DNA of 64,000 nucleotides, taken from NCBI GenBank assembly GCA_002726235.1, contig PBSN01000008.1, forward strand, positions 448,635-512,634, in the 5' to 3' direction. Made by a program: the position numbers and the translations under genes. This DNA is from Nitrospiraceae bacterium (GTDB lineage: Bacteria > Nitrospirota > Nitrospiria > Nitrospirales > UBA2166). Position 1 is the stretch's first letter; each line of letters opens with the position of its first letter. Of the stretch, positions 1-64,000 are shown one piece after another. The notes below the pieces were generated by a model that was not told the origin of the DNA, ran no database searches, and was given only the letters and a program-made list of their open reading frames with translations.

Positions 1-1
1 C

Positions 2-1282
2 GAAGTCGCCAAGAACGGGCCAGAAACACTCCCCCCTATGCCCAAACCGCCATTCCCCTTTCCTCCCGACGCACCATTCCCATTTCCATTTCAACCCCCA
101 GAGCCAGCACCCCAAAAACGCTCGGGATCTGGAATCTTAATTAACCCAAGTGGCTACATCGTCACCAATAATCACGTTGTTGAAGGGGCAACTGAGGTCA
201 CCGTCACACTTTCCGACAGGAGAGAACTTAAGGGAACCATTGCCGGAACAGACCCGCAGACAGACTTAGCTGTTGTTGTCATTCAAGGCGATGATCTCCC
301 CGCAATGAAGTGGAGCGATTCTGACCAAGTCGATGTCGGTGATCTCGTTCTGGCTATTGGAAGTCCTTTCGGATTAACACAGACAGTCACAATGGGGATT
401 ATCAGTGCACTTGGCCGCGGCAACGTTGGAATCACAGAGTATGAAGACTTCATTCAAACCGATGCCGCTATTAATCCAGGAAATTCTGGTGGCCCCCTAG
501 TTAATATGGCCGGCAACCTGATCGGAATAAACACCGCAATCTTTTCCCGCACTGGAGGCTCGGAAGGCATTGGCTTTGCCATTCCAAGTAATATCGCGCA
601 ACACATCGTCAATAGCTTAATCCAAACCGGAAGTGTCGTTCGCGGCTGGCTTGGAGTGTCTATCCAAGATATGACCCCTGCTCTCGCTGAAGCGTTTGGT
701 CTTCAAACGATGAAAGGCGCGCTCATTGGCCAAATACTTGCTGATAGCCCTGCAGAGAAAGCTGGCCTTCAACAGGGAGACATCATCATTAGATACGCTG
801 ATAAGCTGATTGACAACATGAGTCAGATCCGCAATGCCGCCGCGCAATCTCCGATAGGAAAGAGTGTCGATGTCACCGTTATCAGAGATGGACAAGTACA
901 CACCCATCAGGTCATCGTTACGGTCCGACCGGCCGATCTCTCCGCAAGCGCTGGTTCATTTTCAGGAGAGAGCGAAAACCTTAATAATGTCTTGGCTAAT
1001 CTCCGTGTCCGAGATCTTGATCTTGAGACGTTAGAGCGTCTTGATCTTCCAAGCGACACCTCGGGTGTGCTAGTAGAAGCTGTGCGCCAAAACTCTCCGG
1101 CTGACCACGAGGGCATACGACACGGAGACATTATTCAGCAGATTCGATTTGCCGGCACACAGATGCAAATTACGAACATGACCGATTTCCGTGCTGCTGT
1201 GCGAACAATTGAGAAAGACGACATGATCATTCTGCTTATCCAGCGGCGGGGAAGCAACCTGTTTGTCCCACTTCAGCCCTAA
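2..1282 (+). CDS. HtrA/DegP-family serine endoprotease with two PDZ domains (5' end lies outside the window)
   Basis: Catalytic motifs TNNHVV, TDLAV, IQTDAAINPGNSGGPL; PDZ motif RGWLGVSIQ; the frame is open back to base 2, so the ATG at 38 is probably internal. Confidence 0.95.
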   Translation, partial: EVAKNGPETLPPMPKPPFPFPPDAPFPFPFQPPEPAPQKRSGSGILINPSGYIVTNNHVVEGATEVTVTLSDRRELKGTIAGTDPQTDLAVVVIQGDDLPAMKWSDSDQVDVGDLVLAIGSPFGLTQTVTMGIISALGRGNVGITEYEDFIQTDAAINPGNSGGPLVNMAGNLIGINTAIFSRTGGSEGIGFAIPSNIAQHIVNSLIQTGSVVRGWLGVSIQDMTPALAEAFGLQTMKGALIGQILADSPAEKAGLQQGDIIIRYADKLIDNMSQIRNAAAQSPIGKSVDVTVIRDGQVHTHQVIVTVRPADLSASAGSFSGESENLNNVLANLRVRDLDLETLERLDLPSDTSGVLVEAVRQNSPADHEGIRHGDIIQQIRFAGTQMQITNMTDFRAAVRTIEKDDMIILLIQRRGSNLFVPLQP

Positions 1283-1290
1283 CAAGATGG

Positions 1291-2184
1291 GTGCCCTCTA
1301 GAGACGACACCATGCCATCGCCCAACTCTGAGCAATCCACATCCACTAGGTTTTTTCAACGGATCCACGACAAAATGTTTCCGTCCATTGATGACAAGAG
1401 GATGCCAATCCTTGTCCATCTGACGGAACTGCGAACACGGCTACTTCGCGCTGCAGTGATCATGAGCATTATCTTTCTAGGCGCCTTTTATTTCGCGCCA
1501 ACTCTTATGACATGGGTCCAAGCTCCTTTATATTCCTATTTCTCACCTTCAAAAATGACATGGGTTGCTTCGGGATTGTCGGACATCACATTTATCTTCC
1601 TCTCCCCGGCTGAAGCATTCTGGAACAGCATCAAAGTCGCAGCGGTTGTCGCAATTTTTATTGTCATGCCTTATGCCCTCTACGAACTATGGAAGTTTGC
1701 CGAGCCTGGCCTTCGTGTCCACGAGCGACGCTTTACGCTCCCCTTTGTCACGTTATGTAGTACCATGTTTTATCTTGGCATCTCGTTTTGTTACCTCGTC
1801 GTTCTTCCGTTTGCGCTCAACTTTCTCGTCGGATACGGCATCGATGCAGGATTTACCCCTCAGCTCTCAATTGGCATTTTCGTTGGCTTTAATTTGTGGC
1901 TACTACTTGTCTTCGGCCTGATTTTTGAACTGCCGATGCTGATGACATTACTGGCCAAGTTAGGGCTTGTAGATGCTCCTTGGCTCCGAAGGTATCGAAA
2001 ATGGGCCTATCTTTGTTTTTTCATTCTTGGCGCTATCCTTACTCCAACGCCGGATCCTTTCAACCAGACATTGATGGCCGTGCCACTTGTTGTCTTCTAC
2101 GAAGTGGGTATCGTCGGTGCACGTTTCTTTGCGAAGCCAGCTAAGTTTGAAGCACCCCACATTGTCCAAAGTACAAACCAGTAA
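1291..2184 (+). CDS. tatC: Twin-arginine translocase subunit TatC (alternative start ATG 1312)
   Basis: HLTELRTRL, SPAEAF, YELWKFAEPGL, FGLIFELP, GAILTPTPD motifs; about six TM segments. Confidence 0.95.
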   Translation: MPSRDDTMPSPNSEQSTSTRFFQRIHDKMFPSIDDKRMPILVHLTELRTRLLRAAVIMSIIFLGAFYFAPTLMTWVQAPLYSYFSPSKMTWVASGLSDITFIFLSPAEAFWNSIKVAAVVAIFIVMPYALYELWKFAEPGLRVHERRFTLPFVTLCSTMFYLGISFCYLVVLPFALNFLVGYGIDAGFTPQLSIGIFVGFNLWLLLVFGLIFELPMLMTLLAKLGLVDAPWLRRYRKWAYLCFFILGAILTPTPDPFNQTLMAVPLVVFYEVGIVGARFFAKPAKFEAPHIVQSTNQ

Positions 2185-2214
2185 AGTACATTCAACAACG
2201 GGAACTCAAATATT

Positions 2215-3459
2215 ATGAGCAACTTCTTCACTCCACTCGTCGAAGCCCAACACACCGTTCTTGAAGCATGTTCTGTTCTCGGAAAAGAAAAGGTCGGCAT
2301 CATAGAATCGCTTGGCCGAACTTTAGCGGAAGACCTCATTGCCAAACGTGCAAATCCTCCATGGAATAATTCCGCAATGGATGGCTTTGCCGTACGAAAC
2401 GCAGATCTTCCGACCGATCATCTAGTTCCAGAACCAGTGACGTTGAACGTAATTGAAGAGGTCCCCGCAGGGCGTTCTGCGACCCGTTCGGTAGGCCGCG
2501 GAGACGCTATTCGAATCATGACCGGCGCACCAGTCCCCGCTGGAGCCGATACCGTGATCAAGATAGAGGACACCGAACCAACAAAAACGCACGTCAAAAT
2601 TTTCTCCGCCGTTAAAACAGGGTCTCATATCCGCAAGCAAGGTGAAGATATTACGAAAGGTGAATGCCTTATCCCACGTGGCACAACTATCCGACCGGCT
2701 GAAATTGGCATTCTCGCGATGATGGGGAAGCCTTTGATCTTTGTTCACCAACGTCCTCAAGTGGCAATCCTTTCCACCGGGGATGAATTAATGGATCTTG
2801 ATGACCAATTCGACGAAGACAAAATTACGAATTCGAATGGGTACGCCTTTGCCGCGCAAACACGCGAGGCCGGAGGGACTCCCATTGTGCTCGGAATTTC
2901 CAAAGATCGCCCTGAAGATTTAAAAGAGAAAATTAGCGAGGCCTCCAACGCAGATATCCTCGTGATCTCCGGAGGCGTTTCCATGGGGGATTATGACTTT
3001 ACCAAATTAGTCCTCAGTGAACTCGGCAAGAACGTTCACGCATGGAAGCTCGCGATCAAGCCAGGACAACCCGTGACATTTGGGACAATACGAGACACTC
3101 TTTGCTTTGGGTTACCAGGAAACCCTGTCTCATCAATGATCACGTTTGAACAATTGGTCCGCCCAGTAATTCTAAAGATGTCAGGACAGACCAATCTTTT
3201 TCGTCTTACCATACAAGCGACCTTTCAAGAGACATTTTCCAAACGGCCGGACCGTCGCCATTTCTTACGCGGTATTGTTCGTATCGAAAACGGAATTCCA
3301 ACTGTTCGAACTACAGGCAACCAAGGATCTGGCATCCTCACCTCAATGCTCAAAGCCAACGCCTTAATTGATATTCCAGAGTCGGTAGAACAACTCAAGC
3401 CTGGAGACATGGTGTCTGTACAGATGTTAAGCGAACACGTTCCACATATTTCAAGTTGA
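2215..3459 (+). CDS. moeA: Molybdopterin molybdenumtransferase MoeA
   Basis: NSAMDGFAV, RIMTGAPVP, STGDEL, SGGVSMGDYD, IKPGQP, GLPGNPVS motifs. Confidence 0.96.
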   Translation: MSNFFTPLVEAQHTVLEACSVLGKEKVGIIESLGRTLAEDLIAKRANPPWNNSAMDGFAVRNADLPTDHLVPEPVTLNVIEEVPAGRSATRSVGRGDAIRIMTGAPVPAGADTVIKIEDTEPTKTHVKIFSAVKTGSHIRKQGEDITKGECLIPRGTTIRPAEIGILAMMGKPLIFVHQRPQVAILSTGDELMDLDDQFDEDKITNSNGYAFAAQTREAGGTPIVLGISKDRPEDLKEKISEASNADILVISGGVSMGDYDFTKLVLSELGKNVHAWKLAIKPGQPVTFGTIRDTLCFGLPGNPVSSMITFEQLVRPVILKMSGQTNLFRLTIQATFQETFSKRPDRRHFLRGIVRIENGIPTVRTTGNQGSGILTSMLKANALIDIPESVEQLKPGDMVSVQMLSEHVPHISS

Positions 3460-3466
3460 ACCGCAG

Positions 3467-3991
3467 ATGAAAAACACAACCCCGATCCTATGCTTTGTCG
3501 GCCGCTCAAATAGTGGGAAAACAACCCTCATTGAACGACTGATTCACTCACTGACCCAATCAAGATATCGCATCGCAGCCATTAAACATGCCGGACACGG
3601 TTTTGATCTTGATACCGAAGGCAAAGACAGCTGGCGGCACAAACGCGCAGGCGCACGTACAGTTATTGTGAAATCAAAAACTAGCCTTGCGCTCTTCTCG
3701 GACATCGAAGATTCCGTTTCACTCACCACCCTTCGGGACCAATACATTTGCAACACCGACCTGATCATCGCGGAAGGGTGGAAAAGCGAGAATTACCCAA
3801 AGATTGTGGTCGTACGCGACCACTTTGGGGAGATTGATGTCAAGGATAATGGTCTCCTCGCCGTGGTTTCACGCGCCCCAGTTGACGTGGCGGTTCCTAT
3901 TATCCACCCTGACGACATCCCAACCCTCGCTTCCTTGGTGCGCGAATACTTCCCGATCGGAGATATACATCCCCCTATCCTGCGGAAATAA
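3467..3991 (+). CDS. mobB: Molybdopterin-guanine dinucleotide biosynthesis protein B
   Basis: P-loop GRSNSGKTT, IKHAGHGFD, GKDSWRH, EGWK; 7 bp after moeA. Confidence 0.93.
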   Translation: MKNTTPILCFVGRSNSGKTTLIERLIHSLTQSRYRIAAIKHAGHGFDLDTEGKDSWRHKRAGARTVIVKSKTSLALFSDIEDSVSLTTLRDQYICNTDLIIAEGWKSENYPKIVVVRDHFGEIDVKDNGLLAVVSRAPVDVAVPIIHPDDIPTLASLVREYFPIGDIHPPILRK

Positions 3992-4059
3992 GTCGCCAAT
4001 TATCAAACACCAATTTGCTCAACATTTATCTTCTGACCCATTCTTAACGGAGCAATATC

Positions 4060-4788
4060 TTGGCTAAAACAATAGTCAGAGTCCGAGAACTCACTAAGAG
4101 ATTTAACGGACTCACTGCCGTTGACCGCATCTCCTTTGACATCTACGAGGGGGAGATCATTGGCTTGCTCGGACCAAATGGTGCAGGCAAAACAACGACG
4201 ATCCATATGCTTTTAGACATCGTGACTCCGAACTCCGGACAAATCTTGATCGATGGTCGAAATCTTAGTCAGTACCGAGAAGAAATTTTACGTCAGATCA
4301 ACTTCGCGTCAAGTCATATCGCCATGCCATATTCATTGACCGTCGAGGAGAATCTGCAGATCTTCGCCAGACTATATGAATTGCCTCACCGCCAAGAGCG
4401 TATCGAGCAGGTTATTGATGAGCTTGACATGGCTTCGCTTCGCGCCAAGCTGACTCGAACTCTATCCTCTGGACAGATGACTCGGCTTTCTCTGGCTAAA
4501 GCCTTTCTAACTCAACCAAAACTTCTCCTCCTTGATGAGCCTACTGCGAGCCTAGATCCCGACAGTGCAGACAAAACACGAGCCTTGGTACGCAAATACC
4601 AAAGACATTTCGGATGTACCATCCTCTACACATCACATAACATGAGAGAAATGGAAGAAATGTCTGATCGAATTATTTTTTTACAACGTGGGAAAGTAGT
4701 AGCAAGTGGTACCACACAGGAAATCATCTCCCAATTTGGCCGACGTGATTTAGAAGACGTGTTTCTCACCGTCGCCAGAACCGGATAG
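4060..4788 (+). CDS. ABC-2 type exporter ATP-binding subunit
   Basis: Walker A GPNGAGKTT, signature LSSGQ, Walker B LLLLDEPT, H-loop SH. Confidence 0.93.
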   Translation: MAKTIVRVRELTKRFNGLTAVDRISFDIYEGEIIGLLGPNGAGKTTTIHMLLDIVTPNSGQILIDGRNLSQYREEILRQINFASSHIAMPYSLTVEENLQIFARLYELPHRQERIEQVIDELDMASLRAKLTRTLSSGQMTRLSLAKAFLTQPKLLLLDEPTASLDPDSADKTRALVRKYQRHFGCTILYTSHNMREMEEMSDRIIFLQRGKVVASGTTQEIISQFGRRDLEDVFLTVARTG

Positions 4789-4792
4789 CACA

Positions 4793-5590
4793 TTGTCACT
4801 GAGCGGAAACCGAATACGCGCACTTATTCTTCGTCATCTTTTTCTATACCGACGAAGCCTTCCTCGCCTCATGGAAATATTTTACTGGCCACTGCTTGAT
4901 CTTATCGTGTGGGGGTTTATTACTGTCTACCTCGCCCAATTCAAGAATGGACTCCCAAGCGTCGTCGCATTCTTTATTGGTGCCCTCATTTTGTGGGACA
5001 TACTCTTCAGAGCCCAACAGGGGATCACCATTTCTTTCTTAGAAGAAATATGGTCCCGCAATCTCATGAATCTCTTCGCAAGTCCACTAAAACCAGGTGA
5101 GTTTCTCGCCGCGACCATGATCATCAGCCTCTCCAAAGTTGGAGCGGTTTTAATCGTCTCAGTGCTTGTCGCATGGGCCTTCTATTCGTTTAACTTGTTC
5201 ATTCTAGGCATCTCCTTGATCCCATTTATCTTAAACCTCATCATTATGGGATGGGTCATTGGAATCCTCACCACTGCAATTATCATGCGCTACGGGCAAG
5301 AAGCCGAAGTTTTGGCATGGGGAATGGTCTTTATTTTTCAGCCCGTTTCCTGTGTATTTTATCCCATCTCTGTTCTTCCAGGGTTTCTCCAAACTGTTGC
5401 GCAATTGATTCCAGCTGCCCACGTATTCGAAGGCATGCGCGATGTCATTACGAACAGCAATTTTCCTCTCACCGAACTCATGTGGGCCAGTGGGCTAAAT
5501 GCCATATATCTTTTCGCGGCCATTCTGTGGTTTCATTATGTTTATGGCGTTGCAAAGGACAAGGGAATATTGGTGCGAGTCGGAGGATAA
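4793..5590 (+). CDS. ABC-2 type exporter permease
   Basis: About six TM segments, VFYPISVLP motif, directly follows the ATPase. Confidence 0.88.
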   Translation: MSLSGNRIRALILRHLFLYRRSLPRLMEIFYWPLLDLIVWGFITVYLAQFKNGLPSVVAFFIGALILWDILFRAQQGITISFLEEIWSRNLMNLFASPLKPGEFLAATMIISLSKVGAVLIVSVLVAWAFYSFNLFILGISLIPFILNLIIMGWVIGILTTAIIMRYGQEAEVLAWGMVFIFQPVSCVFYPISVLPGFLQTVAQLIPAAHVFEGMRDVITNSNFPLTELMWASGLNAIYLFAAILWFHYVYGVAKDKGILVRVGG

Positions 5591-5705
5591 TTCTCGCAGG
5601 ATATTCAAACAATCTACCCACAAAGTTTTCGCACTCCTGAACTGAGCCACAATTTTTGATCATAACTCCTCACTTCATTGACTTTCCAAAAGACCTCACC
5701 CTATC

Positions 5706-6647
5706 ATGGCAACCGCTATGACCATTAACCCGAAATGGCCTACAGTACTCCTCATTTCAACAGCCGTCGTCTTTGGAATGGGTGGTTGCAGCCTCAATAC
5801 CCTGATGGTGAACCAGATGGCGCCAATTCTCTCTGCAGCTCTCCCATCATTAGAGGTCGAAGAAGATTTTGAGGTTGCACGGGATGCAATCCCAGCTCAG
5901 CTGAAACTGCTTGAAGGCTTTCTCGAATCCTCGCCAAACAACCGCCGTCTGCTCGAACTGCTTGCTCGAGGATGGGGCAATTATGCCTTTGGCTTCATCG
6001 AGGACGCAATCGAAGAGGTTAAGGAAAGTGATCCGGCCCGTGCGGAAGTACTCACAGCTCGTGGGCAAAGGTTATATCTCCGTGGCATGAATTACGGACT
6101 TCGTCTCTTAGCCCTTACGGACGATCGTTTCCCCGCCGTAATGAACCAATCACCAAAAAAACTGGAAAAGGCATTACAGGACACCAATGCCCGTGATCTC
6201 ATCCCTGCGCTTTTCTGGACCGGGTTTGGTCTTGCCGGGGCCGTGAACTTGGGGCGTGATCAACCCGAACTCATCGTCCGCCTCCCACAGGTCGAACTGA
6301 TATTCAAACGGATACAGGAACTCGACGAGAGTTTCTTCTATGCGGGATCACATCTTGCGCTTGGCTCATTCTATGCCTCGCGTATCCAGTTGTTCGGAGG
6401 AGATCTTGAAAAAGGAAGGGACCACTTCGAGCGTGCAATTCACCTGACCGATGGAACATTCCTCATGCATAAAGTACTTTACGCATTCTACTATGCGCAT
6501 CACACCCAAAACCGCGAATTATTTGAAAAGTTACTCAACGAAGTCGTGACAACGCCAGCCACAATTCTCCCGGAGCAACACCTCGCCAACGTAATTGCCA
6601 AACGACGTGCACAGCGCTACCTAGCCTGGGCAGACGATCTGTTTTAG
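5706..6647 (+). CDS. TRAP transporter T-component (TatT) family TPR lipoprotein
   Basis: Lipobox-like MGGC; EDFEVARDAIPAQLKLLEG, YAFGF, LFGGDLEKGRDHFERA and LANVIAKRRA motifs typical of TatT. Confidence 0.75.
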   Translation: MATAMTINPKWPTVLLISTAVVFGMGGCSLNTLMVNQMAPILSAALPSLEVEEDFEVARDAIPAQLKLLEGFLESSPNNRRLLELLARGWGNYAFGFIEDAIEEVKESDPARAEVLTARGQRLYLRGMNYGLRLLALTDDRFPAVMNQSPKKLEKALQDTNARDLIPALFWTGFGLAGAVNLGRDQPELIVRLPQVELIFKRIQELDESFFYAGSHLALGSFYASRIQLFGGDLEKGRDHFERAIHLTDGTFLMHKVLYAFYYAHHTQNRELFEKLLNEVVTTPATILPEQHLANVIAKRRAQRYLAWADDLF

Positions 6648-6708
6648 AATTTACCTCCTTTTTACTCATTCTCCTACCCTCTACACTGTGGCAGAGTGTT
6701 TGTTTAAC

Positions 6709-7335
6709 CTATCGGTTCTGAGACTGCACCCGACGCTGCCACAGATACAGCAACCAATAGATGTGTGAGCCGATCGCTGCAAACCAAATAAACCATTCAG
6801 GTTTCGAAACCAGTGCGAGGAACAGAATCAAGACGGAAAAATCTCGATTCGTCAGCTGCACAAGAAAATTGTTCAGTAGCGATTCAGTGGCTCCATTGGC
6901 TGGAGAATCTCGAAGTATCACAAACAAATCGATCAACATTCCAGTAGCCGCCACCATCCCCAACAGCACGTAAATCAAGCCCTCCTCACGATACGCGGCC
7001 CACGTAATTCCAGCGATGATAGCAATGTGAACCATGTTATCCGCAAGCAGATCAAAACGGTCCCCAAAGGGCGACTCAAGATGTTTGATCCTCGCAACCT
7101 CACCATCACAGCAATCGACAATTAATGAGAGTTGAAAGAGCAAGGCGCCAATGATGCCTCCGGCATACCCGCCATAGGCAAATGCGGCTGCGGCACCTAA
7201 GCCGATAAACATGGCAAGAAGGGTAATGGAGTTAGGAGTAAGGGAAGTCTTCAGAAAAAGCAGGGTAAGAGGACGGGAACACTTGCGGTTTAAATGCCTA
7301 TCGACAAACCCATCTGTACGAACCACAGATGCCAC
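6709..7335 (-). CDS. CDP-alcohol phosphatidyltransferase family protein (start uncertain, possibly N-terminally truncated)
   Basis: Complete signature DCCDGEVARIKHLESPFGDRFDLLAD plus TPNSIT; multiple TM helices. Confidence 0.88.
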   Translation of the reverse strand: MASVVRTDGFVDRHLNRKCSRPLTLLFLKTSLTPNSITLLAMFIGLGAAAAFAYGGYAGGIIGALLFQLSLIVDCCDGEVARIKHLESPFGDRFDLLADNMVHIAIIAGITWAAYREEGLIYVLLGMVAATGMLIDLFVILRDSPANGATESLLNNFLVQLTNRDFSVLILFLALVSKPEWFIWFAAIGSHIYWLLYLWQRRVQSQNR

Positions 7336-7354
7336 GGATTATATTACAACTGAG

Positions 7355-7368
7355 TGAATAATTATTCA
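7355..7368. promoter_or_regulatory. Perfect 14-bp palindrome TGAATAATTATTCA, putative operator
   Basis: Perfect dyad about 20 bp upstream of the 7335 GTG; matches the TGAATWWWWATTCA core of ARG boxes. Confidence 0.35.
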
Positions 7369-7491
7369 TCCTCACAACGCATCGGCAATACGTCGAGATT
7401 GTGATGACGTGCGTTGCTATCACCAGCCCAAATATTAAGCGCCAACCCGTAAACTTGGTAGAGAGGATTATGCCAGCCAATATGCCATTCA

Positions 7492-7522
7492 CTGAGTGTC
7501 CAAACGCGATATGGACACTCAG
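7492..7522. other. Inverted repeat CTGAGTGTCCA-N9-TGGACACTCAG (hairpin or operator)
   Basis: 11-bp perfect stem, 9-nt loop, no flanking U-tract. Confidence 0.45.
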
Positions 7523-7800
7523 AGTTACTCATAACATTGCCATATCACACTAAAGGTCGCGTTTTTTTCTCTGCCCCCTTTCTTCTGCCTTCACGATATC
7601 ATCAACGCTCACCAATAAGAGTGCCTTTTATCCCAAGGCGTTTTACAACTCTCTCACCAGGCATAACCCTTGATGCTTTGATTGGTCACCAAGCAAATAG
7701 CAGGAACACAGAAGCACAGGGAATGGAGAGAGATGTGATCGAGAAAGAACACCAAGTCTGCTGGTATGGCGAGCAAAGATAGGCCTTTAGGTTGGGAAGC

Positions 7801-8778
7801 TTAGTCAAGATATCCCCAACATCTCATGATCTTGATAGAATCCTCTTCACTGTACACGAGAAATTTAAGCATCGTATCAAGTCCGTTACAGGCACGCTCA
7901 AGATTCGTATCCATTCCGGGGAAATCAGGCCACCCTTGCTCGTTCTTGGTCATCATAATCCAATCCATGCCGGCTTGAATCGCGGGATCGCATTGGCGCT
8001 CAATTCCAAGCATGCGAGAAACCAACATCAGCGATCGCACGGAGTCCATAGTATGCTCGACACTGTCATTGTCCCATGACCCGCTTTCTGCCTGCAATGA
8101 CAATAAAAGTTCTGCCCCTTTACGACATGGGCGACTTACTCGCATGACGTTTTCGATCATCACATCGGCGACCAATGAATCTTGTATGAGATGTGCAGTA
8201 AGTGCAACACCCGTCGGATAGAACTCTTGGTCATACCATCCCCCATCCGTTGATTGATTATCGAGAATAAACTGCATCCCTTTCTTCCATGATTCTGTCA
8301 CCTTTTTCCGCATCGTCGTTCCAAATTCCTTCCCTAACACAAGTACCACATTTAAAAAACTTACAGGGTAGCTCGTGGCGTCCAAATCTGACCAGGAAGG
8401 ATCAACCCATCTCCCATCAGGCTTCTGGGCATCAAGAAAATATCGTATCGCGAGTTGAACGGATCCGGAAAGACGTTCATACTTTAGAAGCTGATTTCCA
8501 CGAATAAGCATAAGGCCACAGAAGGCAGATACCCAAACCTTGCTTTCAGTGTCGGTACCAGTTTGCCCCCATCCACCATCCTCATTTTGCTGCGCTCCAA
8601 GCGCAATAAACTCTGGAGTCGATGTCTCGACGACCTTCTTGTGAATCAAAACACGCAACGCATGTGCCACTAACTTCAAATCGTGCTGATCACTTGTGGT
8701 TAGACTCCAATTGTCATATTCTGACCGCAAGTACGCATATTCGCTTTCAATAACTGACTCTATCTCTTCCGGCGTCAT
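7801..8778 (-). CDS. Prenyltransferase/squalene-oxidase repeat protein (single alpha/alpha barrel, class II terpene cyclase-like fold)
   Basis: Five QW-type repeats: QQNEDGGW, AQKPDGRW, NQSTDGGW, LQAESGSW, TKNEQGW; DLDAT at a DxDDT-like position. Confidence 0.78.
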   Translation of the reverse strand: MTPEEIESVIESEYAYLRSEYDNWSLTTSDQHDLKLVAHALRVLIHKKVVETSTPEFIALGAQQNEDGGWGQTGTDTESKVWVSAFCGLMLIRGNQLLKYERLSGSVQLAIRYFLDAQKPDGRWVDPSWSDLDATSYPVSFLNVVLVLGKEFGTTMRKKVTESWKKGMQFILDNQSTDGGWYDQEFYPTGVALTAHLIQDSLVADVMIENVMRVSRPCRKGAELLLSLQAESGSWDNDSVEHTMDSVRSLMLVSRMLGIERQCDPAIQAGMDWIMMTKNEQGWPDFPGMDTNLERACNGLDTMLKFLVYSEEDSIKIMRCWGYLD

Positions 8779-8796
8779 GTATGTACTCCCCTCCTC

Positions 8797-9552
8797 CTAC
8801 AATACCGACATATTGTTGATCGCGTCGAGACGCATAATGCCCGGCAATACATCGTCCTCCGCTCGATCCCGATCAGGCACACAATCAATCTCTATCCATG
8901 GCAAACCACCAATTTCCTCATATCCAACGTCAGCATGCTTGAAAAACATCTCGAGCGCGTCCTCATACTCAAGATCAAGATTCCCACTCGCGATATACGG
9001 ACATAGAGCATCATCAATATACTCCGTATTTGAAGCGGCAACTTTAAGAAACCCAACACCTTCTCCATGGGGAATTGCTCCTACGGGCGGAGTTTTTGTC
9101 AAGCTAACAACTAGGCCATCACGCACCATAACCATCATCTCTTCATCGTGTTGCTTCACGTATTGATCCACAAGAAGCGCATTTGGATGCGCTGATTCTA
9201 ACAAACGACTCAGGAACACTTTGGGAAACAAAATATCGGCATCCATGACCAGAACATCATCATCAAACTCTGTTCGAGCCATCCACAGCGAATAAATGCT
9301 TCCACGGCAAAACTCCTCGTTGATAATCCATCGGATCGACATCGAGGAGTCGACAGCCGTGGTCTCTTTCATAATTTGCTCTTTGCGATAGCCCACTACG
9401 ATCGAGACATTGGAAATCCCTACACTTTGAAGACTATCCAAATACCATGCAATGAGCGAACGACCAGCAAACGGCATAAGACATTTCGGTATGGAGTCAG
9501 TCACGGGAGCCATCCGTCGTCCAAGGCCAGCTGCGAGAATAATCGCTCTCAT
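8797..9552 (-). CDS. Phosphocholine/phosphonate cytidylyltransferase family NTP transferase (LicC/PntC-like)
   Basis: AIILAAGLGRRM, PKCL, MDADILF, WIEID motifs; 4-bp overlap with the upstream transaminase. Confidence 0.85.
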   Translation of the reverse strand: MRAIILAAGLGRRMAPVTDSIPKCLMPFAGRSLIAWYLDSLQSVGISNVSIVVGYRKEQIMKETTAVDSSMSIRWIINEEFCRGSIYSLWMARTEFDDDVLVMDADILFPKVFLSRLLESAHPNALLVDQYVKQHDEEMMVMVRDGLVVSLTKTPPVGAIPHGEGVGFLKVAASNTEYIDDALCPYIASGNLDLEYEDALEMFFKHADVGYEEIGGLPWIEIDCVPDRDRAEDDVLPGIMRLDAINNMSVL

Positions 9553-10628
9553 CTTCCCACAACAGCCTGCTCACACACCTGCTCCAATGCGCTAATAAAG
9601 CCATCGAAGTCAGCTTGTGTCAACGCCCCCATATTTGCAACACGGAAAATGTTGGAATATAACGCTCCCTGTCCCGCATAAATTACAAACCCACGGACTT
9701 TGAGTTGATCATGAAGTTCAACATAGGTGAGAAAAGGTGGAACTCGAACTGCCGTGATAGTGTTTGAGGCATAATCTTCGGAAACAATGCATTGCAGATC
9801 GAGATCACGAAAACTCCGCCGAAGAAAACGTGATGCCCTATGATATCGATCGATTCGACGATCAACCCCTTCGTCCAAGAGTTCCGCTAAGGCTTCGTGA
9901 AAAGCATAATGGAGTTGAACCGATGGGGTAAACGGAACCCCAGGATCGTGACAATAGGAAGGAAGGTGAAGGGACACCGACCGCTTTGGATAAGTCCGCA
10001 TGGTATCTATAAGGGAATCTCTCACCAATAGGAAAGAGACCCCAGGAAAACCTTGAATACACTTTCCCGCCGTCCCGGCAAGGATATCAATATGACTTGC
10101 GGCAAGGTCAATATTCTCTCCACCAATTGAGCTCACCCCATCAACGAGAAAAATTTTTCCATAGCGGTGAGCCAGCTCGCCAATCTCTTTTACCGGATTC
10201 CGCAATCCAGTCGTAGTTTCGTGGTGCACCACCGCAACAACCTGAATCAATGGGTCAGCATTGAGTGATGACTCTATTTGAGCAAGCGGCGGCGGTTGAG
10301 TCCAATCAAGATTTAATTCTATCTTTCCAAGTCGATACGCTTGAGCAATTTCAGCAATTCGATCGCCATAGACTCCGTTCTTGATCACAAGAAGCTTCTT
10401 TCCCGGTTGGACAATAGATGTGATCGCGGCTTCAACTGCCGCGGTCCCAGAGCACGAAATGACAATCGCACGATAGTCTTGAGATCGTGCAAACGCCTGA
10501 ATGAGCTTCAATTTAATGTCGTATAAAAGAGAATAAAACTCTTCTTCACGATGACAAATATCGTCACGTAGCAACGCTTGCCGCACACGTTCAGACACAT
10601 TGACAGGTCCAGGATTAAGAAGAATCAC
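9549..10628 (-). CDS. Class V PLP aminotransferase, 2-aminoethylphosphonate-pyruvate transaminase-like (AepZ/PhnW family)
   Basis: LLNPGPV, HHETTTG, DGVSSIGG, PLP lysine in AGKCIQGFPG, PFTP, IYAGQG, FRVANMG. Confidence 0.88.
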   Translation of the reverse strand: MILLNPGPVNVSERVRQALLRDDICHREEEFYSLLYDIKLKLIQAFARSQDYRAIVISCSGTAAVEAAITSIVQPGKKLLVIKNGVYGDRIAEIAQAYRLGKIELNLDWTQPPPLAQIESSLNADPLIQVVAVVHHETTTGLRNPVKEIGELAHRYGKIFLVDGVSSIGGENIDLAASHIDILAGTAGKCIQGFPGVSFLLVRDSLIDTMRTYPKRSVSLHLPSYCHDPGVPFTPSVQLHYAFHEALAELLDEGVDRRIDRYHRASRFLRRSFRDLDLQCIVSEDYASNTITAVRVPPFLTYVELHDQLKVRGFVIYAGQGALYSNIFRVANMGALTQADFDGFISALEQVCEQAVVGR

Positions 10629-11191
10629 TCTGGCATTCCGTTAGCAGCCTTCATAAAACGTTTGGTCATAACATCGGGCGCTACATCAACACGCAAAACA
10701 TCATCGACCTGCCTCGAGACCTTCACCAATAAAAACCCTGGTCCGTGAGCACTCAACATTCGCTCAAGAGTGTGAGGAAGAAGATGTTCTTCCACTACTC
10801 GATTTACAACAGCATATCCACACGACCGCGCAACAGCGTCAAGCGACACACTATGTGAAAGAGTCGCTTGATCTCCGGTACTTCCATAGACCTCGTTGTC
10901 AAACACAACGTGCAGAAGATTCTTTGGTTGATGCGCTGCAATGGTGGCGAGCGTCCCCATATTCATAAGGACATTGCCGTCACCATCCATAACCACAACG
11001 GTTCGGGTAGGTTTCGCAAGAGCAATACCAACACCGATGGCAGAAGCAAGGCCCATCGACCCGATCATATAAAAACGCTCGGACCGATCGTGAAAAGAAA
11101 ACGCCTCCCGCGAAGGAAATCCGTTACAAACAATTACTAGCTCGTCCGTGAGCTTACTTAGAACGACATGAATCGCTTCCGCACGTGTCAT
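10625..11191 (-). CDS. ThDP-dependent sulfopyruvate/phosphonopyruvate decarboxylase beta subunit (ComE-like)
   Basis: NGFPSRE, FYMIGSMG, ThDP-binding DGDG...VFDN, STGDQ motifs. Confidence 0.88.
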   Translation of the reverse strand: MTRAEAIHVVLSKLTDELVIVCNGFPSREAFSFHDRSERFYMIGSMGLASAIGVGIALAKPTRTVVVMDGDGNVLMNMGTLATIAAHQPKNLLHVVFDNEVYGSTGDQATLSHSVSLDAVARSCGYAVVNRVVEEHLLPHTLERMLSAHGPGFLLVKVSRQVDDVLRVDVAPDVMTKRFMKAANGMPE

Positions 11192-11670
11192 TCCACCACG
11201 CCTTGCGTCAACATCAACGCCACAGGAGTTCGCCGAGAGTTCATGTGGTCACGCGCCCACTCAATATCAATCTGAAGTGAATCAATTGCAATCAGCCTGG
11301 AGGGAATAGACACGGTTTCAAGAATGCGTGTACAAACCTCACCCATGACAAGATGCTCGGGAGCATCGATTCCTTGATATCCACGCCAAGAGATCAGCAG
11401 GAGACACGGCATGGAATAAATTAAATTGAGAGACGTCAACACGTTGAGACAATTTCCCAAGCCCGAGTTCTGCATTAACACGACAGGTTGCTTGCCGCCA
11501 AGAAACGCACCTGCGGCCATTCCAACAGCTTCATCTTCTCGAACCGATGAAACATATCGTCCTTGAGCAGTCAACACAGCAATGAGACCGGCGAGTGCAG
11601 TGTCTGGCACACCGGTATAGAAATTGAATCCAGAATCGACAAGCATTTGGACAACATCAGTTGAAGTCAT
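11188..11670 (-). CDS. Sulfopyruvate/phosphonopyruvate decarboxylase alpha subunit (ComD-like)
   Basis: YTGVPD, REDEAVGMAAG, LMQNSGLGN, SWRG, DAPEH motifs; 4-bp overlap with the beta subunit. Confidence 0.88.
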   Translation of the reverse strand: MTSTDVVQMLVDSGFNFYTGVPDTALAGLIAVLTAQGRYVSSVREDEAVGMAAGAFLGGKQPVVLMQNSGLGNCLNVLTSLNLIYSMPCLLLISWRGYQGIDAPEHLVMGEVCTRILETVSIPSRLIAIDSLQIDIEWARDHMNSRRTPVALMLTQGVVE

Positions 11671-11819
11671 AATTTAACCATAGCATGCTTCTAGCAATGG
11701 ATTATCTAAACCGCAAAACATGGATAAAATTGCGGGACAATATATCATCCCGCCCTGTATACCGGCTAGGTTTGATAAGATGTGGATATACAGACATCTT
11801 GCCCGCATAATGGAGTAAC

Positions 11820-13184
11820 TTGATGACAAAAGCTAAAATATCATTCGTCACGTCCCTGCTTCTCCTCATCCTATGCCTTGCCTGGCTACACATAGTCATG
11901 GCTGAAAATCTGCCATTAATTACGCTAGAACCTATCGCCACTGGCCTTACCAATCCTCTCGGAATCGTTGATGCCGGAGATTCTTCTGGCAGACTATTTG
12001 TTGTATTGCAAGCTGGGCAAATTATCATTGTGAACAGCACGACAACTTTGAACACACCGTTCCTTGACATTCGTGAGCGCGTACGTAGTGGCGGTGAACT
12101 GGGTTTGCTTGGATTGGCTTTTCACCCGCAATACAGGTCAAACGGATTTTTCTACATCAACTACACCAATCGTCAAGGACAAACTGTCATCTCTCGTTTC
12201 CAAGTTTCAACAGCCACAAATACTGCTGATGCCGAATCAGAACTCATCATACTTACCATCGATCAACCTTTTTCCAATCATAACGGCGGACAGATCCAGT
12301 TTGGACCCGATGGACTCCTGTATATCGGCACCGGGGATGGCGGAGCGGGAGGCGACCCGCAGAATCGTGCACAAAACCTCGGTGACCTTTTAGGAAAAAT
12401 GCTTCGTATCAACGTAAACGAGGATGATTTCCCCACCGATCAAGACCGCAACTACGCGATCCCACCGAATAACCCCTTCATCAATAACCTAGCGGCTCGT
12501 AATGAAATATGGGCCTATGGCCTTCGGAATCCATGGAGATTTAGTTTTGACCGCCTGACCGGTGCGCTTTTCATTGGAGATGTCGGCCAAGGAACATGGG
12601 AAGAGATCAGCCGACAGCCCCCAACAAGTTCTGGCGGCGAAAACTACGGATGGCGTTTGATGGAGGGCACCCACTGCTTCGAGCCGGAAGAGAACTGTCC
12701 AACGGACAACCTAACTCTCCCTATCATTGAATACCCCCAGAACTTTGGAGACGAATTTATTGGTTGTGCTGTCATCGGTGGGTATCAGTATCGTAGCACA
12801 GCCATTCCTCAACTTTTTGGAATGTATATCTACGCTGACTTCTGCTCTGGAAAGATCTGGGGATCGCGTGAATCAAATGGTCAATGGGAAAGTGCTGTCT
12901 TACTGGATTCAAATCGATCGATTACGAGTTTTGGTGAGGATATGAACGGGTCGCTCTATGTCAGCGATGCGGCAACCGGATCAATCTTACGCATCGCTGG
13001 TCCCAATGTTGGCGGATGCATTGCCTTTAACCGTGAACCCCTGGCTAATCAGAAGGTCAATCTAAAACAACTAGAAGAGACCAAGCAAAAAACACGAACA
13101 GATACGGATGGCTGTTTTACCTTCGGCCACGTTGTTCCAGGCAAAAAGTTTGAGATCATTATCAAGGGGCCGATGGCTCCGTGA
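11820..13184 (+). CDS. Secreted PQQ-dependent sugar dehydrogenase (GSDH family) with a short C-terminal extra domain
   Basis: Signal peptide; GLLGLAFHP, NHNGGQIQFGPDG, GDGG, GLRNPWRFSFD, DVGQ, NYGW motifs. Confidence 0.9.
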   Translation: MMTKAKISFVTSLLLLILCLAWLHIVMAENLPLITLEPIATGLTNPLGIVDAGDSSGRLFVVLQAGQIIIVNSTTTLNTPFLDIRERVRSGGELGLLGLAFHPQYRSNGFFYINYTNRQGQTVISRFQVSTATNTADAESELIILTIDQPFSNHNGGQIQFGPDGLLYIGTGDGGAGGDPQNRAQNLGDLLGKMLRINVNEDDFPTDQDRNYAIPPNNPFINNLAARNEIWAYGLRNPWRFSFDRLTGALFIGDVGQGTWEEISRQPPTSSGGENYGWRLMEGTHCFEPEENCPTDNLTLPIIEYPQNFGDEFIGCAVIGGYQYRSTAIPQLFGMYIYADFCSGKIWGSRESNGQWESAVLLDSNRSITSFGEDMNGSLYVSDAATGSILRIAGPNVGGCIAFNREPLANQKVNLKQLEETKQKTRTDTDGCFTFGHVVPGKKFEIIIKGPMAP

Positions 13185-13243
13185 AACAGTGACTTGCATC
13201 GCATAATGTTTTCCTGTCCCTGGTAAACTTTCTCAAGATCCCG

Positions 13244-14002
13244 CTAAATGTACCCCTGCAGGCGATACACAATCACCCCAACCAGCTCATGAATCATCCA
13301 TGTGACTCTACTTAATGCACCGGCAGAAGGAAGAAAATCGAATATGCTAATAGTGTCTGACGTCCGAAAGTCTACCGGATAGACCTCTGGAAATAGCCCT
13401 TGTTTGTTGAAGGCTGCTTCTGCCCTCCACACATGGAACGCCGATGTGATCAGAAGGATTTTTTTATACCCCCCTTCGCGAACAAGTCCAGCAGTATTGA
13501 CGGCATTTTCATGTGTATTTCTGGAAGTTGGATCAATGATGATCTGGCTGGGGGAAAGACCAGACTCGATGGCAAATTCCTTAAGAAGCACGGCTTCACT
13601 TTTACTTTGATCTAACAGACTTCCACTGCCTCCCGTAATGAGGAGTTTATCTGCAATCCCACGTCTCACCACAAAAATACCAGCTAAAATTCGATCGACT
13701 CCCTCGCCAAATTCAAGATTTTCTTTCTCGCTTAGCTCGATATCGAGCATTCCGGTCAAGACCACGGCAACATCATACTTCTGCGCAAGAATGTCCGAAG
13801 GTGGGCGTGCACTCTCAAGCCATCCCAGTAGCGAATCGGATGTGATCGGCATACACAGCATGTATAGACTAACAATCATCGCCCCAAATATTGCTCGAGC
13901 ATGCTTGCGATGATAAAATAAGAAAGTAGCGATCATGACGAGGAAGAACAAAGTTAATGGAAAAATTAAATACTGCAGTGTCTTGGACAAGACAAAGAAC
14001 AT
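13244..14002 (-). CDS. YdcF/DUF218 (ElyC-like) envelope protein
   Basis: N-terminal TM segments; ITGGSG, SRNTHENA, LITSAFH, HELVG motifs. Confidence 0.88.
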   Translation of the reverse strand: MFFVLSKTLQYLIFPLTLFFLVMIATFLFYHRKHARAIFGAMIVSLYMLCMPITSDSLLGWLESARPPSDILAQKYDVAVVLTGMLDIELSEKENLEFGEGVDRILAGIFVVRRGIADKLLITGGSGSLLDQSKSEAVLLKEFAIESGLSPSQIIIDPTSRNTHENAVNTAGLVREGGYKKILLITSAFHVWRAEAAFNKQGLFPEVYPVDFRTSDTISIFDFLPSAGALSRVTWMIHELVGVIVYRLQGYI

Positions 14003-14141
14003 GATGTTTCCTTACTTATCCTGTGATTAACTAGAAAGCAATGGCACGCGAAGTTCTGCGTCTTGCCTCAAGCAAAAATTCCTTTTAGCACATCCAAAAG
14101 CCTGGAATTCCTGGAATGCATCGGCAACCACTGAAACCGAT

Positions 14142-14705
14142 ATGTCAAAGCCATTAAAAAGGGGAATGTTTCTCATCGCTGACCCAAAGCTTCGCGATCC
14201 CAATTTCAGTCAAACAGTCATACTGCTATGTGAGCACGATGATCAAGGCTCCCTCGGAGTCGTAGTCAACCGACCAACAACGCTCAGGCTTTCCGAGGCC
14301 ATCCAAAATGTCAGCGATAGTCATTCAATAACTGATGTCCTCTATTCTGGCGGACCAGTTCAACCGGACCACATCATGACACTATACCGTGCTGAAAAAA
14401 AACAGGTTCCAGAATCTGAGCACATAGCAACCGGCATGTACCTTGGAGGCTCTTTAGCCGTTCTCGAAGACATGATTGCCTCGTTGGCATCAACAAATTC
14501 TATTCGCGCCTACGTGGGATATGCCGGCTGGAGTTCAAACCAGTTGGAGTCTGAATTAGGCGAGGATTCGTGGAAGCTAGTTCCCGCAGATCAGAAATTC
14601 GTCTTCGACATGGAACCCGCACGGGTCTGGTCTACACTTCTTGCGTCGTTGGGAGAGGAGTACTCGATTTATGAGAGTATGCCTCCAGACCCAACAATGA
14701 ACTAA
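14142..14705 (+). CDS. YqgE/AlgH family protein (DUF179)
   Basis: DPNFSQTVILLCEH, GVVVNRP, GGPV, GYAGW...QLESE motifs. Confidence 0.92.
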   Translation: MSKPLKRGMFLIADPKLRDPNFSQTVILLCEHDDQGSLGVVVNRPTTLRLSEAIQNVSDSHSITDVLYSGGPVQPDHIMTLYRAEKKQVPESEHIATGMYLGGSLAVLEDMIASLASTNSIRAYVGYAGWSSNQLESELGEDSWKLVPADQKFVFDMEPARVWSTLLASLGEEYSIYESMPPDPTMN

Positions 14706-15850
14706 CCCCAAATCCCTTTCTTTTTTATTTCATAGGGCCAAGCCGCGCATGTTGCCCCACTCTTTTGCGTCTGGACACATTCATAGCAATCCGGAATACA
14801 GTGGAACAGATCAGCTGCCCGTCCTTCCTCAGACTTTTGTACCCAATCGGGATCTGCAAACATCCCTCGCGAGATAACGATCACATCCGCAACACCACGA
14901 GTAATCACAGTCTCACCCAACGCTGGATCATAAATCCTCCCGCAGGCAAATACCGGGGTCCCGCGAATACCACGACTAAACTCCTTGATCATGGCAACTT
15001 GATAGGTCTCTATTTGCAATGTCTGTCTGACAGCCGGGTCATTCCATGATTCAATCGTCCCCCCTTGGGGAATGAAATAATCAACTCCTTCCTTCTGCAA
15101 ACGCTGCGCAAATTGGCCAGCTTCAGGAAAGTCCCATCCGTCTGGAACCCACTCCTTCACAAGATACTGATACCCCACGAGAAAGTCCGGACCAACAGCT
15201 TTGCGAACGGCATCATAGACTTCAAGAGGAAATTTCATGCGATTGTCAAAACTCCCCCCATAAGCATCTTCCCGTTTGTTAATCCGAGGTGAAAGGAACT
15301 GACTCAACAGATACCCTGTCGCACCATGTAATTCCACACCATCGAAACCCGCTTCTCTCACCAACGCAGCCGCATCAGCAAAAGCTTGAATGGTCTCCTG
15401 AATCTCCTCCAGCGTCATTTCTTGTGGGGTAGCCTCCATATCTCCGAATAACGGAAACGGCGTGGCTGAGGGAGCTAAACGTCTTGCTTTCTTGTACTGT
15501 TCCCATGGTCCAGCATAACGTCCAGCATGGTAAATCTGTGCAACCCCAACCGGCCCATGTTTTTTGATACACTCCGCAAGTTGAGTGAGTCCTGGCAAAC
15601 ATTTTCGGTCTGATAAGACCACCATGTTAGAAAACTGTGCACCAGCAACATTGACCGCCATATGCTCTGTAATCACCATGGCAGGTCTCCCCTTTGCCCG
15701 TCGCTCATAATGCGCCAACATTCGATCAGAGACCGTCCCATCTGCATTGGCATATCCAACGAACATTGGACCGCAGATCAATCGGTTCCGAAGTTTCAGT
15801 CTTCCAACTTCTAACGGACGGAAAATGAGCTTATACGGAGAACGTAGCAT
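14702..15850 (-). CDS. NADH:flavin oxidoreductase (Old Yellow Enzyme family)
   Basis: LRNRL, QIYHAGR, AGFDGVELHGATGYLLSQFLSP, REDAYGGSFDNR motifs. Confidence 0.92.
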   Translation of the reverse strand: MLRSPYKLIFRPLEVGRLKLRNRLICGPMFVGYANADGTVSDRMLAHYERRAKGRPAMVITEHMAVNVAGAQFSNMVVLSDRKCLPGLTQLAECIKKHGPVGVAQIYHAGRYAGPWEQYKKARRLAPSATPFPLFGDMEATPQEMTLEEIQETIQAFADAAALVREAGFDGVELHGATGYLLSQFLSPRINKREDAYGGSFDNRMKFPLEVYDAVRKAVGPDFLVGYQYLVKEWVPDGWDFPEAGQFAQRLQKEGVDYFIPQGGTIESWNDPAVRQTLQIETYQVAMIKEFSRGIRGTPVFACGRIYDPALGETVITRGVADVIVISRGMFADPDWVQKSEEGRAADLFHCIPDCYECVQTQKSGATCAAWPYEIKKKGIWG

Positions 15851-16119
15851 AGCTATTACCCTTCATACGTATTGCACGCAAATCCTCTCCTCTTCGCAAC
15901 TCATGATTGCTGCGTGGTTTACTGCAACACATACAACTCCACCACACTCAATCATTAGATGCCGACATCGCATGTAAAGCAAGTCGTTGCTGTATCGTAT
16001 CAAGTCCTGCCCGACTCCCTCTCAGCATATTAGAGTTAAAATAGTAACGCGTCAAAGAGCAAACTATCAAAATGCGATACCCTTGGCAGCTAAACACAGT
16101 TCCCGTAAAGCACGCCCAG

Positions 16120-16345
16120 AAAGTCGAGATGACGATGTCGCAATATTAGATTGCTCGTTTTCAACCGCAAACGTGACACACAGCACATGACTGCAAGAGA
16201 TTGTGAAAGAGTTGTAAAAGAATCCGGGGTCAAAACATTAGCCCTTTCACACTTCTATCCAGTGTGCGAATATTATGATGTGAGAAGTCAGCGACGAAAG
16301 TGTTCAGAGGAGAGATTGTCGTCGGGCAAGATCAAATGGGCATGA
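16120..16345 (+). pseudogene. C-terminal remnant of an MBL-fold/RNase Z-like hydrolase
   Basis: DVAILDCSF in one frame, then HMT...GVKTLALSHFYP in another; no HxHxDH N-terminal part upstream. Confidence 0.55.
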
Positions 16346-16353
16346 GCGTTTAA

Positions 16354-17025
16354 GTGTTCACCCTGCCACTATATGCAAACACGATGCGTACGGCAAGCCG
16401 AGCTAGCATGATATACGTTGGCTGGATGTTGAGTACGTTTTTTTCACTTTCCTCCGCAGCCCTAGCGGAGCCACCTGAAATAAAGATTTCTGTGGACAGC
16501 AGATCCATTAATCAGATGCTCTCGCATCTTCAAGGCTCGATCTTCACCAACACGTGGGATGCAATACCATTACGACCTACCCTTTCACTTCAAGTGAACA
16601 CCGCTAAAGTCATCACAATGCACCACACAAGTGGAACGATTGACCTTCACCTTAAAGGCAAAGTCCAACTTCACTACGCGATCCTAGAAGCTGAGCAACA
16701 CGCATCGTTTGGATTTACAGCACAGCTACAAACACGACCCGTGAGCACTGAAACTGCAATCATTTTGCAAGTCCTAAAAGTCAACACCACGCTCGACGAC
16801 CCACCTATTTCTGACGAGATAGAACTTTTCCCCATTCAAGATCTCATACGCGCGACTCTCCTACCAGAAACTATACCGCTTCTGGATATGCAGAACCTCC
16901 AAAAAATAGGCATACCACTCCCCGGAAAGCCACCAGTCACGGTTCATCCCACGACTCCCCGCATCCGCGTCGGCAAAGATCGGTTGATTCTATTTATAAC
17001 CCTCCAAATCGAATCGTCTCCATAG
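16354..17025 (+). CDS. Hypothetical exported protein (start may be a downstream ATG)
   Basis: 223-aa ORF with signal-peptide-like LSTFFSLSSAALA-EPP and a beta-rich mature region. Confidence 0.6.
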   Translation: MFTLPLYANTMRTASRASMIYVGWMLSTFFSLSSAALAEPPEIKISVDSRSINQMLSHLQGSIFTNTWDAIPLRPTLSLQVNTAKVITMHHTSGTIDLHLKGKVQLHYAILEAEQHASFGFTAQLQTRPVSTETAIILQVLKVNTTLDDPPISDEIELFPIQDLIRATLLPETIPLLDMQNLQKIGIPLPGKPPVTVHPTTPRIRVGKDRLILFITLQIESSP

Positions 17026-17395
17026 TTCTTGTACGCATGTATTGATTAAATCTGTATCGTAACCAGCGTTTTAACACGTGGCGCGTTGGTGGAATTAGAA
17101 CCAAGAGTCCAAATGCATCGGTAAGAAAACCCGGGGTCAACAACAACACACCGGCAACACAAATCAAAACTGAATTGACCAGTTCTTCCGCCGGCATCTG
17201 ACCAACCATGATCTGCTGCTGCATACGACGCAACGTGCGTAGTCCCTCAAGTCTTGTGAGAAAAGCACCGGCCACCGCGGTAAACACAACAAAGAGAACG
17301 GTAGGAAGAGCTCCCAAGACAGCCCCCACCTCGATAATCACGTAGAGCTCAAGCAAGGGAAGAATGATGAAAAGAGCCAGAAGCTTTGAAAACAC
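16994..17395 (-). CDS. fxsA: FxsA family membrane protein
   Basis: LPLLELYVII, GVLLLTPGFLTDAFG motifs; GTG 17395 preceded by GAGGA. Confidence 0.9.
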   Translation of the reverse strand: MFSKLLALFIILPLLELYVIIEVGAVLGALPTVLFVVFTAVAGAFLTRLEGLRTLRRMQQQIMVGQMPAEELVNSVLICVAGVLLLTPGFLTDAFGLLVLIPPTRHVLKRWLRYRFNQYMRTRTMETIRFGGL

Positions 17396-17536
17396 GATGC
17401 AGATCCTCACAATGAGAGCGGGCTATGCTAAAATGCAACTCGCTGTAGCACTAGCGAGAAATTCTACAGCAATACCATGGACAATTGGAGACCTAATTTA
17501 ATGTACCATGTTTTGTTGCACAGCCCTTACTGAAAT

Positions 17537-17890
17537 ATGGAGGAATACATGGCTCGTATTCGTATTTACCTCGGGAAAAAGCAATACACTGGTTATTACG
17601 ATGATGCACCTCTTGAGGTGTGCGCCAAGAAAATGAAAATCCAGATCTCCACTTGGTCGACCGATCCGCTAAATATTCCGGTGCAAGAGTCTATGGATGC
17701 ACTAAAAGGCGCGACCATACAGATTCTAGAACACGACCTGGAGGAAGACCACGAAGCCGATCCACCGAAACCTATGCTCCCCACAGACATCAAGGTTGGG
17801 TATTACCAATTGGGTGCGGCACCAGACAAACTCAGTAGTTTTTGCCGAAAAAACGGATATCCATTCGTCGAGGCAACATGGCCCGACTGA
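17537..17890 (+). CDS. Hypothetical protein overlapping the glgC start
   Basis: 117-aa ORF; GGAGGA precedes the internal ATG; 13-bp overlap with glgC. Confidence 0.6.
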   Translation: MEEYMARIRIYLGKKQYTGYYDDAPLEVCAKKMKIQISTWSTDPLNIPVQESMDALKGATIQILEHDLEEDHEADPPKPMLPTDIKVGYYQLGAAPDKLSSFCRKNGYPFVEATWPD

Positions 17891-19110
17891 AAAACACACT
17901 AACCATCATCCTAGCAGGGGGAAGAGGCGATCGCCTTCAACCTCTCACACTTGAACGCGCCAAGCCTGCGGTTCCATTCGGTGGAAAATACCGCATCATC
18001 GATTCTACACTGAGCAACTGTATTAATTCAGGCCTTCGAAAAATTGTCGTTCTTATCCAATACAAATCGCTATCTCTTGACCGCCACCTACATCTTGCGT
18101 GGAACCTCCTCAATCCTGAGTTGCACGAATACATTATGGCAGTACCCCCACAACAACGTATTAGTCAAGATTGGTATCGCGGAACCGCAGACGCTGTTCG
18201 CCAAAACATCTTCCTCATCAATGATGAAGATCCAGATTTTGTGTTCGTGCTGAGTGGCGATCACGTATATATGATGGATTACGGTGAGATGTACAATTTC
18301 TCGCTCCTACGTGGAACAGAAGCGGTCATAGGGGCCATTCCAGTACCCATCGAGGAGGCCTCGCGATTTGGCATTCTTGCGGTGGACGAGGAATATAGAA
18401 TCCTCCGGTTTGATGAGAAGCCGAAAACCCCACGCCCTATCCCCGGAAAGCCTACCCACGCCCTCGCCTCAATGGGCATCTATCTATTCAGTACGAGGCT
18501 TCTCAAGCGATATCTAGTAGAGGACACGAGAAAAAAATCCAACCATGACTTCGGACGTGCCATCCTTCCGCAAATGGTTACTGATTGCCCGGTCTTTGCC
18601 TATCCGTTTGAGGATCCAAAAAGTCGTGCACCACACTACTGGCGTGACATCGGAACCCTCGATGCCTATTGGGAAGCCAATATGGATCTAATCACAGTCG
18701 ATCCACCCTTTAACTTGTATGATCAATCCTGGCCGCTTCGGACCTACCAAGGACAATTTCCACCGGCAAAATTCGTCTTTGCCGACAACCCTGATACAAA
18801 AAATGGTCGAATGGGACATGCTCTTGATTCAATCGTCTGCGGTGGCAGCATCGTAAGCGGAAGCAGGGTACAAAATTGCGTCCTCTCTCCAGCTGTTCAC
18901 ATCGATAACTATGCGGACGTTCGAGACTCCATCCTCATGGAGAATGTTATCGTTGGAAAACACGCGAAGATCAAACGCACGATTATCGATAAAGACGTCA
19001 CCATCCCTCCTGGAACCCACATCGGTTATGACCTTGAGACTGACGCCAAACGATTTACCGTTACAGCGTCTGGACTGGTAGTGATTTCAAAAGGAATGAA
19101 GCTCGAATAA
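17878..19110 (+). CDS. glgC: Glucose-1-phosphate adenylyltransferase
   Basis: ILAGGRG, RAKPAVPFGGKYR, WYRGTADAV, LSGDH, DEKP, ASMGIY, YWRDIGT motifs. Confidence 0.97.
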   Translation: MARLKNTLTIILAGGRGDRLQPLTLERAKPAVPFGGKYRIIDSTLSNCINSGLRKIVVLIQYKSLSLDRHLHLAWNLLNPELHEYIMAVPPQQRISQDWYRGTADAVRQNIFLINDEDPDFVFVLSGDHVYMMDYGEMYNFSLLRGTEAVIGAIPVPIEEASRFGILAVDEEYRILRFDEKPKTPRPIPGKPTHALASMGIYLFSTRLLKRYLVEDTRKKSNHDFGRAILPQMVTDCPVFAYPFEDPKSRAPHYWRDIGTLDAYWEANMDLITVDPPFNLYDQSWPLRTYQGQFPPAKFVFADNPDTKNGRMGHALDSIVCGGSIVSGSRVQNCVLSPAVHIDNYADVRDSILMENVIVGKHAKIKRTIIDKDVTIPPGTHIGYDLETDAKRFTVTASGLVVISKGMKLE

Positions 19111-19147
19111 CTCGCAATACAAGTCGCCAACACTCATAAGCACTCTC

Positions 19148-19708
19148 TCACGACCCGTACACATAGTTCACTTCAGCATCAGCAAGCAACGGAGCAACTG
19201 TATCCTTCTCGGACAGAATGGGCTCCGTCGTTGGCCAATCAATTCCAATGGTCGGGTCATTCCATAGCACTCCACGTTCACGTTCCGGAGAATATTCGAC
19301 CGTCATCTTGTAAACGACCTCCGCCGCCTGGCTGAGCACACAGAATCCATGCGCAAAACCCCTCGGAATATACAACATGTGAAAGGTATCTGCTGATAAT
19401 GTCACCCCAACCCAATTCCCATATGTCGGTGATCCCTGTCGCAGGTCAACCGCAACATCAAATACTTCACCCCTTAACGCCATCACCAACTTGGCTTGAG
19501 CTTTCGGATGAAGTTGATAATGAAGGCCTCTCAATGTCCCGCGAAGTGAATAAGAATAATTGTCCTGAACGAATGTATCAGATATACCGTTGGCAATGAA
19601 CACCGATTGTTTATATGTTTCCATGAACCTCCCTCGCCGGTCTTCAAGCTGTTTAGGCTCAATGAGAACAACATCCGGGATCTTCAATCGCTGAAATGTG
19701 AATGTCAC
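19148..19708 (-). CDS. rfbC: dTDP-4-dehydrorhamnose 3,5-epimerase
   Basis: DRRGRF, FVQDN, LRGLHYQ, FDVAVDLR, GFAHGF, LSEKD motifs. Confidence 0.95.
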   Translation of the reverse strand: MTFTFQRLKIPDVVLIEPKQLEDRRGRFMETYKQSVFIANGISDTFVQDNYSYSLRGTLRGLHYQLHPKAQAKLVMALRGEVFDVAVDLRQGSPTYGNWVGVTLSADTFHMLYIPRGFAHGFCVLSQAAEVVYKMTVEYSPERERGVLWNDPTIGIDWPTTEPILSEKDTVAPLLADAEVNYVYGS

Positions 19709-19863
19709 TGACCTTCCCCACACCACTTCCGCATGTTCCTCATTCTGGTACGTGCCACATTACCGGATCCCTCATATCGAAACAATGCTAAACTTGTCAT
19801 GCCATATATTCACAAGAACGGCACAACAACTCAGATTATGACATTGAATCCTGTAAATGCTGG

Positions 19864-21036
19864 CTATTCGCTAGAGCCCCCCTCACAATCCTTGGAGGTT
19901 GCTTCTACTTGAAACCCCACTCCTCCTAGAACTGTCATAAGGTTAGCGTGTATTGACGGAACTTGAACCGTTACTACCCAAAATTCGCGGTGGGCAGGGT
20001 ACTCCGTCCGAAGCCGGTCAAATGCAATGCGTCGCTCTTCATCGTTGAGACCCCAGGTAGGACGAAAGGTACAATCGTCATTTCTGACATCATAAACGGT
20101 ATGAACAGCATAAGCGATGGCATCGTGGAGATCCATGTCTGGCGATATAGTGATACTGATGTCATCAGAAAGAGGCCCGAAGTTATCTGGGTTCCATTCC
20201 GGCCCATCACCAAGAAACTCACGCACCGCCTCATAGGCCATACGTGTTCCCGCCACCTTCCCGTCAATGGAGTGACCGGCAATGTGAGGCGTAGCTAACG
20301 TGACAGCACGAAGAAGCTCATTCCTGACTACAGGTTCGCCTTCGAAAACATCCAGAACTGCACCCGCGAGACGTTTTGATCCTAATGTTTTGAGTAGCGC
20401 AACATTATCGACTACCTCTCCTCTTGCCGTATTGATCAGTATTCCATGTGATGGAATCAGCCCAAGATTTGCGTCGTTTAGCAAATGATATGTCGGGTCA
20501 GACCCAGTCGTAGTGATGGGAACATGGCAGGTCACTACATCGCTCTCAGCAAGGAGCGTCGGGAGATCGACGAAATTCTTCCATCCCGTTTTGCGCTGCA
20601 AAGGAGGATCATTTTCTAAAACCTCCATCCCTAACGCGCTTGCTTTTGCAACAAGGCGGCTCCCCACCTGCCCTACCCCAATCACTCCCAGGGTTCGTCC
20701 TTGATAAAATGACGGTCCTAACGCCAACAAAGCTGATATCACATATTCTGCGACAGAGTTTGCGTTACTTCCAAGAGCACTAGCCACACCAATCCCGTGC
20801 GCATGCAGATAGTCAAGATCGAGATGATCTTCACCAGCTGAGGCATTGGCAACGAAACGAACAGATGTCCCATCAAGCAACGTAGCGTCTATGCCCGTGG
20901 TGGAACGAATGACCAGGATATCCGCATCACGAATATGCTCACGCGTGATGGTCCGCCCTGAAACACATTCAACGCTCCCGAACTTTTCAAATGCTTGTTT
21001 CACAAATGGAATGATAGGATCGGCAACAATCTTCAC
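19864..21036 (-). CDS. pdxB: Erythronate-4-phosphate dehydrogenase
   Basis: MKIVAD, LVIRS, GSNANSVAEY, GVGQVG, INTARG, LDVFEGEP, TPHIAGHS, FDRLR..YP..RE. Confidence 0.88.
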   Translation of the reverse strand: MKIVADPIIPFVKQAFEKFGSVECVSGRTITREHIRDADILVIRSTTGIDATLLDGTSVRFVANASAGEDHLDLDYLHAHGIGVASALGSNANSVAEYVISALLALGPSFYQGRTLGVIGVGQVGSRLVAKASALGMEVLENDPPLQRKTGWKNFVDLPTLLAESDVVTCHVPITTTGSDPTYHLLNDANLGLIPSHGILINTARGEVVDNVALLKTLGSKRLAGAVLDVFEGEPVVRNELLRAVTLATPHIAGHSIDGKVAGTRMAYEAVREFLGDGPEWNPDNFGPLSDDISITISPDMDLHDAIAYAVHTVYDVRNDDCTFRPTWGLNDEERRIAFDRLRTEYPAHREFWVVTVQVPSIHANLMTVLGGVGFQVEATSKDCEGGSSE

Positions 21037-22787
21037 TGAACAACCTCCTCCCTCTCGGCCACACCACGCACGTACAACGATGCATAAAGACCATTGTGAG
21101 AGATAAGCGTATTATGGGTCCCTTCTTCAGTAATCCTCCCCTTGTCTACAACAAGAATACGATTGGCATGGTGAATTGATGTTAATCGATGTGCAACCAC
21201 GATCACTGTGCGTCCAGCCATCACACGAAACAGCGCTTTATGAACACACATCTCGGACTCGTAATCTAATGACGAAGTTGCCTCGTCCAAGAGGAGCATT
21301 CTCGGATTTTTCACGATAGCGCGCGCGATGGCAATTCGCTGACGCTGACCGCCAGACAAGGTCAAGCCTTTTTCCCCAACCACTGTATCGTACCCATCCG
21401 GAGACCGTTGTATAAATTCATGCGCGTCTGCAATCTCACTCGCTTCCAGAATTTGCTCGTCCGTCGCAGACACATTCCCATATTGAATATTGTCTCGAAT
21501 GGTTCCACCAAATAGCATCGTTTCTTGTGGAACTAATGCAATCTGCCGATACAGACCCTCAATGCCTACAGTGCGAATGTCCCGATCGTCAATGAAGATT
21601 GCCCCCTGGCTCGGATCATAGAATCTATGCAGAAGGTTGAGTAGCGTACTTTTCCCTCCACCGGTTGGCCCGACAATCGCAACTACTTCTCCAGGGTACG
21701 CAACAAAGGACACTCCATTCAGTATCGGTTGCTCTCTCTGGTAGGAAAAATATATATTGGACACTTCAATTTTCCCAGCAATAGAGGGAAGCTCAGACAC
21801 TCCCGGCGTATCTACAATTTCGGGTTGGATTGCTAAGATTCCAAACACTCGTTCCATCGCACCTTGAGCCTCTTTAACCTTTGAAAACAATCGCGCCATG
21901 CTCCCGGCAGGTCCAATTAAAATTCCTGCAAAAAGAACAAATGCAAACAGTTCTCCCGGAGTCATTGTCCCTCGAACAACCTGACTCCCGCCGTAGAAAA
22001 AAACCGCAGCGGCAGCGAAAAAGGTTAAAAAGGTGATGACCGGGATGAAGAGTGCAAGAACCATTGCTCGCTGCAACCCAAGAGCGATGACTTGGGAAAG
22101 CACGGTCGAAAAGCGTTGTTGCTCAAAATCTCCTTGGACACACGATTTGACGACGCGAATATTGGAGACAACTTCTTCCACAATGACGGAGAGAGACGCC
22201 GTTTGATCTTGAATCCCTAGCGATAACCTTTTAAGTCGCGTGCCAAACAACCGTCCAACGAGTGCAAGAAGTGGAAGAAGAAAAAAAATAACAACACATA
22301 ATTTCCAATTCATGTAGATCAGAAACGCCGTTGCACCGCATAAAATGACCACGTGTTTTGCAACATCGACCGGGGTTTCCGTGGCTATCACTTGTATGGT
22401 TCCCACATCATTCATTAGACGAGAGATCAATTCTCCAGTCCGACGTGTCGCAAAAAAATTCAGTGAAAGGCCATGAAGATGCTGGAACACATGACGGCGA
22501 ACATCAGCAACGATATGTTGGGAAATCCAAGCTTGCAAATACAGGTGCCAAATAGAAAGCGCGGCTTGAACGAAAAAGAAACTAACCATCATAATGGCCG
22601 TTTGCGCAACCATCGTAGCATCACGATGGACAGTTAACGCATCCCACAGTGGGGCGGTCAATCGGACCAACCAAAGATTGATTCCGGCTGTACCCATAAC
22701 AAGCAATAAGGTGAGCATAAAATTCACACGGTACGGACGAAAAAATGGGAGCAGGTGGCGAAAGCTGGGCATGAGCGTTTCCTTCAT
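21033..22787 (-). CDS. ABC exporter, fused permease/ATPase (MsbA-like)
   Basis: TM domain plus GPTGGGKST, LSGGQRQR, LLLDEATS. Confidence 0.92.
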   Translation of the reverse strand: MKETLMPSFRHLLPFFRPYRVNFMLTLLLVMGTAGINLWLVRLTAPLWDALTVHRDATMVAQTAIMMVSFFFVQAALSIWHLYLQAWISQHIVADVRRHVFQHLHGLSLNFFATRRTGELISRLMNDVGTIQVIATETPVDVAKHVVILCGATAFLIYMNWKLCVVIFFLLPLLALVGRLFGTRLKRLSLGIQDQTASLSVIVEEVVSNIRVVKSCVQGDFEQQRFSTVLSQVIALGLQRAMVLALFIPVITFLTFFAAAAVFFYGGSQVVRGTMTPGELFAFVLFAGILIGPAGSMARLFSKVKEAQGAMERVFGILAIQPEIVDTPGVSELPSIAGKIEVSNIYFSYQREQPILNGVSFVAYPGEVVAIVGPTGGGKSTLLNLLHRFYDPSQGAIFIDDRDIRTVGIEGLYRQIALVPQETMLFGGTIRDNIQYGNVSATDEQILEASEIADAHEFIQRSPDGYDTVVGEKGLTLSGGQRQRIAIARAIVKNPRMLLLDEATSSLDYESEMCVHKALFRVMAGRTVIVVAHRLTSIHHANRILVVDKGRITEEGTHNTLISHNGLYASLYVRGVAEREEVVQ

Positions 22788-23731
22788 TTCACCGCAATTG
22801 CAGCCTCCCTAAACTGGGCAAGACACGTATCCATGTCCTTCGGAATAGGAACTTCATATTCGCAGTACTGCTGGTTGGCAGGATGGACAAAGCCAAGGAC
22901 TGCAGCATGGAGCATGGGACGATCGAATGTCACATTCTCTAACACATGTGCGTGTCGACCACCATAGACGACATCGCCAACGACCGGGTGTCCTATCGAC
23001 GAAAGATGGACTCTGATCTGATGTGTCCTTCCTGTTTGCGGACGAATTTCAAGAATCGTCACGATTTTACCAACACGCTCGACGACCTGAAATTTCGTGA
23101 CAGAAGCCCGCGGTTTTCCTGTGCGCGCCGACATTTTTTTTCGTTCCTTCATATCACGCCCGATCGGAAGGTCAATGGTTCCTTGTGACTTCTTGATAGT
23201 TCCCGCCACTACTGTCTGGTATACACGAGTAACCGAATGAGCCTTGAACTGTTTTGCAAGCAGCTGGTGCGCACTGTCGGTTTTGGCAACCACCATCACA
23301 CCTGAGGTTCCCTTATCCAATCGATGAACCAGACCAGGGCGCTCACGCCCGCCAATTGATGAAAGACTTCCCAAATGACCTAGCAGCGCGTTAACCAACG
23401 TACCCGTCCAATTCCCAGGTGCTGGATGGACGACGATTCCAGCAGCTTTGTTGAGCACCACCACCACTTCGTCTTCATACACGATATCAAGAGGGATTGC
23501 TTCAGGTTGAATCTCAATGGGAGTTGGCGCAGGAATATCTACTGCGATGACATCTAACGGACGAATCCTATAACTCACCTTAGCCGGAACCCCGTTTACC
23601 ATCACCTGCCCCTCCTTGACGAGGCGTTGGATTGTCATCCGACTGAGGGAGAGACCTTTGATCATTAGATAGTGGTCCAAACGCTTGGAGGATTCACCGG
23701 CTGGAACGGTGAAATATTGGGGACGACTCAC
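22784..23731 (-). CDS. rluD: 23S rRNA pseudouridine synthase, RluA/RluD family with S4 domain
   Basis: RLD S4 start, VHPAPG, GLVHRLDKGTSG, TGRTHQIRVH, HPVVGD. Confidence 0.92.
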   Translation of the reverse strand: MSRPQYFTVPAGESSKRLDHYLMIKGLSLSRMTIQRLVKEGQVMVNGVPAKVSYRIRPLDVIAVDIPAPTPIEIQPEAIPLDIVYEDEVVVVLNKAAGIVVHPAPGNWTGTLVNALLGHLGSLSSIGGRERPGLVHRLDKGTSGVMVVAKTDSAHQLLAKQFKAHSVTRVYQTVVAGTIKKSQGTIDLPIGRDMKERKKMSARTGKPRASVTKFQVVERVGKIVTILEIRPQTGRTHQIRVHLSSIGHPVVGDVVYGGRHAHVLENVTFDRPMLHAAVLGFVHPANQQYCEYEVPIPKDMDTCLAQFREAAIAVK

Positions 23732-24137
23732 CGGCTGAAACGCCGCCTAGTGTGTGAAGCGCTATTACCCCTGTGAGACATCAAGGGCGTGTAGGTCTTT
23801 AAAGTAGGTCCAATAATACCCGCGATCCCTTGTCAGTACGCGGTTAACGCCTACGAGTGCACACGCGCCCAGCAAGCAAGCAAGCACATGTGATTTCGCT
23901 TTCCATCCTTCACTCGATAAGATTTCCAGACGATGCCAGATATGAGTGTGCTGTCAAGAAATAGATCGCCAAATTCAACTCCCAATTGGTCCATCGCCCC
24001 CTTTGCTTCATCTCGTAATAGACAGATTCCAGCGACGTGCGCTTCCGCCTCTCGCGGGATCACAAACCCAAACTCCCGCATAGCTACCGATGTAGGTCGT
24101 GACAATCCCTTTCCGAGTAAAACGCCGTCCTAGCATT

Positions 24138-24665
24138 TCATTTCTTTGCAGATACACGTTCCAAATCGGACGGCACTGTCGCCGACAGTGGCCCAAATGC
24201 AAAATTCAGAATTAACGCAATCACTCCAACGCTAATGGAAGAATCTGCGACGTTAAACGCTGGCCAATGATACCCTCGGATAAAGATATCGAGAAAATCA
24301 ATCACCTCCCCAAAGCGGACCCGATCAATTAGATTTCCTATCGCCCCACCTACAATCGCGGCCACACTCAGGTGCCCATACCAGTCATCCTTTGGCAAGC
24401 GAATAAAAATCAGACCAAGAAGCGTCAGAGCAACAATTGATGTAACAAGAAAGAACACAAACCGAAATGCATCACTCCCATCAGCCATGATTCCAAATGC
24501 CGCTCCTGGATTTCTGATATAGGTGAGATGGAAAAATCCTTCAATAACTGGAATCGATTGGTAGAGATGCATCGAGATATGAACCGCATGTTTCGTGACT
24601 TGGTCCAAGATGATAATCACGCTCACCAAAGCACCAAGAACGCCATATTTTACCCATGAATTCAT
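24138..24665 (-). CDS. lspA: Lipoprotein signal peptidase II
   Basis: DQVTK, NPGAAFG, GAIGNLIDR, VIDF, WPAFNVADS; ATG 24665 overlaps the ileS stop. Confidence 0.96.
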   Translation of the reverse strand: MNSWVKYGVLGALVSVIIILDQVTKHAVHISMHLYQSIPVIEGFFHLTYIRNPGAAFGIMADGSDAFRFVFFLVTSIVALTLLGLIFIRLPKDDWYGHLSVAAIVGGAIGNLIDRVRFGEVIDFLDIFIRGYHWPAFNVADSSISVGVIALILNFAFGPLSATVPSDLERVSAKK

Positions 24666-27538
24666 GCATTCTCCTCCGAACGCATTATGATCGCATCTAC
24701 ACACCGAGCGCACAAATTAGGATGGTCTGCGTTCGATCCAAGTGTTAGGTGGTACATCCAACAGCGCACACACTTCGACCCCTCAGCTCGCGCAATTTCA
24801 ATACCAAGTTTCAACACCTCATCACTGTCGGGATGTGCCAAAACAACAAGCGGCAAAGTGACAGGGCACGCCGACATAGGAAGAACCGTAAGTTGAGAGA
24901 CAATAAAAAGGGGAGTAAGCTCCTGAGAAGTTTCGTCTAGGAACTCCATCAACTGTGAATCTGCATACAACACCACCTTGGCCTCAAGTGGGGAACCAAT
25001 AATGTTATTGCGACGTGCGTCTTCCAATTTTCCGCTAACTTCATTGCGAATCGCAAGAAGACGATCCCAGCGTTTCGAAAGTTCATAATCTCGATATTCA
25101 GCACATACAATTGGAAAATGTGATAGAAAGACTTCAGGGCATTGACGAAGATGACTTGGCAACGCACGCTCTACTTCGTCGACCGTAAACGGAAGAATTG
25201 GCGCAAGCAATTTCATCACAGCTGTGAGAATTTCATACATCACGGTTTGAGCAGCTCGCCGCCCTCGAGAGGCTTGACCGAATGTATACAGTCGGTCCTT
25301 AAGAACATCGAAGTAGATCGCACTCAAGTCGACGACGAAGAATTGATTGACCCGATGAAAGATCAGGTGAAATTCAAACTCATCATAAGCCCTAATGACA
25401 CGCTCAATGCACTCATGGAGCCGAAGTAGCGCCCACCGATCAATGTCAAAGAGGTGTTCGTACGACACCCGATCAGTATCGAGGTTAAAATCTGCGATAT
25501 TTCCAAGCATGAAACGAAACGTATTTCGTATCTTTCGATATGCATCAGCCTGTTGCTTGAGAATATCAGAAGAAATACGGATATCCTCTCGATAATTTTG
25601 CGCAGCAATCCACAGCCTCAGAATTTCGCTCCCGTATTCTTTAATGACTTTTTGAGGCGAAATGACATTTCTTGCCGATTTCGACATCTTCTTACCTTCG
25701 CCATCGACAACAAAACCGTGGGTTAGCACCGCACGATAGGGTGCCTTGTCATCCGCAACCATCCCTACGAGCAAAGAACTCTGAAACCATCCACGGTGCT
25801 GATCTGATCCCTCTAGATAAAGGTCTGCAGGCCACCAGTGTTCACGCGGTTTTAACACTGCGGCATGCGTTACTCCAGATTCGAACCATACGTCGAGAAT
25901 ATCCGCAGTCAATTCCCACTTTGATTGGCCACAATTGGGATTGGGGCATGCCAATGCATCAGGAAGGAACGTGGAGACGGGTTGGGAAAACCAGATTCCC
26001 GCACCCTCCTTACTAACTAGATCCGCAACGTGATTAATATGATCCGCTTCCATTACCGTCTCATGACATGCAGCACACCGAAACGCGGGAATGGGAACAC
26101 CCCAAACCCTTTGGCGCGACAAGCACCAGTCAGGCCTCGCTTCAATGGTTCCAGACATGCGATCTTCTCCCCATGGCGGAATCCACTGAACCTTTCTCAC
26201 CTGCTCAAGCGTCTTGGATCGGAGTTGGTTTTTTTCCATGGCTACGAACCATTGTTCCGTCGCCCGGAAAATAATCGGTTTGCGGCATCTCCAGCAATGA
26301 GGATAGGAATGATCGATGGTGGCAACATGAACCAAGGTCTCACGCTCACGAAGCGTGTCAATAATGCTCTCATTAGCATTAAGGACACGACTAGGAAATA
26401 AGAAGTTCACCTCATCCGGGATATCGGACGTGAATCGGCCCATGTGATCGACAGGAGCCCAGGGTTCCAATCCATATTGCTTCCCAACAGCATAATCCTC
26501 TTGTCCATGACCTGGCGCAGTATGAACACAGCCTGTTCCTTGTTCCAGCGCAACATGCCGACCAAGGATCACCACTGATGATTTGCCTTTTCCTAGTTCA
26601 TCGCCAAACGACGATCGAAGTGGATGACGACACATAAGGCTCTCGAACCTCGCGCCTGCGTACGTTGCCGTCGCAACAAGATCAGGAAGATTCAACGCAC
26701 TAGCAAGCAATGGCAAACACGCCTTTGCAATGATCCAGGACTCACTCTCGCCCACGTTGACGGTGGCATAATCAAACTCAGGGTGAAGACAAACAGCTTG
26801 ATTAGCCACAAGGGTCCACGGAGTCGTCGTCCAAATCACAAAAGAAACTTTCCGATTCCCTACCGTTGTCTTCAACCAATCTGGAACATTCAACAACGAG
26901 AACTTGACGTAAATTGACGGCGACACATGGTCGTCGTATTCGACTTCTGCCTCTGCTAATGCAGTTTCGCAAGAAATACACCAAAACACTGGCCTCTTCC
27001 CACGATAGACCATGCCACGATCCACAAATTTGGCCAGCTCGCGAAGAATGGTGGCCTCGTAATCAGGAGCCATGGTGAGATATGGATTGGTCCAATCCCC
27101 CCAGACTCCTAATCGTATGAATTCATCACGTTGAAGATGAACATATTTTTCGGCATAGTCGCGACACATCTCCCGGATCTTCTGGTTCGAAAGTTCCTTA
27201 CGTTTTCCACCTAAGTCTTTCAAAACTTGATGTTCAATAGGCAACCCATGGCAATCCCAACCGGGAAGAAATGGGGCATCGTACCCTTGCATGGTTTTAG
27301 CTTTGAGAATAATATCCTTAAGCACTTTATTGACTGCGTGTCCAAGGTGGAGATGCCCGTTCGCATACGGAGGCCCATCATGAAGAATATAGAGGGGGCG
27401 CCCTTGCACAGCGACACGAATTTTCTCGTAGATATTTTCTTCTTCCCACCGCGCAATTGTTTCAGGCTCGCGGACGGGCAAATTCCCTTTCATTGGAAAT
27501 GAGGTTGTCGGAAGATTAAGCGTCGACTTATAGTCCAT
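24662..27538 (-). CDS. ileS: Isoleucine--tRNA ligase (bacterial type 1)
   Basis: HDGPPYANGHLHLGH, GWDCHGLP, WTTTPWT, KMSKS, C-terminal zinc finger CVRCW...LCARC. Confidence 0.98.
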   Translation of the reverse strand: MDYKSTLNLPTTSFPMKGNLPVREPETIARWEEENIYEKIRVAVQGRPLYILHDGPPYANGHLHLGHAVNKVLKDIILKAKTMQGYDAPFLPGWDCHGLPIEHQVLKDLGGKRKELSNQKIREMCRDYAEKYVHLQRDEFIRLGVWGDWTNPYLTMAPDYEATILRELAKFVDRGMVYRGKRPVFWCISCETALAEAEVEYDDHVSPSIYVKFSLLNVPDWLKTTVGNRKVSFVIWTTTPWTLVANQAVCLHPEFDYATVNVGESESWIIAKACLPLLASALNLPDLVATATYAGARFESLMCRHPLRSSFGDELGKGKSSVVILGRHVALEQGTGCVHTAPGHGQEDYAVGKQYGLEPWAPVDHMGRFTSDIPDEVNFLFPSRVLNANESIIDTLRERETLVHVATIDHSYPHCWRCRKPIIFRATEQWFVAMEKNQLRSKTLEQVRKVQWIPPWGEDRMSGTIEARPDWCLSRQRVWGVPIPAFRCAACHETVMEADHINHVADLVSKEGAGIWFSQPVSTFLPDALACPNPNCGQSKWELTADILDVWFESGVTHAAVLKPREHWWPADLYLEGSDQHRGWFQSSLLVGMVADDKAPYRAVLTHGFVVDGEGKKMSKSARNVISPQKVIKEYGSEILRLWIAAQNYREDIRISSDILKQQADAYRKIRNTFRFMLGNIADFNLDTDRVSYEHLFDIDRWALLRLHECIERVIRAYDEFEFHLIFHRVNQFFVVDLSAIYFDVLKDRLYTFGQASRGRRAAQTVMYEILTAVMKLLAPILPFTVDEVERALPSHLRQCPEVFLSHFPIVCAEYRDYELSKRWDRLLAIRNEVSGKLEDARRNNIIGSPLEAKVVLYADSQLMEFLDETSQELTPLFIVSQLTVLPMSACPVTLPLVVLAHPDSDEVLKLGIEIARAEGSKCVRCWMYHLTLGSNADHPNLCARCVDAIIMRSEENA

Positions 27539-27574
27539 GACTTCCGGGTTGCGTGAAGGTGAGAAAACTCGCGT

Positions 27575-27778
27575 CTAACAGGCTGTTTAAAAACTCAGAA
27601 TGCATCCAAATTGCACCTGGATAATCGTAACACCCAAATGATGAAGAAAACCTACGGAATGCTCAAAGCGGCCGTCCATCAAGACCGTAGTAAACAAAAA
27701 AACGAACCGTACTCTTGCACGTTGAGCCTCGGAGCAAAGCGAAAGCGAAACTAGCGGACTGTTTCAACCTCCTGCTAG
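27575..27778. mobile_element. Degenerate MITE-like interspersed repeat (Nitrospira-type), copy 1
   Basis: Imperfect terminal inverted repeats CTAACAGGCTGTTTAAAAACTC / CTAGCAGGAGGTTGAAACAGTC (16 of 22 matches); similar to 32956-33076 in reverse orientation. Confidence 0.6.
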
Positions 27779-28890
27779 CAACCTACCGACATCATGCGGT
27801 CAAGCGCACGACCAGCCCAGAGCTTATCATCGGCAGGCACCGAGATGCGGTTGACCACATGCCCATCGACGAGGTTTTCAAGCGACCAAAGCAGATGGAT
27901 AGGGTCAATACGAAACATAGTAGAACATTGGCACACGGTGGGTGAAAGAAAGAAAATCTTCTTATCCGGCTGTAATCTCTTGAGGCGATTGACTAGATTT
28001 AGTTCCGTTCCGATCGCCCACACCGTTCCAGAAGCAGCATCACTCACCGTCTGAATGATTAATTCTGTAGACCCAACAAGGTCTGCTTGTTCAACAACTC
28101 CTTCACAACATTCCGGGTGAACAATCACCTGCAGATCCGGGTAGTTAGATCGAAACGTACGCACGTGCTCCGGACGGAACATCAGGTGAACACTGCAAAA
28201 TCCCTTCCAGAGCAAAACTGTTGCGTGGCGAATTGCCTCAGGTGTGTGCCCCCCATTCGGCAAATAGGGATCCCATACGATGAGATCGCTCTCCTGTAAC
28301 CCCACGCTTTTTGCTGTATAGCGTCCCAAATGTTCATCAGGAAAGAAAAGAATCTTTTCCCTGCGTTCGAAAGCCCACCGAAAGACCGCTTGTGCGTTTG
28401 ACGACGTACATGTTATCCCGCCGTGTTTGCCACAAAATGCCTTGAGATCTGCCGCAGAATTCACATACACGACTGGCATCACCAGCTCTTCGACGGGAAG
28501 AAGAGTACGCAGAGAGTCCCACACCATTTCGACATGTTCGAGATCTGCCATATCGGCCATGGAACAGCCAGCGGCCAAATCCGGGAGAACCACGGCTTGA
28601 TCAGAGGAGCTGAGAATGTCAGCCGTTTCTGCCATAAACGATACGCCGCAAAAAACGATATATTCTCGATCCGGAAGTTCCGATGAAATTCGAGCAAGCT
28701 TCAGCGAATCACCTTGAAAATCTGAGAATTCAATGACCTCATCACGCTGGTAATTATGTCCTAAGATGACAAGACGGTTCCCAAGGAGCTCCTTTGCTTG
28801 AACGGTTCGCTCGTGAATTTCCTCAGGCGTAAAAGACTGGTACTCTTGAATTTCCCGTGCGACCTTATGAAGAACTGCCGGAGGACCCAT
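27775..28890 (-). CDS. nadA: Quinolinate synthase
   Basis: ILGHNYQ, FCGVSFMAE, AGCSMADM, YVNS, CTSSNA, GFCSVH, VHPEC, CQCSTM; GAGGTG before ATG 28890. Confidence 0.96.
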   Translation of the reverse strand: MGPPAVLHKVAREIQEYQSFTPEEIHERTVQAKELLGNRLVILGHNYQRDEVIEFSDFQGDSLKLARISSELPDREYIVFCGVSFMAETADILSSSDQAVVLPDLAAGCSMADMADLEHVEMVWDSLRTLLPVEELVMPVVYVNSAADLKAFCGKHGGITCTSSNAQAVFRWAFERREKILFFPDEHLGRYTAKSVGLQESDLIVWDPYLPNGGHTPEAIRHATVLLWKGFCSVHLMFRPEHVRTFRSNYPDLQVIVHPECCEGVVEQADLVGSTELIIQTVSDAASGTVWAIGTELNLVNRLKRLQPDKKIFFLSPTVCQCSTMFRIDPIHLLWSLENLVDGHVVNRISVPADDKLWAGRALDRMMSVGC

Positions 28891-29445
28891 AATCACCTCG
28901 TTGTGTTGCACACTACACGCACTCCTTGAAGTCTTAAAGCTTGCCATTATATTTTGGGGCACAAAACTATGTCAATTCACTCATCGCATAAAACCATCCC
29001 CGTCCTCGCCAAATCAAACCATGTGCAGATCACGGTTCTACCACCTGGGAAGTTTAAAACACAAAGTCCTCACCTCCCTGCAATATATTATTTCATCACT
29101 ACAAAACGTGGACGTCTAAAATGTTCGAGCAAGCTCTTGGCACGCCATCTCCAGGCGTTGTTCGGAAAAGCAAGAGCCACCCGTATAGCTATTCGAGGTT
29201 CTCTGCAACGCCCAGCCCAACGATCCTCCACTTCCAGACACGCTCACCGCGCTGAGGCACTACCGGAACTGAGGCATATCGAGCCGACATCATCGCCACC
29301 TTACCCGCATTAAAGCAAAGCCCCGACTCGTTTTGTTTACGACAAACAAAAAAGTCGGACAATAAATTTTCTCCTTTCGCAAGCAAGTTGATGTGAAAAG
29401 ACAAGAGATTTATTAGTATTTTAGCTTGACCTCACCGGTAAAAAC

Positions 29446-29481
29446 TGTCAATTGACACCTTTGAAACCGTGTGCTAACAAT
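29446..29481 (+). promoter_or_regulatory. Putative sigma70 promoter for yebC within the palindrome TGTCAATTGACA
   Basis: TTGACA at 29452-29457, 17-bp spacer, weak -10 TAACAAT preceded by TG; the -35 is mirrored on the other strand. Confidence 0.35.
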
Positions 29482-29505
29482 GCGCATAGTCTGGAGATTT
29501 TTATC

Positions 29506-30261
29506 GTGGGCGGACACTCACATTGGGCAACCACAAAACGGCATAAAGCCGTCATTGACGCCAAACGCGGAAAAACTTTTAGCAAAATCATTCGCGAGAT
29601 TACCATTGCCACGCGTCTCGGTGGCGGAGACCCCGACACCAACCCTCGGCTCCGACTCGTGATTTCAAAAGCCAAAGACGCCAATATGCCTGCTGACAAC
29701 ATAAAGAAAGCCATCCAGCGAGGCACCGGCGAACTTCCCGGGGTCACATATGAGGAAACTATTCTCGAAGGGTATGGTCCAAACGGCGTCGCTTTACTGG
29801 TTGAAGTTGCAACCGACAACCGAAACCGAACAGTTGCTGACATCCGACACATTTTCACCAAACATGGCGGGACCTTAGCAGAAGCTGGAGCTGTCTCTTG
29901 GCAATTCGAAAAAAAGGGATGCATCGTCACTGATCGATGTACGGTTGATGAAGAGACATTGATGACAGTTGCGCTCGCAGCAGGTGCAGACGATATTCGC
30001 ACTGAAGATGACACCTACACCGTGTTGACAGAACCCACAGACTTCGAAGCGGTGAAACAGGCAATTGTTAATCACTCGATTGCAATCGAGCATGCCGAGG
30101 TGACGTCAATACCCAGCAATACCGTCACCATCGATGAGAAACCAGCCGAACAGATTCTCCGTCTCATCGACAAAATTGAAGATAATGACGATGTCCAAAA
30201 GGTCCATGCTAATTACAATATCCCCAACGAAATCATGAAAAGGCTTGAGGCTACGGTCTAA
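29506..30261 (+). CDS. yebC: YebC/PmpR family protein
   Basis: GHSHWA, NPRLR, NMPADNI, EGYGPNG, TDNRNRT, DDVQKV; GTG 29506 with GGAG RBS. Confidence 0.95.
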   Translation: MGGHSHWATTKRHKAVIDAKRGKTFSKIIREITIATRLGGGDPDTNPRLRLVISKAKDANMPADNIKKAIQRGTGELPGVTYEETILEGYGPNGVALLVEVATDNRNRTVADIRHIFTKHGGTLAEAGAVSWQFEKKGCIVTDRCTVDEETLMTVALAAGADDIRTEDDTYTVLTEPTDFEAVKQAIVNHSIAIEHAEVTSIPSNTVTIDEKPAEQILRLIDKIEDNDDVQKVHANYNIPNEIMKRLEATV

Positions 30262-30326
30262 TGTACGTACTTTATCTTCACGAGGAACACCACTCAGCCT
30301 CGTGATAACCGATCATTAGATAGCAA

Positions 30327-30923
30327 ATGATCGCATCACTGACCGGCCAGCTTCTCTCGAAAACACCCAGCCGTTCGATCATCGACAACCACGGCATCGC
30401 ATACGAACTCTGGATTCCTTTAAGCACTTTTTTTCATCTTCCGGAACCGCCATCAACCGTCACCCTCTATACCTGCCTCACGCTCAAGAACGATGCGGCT
30501 CAACTCTATGGTTTCCTTTCCCAACAGGAGAAACACGCATTCACCATCTTACTCGATGTCTCTGGCGTCGGTCCAAGATCCGCACTCGCGGTCCTTTCAA
30601 CACTGTCGATCACGGAATTGGTATCAGCAGTACTCGACAACGACATCGTGAGACTCTCTGCGGTCCCAGGTATTGGGAAAAAATCGGCTAGCCGATTGGC
30701 CCTCGAACTCAACGACAAAATCAAACTCTTGGTCACAGCTGACCAGTCTCCTTCAATCTCTTTAAAGCCTGACAGTGACGAGATACTGGTCGACGCCCAA
30801 TCAGCGCTGGTCAACCTCGGATATAAGCCTGCCGAAGCAAAAAAGACCCTCCAAGCCATCAGAAGTGAACATCGCGATCTACAGGAGTTGATTAACGCTG
30901 CGCTCAAGGCACTTGCGAAGTAA
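30327..30923 (+). CDS. ruvA: Holliday junction branch migration protein RuvA
   Basis: MIASLTG, LYGF, VSGVGPR, VPGIGKKSA, SALVNLGY. Confidence 0.96.
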   Translation: MIASLTGQLLSKTPSRSIIDNHGIAYELWIPLSTFFHLPEPPSTVTLYTCLTLKNDAAQLYGFLSQQEKHAFTILLDVSGVGPRSALAVLSTLSITELVSAVLDNDIVRLSAVPGIGKKSASRLALELNDKIKLLVTADQSPSISLKPDSDEILVDAQSALVNLGYKPAEAKKTLQAIRSEHRDLQELINAALKALAK

Positions 30924-31348
30924 TACCACGTACTATGCCGACGGAAAACCCAACAATATCCACTTTAATATGGCTAAAGAATTGGCGTTCGTAACGCTTG
31001 GAGGGAACGGAAAAGAGATAACAAGATCGTCAGCCGTTTTTCATGCAGTTGCATTTGTAGGTTCCACAGCTCACCATTTTTTTCTCCTCCAAGATTCTCC
31101 GGCAGAGCTTCTCCCTTGTGATGAAACCTCAAGCGTAGTCATCATTGGAGAAATCATCGGCACGCACCGTACTAGCGTGGGCACGTATATCACGCCCATG
31201 CCAATCAAAGTTCCCGGCTACAGACAAGCTATCAGGAAGGCACGAGGGTCAGACACGTCGAAATGTGAAATTCGCATGAGACAAAATCACAAGTAAAAGA
31301 GCGCCAGATTCAGCCGCACAGTACGCGACTACATTTTCCGCAATGATA

Positions 31349-31519
31349 CTATTGGAACACTGAATAGACGAGAAGCACGAACAGGAATGCAAGAACGGCT
31401 GGGATTACCAGCTTGATAAACGCAAGCTGAACGAAACAGACGGCGATGACGACCACCGACGGCAGAACAATGGTTATCCAAGGAGAGATTTTAAGAAACT
31501 TTGCAAACAAGGTATCCAT
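31349..31519 (-). CDS. Possible 56-aa two-TM small protein (below the ORF-track cutoff) or pseudogene N-terminus
   Basis: Hand translation MDTLFAKFLKISPWITIVLPSVVVIAVCFVQLAFIKLVIPAVLAFLFVLLVYSVFQ; GGAG upstream. Confidence 0.35.
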   Translation of the reverse strand: MDTLFAKFLKISPWITIVLPSVVVIAVCFVQLAFIKLVIPAVLAFLFVLLVYSVFQ

Positions 31520-31905
31520 GGCACTACATCGAACTCCGCTAGCCTATCACGCCCAAGGGCGATCGTTCAACTACCGCCGGCAATGACCTAGAAGAGCCTC
31601 TGTTTGGAATCCCATGCGTAAAAAGACTGCACTGTGTACATTCGCACAAGGATCTGGTTAGAATCCAGTCTTTCCACTCCCCCACCAGGAGCATTTTCTA
31701 TGAAAACACATCTCAGCCAGTTCAGTGAAGTTATTTTGTTACCCTAATCTCTTCTTTTTGGAATTTGGAATGTGAAAACAACCTTCTCATGGTCGTAGAA
31801 AGAGTGTTACCACAAAAACACCAAAGTTTTACCCCTAAGGAGCATCATAAAAACTCCATGTGAACATTATGTCACAGGTGTAATCTTAATGAATGCAGAG
31901 TTCGT

Positions 31906-32961
31906 ATGGAGAAAGGTACTTGGGAGCAATTCACAGTGAGTGAACAGGCCTTGACACCGGGATCGGAAGATGGTGAACGGGTCTTTGAGACGACCCTCCG
32001 ACCCCAGACATTTTCGGAGTACGTGGGCCAGTACCGTCTTAAGGAGCAACTTCACGTCTGCATCCAGGCGGCCCTAGGACGTGGGGAAGCCTTAGACCAT
32101 GCAATTTTCTATGGTCCACCAGGACTAGGCAAAACGACCATCGCGCATGTAATCGCCAATGAACTCGGCGTGAAGATTCGAGCAACATCTGGCGTGGCAC
32201 TAGCCCATGCCGGAGATCTTGCAGCCCTTCTCAGCACGCTCACTGACCGCGAAGTGTTATTCGTTGATGAAATCCATCGCTTGCCTCGAGCAGTCGAGGA
32301 AGCATTCTATCCCGCAATGGAGGACTACCATCTTGACATCCTGATCGGAAAAGGGGCTGGGGCGAGAACCATGAAACTTGACATTCCCCCCTTTACCCTC
32401 ATTGGCGCAACAACTCAAGCAGGATTGCTTACATCGCCCTTGAGAGATCGCTTCGGCCTTGTACACCGACTTGAATTCTATACCCCTCAGGAACTCGAAA
32501 ACATTATCACAAGATCCGCGCGAATTCTCAACGTCGCAATCGAACTGAAAGGAGCTGAAGTCATCGCACAACGTTCGCGCGGGACACCTCGCATTGCCAA
32601 CCGAATACTCAAACGTGTCCGTGATTTTGCACAGGTGAAAGCTGACAGTCAGATTACCAAACTAGTCGCAGAAGAGGCGCTTGCGTGGATTGGCGTTGAT
32701 CCTGAAGGCTTTGATGACATGGATCAGAAATTGCTGCTTGCGATTATCGATCGCTTTGCAGGCGGGCCAGTCGGCCTCGACACCCTTGCGGCCGCAATCA
32801 GCGAAGAGAGAGCGACTCTCGAAGACGTTTACGAACCCTATCTCCTTCAAGCTGGATTTATTGAGCGCACCGCAAGAGGACGGATCGCCACAGCAAAGGC
32901 CTTTGACCACTTTGGCCGTAAGAGTCCCCCACGTCAACAAATCTTGACAGAAGGGACATGA
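31906..32961 (+). CDS. ruvB: Holliday junction branch migration helicase RuvB
   Basis: [42 protein letters not shown]. Confidence 0.97.
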
Positions 32962-33076
32962 TGTTGAAAAAAGCCCAGAAGCATTCTCGTTCTGCTGTCA
33001 TGCTCACGTACATCGCGCGCACTCTACATATCAACGGAACTACGATTTGCTGAATGAATATTTTTGAATATTCTAC
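32956..33076. repeat. Highly degenerate copy 2 of the MITE-like repeat
   Basis: ATGTTGAAAAAAGCC...GCTCACGT...ACTACGATTTGCTG...TTTTTGAATATTC aligns by eye to the reverse complement of 27655-27778. Confidence 0.45.
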
Positions 33077-33161
33077 CTTTCACATTGTATTTGGAGTGTT
33101 TCATGTATAATACGCCTCATCCAAGACTTATTTTGCATTTCAACATTCTTCTAAGAAGGTT

Positions 33162-33905
33162 ATGAAGACTTTTTCTTCCCCCAGCCAAACTTATAAAAAA
33201 GGAGCAAGAAATACGAGAGTACTGTTCGGAGCATCAATTGCTACCCTGACACTCGCCATCACTCTGAGCACCATCGCTTGCTCAATCGCCCCACCGCTTG
33301 AGCAACTCAAAACGAAACTCGCATCCGCACCCGACTACTCTATTGTTCTCGAAGACATGCAAGAATCTGGTACGTTCGTTCCAATCTATTATCATAAGTA
33401 TCGAATCGTTCAAGGTGACCGTACTGTCACGACGGAGTGGCTCAAGGTGCCAAAGGCTGACTATCACGCGAACAAGCCATTTCTTGGCATGACCCTCGCC
33501 TCAAAAACCGCCGGCGGTGTCGATACGACAGCACATCCTCCAGGATATGGCTACGTGGGGAACTCACAATATGGGTCATGGCAAACTGGCAGCGGAGGAT
33601 CATTTTGGGTGTTTTATGGCCAGTACGCCATCATGCGAGACCTGCTTGGCATGGGACGCGGACGGATCTTTCAACGCGACTACGACACCTATCGAACCCA
33701 TCGTACGCAGCAACGTCCCTATTATGGCCCAAACAAAGAATACGGAACCCATGGCACAGTCACCCGGAAAACTAAACCAACCTTTTTTGATCGCCGCACT
33801 GCCAAAGACCGAATGAAACGCGACAGTTTTCAGAAGAAATTTCAGCGTCGAGCTGGTCGCAGTAGTTTTCCCAGTCGTGGTGGCGGAATGGGATTTGGAA
33901 AATAG
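33162..33905 (+). CDS. Hypothetical exported protein/lipoprotein with Gly/Tyr-rich core and Arg/Gly-rich tail
   Basis: Hydrophobic N-terminus ending STIAC; PPGYGYVGNSQYGSW, SFWVFYGQY; tail SRGGGMGFGK; first gene of the DUF350 operon. Confidence 0.75.
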   Translation: MKTFSSPSQTYKKGARNTRVLFGASIATLTLAITLSTIACSIAPPLEQLKTKLASAPDYSIVLEDMQESGTFVPIYYHKYRIVQGDRTVTTEWLKVPKADYHANKPFLGMTLASKTAGGVDTTAHPPGYGYVGNSQYGSWQTGSGGSFWVFYGQYAIMRDLLGMGRGRIFQRDYDTYRTHRTQQRPYYGPNKEYGTHGTVTRKTKPTFFDRRTAKDRMKRDSFQKKFQRRAGRSSFPSRGGGMGFGK

Positions 33906-33925
33906 ACTGAGATGAAGGAAAGAGG

Positions 33926-34771
33926 ATGACGCTAGACACCGCCATATTCTCGCTAATCTATCTCGCCTGCGCGTACACTCTCTTCTGGTTAGGCAAGATA
34001 GTGTTCGATCTCATTCATCGGGAGTTTCGGGTTAATGAAGAGCTCCTTCAGAAAAACAACGCGGCGCTCGCGGTAAGCCTTGCAGGATACTATTTTGGAC
34101 TGATTCTTGTGATCGGAGGCGCTCTCGTTGGCCCATCGGTTGGTTTAGCAGACGACCTCATCGATATTTTTCTCTATGGCCTACTCGCAATTGCATTGCT
34201 GAATATTTCAACCGTGATCAACAATCGCCTGATTCTCTACCAGTTCGATAATACGACGGAGATTATTCGTGATCAGAATGTCGGAACTGGCGTAGTTGTA
34301 AGTGCAACATACATCGCCACAGGACTGATTCTTTTCGGAGCAATTTCAGGAGAAGGTGGAACCATCTGGACCGCCCTAGCATTCTGGGGGCTCGGTCAGC
34401 TCGCCCTTGTCATTGTCAGCCTTCTCTACGAGCGTATTACACCGTATAGTATCCACGAGCATATTGAACGCGATAACACAGCTGTGGGCGTGGCGTTTGC
34501 GGGCGCCCTCATTGGCATGGGCAATATCCTTCGCTATGCGGTCAGCGGTGACTTTGAATCTTGGAACGCAAACTTGACAACCTTCGGGCTCTATGCCGGC
34601 ATCGGCCTTATCGCCCTTCCACTCATCCGCGTCGCAACGGACAAGATTTTGTTGCCCGGCGCGAGCATGGCTGCTGAACTTGTCGAGCAAGAACGCCCAA
34701 ACCTCGGCGCAGCCTACATCATCATGTTCTCCTATATTGGATCGTCCTTCATCATCGGCTGGTGTCTCTAA
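33926..34771 (+). CDS. DUF350 domain membrane protein (tandem repeats)
   Basis: Repeated units EELLQKNNAALAVS, EIIRDQNVGTGVV, EHIERDNTAVGVA, ELVEQERPNLGAA between TM helices. Confidence 0.8.
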   Translation: MTLDTAIFSLIYLACAYTLFWLGKIVFDLIHREFRVNEELLQKNNAALAVSLAGYYFGLILVIGGALVGPSVGLADDLIDIFLYGLLAIALLNISTVINNRLILYQFDNTTEIIRDQNVGTGVVVSATYIATGLILFGAISGEGGTIWTALAFWGLGQLALVIVSLLYERITPYSIHEHIERDNTAVGVAFAGALIGMGNILRYAVSGDFESWNANLTTFGLYAGIGLIALPLIRVATDKILLPGASMAAELVEQERPNLGAAYIIMFSYIGSSFIIGWCL

Positions 34772-36293
34772 CCTTCTAAAGATCTGCCTTTTTGCCACAG
34801 GCTTTGCTGGCATTGTGGCGGAGTTTGTCCTCTGTACACTCGCCACATACCTCATTGGTAACGCGGTCCTGCAATGGACCCTTATCATCTCGTTCATGTT
34901 ATTCGCGATGGGCTTGGGTAGCCGACTGAGTCGCCACTTCACGACCCATCTCCTTGAAACATTTATCATTCTTGAATTCATCCTTTCGATCCTGTGCGCA
35001 ACATCCGCAGTGGCAGCCTATGCTCTGTCGCCATTCTTCCGAACCATTGAACTAGTGATCTATCCGTGGGCGATCGGAATTGGCCTATTGATCGGCCTCG
35101 AAATTCCGCTTATTACACGCATCAATGCGACCTACGAAGAACTGCGAACAAATATTTCTGGAGTAATGGAAAAAGATTACTACGGCGCACTCTTCGGGGG
35201 ACTATTTTTTGCCCTCATCGCTCTCCCCTATCTAGGCCTCACCTACACCCCAATTATCCTGGGAACCATCAATGCTGCTGCTGCTGCACTCCTCCTCTTT
35301 CGATGCTATGGAAAACTCACGGCCCCACGAAAACTATCAGCCGGATGGACCGCAACATCTATCATACTAATCGGACTCCTTGTGACCGCAAACCCGATCA
35401 TCCTCTATGGGGAAAAGGCGAAATATCGGGATACTGTTATCTTTTCTGAACAGACCCAGTATCAGAAAATCGTGATGACTCGCTGGAAAAATGAATTTGC
35501 ACTCTTTATTAATGGAAACCAGCAGTTCAGCACGTACGACGAGGAACGCTACCACGAGCCACTTGTTCACCCAGCACTGTCACTCCTTCCCCATCGAGAG
35601 AATATTCTGATTATTGGGGGAGGGGATGGGCTAGCGGTGCGTGAGGTGTTGAAGTATTCCGATGTCAAGCGCATCACCCTCATTGACCTGGATCCAAGCA
35701 TGACCAAACTTGGATCAACCCATCCTGTCCTCCTTCGGATCAATCAAAACGCATTGAACAATTCGCTGGTAACAGTGATCAATCAAGATGGCGCGGCCTT
35801 TCTTCAGAACACCGCTGAGCAATTTGATGCCATTATCATCGACCTTCCCGACCCACAATCCGTCGACCTCGCACGAATGTATTCGTTAGAGTTCTATCGC
35901 TTGAGCCTCAAGCACCTGAACAAAGGCGGAACCATCGTCACCCAGGCGACAAGTCCGTTCTTTGCACCACTGGCTTTTCTTTCAATCAAGAAGACGATGG
36001 CTGAAGCCGGCTTTAGCGTTCTTCCCTACCACAACAACGTTCCAACGCTTGGAGACTGGGGATTCGTCCTAGGGATCGACAAGGAAGTGATGTCCAACAC
36101 GACACTGAAACAGGCGATGCTCGGATTGCAGTTCGACAACGTCGAAACGCGCTTTCTCAATCGCGAAGCCATCGTTGGGATGGTGCACTTCGGCAAGGGG
36201 CTGTTTGAGCGAGAAGATGAGGTCGCAGTGAACCGCCAAAGCCGTCCCGTCTTCCCCGCTTTCTACAATAAAGGCCGGTGGGAGATTTACTAA
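34737..36293 (+). CDS. Membrane-anchored polyamine aminopropyltransferase (spermidine synthase-like); start uncertain (TTG 34737 or ATG 34593)
   Basis: About seven N-terminal TMs then QTQYQKI, YHEPLVHP, LIIGGGDG, IDLD, IIDLPDP. Confidence 0.88.
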   Translation: MDRPSSSAGVSNLLKICLFATGFAGIVAEFVLCTLATYLIGNAVLQWTLIISFMLFAMGLGSRLSRHFTTHLLETFIILEFILSILCATSAVAAYALSPFFRTIELVIYPWAIGIGLLIGLEIPLITRINATYEELRTNISGVMEKDYYGALFGGLFFALIALPYLGLTYTPIILGTINAAAAALLLFRCYGKLTAPRKLSAGWTATSIILIGLLVTANPIILYGEKAKYRDTVIFSEQTQYQKIVMTRWKNEFALFINGNQQFSTYDEERYHEPLVHPALSLLPHRENILIIGGGDGLAVREVLKYSDVKRITLIDLDPSMTKLGSTHPVLLRINQNALNNSLVTVINQDGAAFLQNTAEQFDAIIIDLPDPQSVDLARMYSLEFYRLSLKHLNKGGTIVTQATSPFFAPLAFLSIKKTMAEAGFSVLPYHNNVPTLGDWGFVLGIDKEVMSNTTLKQAMLGLQFDNVETRFLNREAIVGMVHFGKGLFEREDEVAVNRQSRPVFPAFYNKGRWEIY

Positions 36294-36405
36294 GCGTCAA
36301 ATAAATGGCCCCAAACAAAAGCGCTGAGTAGTCATTGTCATGAGCCAACTCACAATAGCTCACGACAAACTCTGCCGGCGGAACCACATCAATTTTCACC
36401 TTCAC

Positions 36406-38313
36406 TTAGTCTGAAAGAGTTGTCTGGATATCGAGGGTGTAGTTTCCGATTCCACTAAGCGGAGAGATGATAATAGCCAGTGGTGTATTTTCTCCGTCAG
36501 GGAGCACAAACGAACAAGCCGCCTCGCAGAGTGCCACTTGGCCGAGACCAAAAATAAGAACATCAAACTCGTTGGCCGTGTCGTGTGTCAGCATAATCTC
36601 AAGCGTAGCAGGCTGCTTGACGATTATTCGAAACACGTCCTCATCAACCACCGAAGCATTATTGTTCGTGAGCGTACCACGCACGGTTAGACATTCATTG
36701 AGTCCAATTTTTCCCAACGATTGTGCTTGTGCCAGACTGTCATTTGATTCATGCTCGAGACGAAACGAATCCTTGTCACAGCCTCGTCCACCAATCTCCT
36801 GAACCACTTGATTCATCAGCTTGGCTTGCTGAGCGTTTTCATCCTCACTTTCAATAACGAAAATCGCGAACTTTCCATCAGCAGAGGAGAGTTCTTCCGA
36901 TTTCAATTTGACATCAATGGGTGCAGCTAAAGGAAAATTAACAGGATTGATTTCGTTCATCGCGACAAGATCGTCGCGACTAATATCGAGAATAGGATCA
37001 TTTGAAATCCACATTTGAATCGACACAGGGCTAGTGATCACACCCCCGTCAAGATTGGAGACACGAAGTTTTGCGATTATTCGATCGCCAAACTCTCTAA
37101 GTTTGTATTTAAGCTTTGTCAGCACAAGTGCAAGTCCAATGTCACTATCCCCCACCTCTAACGTATTAAGAAAAATATCAATGCCATCAACGATTTCCCC
37201 GGCAGCAACATTAATTTCTGTCTTATCGGTCGGGTCATCAAGTGCAATCGACCCGGCTTCGCGCGCTCCGTTATAAAACTCTTCCGGGCCAGGAAGAATG
37301 GCGGGTGGGTCAAGTGGATTCAAACTCGACCCCCCAGTAAAGGTAGGATCAATCTGTTCGACTTCAATCGTATAATTACCAGGCGGCAGGCCTGAGATCT
37401 TGTACCATCCTTTGAGCGCAAGATCGCCAGTTCCCCCACCAAAATCGTTCTTGAATAACGCACCGGAAACATAGGATGTTGCATCGTTGATGGGATCAGC
37501 GGTGCGCCGCGCAATCACATTCGCGCCTTGAAATGGCACTATTCCGTTCCCAAGCAAGATTTCACCTTCGATTGCTCCAGTCGATACCGCAAAATCCGGC
37601 GCGGGATAGAGCGTAGAAACCGTTGCAATGTCATCAAAGTGCAAGATGCTCTTACTCTCACTATCCGAAGCGATGGGAAACATTGTCGGAAGACTATCGT
37701 CATTGCTCACATCGAAATCAAATGCAAATTCGCTATTAATCTGCGAGTGATCAAGATTGATGTAATGTCCAAATTCGTGAATGATTGTCGCGAGAAAAGT
37801 ATCACGTGACACATCGAGATTGGGAGGCTTGCCATCAAGGACGGAGCCATTCAAAATAGCCTGCGCTTCAAGGATCTGACTGGACTGACTCAATTCAATC
37901 GCCGTCAGCCCCAAAATATCACGACTTGCCCCGACCCCCAATATGGCATCAATGACCGTGCCATCATGATCGAATATAATCGGGCTAATCCTATCGCCTG
38001 GGATATCTAATAGGTCGAAGACATTGTTGCCTGTCACATCAACAGGAAGCGAACCCGCTGCAGCAAATGAAATCGATGCCGAGGGAACATCTTCCCACAC
38101 CTGCAATGCCTCCTCGACCAATGCAATAGCCTCTTCATTGCTCAGAAGTCCCAACGGCCCAAGATCAGTGTGAAACGGAACAGGTTGTATCGTACTCCAT
38201 AACTGTGGCTCTCCATCAGTGTTGATCACAAACGGTCCACCGGCCAAAACCGCATCAGAGAAGAGGAGCAGAGCAGTCAGTGCAAATATCCCAATCTTAT
38301 ACCACCGCTCCAC
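36406..38313 (-). CDS. Secreted metzincin (matrixin-like) protease with Ig-like, CARDB-like and PPC-like accessory domains
   Basis: Signal peptide; HEFGHYINLDH zinc motif, Met-turn PTMFP; GWYKISGLPPGNYTIEVE; EHESNDSLAQAQ...DEDVF. Confidence 0.82.
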   Translation of the reverse strand: MERWYKIGIFALTALLLFSDAVLAGGPFVINTDGEPQLWSTIQPVPFHTDLGPLGLLSNEEAIALVEEALQVWEDVPSASISFAAAGSLPVDVTGNNVFDLLDIPGDRISPIIFDHDGTVIDAILGVGASRDILGLTAIELSQSSQILEAQAILNGSVLDGKPPNLDVSRDTFLATIIHEFGHYINLDHSQINSEFAFDFDVSNDDSLPTMFPIASDSESKSILHFDDIATVSTLYPAPDFAVSTGAIEGEILLGNGIVPFQGANVIARRTADPINDATSYVSGALFKNDFGGGTGDLALKGWYKISGLPPGNYTIEVEQIDPTFTGGSSLNPLDPPAILPGPEEFYNGAREAGSIALDDPTDKTEINVAAGEIVDGIDIFLNTLEVGDSDIGLALVLTKLKYKLREFGDRIIAKLRVSNLDGGVITSPVSIQMWISNDPILDISRDDLVAMNEINPVNFPLAAPIDVKLKSEELSSADGKFAIFVIESEDENAQQAKLMNQVVQEIGGRGCDKDSFRLEHESNDSLAQAQSLGKIGLNECLTVRGTLTNNNASVVDEDVFRIIVKQPATLEIMLTHDTANEFDVLIFGLGQVALCEAACSFVLPDGENTPLAIIISPLSGIGNYTLDIQTTLSD

Positions 38314-38329
38314 GCCGCTTCTCCTTGTG

Positions 38330-38968
38330 TTACTCCTTCACTTGCTCATTACTACCAATCAGCGCCTTGGTGACTAATCGAAAATCCTCGTACGAAATTG
38401 GCCCGCGCTTGACCCTTAGCAGTTTTTGTATGGCCTTTCTCTGAGATTCATCGATATCTTCATCGTTCGTGAGAACGTGAGGATCAAGACCAGCCAGCAA
38501 CCCTCTGTTGTTAATGCCATTGACTATCATCAATGACGAAGATAATTCTTCACCAGTGACGAAGGTAAATTTACCTTGCAAAATCCCAACCGGACTAGTG
38601 AAGCCATATTGACTTTCCCCATATAAAAAGAGAATGACATCTTCTCCTGGTGTGTAGGTCGGCATTCCAGCGATACGATGTGACTTGCTTTCCACCGTGC
38701 CTCCATACTGCTTGACCGTATGGGTTTCGCCAAGCCGTCCCTTCAATGCTTCCACCACTTCAAACTCGGCCACCGTGACAGTTCGTCCAAAGTGTAGATC
38801 TTCCTGTGATCTGCTTGTAAGACATTGCCCAACAAATATGACCGTGGCGTTCGCAATCATCTGATCAAGCGTCAGCAGCTTGACCTGCATCGCAGATCCT
38901 TGCTCCGAAACATGCAACAGAAGGAACAGTACCGCTGGTAAAACAATTTTCATCAGAGGTACCTCCAC
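38330..38968 (-). CDS. Exported hypothetical protein, probable partner of the downstream protease
   Basis: Signal peptide; LDQMIANATVIFVGQC, FEVVEALKG, GGTV, GEDVILFL, QGKF; 16 bp from the protease start. Confidence 0.7.
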   Translation of the reverse strand: MEVPLMKIVLPAVLFLLLHVSEQGSAMQVKLLTLDQMIANATVIFVGQCLTSRSQEDLHFGRTVTVAEFEVVEALKGRLGETHTVKQYGGTVESKSHRIAGMPTYTPGEDVILFLYGESQYGFTSPVGILQGKFTFVTGEELSSSLMIVNGINNRGLLAGLDPHVLTNDEDIDESQRKAIQKLLRVKRGPISYEDFRLVTKALIGSNEQVKE

Positions 38969-39070
38969 TGTGTCACGAGCATCTCACATCAATCCAACAT
39001 CTTGATATTCCGACGAGGCTGGGATAACCTGTCGATCTTATCACCCACTATAGATTGAGGCACAAACAGA

Positions 39071-39490
39071 GTGAGCTTGCGACCATCTCTTCAAGCAATC
39101 GTGGTATGCGACACGATTATTGAAGACCGGAATACCGGGAAAAAAAGTCTTGTCGGAATTTTTACGCATCTTGCATCAAAAGCCTTCCCCTGCAACTACC
39201 CCTCGATGAGCATCTATTTTTGCGTCACCGATGCCGAGGGCGACTACACCTTTTCGCTAACACTCGTCCATTTGGATCAGAACAAGCAAATTGCAGAAAA
39301 CACTCTTCCCACGATCACGATCAAAAATCGATTGCAAATCGTCGATTACGGTATCACCATTCTACATGTCCAGTTTCAATCGCCAGGTCGTTATGATTTT
39401 CGATTATTTGCGAACAATGAGTTCATCGGCAACAAAGACTTTGTCGTCATCCAAGCGAAGCAGCCAGCCCAGCACTCGCCCAACCTTTGA
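39071..39490 (+). CDS. Hypothetical all-beta protein (DUF6941-like)
   Basis: VCD..IED..TGKKSLVGIF and PGRYDFRLFAN motifs. Confidence 0.7.
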   Translation: MSLRPSLQAIVVCDTIIEDRNTGKKSLVGIFTHLASKAFPCNYPSMSIYFCVTDAEGDYTFSLTLVHLDQNKQIAENTLPTITIKNRLQIVDYGITILHVQFQSPGRYDFRLFANNEFIGNKDFVVIQAKQPAQHSPNL

Positions 39491-39529
39491 CACACGAAGG
39501 AACGCACCCCCATACGCGGAAGGACCAAG

Positions 39530-40200
39530 ACAATCCCGGCTTCTGTACGATGATGCTTGCATGCGACTCTTCTCCGTTTATTATTCGCTTAATACGCATG
39601 ATAATACAAGCTTCGAAGTGATGTAACAGCTCATTGGTGTCCAGCAGATACTGTCGCGTAAATGTCGATCGATATTTCAAGTGATCAACACTGTGGGTTT
39701 CCGCGACCGCCATGTCTCCAAATTTTACTGCAACTTTGATATGTGAATAAATCCTGTTGTATGTACTACGACACGATAATCACGTCGCACATATTCTGTT
39801 TAAGCGTGATCCCCTCCAAGGCAATCACGCGAGTCTCAATCAACACATTCTTTGCTGAGGCAAGGCTTTAGGCTTTTGCAACCCGGCTTGTGAAATATCG
39901 ATGCCCATGACCTGAAATCCATCAATGCAAGAAACACCCCGTTGCACCCCTCCCCCATCGCAATATCAAGAACCTTACCTTTCAAAAGAAGCCCAACATA
40001 TTGCTTGAGAAATGGAATCTCCTTTACCAAAAACATAGCAATCCGTCGCATACTTTTCATTCCACCGATCCTTGTCCGTGGGATTAGCTCCTGCTCCCAC
40101 CGAAACAAACAAGACGAGCGAGGCAATCACTATGACAGTTGCTTCCACGCTTCTCAGTCTCCTAAAACCGTATGCTGACACCCAAAAACGTGCGGGGAAA
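39530..40200 (-). pseudogene. Frameshifted TehB-like class I SAM-dependent methyltransferase
   Basis: Pieces in different frames: DKDRWNEKY..YVFGK, KVLDIAMGEGCNGVFLA, and AETHSVDHLKY...YLLDTNELL...ASIIVQK. Confidence 0.72.
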
Positions 40201-40420
40201 TTGCCGCCCATAGCAATCATGTGGTATTGCATATCGTCTTCAATATGCCCAGTTTATCGACAAGGTTGCCTCTCCAATCCTCGGACAGAAACTTTCTGTT
40301 GATCACATGATCAATGGTAGTTTTATAATTCAAAGGAGAGTATGATTTTACTTAGCGAGGCGACAGACTGCCGCACTTCGAACGACAACGAACCATCAGA
40401 GTTCTAGGAGGGAGGACACC

Positions 40421-41179
40421 ATGGCCAGACATCTCATTTGCAGCCTTGTTTTCCTTACACTGGGATTTATCGTGCCAACACAAACATTCGCAGAATCACT
40501 CCTTGATCTTGCACTTCACGATGCTGCGAAGAAAGGGTCCGTCGCCGAAATTGATGGCCTTATTAGCGCTGGTGCCAATGTCAATTCGGTTGACGAGGCA
40601 AAAACTACGCCATTGCATCTGGCAGCACTTGCTGGATACGATGCTGTCGCACGACGATTAATCTTTGCCGGAGCACAAGTCAACATCAAAAATGACCTTG
40701 GCCTCACGCCTCTTCACGTCGCCGCAGACCGTGGCCATCTTCCAGTAACCGATATGCTGATTGCCGCAGGCGTAGATATCAACGCCAAAACGAATGATGG
40801 AAAGACCCCCTTACACATGGCAGCATTTTTTGGGCATAAAGCTGTGGTGACTCGCCTTATTGATAAAGGCGCAAATGTCGATACCGAAGACAAGGGCGGA
40901 ACCACCGCGCTTCACCTCGTCGCATTTCATGGTCGAGAAGATGTTGTAGATCTGCTACTTGCCAAAGATGTTAACGTGAATGTGAAAACCCTTGACGGTA
41001 TCACCCCTCTCCACGTTGCAGTCGTAAAATCCCATCACCAAATCGCAATACGACTCATCGCAGCAGGGGCAAATGTGAATGCCAAAGACAACGATAATGA
41101 GACCCCGTTACATGTCGCGACAATGATAAGCAACAAAAGCATGGTGGAATTGTTAAAAAAACATGGCGCGACAAAATAA
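40421..41179 (+). CDS. Secreted ankyrin repeat protein (about seven repeats)
   Basis: Signal peptide; repeated TPLH..A...G....V..LI..GA.VN at 33-aa period; GGAGG RBS. Confidence 0.93.
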   Translation: MARHLICSLVFLTLGFIVPTQTFAESLLDLALHDAAKKGSVAEIDGLISAGANVNSVDEAKTTPLHLAALAGYDAVARRLIFAGAQVNIKNDLGLTPLHVAADRGHLPVTDMLIAAGVDINAKTNDGKTPLHMAAFFGHKAVVTRLIDKGANVDTEDKGGTTALHLVAFHGREDVVDLLLAKDVNVNVKTLDGITPLHVAVVKSHHQIAIRLIAAGANVNAKDNDNETPLHVATMISNKSMVELLKKHGATK

Positions 41180-41371
41180 CCGGCTGAGAGTCCATCATGA
41201 AAGAGCCAGTCAAATTGACTGGAGACAATTGTGGGGTGATCCGAAAAGCGTGCCGCCTCTATCCTCCCGATATGAGGATGTCCATACGCGAAGTACGTGA
41301 GCATGACAACGGGTCAAGGCGTTTCTGTCGACCTCTGTCGACAGCCCGATAGATGCTAACAAAGCGTTGCT

Positions 41372-42736
41372 ATGACCATGAACGCCAAACAGCTTAAAAG
41401 CTACATTGATGCTGCGAAACCTCGCTTCGAGGAGATGCTTGCTGAACTGGTCGAAACTCCATCAATCAGTGCAGATCCGCAATATTCCGGAGACGTCCAT
41501 CGATCAGCAAAGCTTGCCGCGCAGTTTTTCAAACTTCTTGGTGCAAAAGTACGCATTATCCAGACAGGAGGATATCCTGTCGTCTCTGGAGGGTGGACCA
41601 TTGATTCTCGTTTTCCAACGGTCACTATCTACAATCACCTTGATGTCCAACCCGCTCAAGAGCTGCAATGGCGTCATTCCCCATTCTCATTTCGAAAAAA
41701 TGGCGACATCTACTATGGGCGAGGCACCACAGACGATAAGGGCCCAGCCATCACGGCGTTGCTTTCCGCCCAATATGCGGCCGAGGCAGGGCTCCCGATC
41801 AATGTGCAGTTCTTATGGGAGTGTGAGGAAGAAATCGGAAGCCCGAACTTTGGAGATGCCTTCAAGCAAAAGGGACTCATTCCCAAGCCCAACTCAGTTC
41901 TCGTCTCAGACACTATCTGGATTTCTCGAACACGGCCTGGCATTCCATATGGACTCCGTGGGATGCTCGGGGCCAGACTTTGCCTCCAGACAGGACAGAA
42001 TGACGTTCATTCAGGCGTAACCGGAGGTGCCGCACGAAACCCGCTTGCCGAGTTATGTGCCGTCGCCGCTGCCTGCGCAGATGCACGTACTGGTCGTGTA
42101 AAAATCCCAGGTTTCTACAACGCAGTGATTCCACCATCTCGGAGTGAGCTTCAAGGCTTCCTCGCTTCGGAGTTTCGGGTCACGCACTTTAAGAAAACCC
42201 ATGGCTTGCGTGCAATTCTGACGGAAGACCCCGCAGATCTGCTCAAACGAATTTGGGCACGGCCAACCTTTGAAGTACACGGCCTTCTTGGCGGCTACAC
42301 TGGTCCCGGAATCAAAACTGTGATCCCTGGCCAAGCGGAGTTAAAAGTCAGTATGCGTCTCGTCCCAGACCAGAAGCCCCAACAAATCCTCAAGTTACTT
42401 CGAGATTTTGTAGCGAAGATAAACCCTTCAGTCCGCGTCCAAGGCGAAGGTATGCTTCATCCCTATAAAAGCTCAATTACCAGCCAATATGCTAATGCTG
42501 TCCGCGAGGCGCTCAAAGAAGGATTTGGCAAAAACCCTGTCTTTATTCGAGAAGGCGGATCCATCGGTGCCATTCCAAAGCTCGCCAAGCAATGGAACGT
42601 CCCCATTGTCTTCCTAGGTCTCAGCCTTCCTGAGCACGGCTACCACGCACCAAACGAGCAATTCGATTGGGGTCAAGCGAAGGGAGGCATGCGAGCATTC
42701 GTCTCTTACTTTTCGAAACTAGCCAACATGTCCTGA
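41372..42736 (+). CDS. M20/M25/M40 family metallopeptidase (dipeptidase-like)
   Basis: YNHLDVQP, GRGTTDDKG, EEEIGS, HSG, GGSIG, HAPNE. Confidence 0.92.
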   Translation: MTMNAKQLKSYIDAAKPRFEEMLAELVETPSISADPQYSGDVHRSAKLAAQFFKLLGAKVRIIQTGGYPVVSGGWTIDSRFPTVTIYNHLDVQPAQELQWRHSPFSFRKNGDIYYGRGTTDDKGPAITALLSAQYAAEAGLPINVQFLWECEEEIGSPNFGDAFKQKGLIPKPNSVLVSDTIWISRTRPGIPYGLRGMLGARLCLQTGQNDVHSGVTGGAARNPLAELCAVAAACADARTGRVKIPGFYNAVIPPSRSELQGFLASEFRVTHFKKTHGLRAILTEDPADLLKRIWARPTFEVHGLLGGYTGPGIKTVIPGQAELKVSMRLVPDQKPQQILKLLRDFVAKINPSVRVQGEGMLHPYKSSITSQYANAVREALKEGFGKNPVFIREGGSIGAIPKLAKQWNVPIVFLGLSLPEHGYHAPNEQFDWGQAKGGMRAFVSYFSKLANMS

Positions 42737-43144
42737 CCGCGCCAGCCATACCACCCGAGCGCCCAAAGCCAAATCCACCAAAAACCCATGCCCTTGAGAC
42801 TAAAAACTTTCCTCCATCCCCGGTGTGAAACCTCGAGAGATTTGCATTGAACCGCGAGAGTCCTTCATGCCTCCTCTTCAGTTTTCGCGCGAGAAAGCCA
42901 GATTTCTCAGCTAGACTAAGGATATTAAACCACTGCAATGAGCCAGGCAAACAAACTCCGTCCCGAAAACAACTAGGACACATTGCACCCAAAACACCAG
43001 CATCAATCGCATACGGCATACTGCATGAACTCGTCAAAGAAAACCTCAGGGTCTCACGGGAGCACTGTTAACCATGCATACTTGCAACCTTCTCGCTCTA
43101 TTGTGTATTGTCAGATGCTTACACAACACCGAATCGAAAAACCG

Positions 43145-46100
43145 ATGAACATCCCACATATCAAGCATTGCGGTACCAGGATCAGTCAGCATGTTGTTCT
43201 GACTATGTTGCTTACCGCTCTCCTCTCCCTCTCCCTTGGCTCACAGATGTCCTTGGCATCGTTTATGACGTTCGAGAGCGGCCAGGTTCGCCCACTTGCG
43301 CTCTCGCCAGATGAGACTCTCCTTTTTGCAATCAACACACCAGATAACCGCATCGAAGTTTTCAGTGTTGACGATGAAGGAATCAGCTATCGGCATTCGA
43401 TCCCAGTAGGAATGGAACCAGTTGCGGTGGCAGCACGAACGAATACCGAAATATGGGTGACCAACCACCTGTCAGACAGCGTCTCAATTATCGACCTCAA
43501 CTCAACACCACCACGCGTGATCAGGACGCTCCTGCTTGGCGACGAACCTCGTGATATTGTCTTTGGTGGGCTTGACAAACGCCGCGCCTTTATCACCACC
43601 GCACACCGTGGCCAACATCGCACCCACCCATCCATTGCTTCTGTACCCGGAGCCGGAGACCCGCAACTCACCACTCCAAGTATTCCACGCGCCGACGTCT
43701 GGGTGTTTGATGCACTCAATCTTGGAGAAACGATTGGGGGAACCCCGTTAAAGATCATAGAATTATTCGGAGATACCCCACGCGCCCTTGCCGTAAACCC
43801 CGACGGAAGCACCGTCTATGCCGCTGTATTCCATTCGGGAAATCAAACGGCAACGGTAACTGACACAGCGGTATGCGACACCAACGATACCAACATCGCC
43901 AATAACATCGTCGAAGGTCCCTGTCTGGTTTCAGGAATTCCCATGCCAGGAGGAATGCCACTGCCTCACCACAATGCCAACGGCGATCGACGCCCTGAAA
44001 CAGGTCTTGTCGTAAAGTTCGACAACACGGCCAGTGCATGGCTCGATGAACTTGACCGCAATTGGAACAATGCAATTCGCTTTCACCTCCCCGATCTCGA
44101 TGTCTTCGCTATTGATACGACGACACTCGAGGAAACAGCCTCCTTCGCCCACGTTGGCACCATACTCTTTAATATGCTGGTCAACCCGATAAACGAGAAG
44201 GTGTATGTTTCAATGAGTGACGCACACAATGAGGTTCGCTTCGAAGGATCGGGCGCGTTTGTGCAAGCAGTGGGAGCAAAGCCGGACGAAGAGCCTACGT
44301 CAGTCCAAGGCCATCTGCACGAAATGGGAATTACTATCCTCGACAGAACGCAAGTTCTCCCTCGCCACCTCAATAAACATATCAATTATGATGTACGTCC
44401 AGCTTCGCCAGAAGTAAAGCAACATAGCTTATCCACTCCCCTGGGCATGGCTATTTCAAGAGATGGGACGACGCTCTATGTCGCCGCATTTGGATCCAGT
44501 ACAATCGGAGTATTTGACACAGCTGAGCTCGAAACTGATACGTTCGATCCAACAACCACAAGTGCAAACTACATCAAGGTAAGCGGAGGCGGTCCAAGTG
44601 GGGTTGTCCTCGATGAAACACGCCAACGTTTATATGTGCTCACACGGTTTGACAACTCTATCTCAGTCATCGATCTTACAACCCGAAACGAAACTGCTCA
44701 CATCGGAATGTTCAATCCGGAGCCTCTCCACGTCATCAACGGACGTCGTTTCTTGTACGATGCACCATTGTCATCGAGTAACGGCGAAGCCTCCTGCGCG
44801 AGTTGTCATATATTCGCAGATTTTGACAGCCTCACTTGGGATCTCGGAAATCCAGATGGCCACGTCGTGAACAATCCGATTGAAATCAAACGACAAGGCC
44901 CCCCAGAGCTATTCCCTAATATCAACGGCACAGGAAATGTGCCAGAACTCCACCCAATGAAAGGGCCCATGACCACTCAGACCATGCGTGGCATGGCTAA
45001 CAATGGTTCGATGCACTGGCGAGGCGATCGCACAGGTGGAAACGATCCAGGGGGTGATGTGGATGACGAATTTGCCGCATTCATCAAGTTCATTGGGGCC
45101 TTTGAAGGCCTTATGGGCAACGATCCAGCGACTCCATTTCGCGGCAACGACATGGCTGCCTTTGCGAAGTTTAGTTTAGACATCGTTCTTCCCCCCAACC
45201 CTGTGCGACCGCTGAATAATACATTAACCCCATCGCAACAGACCGGACGCGACTTCTACATTAAACCAACAAACCCTGGATTCTCATGCAAAGAATGTCA
45301 TAGTCTTGACCGGCCCTTTGGCCAATTTGGCGCCGATGGAACGGTCGGGTTTAAAAACGAACCACAGATTGTGAAAATTCCTCATCTGAGAAACATGTAC
45401 CAAAAAGTGGGTATGTTCGGCATGCCGCAAACTCCATTTTTCGATGCAACTACTATGGACCACCAGGGCGATCAGGTTCGAGGGTCAGGATTCTTTCATG
45501 ACGGAAGCATTGATACCCTTTTTCGACTCAATGAGGCTACGGTATTTTCCGAATTGCGCCGCGCAGCGTTTAACACCGACCAAGAGCGGAGAGAGGTTGA
45601 GAAATTCCTTCTGGCATTTGACACTGACCTCGCACCAATCGTTGGCCAGCAAGTGACCCTGACATCCACAAATCCAGCAACCGTTGGACCCCGCATTGAC
45701 CTACTGATTGAGCGTGCACAGACCGATTTCATCCTCCTGAACCACCAAAGACCAACAGAATGTGATCTCATCGTTAAAGGGACAATCAATGGCAAAGCAC
45801 GCGGCTGGGTCATGAACAATAGTACTGGAATGTTCACTAGCGACCGCGCCGATGAGCCTCCTCTTACCGATATAGAGTTGCGAGAGTTTTCCGCTCAACA
45901 AGGGCAAGAACTGACCTACACCTGTGTTCCACCAGGATCAGGGTGGCGGATGGGGGTCGACAGGAACAACGACGGTATTAGTGATGGTAGCGAACGAGCA
46001 GATCTCACCGTGGTATTCACCACTGTGAAGCGGAAGGTCCAATCATCAGGCGACAAGCTCGTGATGAAATTTACGGTGAAAAATATAGGGGAAGAGACAG

Positions 46101-46345
46101 CTCGTGGCCCCTTCCCCATCTCAGTGTTCCTCTCCGATGACAATACACTTGATACTCAAGATCAACTCCTTGAGACATTCACCATTAAACGCATTAAACA
46201 AAATAAGCAGAAATCACGAGTACTCAAACGTAAGGGATTCCCACCGCTAAATGGAAAATACGTCCTCGTCGTAATTGATTCTCCTGGAGTGATTCAAAAC
46301 AGGAATCGCAATAGCAATATAGTTGCTCATCAAATACCGAGATGA
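43145..46345 (+). CDS. Secreted YncE-like beta-propeller / di-heme cytochrome c (bCcP/MauG superfamily) fusion with C-terminal CARDB-like domain
   Basis: Signal peptide; propeller motifs IPVGMEPVAV, VTNHLSDSVSIID, RFDNSISVID; heme motifs CASCH and CKECH; HWRGDR, KIPHLRN, FFHDGS. Confidence 0.8.
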   Translation: MNIPHIKHCGTRISQHVVLTMLLTALLSLSLGSQMSLASFMTFESGQVRPLALSPDETLLFAINTPDNRIEVFSVDDEGISYRHSIPVGMEPVAVAARTNTEIWVTNHLSDSVSIIDLNSTPPRVIRTLLLGDEPRDIVFGGLDKRRAFITTAHRGQHRTHPSIASVPGAGDPQLTTPSIPRADVWVFDALNLGETIGGTPLKIIELFGDTPRALAVNPDGSTVYAAVFHSGNQTATVTDTAVCDTNDTNIANNIVEGPCLVSGIPMPGGMPLPHHNANGDRRPETGLVVKFDNTASAWLDELDRNWNNAIRFHLPDLDVFAIDTTTLEETASFAHVGTILFNMLVNPINEKVYVSMSDAHNEVRFEGSGAFVQAVGAKPDEEPTSVQGHLHEMGITILDRTQVLPRHLNKHINYDVRPASPEVKQHSLSTPLGMAISRDGTTLYVAAFGSSTIGVFDTAELETDTFDPTTTSANYIKVSGGGPSGVVLDETRQRLYVLTRFDNSISVIDLTTRNETAHIGMFNPEPLHVINGRRFLYDAPLSSSNGEASCASCHIFADFDSLTWDLGNPDGHVVNNPIEIKRQGPPELFPNINGTGNVPELHPMKGPMTTQTMRGMANNGSMHWRGDRTGGNDPGGDVDDEFAAFIKFIGAFEGLMGNDPATPFRGNDMAAFAKFSLDIVLPPNPVRPLNNTLTPSQQTGRDFYIKPTNPGFSCKECHSLDRPFGQFGADGTVGFKNEPQIVKIPHLRNMYQKVGMFGMPQTPFFDATTMDHQGDQVRGSGFFHDGSIDTLFRLNEATVFSELRRAAFNTDQERREVEKFLLAFDTDLAPIVGQQVTLTSTNPATVGPRIDLLIERAQTDFILLNHQRPTECDLIVKGTINGKARGWVMNNSTGMFTSDRADEPPLTDIELREFSAQQGQELTYTCVPPGSGWRMGVDRNNDGISDGSERADLTVVFTTVKRKVQSSGDKLVMKFTVKNIGEETARGPFPISVFLSDDNTLDTQDQLLETFTIKRIKQNKQKSRVLKRKGFPPLNGKYVLVVIDSPGVIQNRNRNSNIVAHQIPR

Positions 46346-46384
46346 TGAATTGAAACTCGGAATGATGAAGGTCTGCAACACTCG

Positions 46385-46798
46385 TTACAGCGTCGTTTTA
46401 CCCATTTCTAACAAGATCTTCCACTCATGGTCTCGAATCGGCATGACCGAGAGCCGAGATTGCCGCACCAACGGCAAATCAACAAGGACAGGATTTGCCT
46501 TGATAGCATTGAGCGAAACGGGATTTTTCATCGGCTTGACTGCTTGCACATCCACCATTCCAAAACGGCACGATGCATCGGTGGGGTCAGGATAGTACTC
46601 CTTGACCACGATCACGATCCCAACAATCTCCCGCCCCTCATTCGAATGGTAGAAGCACGCGTGATCACCACACTTCATGGCCTTCATATTGTTTGCAGCT
46701 TGATAGTTCCGAACACCGTCCCACGACGCGCGACATTCCTGCAACATCTCATCCCACGAATACGCTGATGGCTCCGATTTGATTAACCAAAAGGCCAT
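46385..46798 (-). CDS. EVE domain protein
   Basis: WLIKSEP, WDGVRNYQA, FYHS, YYPDPT, RLSVMP. Confidence 0.93.
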   Translation of the reverse strand: MAFWLIKSEPSAYSWDEMLQECRASWDGVRNYQAANNMKAMKCGDHACFYHSNEGREIVGIVIVVKEYYPDPTDASCRFGMVDVQAVKPMKNPVSLNAIKANPVLVDLPLVRQSRLSVMPIRDHEWKILLEMGKTTL

Positions 46799-46871
46799 GA
46801 CACCCTCCACTATTTACCAACAAGACGAGAACATATCCAACGTCATCAGATACATCTAACGGACTCTGTTT

Positions 46872-48104
46872 GTGCATAAGCTCGATACCACATTTCAATA
46901 TATTGATACCAACTCCGGGTTGGACGCGCTAATCCCCCGACTTGGACACGCGGAGAGAATTGCACTTGATACAGAAGCGGACAGCCTACACCATTACTTT
47001 GAGAAAATCTGTTTGATCCAGCTTTCGTTTCATGGTGAAGACTATCTCCTTGATCCTCTCTCAAAAATTGACCTCTCCCAATTTCTCAACGTGCTGTCGA
47101 CAAAACCACTGATCATTCATGGTGCAGACTACGACCTCCGAATGCTACGAACCTCCTTTGGGTTTAGACCACAACGTGAGGTCTTCGACACCATGCTCGC
47201 CGCACAGATTCTGGGATACGAGCAATTCGGCCTCGCCGCCTTAATCCATCGTTATCTCGACACTACCGTCACGAAACAAGGACAGAAATCGGATTGGTCA
47301 CTGCGTCCCTTAAACCCCATGCAATTGGACTACGCATACACCGATACACGATTCCTAGAAGTAATTGCGGATCGTATGGGTACCGAGATGGACCACGCTG
47401 GAAGATCCGAGTGGCACCGGGAGACATGTCACGCTTTGGTTATCGCCACCGGCCAAGACACACAACGCAACCCTGATGATGCATGGCGAATCAAACACAT
47501 CGGACAGCTGACACGGCAGCAACTCACATATTTACGAGAGTTGTGGCATTGGCGGGATCAAGAAGCACGACAAGCCGATCGACCTCCATTCAAGATTCTT
47601 AATAATCAACACCTGTTCGCGTTAACCACCTGGGCCGCGTCACATCCAGATCAACTACTAACCAACGACGCGCAGTTGCCTTCCCACATCAAAGGCCGAC
47701 GTTTGGAATTGCTGAAAGCCGCAATACAAAGAGCGGCGGCGCTTCCAGAGCACGAATGGCCACAACAAAAAAAGCGCGCCAAAGCAAAACATATGATTCC
47801 AGACGAAACCCAAGACGTGGACGCACTCCGTAAAGAATGTTCACGGATGGCAAAAGAACTCGGCATTACCGCGTCCGTACTCGCACCCCGAGCCGCACTC
47901 AAGTCCATTATCGGCGCCAAGGCAAAAACCATCGAAGACATCATCACGCACGGACCACTACTACGATGGCAAGCCGCACTCCTTCAACCTGCAGTCACAC
48001 GCATCATGATCGCGCGGGAGCAACGTGAGAACTCTCTCAACATGGTTACCGGTTCCCCGAAGCCATCTTCACCGCCTCAGGCAACCGACGTAACCGCGTC
48101 ATAA
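46872..48104 (+). CDS. rnd: Ribonuclease D (DEDD exonuclease plus HRDC)
   Basis: IALDTEAD, CLIQL, HGADYD, FDTMLAA, SDWSLRPL, YAYTD, WRDQEAR..DRPP. Confidence 0.92.
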   Translation: MHKLDTTFQYIDTNSGLDALIPRLGHAERIALDTEADSLHHYFEKICLIQLSFHGEDYLLDPLSKIDLSQFLNVLSTKPLIIHGADYDLRMLRTSFGFRPQREVFDTMLAAQILGYEQFGLAALIHRYLDTTVTKQGQKSDWSLRPLNPMQLDYAYTDTRFLEVIADRMGTEMDHAGRSEWHRETCHALVIATGQDTQRNPDDAWRIKHIGQLTRQQLTYLRELWHWRDQEARQADRPPFKILNNQHLFALTTWAASHPDQLLTNDAQLPSHIKGRRLELLKAAIQRAAALPEHEWPQQKKRAKAKHMIPDETQDVDALRKECSRMAKELGITASVLAPRAALKSIIGAKAKTIEDIITHGPLLRWQAALLQPAVTRIMIAREQRENSLNMVTGSPKPSSPPQATDVTAS

Positions 48105-49263
48105 ACCAAAGACCGACAGCTGGGCCCGCTGCTAACACCGAAAATGCCACTCCCCATCCAAACTGCTCCACAAGCGAAGGAACCCACCGAATGGTAACCA
48201 CCGTCAGAAGAAACCCAATACACGTCTGCATCGTCAGCGCAGTTCCAACATAACGTTGGTCGCAGAGTTCGCTAACCGCCGTACTGTACTGCGCACTTTC
48301 CGCGACTACTACAAAACCCCACGCGAGACAAATGACGGTTAGAAGCCCGGGGGCAGGAATCGCAAATCCGGCCAGAAGCGCACATGTACCCGAGGCACAT
48401 ATGCTAACAATAGCAATGCAGGTACGACCAAACTTGTCCGCCAATCTCCCCGCAATGGCACTACCAAGTCCGCCAATAGCAATTGCGGAAAACCCAGCCA
48501 CATGAGCTCGACTACCATCCCACCCGGCAGCTTGATAACTGGCCAGTAAGCAGAGCGGAACCCACGCCCACATAGCGTACAATTCCCACATATGACCAAA
48601 GTATCCAAAATTGGCAAAACGGACTGCCTTGTCTTTCCACATGCGACCGGCATATTGCCAGTCAAACTGGCTCACAGCGGGAAGAAGAGGCCCTGCGCGC
48701 ACACCAAAAAACGTAATGATGGCTCCACATACGGCGAGTCCTGATGCGATCACAAGGACCTGACGCCACGGCACAATCGCATCAGCCTTTCCGAACACGT
48801 CAACACCCACAATCAAATGTGGCGCAGCCGAACCCACAGTTAAGGCTCCAACAAGAAGCCCAATGGCAAGACCCCGATCTTCTTTGAACCACGATGCCAT
48901 CAACTTCATCCCCGGAGGATACACTCCAGCCAGCATAGCTCCCGTCAAAAAACGACAGAGCAGAACCCACCCAAAACTCATCGATAGCAGTGCAATGCAC
49001 ACCGTCATCACCGCACCAATGACGGCAGAGATGGCAAAAACCCATTGAGCAGGAAATCGATCGGGAAGATTCCAGAGTGCGCTGGCAAGAGCTCCAAACA
49101 CAAAACCAAGTTGAACACTTATGGTCAGCCACGATTGCTGAGCAGCGTTCAAGTCCCATTCAATGGCAAGCTGAGGAATGACGGCAGATGCGGAAAACCA
49201 TAATGCCATAACGAGAAGCTCCGCCATCGCAATCAACCAGAGAATTCGCCATTTCAATATCAT
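48046..49263 (-). CDS. MFS transporter
   Basis: About 12 TMs; AGVYPPGMK, GYFGHMWELYAMW, GRLADKFGR. Confidence 0.9.
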   Translation of the reverse strand: MILKWRILWLIAMAELLVMALWFSASAVIPQLAIEWDLNAAQQSWLTISVQLGFVFGALASALWNLPDRFPAQWVFAISAVIGAVMTVCIALLSMSFGWVLLCRFLTGAMLAGVYPPGMKLMASWFKEDRGLAIGLLVGALTVGSAAPHLIVGVDVFGKADAIVPWRQVLVIASGLAVCGAIITFFGVRAGPLLPAVSQFDWQYAGRMWKDKAVRFANFGYFGHMWELYAMWAWVPLCLLASYQAAGWDGSRAHVAGFSAIAIGGLGSAIAGRLADKFGRTCIAIVSICASGTCALLAGFAIPAPGLLTVICLAWGFVVVAESAQYSTAVSELCDQRYVGTALTMQTCIGFLLTVVTIRWVPSLVEQFGWGVAFSVLAAGPAVGLWFMTRLRRLPEAVKMASGNR

Positions 49264-49269
49264 AGGTCG

Positions 49270-49308
49270 CTTGAGTCGTTAACTTGAGTCGTTAACTTGA
49301 GTCGTTAA
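49270..49308. repeat. Perfect tandem repeat, 3 x 13 bp (CTTGAGTCGTTAA)
   Basis: Three exact copies at 49270, 49283 and 49296 between the divergent MFS and arfB genes. Confidence 0.92.
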
Positions 49309-49364
49309 GATAATACACGTATAAGTAATTCCTCACATACACATTTCACGGAACACACCGAGCC

Positions 49365-49787
49365 ATGATTCCAATCACGCCCACATATTCGATTGATGAA
49401 GCGGCCATTGAATGGCAATTTATCCGTGCATCTGGACCGGGTGGCCAAAACGTCAACAAGGTCGCGACGGCGGTTCAACTCAGATATACACTCCCAGAAG
49501 CACACACGCTCCCAGATGGCATGTATCCCCGATTGGTTCGTCATGCTGGAAAACAAATCACAGAAGGCGGGATAGTAATTCTCAATGCACGCCGATTCCG
49601 ATCCCAAGAACGAAATCGTCAGGATGCTATGGAAAAACTTATCGTACTTATCCGGACTGCGCTCGAACCACCACGGCCAAGGAAAAAAACACGACCAACG
49701 CAGGCATCGCAACAACGAAGACTCGTAGCCAAACAACGGCGTCACATCATTAAACAATTACGAAGAACTGTGACTCATGTACCCTGA
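49365..49787 (+). CDS. arfB: Alternative ribosome rescue peptidyl-tRNA hydrolase ArfB
   Basis: RASGPGGQNVNKV, RSQERNR, basic C-terminal tail. Confidence 0.95.
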   Translation: MIPITPTYSIDEAAIEWQFIRASGPGGQNVNKVATAVQLRYTLPEAHTLPDGMYPRLVRHAGKQITEGGIVILNARRFRSQERNRQDAMEKLIVLIRTALEPPRPRKKTRPTQASQQRRLVAKQRRHIIKQLRRTVTHVP

Positions 49788-50023
49788 CCAAAATCCATAT
49801 ACTTTACTCCTCAATGCCACCATCATTTTCAAGAAAGTGAATCCTTTGCATACAAAATAGCCCCTCACACGCAAATCTGTCCCATTGGCACCCCTATTCG
49901 TCGACGATACTTCACATCTCCTCATGAGTCCGGATCGTCTCTACACTCTCACCATTCCGGTCTTCAGCAAACTCAGAATAAATTCTACGAAGACACTCAA
50001 GTATTTTCCTCTGGAAGCAGCGT

Positions 50024-51019
50024 TTAATTTTTACATAAGGGGGAGGGGGAGGGGGGATCTGTAAAGGCAAACACGCTATGGGAAGAGAGTTCAAAGCAGG
50101 GACTTTTCTTCACAATCCAGATGGCATTTAGATGCTCAATGAGTCGTTTCAGCTCATCTCTGTTTTCTGGATCAATCCGTTTGTTCCGTTGGATCGCGTA
50201 CTGAAGCTTGGGACGAATTTCGATGAAGCGTGGTTCATCCCAGAGACTCCAACTTTCCCTCAAGAACGGCTCAAATCGATGCCACATGTCTTCGGAGACG
50301 ACCAAACAGGCAATCCTAACTTTTTCGCAATAACGTAATTTGTCAGCAGCCTCCAAACCCCGTAGCAAAACAAGATTTGATGCCTGATACGGAGACACCG
50401 TTCCTGATGCATCACGCCAGTCAGGATGGCTCACATCGGCAAGGTAGTCCGCGTCTTCTGAGACAATACTTTTGACCTCAATGGCACACTCGATTCGAGT
50501 TGGAGAAGCACATTCAATATCCAACTTTCCTCCCCACGCCTCAAGGTTTGTAATCCTCCACCCCATCTTCTCGATCCACTCAGTCACATGCAACTCTGTC
50601 AATCGTCCCCAAAAGGCACGTGTTTTTTGGCGGCGCTTTACACCAAGATCCTGTAGAGCCCAAGCCTCCCGGATATCTTTGAGGTGTTTTTTGTTTAACC
50701 GTATCCGGCTCCGCCCAGAGTTGATAAGGTAGCGATGAACAGGAGTCGTAATCTGACTTAAGCCCCCCTGGCGATAGGCCACAAGAAGAATGTGTTGATG
50801 TAGCATATCTTCATCCGATTCGAGAACGACAGTGCGAAAATCATCCCAGACCTCATTTGGAGCAAGCACTTCCTTAAGCGCGAGGCACTGTCCACGAATT
50901 ACCTCGAAGCGCCGTATCACCTCCTGATAATCAACAGAGGTAAAATTGTGTTCTTGAGGAAGACTTTGACACGGACAATTGTGAAAAAATAGTTCCACAG
51001 GTTCTTTAGGCTTCTCCAA
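50024..51019 (-). CDS. Hypothetical protein with a PD-(D/E)XK nuclease-like motif
   Basis: 331-aa ORF; GRLTE (helix) ... LDIEC ... AIEVKS spacing typical of the restriction-endonuclease fold. Confidence 0.55.
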   Translation of the reverse strand: MEKPKEPVELFFHNCPCQSLPQEHNFTSVDYQEVIRRFEVIRGQCLALKEVLAPNEVWDDFRTVVLESDEDMLHQHILLVAYRQGGLSQITTPVHRYLINSGRSRIRLNKKHLKDIREAWALQDLGVKRRQKTRAFWGRLTELHVTEWIEKMGWRITNLEAWGGKLDIECASPTRIECAIEVKSIVSEDADYLADVSHPDWRDASGTVSPYQASNLVLLRGLEAADKLRYCEKVRIACLVVSEDMWHRFEPFLRESWSLWDEPRFIEIRPKLQYAIQRNKRIDPENRDELKRLIEHLNAIWIVKKSPCFELSSHSVFAFTDPPSPSPLCKN

Positions 51020-51198
51020 GAAAATGAGTTAAGTCAAGGCGATACTGAATCATCTTCTCAAGTTGGGTATGAAAACAGCAAGCGCTATAATGTCCCATGA
51101 GTGCAAGCGGTAGATATGACAACGCCTCATTCCCACCGGCCAACAAGATTGGCCTTCACCACAATAGGACATCCATTACATCCTATCGGAATTATTTT

Positions 51199-51735
51199 AT
51201 GTACTCCGTCACAATGATTTTCGTCGTCATCACAGCACATGCTATCTCTGGATGTATGTCGAGCACAGTCCAGATCGAACATGCTCCGGCGATAGCAAAG
51301 GTACCAACCGCAACATACCCTAACTGCTCATCTGATCGCAAAGACCGGTATACAATCATCGAAGTTCCGAAAATTCATGACATCAAACAAGCTCCCCAGG
51401 AATTCTTTTCTCTTCTTCATCAGGCAATCATGGAAGAAGGTCGCCGACGAAACATCTACAATGTCGTTCCAAGCACTACGGAACGAGACAAAGTCGTGCT
51501 GTTGATAATGTTCGTCGAGTCCTGGAGACCGGATGTTACGCAAGGTGGTACTACAGGGCTTCTCTCGATGAAACTCTTTCTCATCGACAAAACGCATCAC
51601 TGCCAGGTCGGGCAGACAACCGGTCATGGAAAAATCCGTCACGATCCGGAAACTGGATTTAACCATGACGATATACATACGATTGCTGAAAGTGCAGGGT
51701 GGTTCGTTGGAATAACGCTCATGCACGATCCATAG
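51199..51735 (+). CDS. Hypothetical lipoprotein
   Basis: Hydrophobic leader with lipobox ISGC. Confidence 0.6.
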   Translation: MYSVTMIFVVITAHAISGCMSSTVQIEHAPAIAKVPTATYPNCSSDRKDRYTIIEVPKIHDIKQAPQEFFSLLHQAIMEEGRRRNIYNVVPSTTERDKVVLLIMFVESWRPDVTQGGTTGLLSMKLFLIDKTHHCQVGQTTGHGKIRHDPETGFNHDDIHTIAESAGWFVGITLMHDP

Positions 51736-51875
51736 CAGAGTGTGGAAAAAGGCTTCAACCCCTTACACCAAGGCCTGAAGCAGAGAATCGAGACTTGACT
51801 GCATTGGAACAGCGACACAAAATCTGCTACTGTCTCGGAAGTTGCTTTGTGCAATAACCCAACGCGAGAGGAACC

Positions 51876-52358
51876 ATGCCATCCTTTGATGTTGTTTCAG
51901 AAGTCGATACGCAAGAAGTGACCAATGCGATTGATCAGGCAACTCGAGAGCTGGGAACCCGGTTTGACTTCAAAAACACGGATTCAAAATTTGAGTTGGA
52001 TGGGACCACAGTCACCATGCGAGCCCCCAATGAGTTTCAGCTCAAGCAACTGTTTGACATTCTTACCAAACGCCTTTCGAGTCGATTGATCGACATCCGT
52101 TGCCTACAACTCAATCCACCACAAATTAATGTGGGGAACGCGTGGCAAGTTGTAAAAATTCGGCAGGGAATAGAGTCAGAACTGGCGAAGAAAATGGTCA
52201 AGATGATAAAAAACGAAAAGTTTAAAGTACAAGCTGCAATTCAAGGCGACAAAGTCCGCGTCTCAGGTAAAAAGCGAGATGACCTGCAGGATGTAATTGC
52301 CTTTCTCAAGGAAGCAGAATTCGACATGCCGCTACAATTCGATAATTTCCGCGACTGA
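51876..52358 (+). CDS. yajQ: YajQ family nucleotide/c-di-GMP-binding protein
   Basis: MPSFDVVS, TRFDFK, QAAIQGD.VRVSGKKRDDLQ, NFRD. Confidence 0.97.
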   Translation: MPSFDVVSEVDTQEVTNAIDQATRELGTRFDFKNTDSKFELDGTTVTMRAPNEFQLKQLFDILTKRLSSRLIDIRCLQLNPPQINVGNAWQVVKIRQGIESELAKKMVKMIKNEKFKVQAAIQGDKVRVSGKKRDDLQDVIAFLKEAEFDMPLQFDNFRD

Positions 52359-52381
52359 CATTAGAATTTCCAACACCTTGC

Positions 52382-53113
52382 TTATTGCTTAACGCCGTCC
52401 TCTAGCTCGCGTCCAGTGAACTTCCGATAGGCAATGGGAAGCAACGCAAGTAGCGCAAGTAGCGCAAAAGCCCCCAGTACACGGGGAGATGCGATCTCAC
52501 TCAGTGAATCGATCATGCCAAGCTGTCGGCCCGCATTCGTATAGACAAAACTGGCTGGAAGAATCCCAATAGCCGTCGCAAAGACATACGTCGTGAGCCG
52601 AATTCGCGTTAGCCCGGAAACCATGTTCACCAAAAAAAAGGGGAAGAGCGGCACCAGACGCAAGATCAACAAATAGTTGAATGCATTCTTGGAGAATCCC
52701 CGTTGCAAAGGCCCAAGCCGATGACCAAACTTTTGTTCCACCCAATCGTGCAGAAGATACCGAGCCGCAAAAAATGCGAGGGTTGCTCCTGATGTTGCCG
52801 CAATATTCACAAAGAAAGCCCCCAAGACACTTCCAAAGAGCAACCCCGCACCCAATGTCAGAATGGTTGCTCCAGGAAGAGAAAGCGCTGTTTGAATGCA
52901 GTAAAGACACACGAATAGCAATGCCACTGCAGTGTAATGCGCTTCCGTATACGCGAGGAGTTGGTTGCGATGGCCCTTTAACGACTCGAGTGTCAAATAC
53001 TGCTGCAGGCCAAAGTAAAAGAAAACGCCAATTCCAGTCGCGACAAAAAGTAGCAACACAACCTTTCCAACTAGCGATTTTGAATACGAGAAACTAGTCA
53101 CTTCATTTTCCAA
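52382..53113 (-). CDS. TVP38/TMEM64 (DedA/VTT domain) membrane protein
   Basis: LSLPGATILTL, GATLAF, LRLVPLFPFFLVN, GILP. Confidence 0.9.
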   Translation of the reverse strand: MENEVTSFSYSKSLVGKVVLLLFVATGIGVFFYFGLQQYLTLESLKGHRNQLLAYTEAHYTAVALLFVCLYCIQTALSLPGATILTLGAGLLFGSVLGAFFVNIAATSGATLAFFAARYLLHDWVEQKFGHRLGPLQRGFSKNAFNYLLILRLVPLFPFFLVNMVSGLTRIRLTTYVFATAIGILPASFVYTNAGRQLGMIDSLSEIASPRVLGAFALLALLALLPIAYRKFTGRELEDGVKQ

Positions 53114-53866
53114 TACTACAAAACATTGCAGATCTTACCTGAAAACCAACCCGACAAAATACAAGAAAAGGAGTGCTCAGCACGGCCCATCCCGCAATCC
53201 ACTAACGAACTTTTCACCCGAATCATTGTCTCGCATTTTCTCTTCCGCATTTCCATCGTACTGTACTCCGTATACGAAGCACAATATGCGGAAGTCCAAC
53301 ATGAGTGAAGAACATGATGCTTCCCGATGAAGATTGGGAAGCGTTTTATCACGCACCAGCCCCGCAGAGTCAATACGCATGTTGCAAGCCACCTTCAACC
53401 ACTACCTAAAGTCACATCAGTAAATAACAGAAACGTTTCTCTCATAGCACATTAACACTGACCTCCTCACGCGAAGCAACATCAATGCTCCTGTAGCATC
53501 GACGTATTGATACGTATCGCAAGAAAGCCGCACGAACACTTCTACTTTTCCTTAGCCCAATCTTCCAAAATCCTTAAACTCAAGCCACCGTGGGTAAAAT
53601 CTGAAACAGCAAGGTTCTGAAACATTCCTGCTTCTGAATGCCTTGTACCGTGTGATGACTCCAAGATATGCGTGATCTGCGCCATAGCTCTCAATGCAAA
53701 AAACAATCGAATTAAACGATTGTACCTGCAGTACGAGTTCCATGGAGCCCCAAGGAATGACTCTTTCAGAAATACAAGAGTGCTGGATAAGAAACACGAG
53801 GATCAAGCTGACGAAACGTCGCTATCAGCTTCTAATAGTAGCTATGAGATCAAACCGATTGTCTTG

Positions 53867-54823
53867 TCAATCACCGCGCATATCGAGAAGCACTTTTAGC
53901 ATCCCTGCTTGTCGACTTTGACTGAGCGCGTCGATAGCCTGACTCAGGGGAAAGATGTGCTCAATCAATGCAGTGAGATCGACATGACCGGACTCTAAAA
54001 GACGAATAGCTGCTACAAACGGGCCACAGCGTGAACCGACGATAGTCACCTCATCGACAACCAAGGATGTGAAGTCGATCTCGAGTGCCCCAGGGTAAGT
54101 GCTTTTCATCACCAGCGTCCCTGCGGGACGGACTGCATGCCGTGCAATTTTAAAGCCTTCCGAGTTTCCCGTACATTCAACGACGATATCGAATTGCGTA
54201 TCCGGCAATTGTTCGACATGATACAATTCCACGCGTTTGGGACACAGAATGAGCGTTCGCTTACTACGTCCAATACAGCTGAGTGCGCATCCCGTCAACA
54301 TCAGCGTCCGAAGGATAAGCTGGCCAAGTTTCCCGGAACCCACAACAAGAACACGGTCTTCAGAGGTGATATGGACTTGCTCAAGAATCTGAAGCGCTGC
54401 GGCAAGCGGCTCAATAAAGGTCGCGATCTCAGTTGAAACGGACTCAGGAACAACATAAAGATTTTCGATGGGAAGTGCTATATATTCAGCGAATGCACCA
54501 TTTCGATTGGTAATGCCCAACACTGTTCGATGTGGACAGTGCGATGTCCTCCTCTTTTGACAGACTAGACATCGTCGACATGCCACAACAATTTCACCTA
54601 CCACCCGTCGTCCAGCGACAGATTCTGGTCCTTCTTCAACCACACCAACAAACTCGTGTCCAATTACGCCCACATAGGGAAACATCCCGGAAATCAATCC
54701 ATGATCGGTGCTACAGATACCTGCACACAGCACCCGAATGATCGCCTCATTCTCTCCTCCGATTGGGTGAGGCAGGTCGTCGCGGAGAGATACGATGCCA
54801 TCTTCTAGCCATACTCCATTCAT
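53867..54823 (-). CDS. Zinc-dependent medium-chain alcohol dehydrogenase
   Basis: GICSTD, GHEFVG, CRRCLVC.......C, EPLAAA, GSGKLG, GSRCG. Confidence 0.92.
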   Translation of the reverse strand: MNGVWLEDGIVSLRDDLPHPIGGENEAIIRVLCAGICSTDHGLISGMFPYVGVIGHEFVGVVEEGPESVAGRRVVGEIVVACRRCLVCQKRRTSHCPHRTVLGITNRNGAFAEYIALPIENLYVVPESVSTEIATFIEPLAAALQILEQVHITSEDRVLVVGSGKLGQLILRTLMLTGCALSCIGRSKRTLILCPKRVELYHVEQLPDTQFDIVVECTGNSEGFKIARHAVRPAGTLVMKSTYPGALEIDFTSLVVDEVTIVGSRCGPFVAAIRLLESGHVDLTALIEHIFPLSQAIDALSQSRQAGMLKVLLDMRGD

Positions 54824-56127
54824 ATTTCTTCACCGTTGCTGTCGGGTGGATTCAGACCGTTTTCCATCGAGGCAACTACAGTTGCGACCGTGGCGTCACC
54901 CGTCACATTCACTGCGGTGCGACACATATCCAAGATCCGATCGACGCCGAGGACAAGCGCAATCCCGGCTGTTGGAACTCCAACTGCCTCAAGAATAATG
55001 ACCAAAATGATGAGGCCTGCCCCAGGAACGGCAGCTGCACCAATTGATGCAAATACGGCGGTGAGAAGAATCTGCAATTGCGCTCCAATGTCCAAGCTCA
55101 TGCCAATGGCCTGAGCAATGAATACAGCTGCAACAGCTTGGTACAATGCCGTTCCATCCATATTGATGGTGGCACCGAGTGGCAGAACAAAGGACGAGAC
55201 TTCCTTGGAAACGCCAACCCTCTTCTGACAGACTTCCATGGTGACGGGGAGAGTTGCACCGCTCGAACTCGTCGAAAATGCCAGAAGTTGGGCAGGGGAA
55301 ATGGCATGAAAGAAATTCAAGATGGAGATCGATGTGAACACTTTGAGAAGCAACGGGTAGGTAATCACTGCATGGAAAACAAGGCCTCCAATGACCACAA
55401 AGCAATAAAACCCAAGTGCTCCTAAAAGCTTGACAGCCGCGCCAATATCATCCGAGGCAACCTCATTGATCGTCTTGGCGATCAGCCCAAACACCCCAAT
55501 AGGCGCCATGATCATAATCATCTGAACAATCTTGATGACCACTGTTGTGAGGCTTGCAAACACATCAATCAGCGGCTTTGCTTGCTTCTGAGGAGTCATG
55601 ACTAACGCGAGGCCGAACAAAAGTGAGAACACCACGACCTTCAGCATATTCCGATTATCACCCGCAGCGCCAACAATATTGGTTGGAATTATGTCGACGA
55701 AAATTTGTAACGGGCCACGAGACTTGGCCTCCTCAGCCTGATCCATTCCAGATACAGCATCCGCCTGATAGGTTGTCTGCAACTGCTGCTGCAAAACGTG
55801 AGGAACAGCCTTGCCTGGCTGAAGAATATTCACCATTAGCAAGCCAATGGTAATAGCAAATGCCGTTGTTCCGATATAAATTACGAGGGTTTTTCCACCA
55901 ATTCGTGAAAGCTTTCGTATATCCGACAGCGATGCAACGCCGGTAATGATTGATCCAACGATGAGCGGAACAGCGATGACCTTCAGCAGATTCAGAAAAA
56001 TATCACCGAAGGGGGCCACCCAGTTCGAGGTAAATTGGCTCCAGCCTGCTGTCGCTGAGACAAGGCCATAGATAACACCCAAACCCATTCCGATGAGAAT
56101 CTGCCAATGTAAGGAAACCTTTTTCAC
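54820..56127 (-). CDS. Dicarboxylate/amino acid:cation symporter (GltP/DAACS family)
   Basis: AFSTSSSGATLP, LPLGATINMDGTA, GVDRILDMCRTAVNVTGD; GTG 56127 overlaps the upstream stop. Confidence 0.93.
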   Translation of the reverse strand: MKKVSLHWQILIGMGLGVIYGLVSATAGWSQFTSNWVAPFGDIFLNLLKVIAVPLIVGSIITGVASLSDIRKLSRIGGKTLVIYIGTTAFAITIGLLMVNILQPGKAVPHVLQQQLQTTYQADAVSGMDQAEEAKSRGPLQIFVDIIPTNIVGAAGDNRNMLKVVVFSLLFGLALVMTPQKQAKPLIDVFASLTTVVIKIVQMIMIMAPIGVFGLIAKTINEVASDDIGAAVKLLGALGFYCFVVIGGLVFHAVITYPLLLKVFTSISILNFFHAISPAQLLAFSTSSSGATLPVTMEVCQKRVGVSKEVSSFVLPLGATINMDGTALYQAVAAVFIAQAIGMSLDIGAQLQILLTAVFASIGAAAVPGAGLIILVIILEAVGVPTAGIALVLGVDRILDMCRTAVNVTGDATVATVVASMENGLNPPDSNGEEI

Positions 56128-57422
56128 AGTGTGAACACGCGATCTACAATCGCGACACATTCGATGTGTTGGGTGTGGGGAAACATGTCGAGAAGTTGCA
56201 CTTCGGTCAATTTGAATCCGCAATTTACTAGTCGCCGTAAATCGCGAGCAAGAGTTGCTGGGTCGCAGGATACATAAATAATCCGATATGCTGGAGATGC
56301 AACTAGTGAACCAAGCACTTCTGGTGGAAGGCCTCGACGCGGCGGATCAACAATCACTACATCAGGTGAAAAATCACGCCTTGGCAATACATCCTCGACA
56401 CGCGCAATCATCCACTCTACATTTGACAACCCCATCAAATTCACACCCGCATCGGTTGCTGCTGACGGAGACTCTTCAATAGCAAATACTTCACTCACAT
56501 GTGCAGCAAGATGTGAGGCAAAGACACCCACTCCCGCATAGGCATCAACGACAACACGTGGGCTCACCTCGTTAACCTTATCGATAACGTACCCAAGAAG
56601 CCGCTCTGCCTGTATGGTATTCACTTGAAAAAATGCTGCGACTGAAATCTGATAACGGCGTCCTAGTAAAGTCTCTCGCACAATCTTCTGACCACTTTCG
56701 AGTGACGGATTCGTGGCATTGTCACGCCACGCTAATCGGGGATGGATCAGCACATCCCCCGTGTTCTGGCCAACCCGCATGACTAGTTGTTTGGTCCCCG
56801 TCGTCGCATCTTGAACCATTCCAAGCGCCTGATTGATCTGATCACACGCAATGTCACATTGATCGACACGCAACAATTGATGGGTTCCTTGCTGCATCAA
56901 CCCCACCTGTCCCTTGCGCCACACCGTGAACCTCATATGATTTCGATAATTCCATGGCATTTCCATCCCAATTGCAGGAGGGAAGGTTAGCTCATGATCA
57001 TCCGAGAATCGACCGACCCGTATCAGTTGATCCCGCACAATCTGTGTTTTGATCCGTAATTGCTCATCATATTCCACATGCTGAAGCTGGCACCCTCCAC
57101 ACCGCCCAAAATACTGGCACCGAGGCTTGACACGAAATGAAGACGGTCGTAGCACGCGAACTGTACGCGCTTCAAAATACTGTGTGTGCGTTTCCGTGAC
57201 TTCGGCCACCACCTGTTCACCTGGAATAGCATACGAGACAAACACTACCCGACCATCGGGGGCCCGGCCCATAGCTTTACCACCCGCCACAATGCCGGTA
57301 AGTGCAACTTCAAGCATTGCTGGTGGACGATCATTAGCGAAATGATTCCTTCGCTTGTGTCGACTAGACGCTGACTTTATTCGGCTTCCCTCTGGCATCT
57401 TGCGCATCAAAATCCCAAACAC
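56124..57422 (-). CDS. rlmD: RlmD/TrmA family RNA m5U methyltransferase with TRAM domain and Fe-S motif
   Basis: CQYFGRCGGCQLQH, AFFQVN, DAYAGVG, VDPPRRG, YVSCDP, DMFPHT.HIE. Confidence 0.9.
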   Translation of the reverse strand: MFGILMRKMPEGSRIKSASSRHKRRNHFANDRPPAMLEVALTGIVAGGKAMGRAPDGRVVFVSYAIPGEQVVAEVTETHTQYFEARTVRVLRPSSFRVKPRCQYFGRCGGCQLQHVEYDEQLRIKTQIVRDQLIRVGRFSDDHELTFPPAIGMEMPWNYRNHMRFTVWRKGQVGLMQQGTHQLLRVDQCDIACDQINQALGMVQDATTGTKQLVMRVGQNTGDVLIHPRLAWRDNATNPSLESGQKIVRETLLGRRYQISVAAFFQVNTIQAERLLGYVIDKVNEVSPRVVVDAYAGVGVFASHLAAHVSEVFAIEESPSAATDAGVNLMGLSNVEWMIARVEDVLPRRDFSPDVVIVDPPRRGLPPEVLGSLVASPAYRIIYVSCDPATLARDLRRLVNCGFKLTEVQLLDMFPHTQHIECVAIVDRVFTL

Positions 57423-57703
57423 AAATCGTCTCCGCAGAAGAAGGCTTTAGAAACAATCACGTCATATATACCATATGGAGCATTCCTTACCGCACTTACA
57501 TTCATCATAACGATACTCTTTGACTACCCATACTTTACGACTCTCCCGCGATTGTACGAACATATGTTGACAAGATAGGCAAGGTGGAATATTCAATACT
57601 GAACATATCTTCACCAGGGTCACGGAAGGGAGACTCGAGATATATAATATGCCAGCACGTAAACAGCTGGAAGTGTGCAATAGTGAATATAAGGAGATGC
57701 GCT

Positions 57704-58516
57704 ATGATCGTTCAGCGATATATCATGTTCTTCACCCTCCTCGGAATTTTCGCGCCGGCAGTCACCATTGCTATTGCTGCTCCGCCACCAGGAGCGACAC
57801 CGGAAGAACAAGGCCAGCATGTCTTCGTTGCACGCGACACAATGGACACTGGCTATACTGACGCGATGACAACATTGTCTATGACATTGTTCAATGCCGC
57901 TGGACAGAAGAGCACTAGAAAAATGCTGACCCACTATCTTGAGGTCCAGAACAACGGAGACAAAACCATCATCACCTTCAAATTCCCACGCGACATCAAG
58001 GGAACCGGCTTATTGACCTTCGAACACGTCGAAAAGGCTGATGATCAATGGCTCTACCTCCCAGCCCTTAAGCGAGTCAAGCGAATTGTGTCGAAAAACA
58101 AAAGCGGTAGCTTTGTCGGCTCTGAATTCAGCTATGAAGACATCTCCTCAACAAAACCTGAGAAATATACCTACTCCTACAAACGTGAAGATGAACACCA
58201 AGGCATCAAGGTCTGGATCATTGAGCGATATCCCAAGGATCCGAACTCAGGGTACACGAAGATCATATCCTGGATTGACCAGTCGAACTTTCAGCTAGTC
58301 AAGCAGGAGTACTTTGACCGAAAAGGAAGCCCATTGAAATTCTCACTTGACAACGGGAATACTCTATACCTTGGAAAGTTCTGGCGACCATCTGAAATCA
58401 TCATGGAGAACCTTCAGACTCAGAAAAAGACTACCTTAACCTTTACCGATTGGGCATTCCAACAAGACCAAGAAGCCTCGTTTTTTTCAAAACGCTCCCT
58501 TGAGCGACAGCGATAA
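57704..58516 (+). CDS. Outer membrane lipoprotein-sorting protein (LolA-like)
   Basis: Signal peptide; PRDIKGTGLL, DDQWLYLPALKRVKRI, SFVGSEFSYED; AAGGAG RBS. Confidence 0.88.
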   Translation: MIVQRYIMFFTLLGIFAPAVTIAIAAPPPGATPEEQGQHVFVARDTMDTGYTDAMTTLSMTLFNAAGQKSTRKMLTHYLEVQNNGDKTIITFKFPRDIKGTGLLTFEHVEKADDQWLYLPALKRVKRIVSKNKSGSFVGSEFSYEDISSTKPEKYTYSYKREDEHQGIKVWIIERYPKDPNSGYTKIISWIDQSNFQLVKQEYFDRKGSPLKFSLDNGNTLYLGKFWRPSEIIMENLQTQKKTTLTFTDWAFQQDQEASFFSKRSLERQR

Positions 58517-58622
58517 TCTGTCATAGATTACGACGGATTAGCACCTTTCATGATTAGGCTCTGACAGGACGTGCTAAAAGTCTGCCAAAGTTTTTTCAAG
58601 ACCTACTGGTTCCTCTGACGTC

Positions 58623-59903
58623 ATGACTACGGTCACAAGGCTGATAAGCTGCATCTCGTTCCAGTTCATCGTGCTTCTCGTATCCTCTACAACAGGATTG
58701 GCTCTTGAAGAGGATCTCAAAGTTACCTCCACCACCCATGTCTCCGTATTTCCACAATCTGGAGAAGGAGATCAACAAGACGCGTTCGCTTCCACCGAAC
58801 TGAAGCCAGACCTTGCATTAACCTTTGATGAGTCGTGGCAAGCCATTATCGCACCTCGATTTCGCTTTGGCCTTACCGATCCTGAATACGACCTCCTGTC
58901 ACTCGATGACCTTTATGCAGAATATGTCTCCGATCGATTTGAAGTTCGCGTAGGATATCAGACCCACTTCTGGGGAGCTGCCGAGTCTGCCAATATCATC
59001 GATACTCTCAACCAGAAAGACTTTGCTGTCGACTTCTTTGATCCGAAGGAAAACAAATTTGGCGAACCCGCTGTCCGACTACGCCTTGCCTTCGGTGAGA
59101 ACCAATTTGACATATACCATTTTAGTTATTTCACACCAGCCTCTCTCCCAAATAAAGTGAACCGCTTTAACTTCTTCGATGGGCAACTCGACTTCTCTGA
59201 TGATCCGATCTATACCCATGGGGACGAACGCCTTCGCCAACAGGTTGCTTTGCGCTGGGATCGAACCATTGGATCAGCCGATATCGGGATCTCATATTTC
59301 AACGGGTATGAGAAATTCCCCGTCATTCATGTTAGGCCTGGAGCCGTCGAAGCCGACACCCTTTACTACGAGATGCAGCAGTTTAGCTGGGATCTTCAGA
59401 TGCCCGTGGGAAACTGGCTTCTCAAAGGCGAAGCGTTATTTCAGGATACGTCTTTGGGAGGCACATTTATAGCAGATTCCGTGACATCAGGAGGGCAAGT
59501 GCTTCGGAGAAACCTGGTCCCGAAAAATCATACCGCTTTTGTCGGCGGTTTTGAATATACTTTCTATGGCGTAATCGGCCAAAGCGACATCGGGCTTATC
59601 GGAGAGTATCTCTATGACTCTGAACAACGACTTGATGCGGTTGCATTTCGCCCATTTCAAAACGATGCATTCGGTGGGATACGATGGGCTCAAAACAATG
59701 CCGGCGACGGGGAACTGCTGATCGGAGGGATTGTCGACGTGAGGAATCAAACACAAGTGTGGCGAGCAGAATATTCGGAACGGTTTTTTGACCGTCTCAT
59801 CCTCACCGCCAATTACGATCATATCAACGCTGCACCAGACGACCCCGTCGCGATTTTCGACAACGATAATCGTCTCGCAATTGAACTGTCATATAGCTAC
59901 TAA
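58623..59903 (+). CDS. Putative outer-membrane beta-barrel protein, partner of the LolA-like protein
   Basis: Signal peptide, amphipathic beta strands, GYQTHFWG...IIDTLNQ, PFQND, C-terminal aromatic LSYSY. Confidence 0.72.
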   Translation: MTTVTRLISCISFQFIVLLVSSTTGLALEEDLKVTSTTHVSVFPQSGEGDQQDAFASTELKPDLALTFDESWQAIIAPRFRFGLTDPEYDLLSLDDLYAEYVSDRFEVRVGYQTHFWGAAESANIIDTLNQKDFAVDFFDPKENKFGEPAVRLRLAFGENQFDIYHFSYFTPASLPNKVNRFNFFDGQLDFSDDPIYTHGDERLRQQVALRWDRTIGSADIGISYFNGYEKFPVIHVRPGAVEADTLYYEMQQFSWDLQMPVGNWLLKGEALFQDTSLGGTFIADSVTSGGQVLRRNLVPKNHTAFVGGFEYTFYGVIGQSDIGLIGEYLYDSEQRLDAVAFRPFQNDAFGGIRWAQNNAGDGELLIGGIVDVRNQTQVWRAEYSERFFDRLILTANYDHINAAPDDPVAIFDNDNRLAIELSYSY

Positions 59904-60049
59904 AATCCCCTCAATCCTAGATATTCATGATTGACGCTCCAAGCATATCTTGGGTTTCACTCTACACATTCCTTACTACGCAATCCTCGCTTGATTCCTA
60001 GAGCAAAGCCGCTACAATTGATCGTCATCTGCATAGACTGCTAGAAGAT

Positions 60050-61558
60050 ATGAACACACGCATAAGTCAAATCGCCTATACCCCTCTAATGTGCGTTGTC
60101 CTCATCGGGATTGCCGCATTGCTTGTTCAGTGCTCGGATCAACCCGTTGAAATTTCGCCTGCTCCATTCGTACAAGAAACCCCTCCCCCTAATGATGTCA
60201 CAGTGACTTCAGCACCAATTGTTCCCGGAACCAACCTCGCTGCGGCCAATGAAACATTTATCCGCGTAGCAAAAGCAGCACGCCCAGCCGTAGTCACTAT
60301 CGTATCGGTGACAACGGCATCAGGGAACACCCCGCCAACGTCCCAATTTTTCAATGATCCGTTTTTTCGCCGTTTTTTTGGCGATGAATTCGGACGACAT
60401 CAGCAGCCACAGGAACGACGGCAACAGGGTATGGGGTCAGGCGTAATTGTCAGTTCGAACGGATATATCCTCACAAACAACCATGTCATCGACCAAGCCG
60501 ACGAAATTCGAGTACTGTTCGGAGATAAACGAGAATTTCAAGGCACATTAATTGGCACCGATCCCAAGACCGACATCGCCATCCTAAAAATTGACGCCAC
60601 AGACCTTCCCAGCCTACCGTGGGGCAATTCAGATCAGCTTCAAGTTGGCGAAATGGTCTTGGCCGTTGGAAATCCGTTTGGCCACCTGAATCAAACTGTT
60701 ACCATGGGAATTATCAGTGCGGTGGGACGTGCCAACATGGGCATCGTCGATTATGAAGACTTTATCCAAACTGACGCCGCTATTAACCCAGGTAACTCCG
60801 GTGGTGCCTTAGTCAATTTGAGCGGGGAACTTATTGGAATCAACACAGCCATTTTCAGTCGCAGTGGGGGATACATGGGGATTGGCTTTGCAATTCCAAG
60901 TCGAATGGCTAAGGCTGTGATGACCAGCCTGATCGAACATGGCGAGGTCATCCGAGGATGGCTCGGTGTGTCCATTCAAGATTTGAATCCAACGCTTGCG
61001 GAGCAGTTTAGCGCGCCAGATACCAAAGGAGTTTTGGTCGGAGACGTCATCGAAAACAGTCCTGCTGATGAGGCTGAACTTCAACGTGGCGACATCATTC
61101 GACAATATCATGGCAACGTCATCGATGACGCTGCTCACCTTCGCTCACTGGTTGCAGAAACTTCACCAAAAACCTCAGTCCATCTGATCATTCTGCGGAA
61201 TGGACAATCGCAAACGGTAGTCGTTAATATTGGAACGCTACCCAAAGACCTCACAGCACTCAGCCCCACTCAAAGGACACAAGAGACGCATCCTCTTTCT
61301 GCTATCACAGTCGCTCCCGTACCACCCGAGCATACCCGGGGAAATATTGGTGTCATAGTGCGAGACGTGACACAAGGAAGTCCCGCTCAGAGAGCGGGAT
61401 TGAGGCAAGGCGATATTCTGCTTGAGATTAATCGCGAGAAAATTTTAGACGTCCTCTCATTTAAGCAGCTGGCGAGCAGACTTGATCATCAGAAGCCAAT
61501 TTTGGTGTTGCTCCGTCGTGGCAACACGACACTTTTTATGACCATCAGTCCGAACTAA
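60050..61558 (+). CDS. Do/DegQ family serine endoprotease with two PDZ domains
   Basis: DPFFRRFFG, GSGVIV, TNNHVI, TDIAI, IQTDAAINPGNSGGAL, RGWLGV. Confidence 0.96.
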   Translation: MNTRISQIAYTPLMCVVLIGIAALLVQCSDQPVEISPAPFVQETPPPNDVTVTSAPIVPGTNLAAANETFIRVAKAARPAVVTIVSVTTASGNTPPTSQFFNDPFFRRFFGDEFGRHQQPQERRQQGMGSGVIVSSNGYILTNNHVIDQADEIRVLFGDKREFQGTLIGTDPKTDIAILKIDATDLPSLPWGNSDQLQVGEMVLAVGNPFGHLNQTVTMGIISAVGRANMGIVDYEDFIQTDAAINPGNSGGALVNLSGELIGINTAIFSRSGGYMGIGFAIPSRMAKAVMTSLIEHGEVIRGWLGVSIQDLNPTLAEQFSAPDTKGVLVGDVIENSPADEAELQRGDIIRQYHGNVIDDAAHLRSLVAETSPKTSVHLIILRNGQSQTVVVNIGTLPKDLTALSPTQRTQETHPLSAITVAPVPPEHTRGNIGVIVRDVTQGSPAQRAGLRQGDILLEINREKILDVLSFKQLASRLDHQKPILVLLRRGNTTLFMTISPN

Positions 61559-61804
61559 CCTCACTGAACTGTTTTTCGCACATCTGCTCCATCCCCTCTT
61601 TTCCATCTTAGTATCACGGCGCGTTTTTTCTGACAAAGTGATACAAAAACTTCCCCGCCAACACACCGAAAACAGATAACGCCACTTGACCTTCGAAAAT
61701 TCAGACTTATTGTTCAATCATCGATCATGCATGACGATACCTTGAAAACAATACACTCACTTCAGGGCAACAGCGTGGTGCTCTGAGTACACGGGAGGAA
61801 TATC

Positions 61805-62251
61805 ATGATTTTGACGAGATGGAACGCAAATGCTGACGTTGAACAATTATTGCAAACAGTATTCGATGACTCATACGGTACATGGGATCGATGTGACGCA
61901 CCATCAACATGGTCCCCGCACATGAACGTGCATGAAAACGGTGAGAACTTCTATGTCGAAGCTGTAATGCCTGGTCTCAACATGAATGATATTGAGATCA
62001 CGACGCATAAACAGGTACTCACGATTAGAGGCGAGCGAAAAACCAAAGACCACGACCCCAATACCTATACGATACATCTCCAAAATATCGTTCCTGGAAC
62101 CTTCTCTCGCTCTCTACGGCTTCCTGAGTACATCAATACAGATTCAGGATCCGCACAGTACGAACAGGGGATCCTCAGGCTGGCATTTCAAAAAAAAGAA
62201 GACGTCAGGCCAAAACCGATTGCCATTACATCCAATCGCAACCCGGCCTAA
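61805..62251 (+). CDS. Hsp20/alpha-crystallin small heat shock protein
   Basis: WSP, MPGL, LTIRGER, GTFSRSLRLP, AQYEQGIL, PKPIAI; GGAGG RBS. Confidence 0.92.
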   Translation: MILTRWNANADVEQLLQTVFDDSYGTWDRCDAPSTWSPHMNVHENGENFYVEAVMPGLNMNDIEITTHKQVLTIRGERKTKDHDPNTYTIHLQNIVPGTFSRSLRLPEYINTDSGSAQYEQGILRLAFQKKEDVRPKPIAITSNRNPA

Positions 62252-62254
62252 GTC

Positions 62255-62302
62255 TCACGGAGCGTGATCTGAGCCTTCCCTTTGTCAGACCACGCTCCGT
62301 GA
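62255..62302. terminator. Long hairpin between convergent hsp20 and RND genes, likely terminator
   Basis: TCACGGAGCGTGATCTGA / TCAGACCACGCTCCGTGA, 18-bp stem with one mismatch, 12-nt loop. Confidence 0.65.
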
Positions 62303-62328
62303 ATAACAAGCGTACCTCACTCTACGGC

Positions 62329-64000
62329 TCAACGTTGCCCGCTTCCAGCATCATCCTCGTTAACTCCGGGTAAAGTGAGTCCCAACACATTTGCTAATAT
62401 GCCCTTCACATCTTCAAGCACCAAATACAAGGAGGGAACAAGTACCAGAGAAATAATAGTTGAGAAGATCACTCCGAATCCCAAGGTTGCGGCCATGGGA
62501 ATAAGAAACTGTGCTTGCACGCTCTTTTCCAGCAGCATCGGTAGCAATCCAACAAAGGTGGTCAGCGAAGTCAACAAGATGGGTCGAAATCTAGCAACCC
62601 CAGCTTGATGGACAGCATCAAATATCGACCGCCCAGCCGCTCGAGTTCGATTGACAAAGTCGACTAAAACTAAGTTATCATTCACAACAACACCCGCCAG
62701 TGCCACCATGCCTACCATTGACAAGATACTTAATGCCATGCCAATGACAAGGTGGCCCATTACGGCACCCACAATTCCAAACGGAACAGCAGAAATGATA
62801 ATTAGCGGTTGCACATACGATCGTAGTGGGATTGCCATCAATGCGAAGATCCCAATTACTGCAAAGATAAAGCCGCGGCCCAAGGCCTCGAGCGACTCTT
62901 CTTGCTCACGTTGCTGGCCCTCGAAGGAATACCGCAATCCACGGTGCTCAGCCAGAAGCTCGGGTAACCAGCTATCCACTAATTCGGATACAATGGCACC
63001 GGTATCGGTTGTGGCAGTATCAACATCAGCGGTAACGTTAACCACTCGCAAACGATCGACACGATTTATGGTTGCTGGACCTCGACCAATATCAGCACTT
63101 GCAACCAAATGAAATGGCACTTCATCCCCCTCAGGCGTTCGAATCTTCATCTTCTCCAAATCACCCAATGACCGACGGTGACCTGCAGGATATCTCACCA
63201 TGACCCGAACATCATCACGACCCCGCTGAATCCTCTGCGCTTCTTCTCCATAGAATCCTTGTCGAACCTGCCGCCCAAGATCAGAAAGGGTAAGTCCAAG
63301 CGTTTCTGCGGCCGGAGTAATCGCGAGTTTGATTTCCTGTGCCCCTTCACGAAACGAGTCTGTCACTTCATACACACCCTCATAGGTTTTTAGCCTGGCT
63401 TTGAGCGTATTCGCTGCACGTCGAAGCTCTTCAGTATTTGGCCCCGCAAGTTGAACATTGATATCTTCACCAGGATCAAATAATGACGAGGTAAAGGTCA
63501 AATCCACTGCATCAGGAATGGGTCCAGTCAACGCTCTCCACCGATTGACAATTTCTTGACTACTCATGGTGCGTTCTTCCGATGGCACCAGCTCAATAGT
63601 AACCTCACCCAAATTCGAGCCGGAAAACACTTCTGCTCGTCCCATATTCATCCGTTGCGTTGTCCGATACGGTTGCTCACCAATCGCTCCCATAATGTGA
63701 CGAAAGACCTCACGTTGATCATCATCGCGCCCCCCCTCAACTACTTCGCGTAAAGCGAGAGCACTCCGCTCTAACTGCGCAACGGCCTTTGCCGTCACAT
63801 CCGCCGGCGTTCCTTGCGGCATAGTCAACATGGCAACGGCATAATCTGCCTCCACGTTCGGCATGAACACAAACTTGACCCATCCACCAAACACTAACCC
63901 AAGGATGAGAAAGAACACTGCAACAAATGTCGATACAGTGACATACCGCCAATGCAAAGCCCAAACCAATCCAGGACGATAGATATGCTCAATGACCCAA
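62329..64000 (-). CDS. AcrB/AcrD/AcrF family RND permease, C-terminal half (5' end lies outside the window)
   Basis: VPFGIVGA, GMVALAGVVVND, RFRPILLTSLTT, FLIPMA motifs. Confidence 0.92.
   Translation of the reverse strand, partial: WVIEHIYRPGLVWALHWRYVTVSTFVAVFFLILGLVFGGWVKFVFMPNVEADYAVAMLTMPQGTPADVTAKAVAQLERSALALREVVEGGRDDDQREVFRHIMGAIGEQPYRTTQRMNMGRAEVFSGSNLGEVTIELVPSEERTMSSQEIVNRWRALTGPIPDAVDLTFTSSLFDPGEDINVQLAGPNTEELRRAANTLKARLKTYEGVYEVTDSFREGAQEIKLAITPAAETLGLTLSDLGRQVRQGFYGEEAQRIQRGRDDVRVMVRYPAGHRRSLGDLEKMKIRTPEGDEVPFHLVASADIGRGPATINRVDRLRVVNVTADVDTATTDTGAIVSELVDSWLPELLAEHRGLRYSFEGQQREQEESLEALGRGFIFAVIGIFALMAIPLRSYVQPLIIISAVPFGIVGAVMGHLVIGMALSILSMVGMVALAGVVVNDNLVLVDFVNRTRAAGRSIFDAVHQAGVARFRPILLTSLTTFVGLLPMLLEKSVQAQFLIPMAATLGFGVIFSTIISLVLVPSLYLVLEDVKGILANVLGLTLPGVNEDDAGSGQR

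Follow-up and report, generated by a model that had tools for sequence, protein, structure and literature searches.

The six-gene operon at positions 6709–11670 of the window, the 64,000-nucleotide stretch of DNA analysed here, is on balance best read from its sequence as making and transferring the head group in a membrane-lipid pathway based on 2-aminoethylphosphonate (AEP), in which the acceptor is most likely a hopanoid polyol and a single-domain barrel protein is a core component. According to the ORF listing, all six genes lie on the minus strand. The first four, encoding a PpdA-like protein, a PpdB-like protein, a transaminase and a nucleotidyltransferase, are linked by 4-bp overlaps, the barrel gene follows the nucleotidyltransferase gene after 18 bp, and a gap of 465 bp (7336–7800) separates it from the last gene. 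These coordinates bear out the co-orientation, overlaps and spacer described in an earlier note on this DNA. The interpretation offered there is partly supported, but it missed a Rieske pseudogene in the 465-bp gap and the lack of PepM in the operon. The gene order is retained in two related genomes (loci L005 and L006) with protein identities of 57–89%, and dozens of metagenome contigs carry variants of it. Because these relatives and contigs keep the order or its variants, chance is ruled out as the source of the arrangement.

The first reaction of the proposed pathway would be the formation of phosphonopyruvate by a PepM–nucleotidyltransferase (PepM–NT) fusion encoded elsewhere in the genome. 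A profile search found no PEP mutase in the operon. The PEP mutase of the genome of the window (G000, 90.65% complete) is a PepM–NT fusion on another contig (380.3 bits, above the cut-off), and its surroundings are a sugar/glycan-type cluster. It shares only 34–36% identity with the PepM–NT proteins of close relatives, and the cognate fusion is therefore missing from the G000 assembly. The coupling of the decarboxylase to a PEP mutase is seen outside the window, in the presence of PepM in the genome and in adjacency in relatives: orthologs of the split decarboxylase genes adjoin PepM–NT fusions in L076, L095, L097 and L081. PepM is present in five of six barrel-bearing genomes.

The second step, from phosphonopyruvate to phosphonoacetaldehyde, would be catalyzed by a two-subunit TPP enzyme resembling a split phosphonopyruvate decarboxylase (Ppd). 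Its alpha subunit (PpdA-like, TPP_enzyme_N, 160 aa; 11188–11670) matches PF02776 with 35.3 bits and its beta subunit (PpdB-like, TPP_enzyme_C, 188 aa; 10625–11191) matches PF02775 with 72.5 bits. The alpha subunit scores 126.8 bits with the Ppd model TIGR03297 versus 120.7 bits with the ComD model TIGR03845 (cut-off 147.95), both below cut-off, and the beta subunit 197 bits with the ComE model TIGR03846 (cut-off 221.5) versus 184.7 bits with TIGR03297. The two halves sum to 311.5 bits in the Ppd model, the cut-off of which is 312.5. The alpha subunit gene shows a dN/dS of 0.059 against L006. The third step, leading to AEP, would fall to a class-V aminotransferase of the AEP (PhnW/AepZ) type (359 aa; 9549–10628). 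TIGR03301 is its best model by a wide margin, with 334 bits over residues 2–351 under a cut-off of 360.8; the ortholog in G518, a genome of another phylum, scores 361.9 bits and passes it. Contigs from RNA-library runs span 9782–9977 within this gene at 100% identity, and others span 8968–9435 within the nucleotidyltransferase gene.

The product of the latter gene (NTP_transf_3, 251 aa; 8797–9552; PF12804, 60.2 bits) would activate AEP to CMP-AEP. Its best matches are sugar-1-phosphate and inositol-1-phosphate nucleotidyltransferases, every one below cut-off. With its NTP_transf_3 fold and phosphonate context, it is a candidate cytidylyltransferase of the PntC type. The steps as far as CMP-AEP are thus proposed because of enzyme family membership. 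The transfer of the aminoethylphosphonyl group to a lipid alcohol may be carried out by the product of the last gene (6709–7335), a CDP-alcohol phosphotransferase and membrane protein of 208 aa (PF01066, 51.8 bits, above the cut-off of 22). Its translation contains the pattern D-x2-D-G-x2-A-R...G-x3-D-x3-D, which we take to be the CDP-alcohol phosphotransferase motif. The best matches are DIPP synthase and archaetidylinositol-phosphate synthase, below cut-off, and it also matches the PIP, AIP, PssA and PgsA models; the acceptor cannot be named from family scores. The gene assignments of the earlier note, and its route from AEP through CMP-AEP to a CDP-alcohol transferase, are consistent with these scores.

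The barrel gene (7801–8778) encodes a single-domain (alpha/alpha)6 barrel of 325 aa with QW repeats of the squalene-hopene cyclase (SHC) type, which matches PF13243 (SQHop_cyclase_C) with 33 bits (cut-off 26.1). No signal peptide is predicted. The AF2 model (pLDDT 96.2) predicts a toroid fold with a single barrel. Structural matches reach Z 22–27 for epimerases, glycosidases and cyclases alike, and the fold does not separate the candidate functions. At the sequence level the only relatives are triterpene and terpene cyclases, and hhalign gives a probability of 94.9% for profile homology with SHC. The protein is not a full SHC, which would span about 630 aa in two barrels (beta-gamma); TIGR01507 (SHC) scores 36.9 bits on it versus a cut-off of 431.1. 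The alignment by hhalign places D131-L-D133-A/T on the DCDD (DxDD) motif of the G000 SHC, which would imply that only DxD is retained in the barrel; HMMER gives other repeat registers. The D-L-D at 131–133 is near-invariant in the family, which is small and tightly conserved (50–88% identity across phyla) and has five invariant Arg/Lys residues.

A small Rieske iron-sulfur protein would normally be the partner of the barrel. An intact Rieske gene lies directly downstream of the barrel gene in 73 of the 79 loci with enough downstream sequence, and 48 of 51 distinct partners retain the Rieske ligands. The window retains a decayed remnant of this [2Fe-2S] protein gene at 7347–7526 on the minus strand. 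A tblastn search with the intact Rieske protein of L006 matches C8:456160-455981 of G000 (window 7526–7347) with 33% identity over 60 residues and a genome-wide E-value of 1.6e-7. The first ligand motif of the remnant reads CPY, not CPH, with Tyr for His; of the PF00355 ligands (CxH ... CxxH) the second Cys/His pair has disappeared, and nothing of the N-terminal half can be recognised. The barrel gene shows a dN/dS of 0.065 against L006. As this strong purifying selection persists despite the Rieske decay, the barrel is likely to keep a Rieske-independent role. The window barrel departs from the family at 12 of 106 conserved columns, with loss of H137, E192 and D298, and its function may therefore be changing or in the course of being lost. 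Four such departures are found with an intact Rieske gene versus these 12, and the count is 16 to 29 in another three members of the clade, two of which are known to lack the Rieske gene. The departures increase with Rieske loss.

The earlier note would have been refuted by a barrel that never accompanies phosphonate genes in other genomes, and this is not what the loci show. Co-occurrence is seen in 67 of the 85 loci fetched by barrel homology, each of which contains at least one phosphonate-pathway gene. Where 900 bp or more of upstream sequence is available (69 loci), the gene directly upstream of the barrel encodes a nucleotidyltransferase (39 loci), a PepM–NT fusion (13) or an HpnG-like protein (11). 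A quick tree of the barrels shows three deep clades corresponding to three gene arrangements. The clade B unit consists only of PepM–NT, barrel and Rieske genes, and no hpn genes are found in the flanks of the clade B loci. A 2OG-Fe(II) oxygenase gene is present in 16 clade A loci. The barrel of locus L004 (genome G401) is intact and no phosphonate genes adjoin it; PepM, SHC and HpnH were not found in the G401 assembly, which may be incomplete.

The link to hopanoids is provided by relatives of the operon. One barrel clade sits inside hopanoid operons such as L096, a run of 12 genes on the same strand in the order SHC, HpnH, PpdA, PpdB, AEP transaminase, CDP-alcohol transferase, HpnA, HpnG-like, barrel, Rieske, a nucleotidyltransferase–CDP-alcohol transferase fusion, and IspH. 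SHC (689.9 bits, cut-off 431.1), HpnH (529.2, cut-off 225), HpnA (498.2, cut-off 367.65) and IspH (548, cut-off 440) of this locus all exceed their cut-offs. In G518 the PpdA-PpdB-transaminase-nucleotidyltransferase genes lie between HpnN and HpnK/HpnI/HpnJ (HpnK 326.6 bits, cut-off 232.6; HpnI 366, cut-off 310; HpnJ 721.5, cut-off 577.6), and a second site carries PepM–NT, barrel and Rieske genes. Adjacency to hpn clusters is seen in L096, L081 and G518. Among the 85 loci, hpn or IspH genes occur in 11 and an HpnL-like gene follows the transferase gene in 31; the HpnL-like and HpnG-like scores are under the curated cut-offs. PepM, SHC and HpnH occur together in four of five relatives with the barrel. 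No hpn genes are found near the operon within the 64-kb window, and HpnL was not found in the G000 assembly (90.65% complete). G000 carries SHC (751.7 bits) and HpnH (505 bits) on the same contig as the operon, about 378 kb and 282 kb away, respectively. Lipid genes may also merely cluster. The isoprenoid- or hopanoid-linked product suggested in the earlier note gains comparative support from the gene interleaving in L096 and G518, and the identity of the product itself is inferred.

We propose bacteriohopanetetrol or one of its derivatives as the most likely acceptor, in preference to diacylglycerol. The barrel, a cytoplasmic relative of the SHC barrel, would handle the triterpenoid acceptor or its anionic conjugate. 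The product could tentatively represent an undescribed lipid class, a hopanoid with AEP on the polyol side chain ("phosphonohopanoid"), with the barrel–Rieske pair as a new kind of enzyme. If this is true, the pair is a monodomain descendant of the SHC barrel that processes a triterpenoid–phosphonate conjugate with an iron-sulfur partner, and the uncharacterised HpnA and HpnL are part of the phosphonohopanoid route.

An unlikely but serious alternative is a plain phosphonolipid, in which transfer from CMP-AEP to diacylglycerol would give the phosphonate counterpart of phosphatidylethanolamine. The barrel would then be an accessory or an unrelated passenger, and the proximity to hopanoid genes would reflect lipid-gene clustering. 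The CDP-OH_P_transf family acts mostly on glycerolipids, in line with the PIP, AIP, PssA and PgsA matches, hpn genes are absent near the window operon and from the clade B flanks, and the available parts of PMC8942020 predict similar clusters to be phosphonolipid clusters. However, finding hpn genes interspersed with phosphonate genes on one strand in L096, and again in G518, goes beyond mere proximity, and a barrel that stays with the pathway across three deep clades at a dN/dS of 0.065 is not a passenger.

It is rather improbable that a redox enzyme composed of the barrel and its Rieske partner tailors AEP or CMP-AEP, for example by hydroxylation or another oxidation, with the lipid untouched and the step lost in the window. 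Such an enzyme would explain why the barrel neighbours a PntC-type nucleotidyltransferase or a PepM–NT fusion, the composition of the clade B unit, the conservation of the Rieske ligands and the loss of the conserved barrel His, Glu and Asp along with the Rieske gene; the five invariant Arg/Lys residues would fit an anionic substrate. We know of no (alpha/alpha)6 barrel oxygenase, though, and the cyclases are the only sequence kin of the barrel. Moreover, selection on the barrel is strong even without the Rieske gene, and the 16 clade A loci already have a 2OG-Fe(II) oxygenase. Least credible, and very improbable, is the sulfonate product that the earlier note had left as an alternative, with a ComDE sulfopyruvate decarboxylase, a transaminase converting sulfoacetaldehyde to taurine, and the head group of a sulfonolipid as the outcome. 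The slightly higher ComE score of the beta subunit, the two-subunit layout and the operon without PepM agree with it, whereas ComD and ComE both stay below cut-off, the alpha subunit favours Ppd, the transaminase is best matched by the AEP model, and PepM accompanies the split genes in four loci and the barrel in most genomes. To our knowledge, no CMP-sulfonate donor for a CDP-alcohol transferase has been described. Since PepM–NT fusions adjoin the barrel in 13 loci, a sulfonate product is not favoured.

The hopanoid-linked AEP pathway favoured here has partial precedents. According to the available parts of Li & Horsman 2022 (PMC8942020), clusters of Ppm-PntC, Ppd, AEPT, PntC and CDP-OH genes, named "Burkholderiales_CDP-OH" or Group 1 phosphonolipids, are predicted phosphonolipid clusters with an uncharacterised product. 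They share with the window and its relatives the fusion of PepM with a PF12804 nucleotidyltransferase, as well as Ppd, AEP transaminase, another nucleotidyltransferase and CDP-OH_P_transf. In the window, however, Ppd is split into two genes and PepM is at a separate locus, and its family adds the SHC-like barrel and Rieske genes and has relatives interleaved with hpn genes. Speculation about a PepM–hopene cyclase linkage and about a "terpene-phosphonate" as its product is already in print (available parts of PMC8942020 and PMC8776678), so that the earlier note is correct only in part in seeing a candidate undescribed system here; the barrel–Rieske pair does not appear in those parts. Neither of two recent hopanoid surveys (PMC12324291, PMC12583986) reports a hopanoid bearing a phosphonate: the stem "phosphon" occurs 0 times in both.

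The remaining comparisons concern single components. The decarboxylase resembles ComDE as a two-subunit TPP enzyme with similar scores, but these are below cut-off and its genomic company is PepM and AEP transaminase. IPCT/DIPPS (inositol-1-phosphate cytidylyltransferase and CDP-inositol transferase) likewise pairs a nucleotidyltransferase and a CDP-alcohol transferase, with a head group that is soluble. The two corresponding proteins of the window match NF041135 (E 7e-19 and 4e-19), and in L096 the two are fused (454 aa, 132.8 bits); these scores are far under the 580-bit cut-off, and the context is phosphonate and lipid instead of compatible-solute synthesis. The hpn clusters (SHC, HpnH, HpnG, HpnA, HpnI/J/K, HpnL, HpnN) enclose relatives of the window genes in L096, L081 and G518, whereas the window operon itself is not beside hpn genes. 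A counterpart of the barrel is MstE (PDB 6SBB), a monodomain beta-only class II terpene cyclase, likewise an SHC-related protein of about 340 aa that consists of one (alpha/alpha)6 barrel. Its motif is DxD, not DxDD (available part of PMC12414744), and the barrel family also has D-L-D and matches 6sbb structurally with Z 24.0. The sequence match is marginal (E 0.007) with an ambiguous register of the repeat alignment, and MstE has no counterpart of the Rieske partner or the phosphonate context that distinguish the barrel.

The ORF listing contains six minus-strand ORFs, in agreement with the six co-oriented genes of the earlier note. The first two genes encode the PpdA-like alpha half (11670–11188) and the PpdB-like beta half (11191–10625) of a TPP decarboxylase. 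The former scored 126.8 bits against the Ppd model and 120.7 bits against ComD, the latter 197 bits against ComE and 184.7 bits against Ppd, all below the NCBIfam cut-offs; the two Ppd scores sum to 311.5 bits against a cut-off of 312.5. The following genes encode an AEP-type class V aminotransferase (AEPT; 10628–9549; TIGR03301, 334 bits, cut-off 360.8), a nucleotidyltransferase (NT; 9552–8797) assigned to NTP_transf_3 with Pfam/NCBIfam, the barrel protein (8778–7801), which gave weak matches to SQHop_cyclase_C, SQHop_cyclase_N and TED, and a 208-aa CDP-OH_P_transf protein (7335–6709; 51.8 bits, cut-off 22). The previously described spacing, three 4-bp overlaps and 18 bp 5′ of the barrel gene, was reproduced, and the listing places a gap of 465 bp between the barrel gene and the last gene. 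The operon is flanked by unrelated genes: a TAtT gene and an ABC-2 transporter on one side, a GSDH-family dehydrogenase and a DUF218 gene on the other. The adjacent orf122 (11702–12070, minus strand; 122 aa) was dropped from the cluster. It belongs to no family, and its conservation in the related loci L004 and L005 coincides with the GSDH-family gene (11820–13184, plus strand), whose 5′ end it overlaps in antisense; it is probably not a real gene. The CDP-alcohol transferase of most relatives is longer, with about 230–270 additional N-terminal residues that match nothing in Pfam or NCBIfam (for example L051, 9284–10720; L123, 13152–14594; genome G518, C1:2270341–2270940); the window copy lacks this part. 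Read-length contigs from two hydrothermal-vent metatranscriptome runs matched the operon at 100% identity only over 8968–9435 and 9782–9977, and two other RNA runs yielded no matching contigs over it.

The 465-bp gap (7336–7800), overlooked by the earlier note, is identified by sequence comparison as a decayed Rieske gene. In L006, the closest relative with an intact gene at this position, a 108-aa Rieske protein is encoded (PF00355, 71.5 bits). Its C-terminal 60 residues align to positions 7526–7347 of the window (33% identity, genome-wide E 1.6e-7). In the remnant, Tyr replaces the His of the first ligand motif, nothing is left of the second Cys/His motif, and the N-terminal half can no longer be recognised. 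A 56-aa ORF (7532–7362) is still open through the remnant. In the related locus L005 the Rieske gene has been deleted outright, leaving a 90-bp spacer. The scan for promoters and terminators returned five promoter-like sites, against 8.4 expected by chance. One of them, TTGCCG-16-AATAAT (7388–7361, minus strand), lies within the remnant just 5′ of the transferase start; it is mentioned as a mere remark because the site count is below the chance expectation.

The barrel was modelled with AlphaFold2 from an 80-sequence alignment as a set of paired helices (pLDDT 96.2, pTM 0.93). The top Foldseek matches were drimenyl-PP synthase, squalene-hopene cyclase (SHC), the farnesyltransferase beta subunit and complement TED, with TMq of about 0.6 and 14–17% identity. 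An exhaustive structural search (VIA-align) gave Z of 22–27 alike for epimerases, GH76, cyclases and all kinds of (alpha/alpha)6 toroid; the fold is therefore clear, and it does not name the function. It is the sequence profiles that tie the barrel to SHC. SHC was the best match in a PDB profile search (E 5e-16, several repeat registers), and hhalign aligned the barrel with the SHC of the same genome at a probability of 94.9%. In this alignment the near-invariant D131-L-D133 of the barrel family falls on the D-C-D-D of SHC, with other registers permitted by the repeats. The protein is probably cytoplasmic, since its N-terminus is acidic and non-hydrophobic. No fused forms were found at E ≤ 1e-20 in a search of longer proteins, which is a weak negative, and the protein Atlas placed with the barrel its own family and generic cyclase clusters and nothing else.

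These sequence searches show a small, tight barrel family. From 1732 candidates a word-index search kept 280 as relatives; the best-scoring 120 of these are 320–356 aa long, 50–88% identical and named from Binatia, ‘Deltaproteobacteria’, Omnitrophica and Desulfurellaceae MAGs. An exhaustive search of 1.84 billion representatives yielded just 30 relatives at E ≤ 1e-30. The gene is also rare: of 401 genomes sampled from the window's phylum three have it, the window's own included, as does one of 301 genomes from another phylum.

Barrel loci were scanned by tblastn with the window proteins and with neighbours met on the way. The 85 loci comprise three from species genomes, two from a genome search and 80 metagenome contigs; one contig (L035) matches the window at 100% identity and does not count as independent, and several others are near-duplicates. 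Twenty-five further single-protein genome matches, partial repeats of at most 36% identity, were left out and three close loci were kept. One or more phosphonate-pathway genes are present in 67 of the 85 loci, so that the refuting condition of the earlier note, a barrel gene that is never found with these genes elsewhere, does not hold. The 18 loci without such genes are short or cut contigs, except L004 (10.2 kb) and L036 (6.0 kb). Upstream sequence of 900 bp or more is available at 69 loci; the immediate 5′ neighbour of the barrel is NT at 39 of them, a PepM-NT fusion at 13 and an HpnG-like nucleosidase at 11. Downstream, a Rieske gene abuts the barrel in 73 of the 79 loci with at least 450 bp of sequence, and four of the six loci lacking it belong to the window's own subclade. 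The CxH...CxxH ligands are kept in 48 of 51 distinct Rieske sequences.

A quick maximum-likelihood tree of the barrel (81 rows, 73 of them different; rows below 290 aa left out) contains three starred clades, each matching one gene arrangement: NT-barrel-Rieske-transferase in clade A (41 rows, including the window's subclade of eight), PepM-NT-barrel-Rieske in clade B (26 rows) and HpnA-HpnG-like-barrel-Rieske-NT in clade C (14 rows). Because three clades match three arrangements, the association of the barrel with phosphonate genes is, as judged from the tree, old, and it has outlived at least three rearrangements. At 16 clade-A loci (L042, L051, L090 and 13 more) a 2OG-Fe(II) oxygenase gene (PF13759; TIGR02466 family, 75.3 bits, cut-off 62.5) stands divergently beside the cluster, 5′ of ppdA on the opposite strand. 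It is absent from the window, and its product may hydroxylate the phosphonate. At 13 clade-B loci (L059, L069, L073 and 10 more) the PepM-NT, barrel and Rieske genes are followed by genes for an ECF-type sigma factor and a zf-HC2 anti-sigma factor, which suggests envelope-stress regulation near these units.

A complex of barrel and Rieske protein was predicted from L006 alignments with a score of 0.56 (best control 0.00), graded as weak support. Of 157 solved complexes 116 reach this mark, as do 2 of 215 mismatched pairs, but just 18 of the 157 do so at a value of 0.60 or below. At least 96% of contacts are shared between the runs, and the partner pLDDT is at least 86; the prediction is not counted as evidence for a complex. 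In the window's lineage the loss of the Rieske gene is accompanied by changes in the barrel. At 106 columns with a conservation of 95% or more among 74 sequences from outside the subclade, the barrel of L006, with its intact Rieske gene, has four departures. The window barrel, beside the decayed gene, has 12 (including H137Y, E192A, D241E, T296A and D298N), the solitary barrel of the L004 type 16, the sequence P0006 of unknown context 23, and the L005 type with the deleted Rieske gene 29. The dN/dS against L006 is 0.065 for the barrel, 0.059 for ppdA and 0.10–0.14 for the other four genes. These five related sequences suggest that a Rieske-dependent activity was lost and that another constrained role of the barrel was kept. 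At L004 the two flanking genes, GSDH and TAtT, are those of the window and enclose a barrel gene (81% identical) whose reading frame is open; the five other genes are lost.

The operon contains no PEP mutase, a point missed in the earlier note. The assembly (1.87 Mb, 27 contigs, 90.65% complete) contains one true PepM (380.3 bits), encoded near the tip of contig C2 as a fusion with an NTP_transf_3 domain. This fusion shares 34–36% identity with the PepM-NT proteins of the window's relatives G402, G403, G258 and G369, whereas the latter are 53–58% identical to barrel-adjoining PepM-NT proteins of other lineages; the cognate PepM-NT is therefore missing from the assembly. The surroundings of the fusion (L003; C2:146000–158539) include genes for an FAD oxidoreductase, an aldolase-SDR fusion, an ABC exporter, an epimerase, a sugar nucleotidyltransferase, a DegT aminotransferase and an E1 dehydrogenase, overall of sugar-nucleotide type. 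It looks like a second, glycan-type phosphonate cluster. HpnL was likewise not found in this 90.65% complete assembly. The window system, with its dead Rieske gene and with HpnL and the cognate PepM not found, is a reduced copy.

The clade-C barrels are located within hopanoid operons. Locus L096 is a run of 12 same-strand genes with overlaps or tiny gaps, in the order SHC (689.9 bits, cut-off 431.1), HpnH (529.2, cut-off 225.05), PpdA, PpdB, AEPT (326.9 bits), CDP-OH transferase, HpnA (498.2, cut-off 367.65), HpnG-like nucleosidase (81.6, below the cut-off of 187.1), barrel, Rieske, an NT::CDP-OH transferase fusion and IspH (548, cut-off 440). Locus L081 resembles it, with two additional members, PepM-NT and an HpnL-like gene. 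The transferase of clade A is followed 3′ by a flippase-type gene that resembles HpnL (TIGR03476, 167.8 bits, short of the 195.65 cut-off); clades A and C together have it in 31 of the 85 loci. In G518, a 4.19-Mb single-contig genome of another phylum, the pathway is spread over three sites: PepM-NT, barrel and Rieske at 3.47 Mb, HpnN, PpdA, PpdB, AEPT, NT and HpnK with divergent HpnI and HpnJ at 2.63 Mb, and an N-terminally extended transferase ortholog (45% identity) at 2.27 Mb. HpnK, HpnI and HpnJ scored 326.6 (cut-off 232.6), 366 (310) and 721.5 (577.6), and the SHC gene is located elsewhere in this genome. The window's genome encodes SHC (751.7 bits) and HpnH (505 bits). Its SHC gene, within the region C8:58000–95000 (L127, L128), stands beside HpnN-like and HpnM-like genes, an Omp85-family gene, dxs and ispG; about 5 kb beyond it are an arsenite-methyltransferase-like gene and a pstSCAB operon. 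PepM, SHC and HpnH occur together in four of five barrel-carrying relatives, and none of the three was found in the genome of the fifth, G401 (source of L004), whose completeness is unknown.

Phosphonolipid clusters are common in genomes, and their products are largely unknown. Homology supports a route in which phosphonopyruvate is converted into phosphonoacetaldehyde, then into AEP and CMP-AEP, from which the group is transferred to an alcohol. The interleaving of hopanoid and phosphonate genes leads to a testable prediction, an AEP-bearing bacteriohopanepolyol, and we consider the chances about even that the lipid acceptor is a hopanoid polyol. Diacylglycerol could be the acceptor instead, which we regard as possible and distinctly less probable. 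For the barrel, the favoured role would be the handling of the triterpenoid or of the anionic conjugate. The barrel and the Rieske protein may form a physical pair. The SHC-like barrels with their Rieske partner make up a small family and a candidate new enzyme. An AEP-hopanoid, if true, would spare phosphate-ester phosphorus and withstand phosphatases. In samples from the sea or from soil it would offer a new candidate biomarker of Nitrospirota-type bacteria and related ones.

Parts of this system have known counterparts. Ppm-PntC fusions and CDP-OH ‘phosphonolipid’ clusters are described by Li and Horsman in 2022 (PMC8942020). The same article takes a squalene synthase and cyclases in the Nitrosococcus GCF 731 as a hint of a ‘phosphonoterpene’, and the word ‘Rieske’ is absent from its text. 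The terpene assignment of GCF 731 rests on antiSMASH according to Wang et al. 2020 (PMC7285500). A survey of Acetobacteraceae reports a PepM-linked hopene cyclase in Roseomonas and an ‘undiscovered terpene-phosphonate’ (PMC8776678). A term search for ‘phosphon’ gave no hit in two recent hopanoid surveys (PMC12324291, PMC12583986), whose passages on HpnA and HpnL list both as without known function. Full-text literature searches returned no title or abstract with a phosphonate-bearing hopanoid product or a barrel-Rieske pair. The monodomain cyclase MstE is reported to use a DxD motif (PMC12414744). Thus, the undescribed system suspected in the earlier note stands in part: its core pathway belongs to a known type, and the novelty lies in the barrel with its Rieske partner and in the recurrent placement inside hopanoid clusters, which together point to a definite and testable lipid product that may be new.
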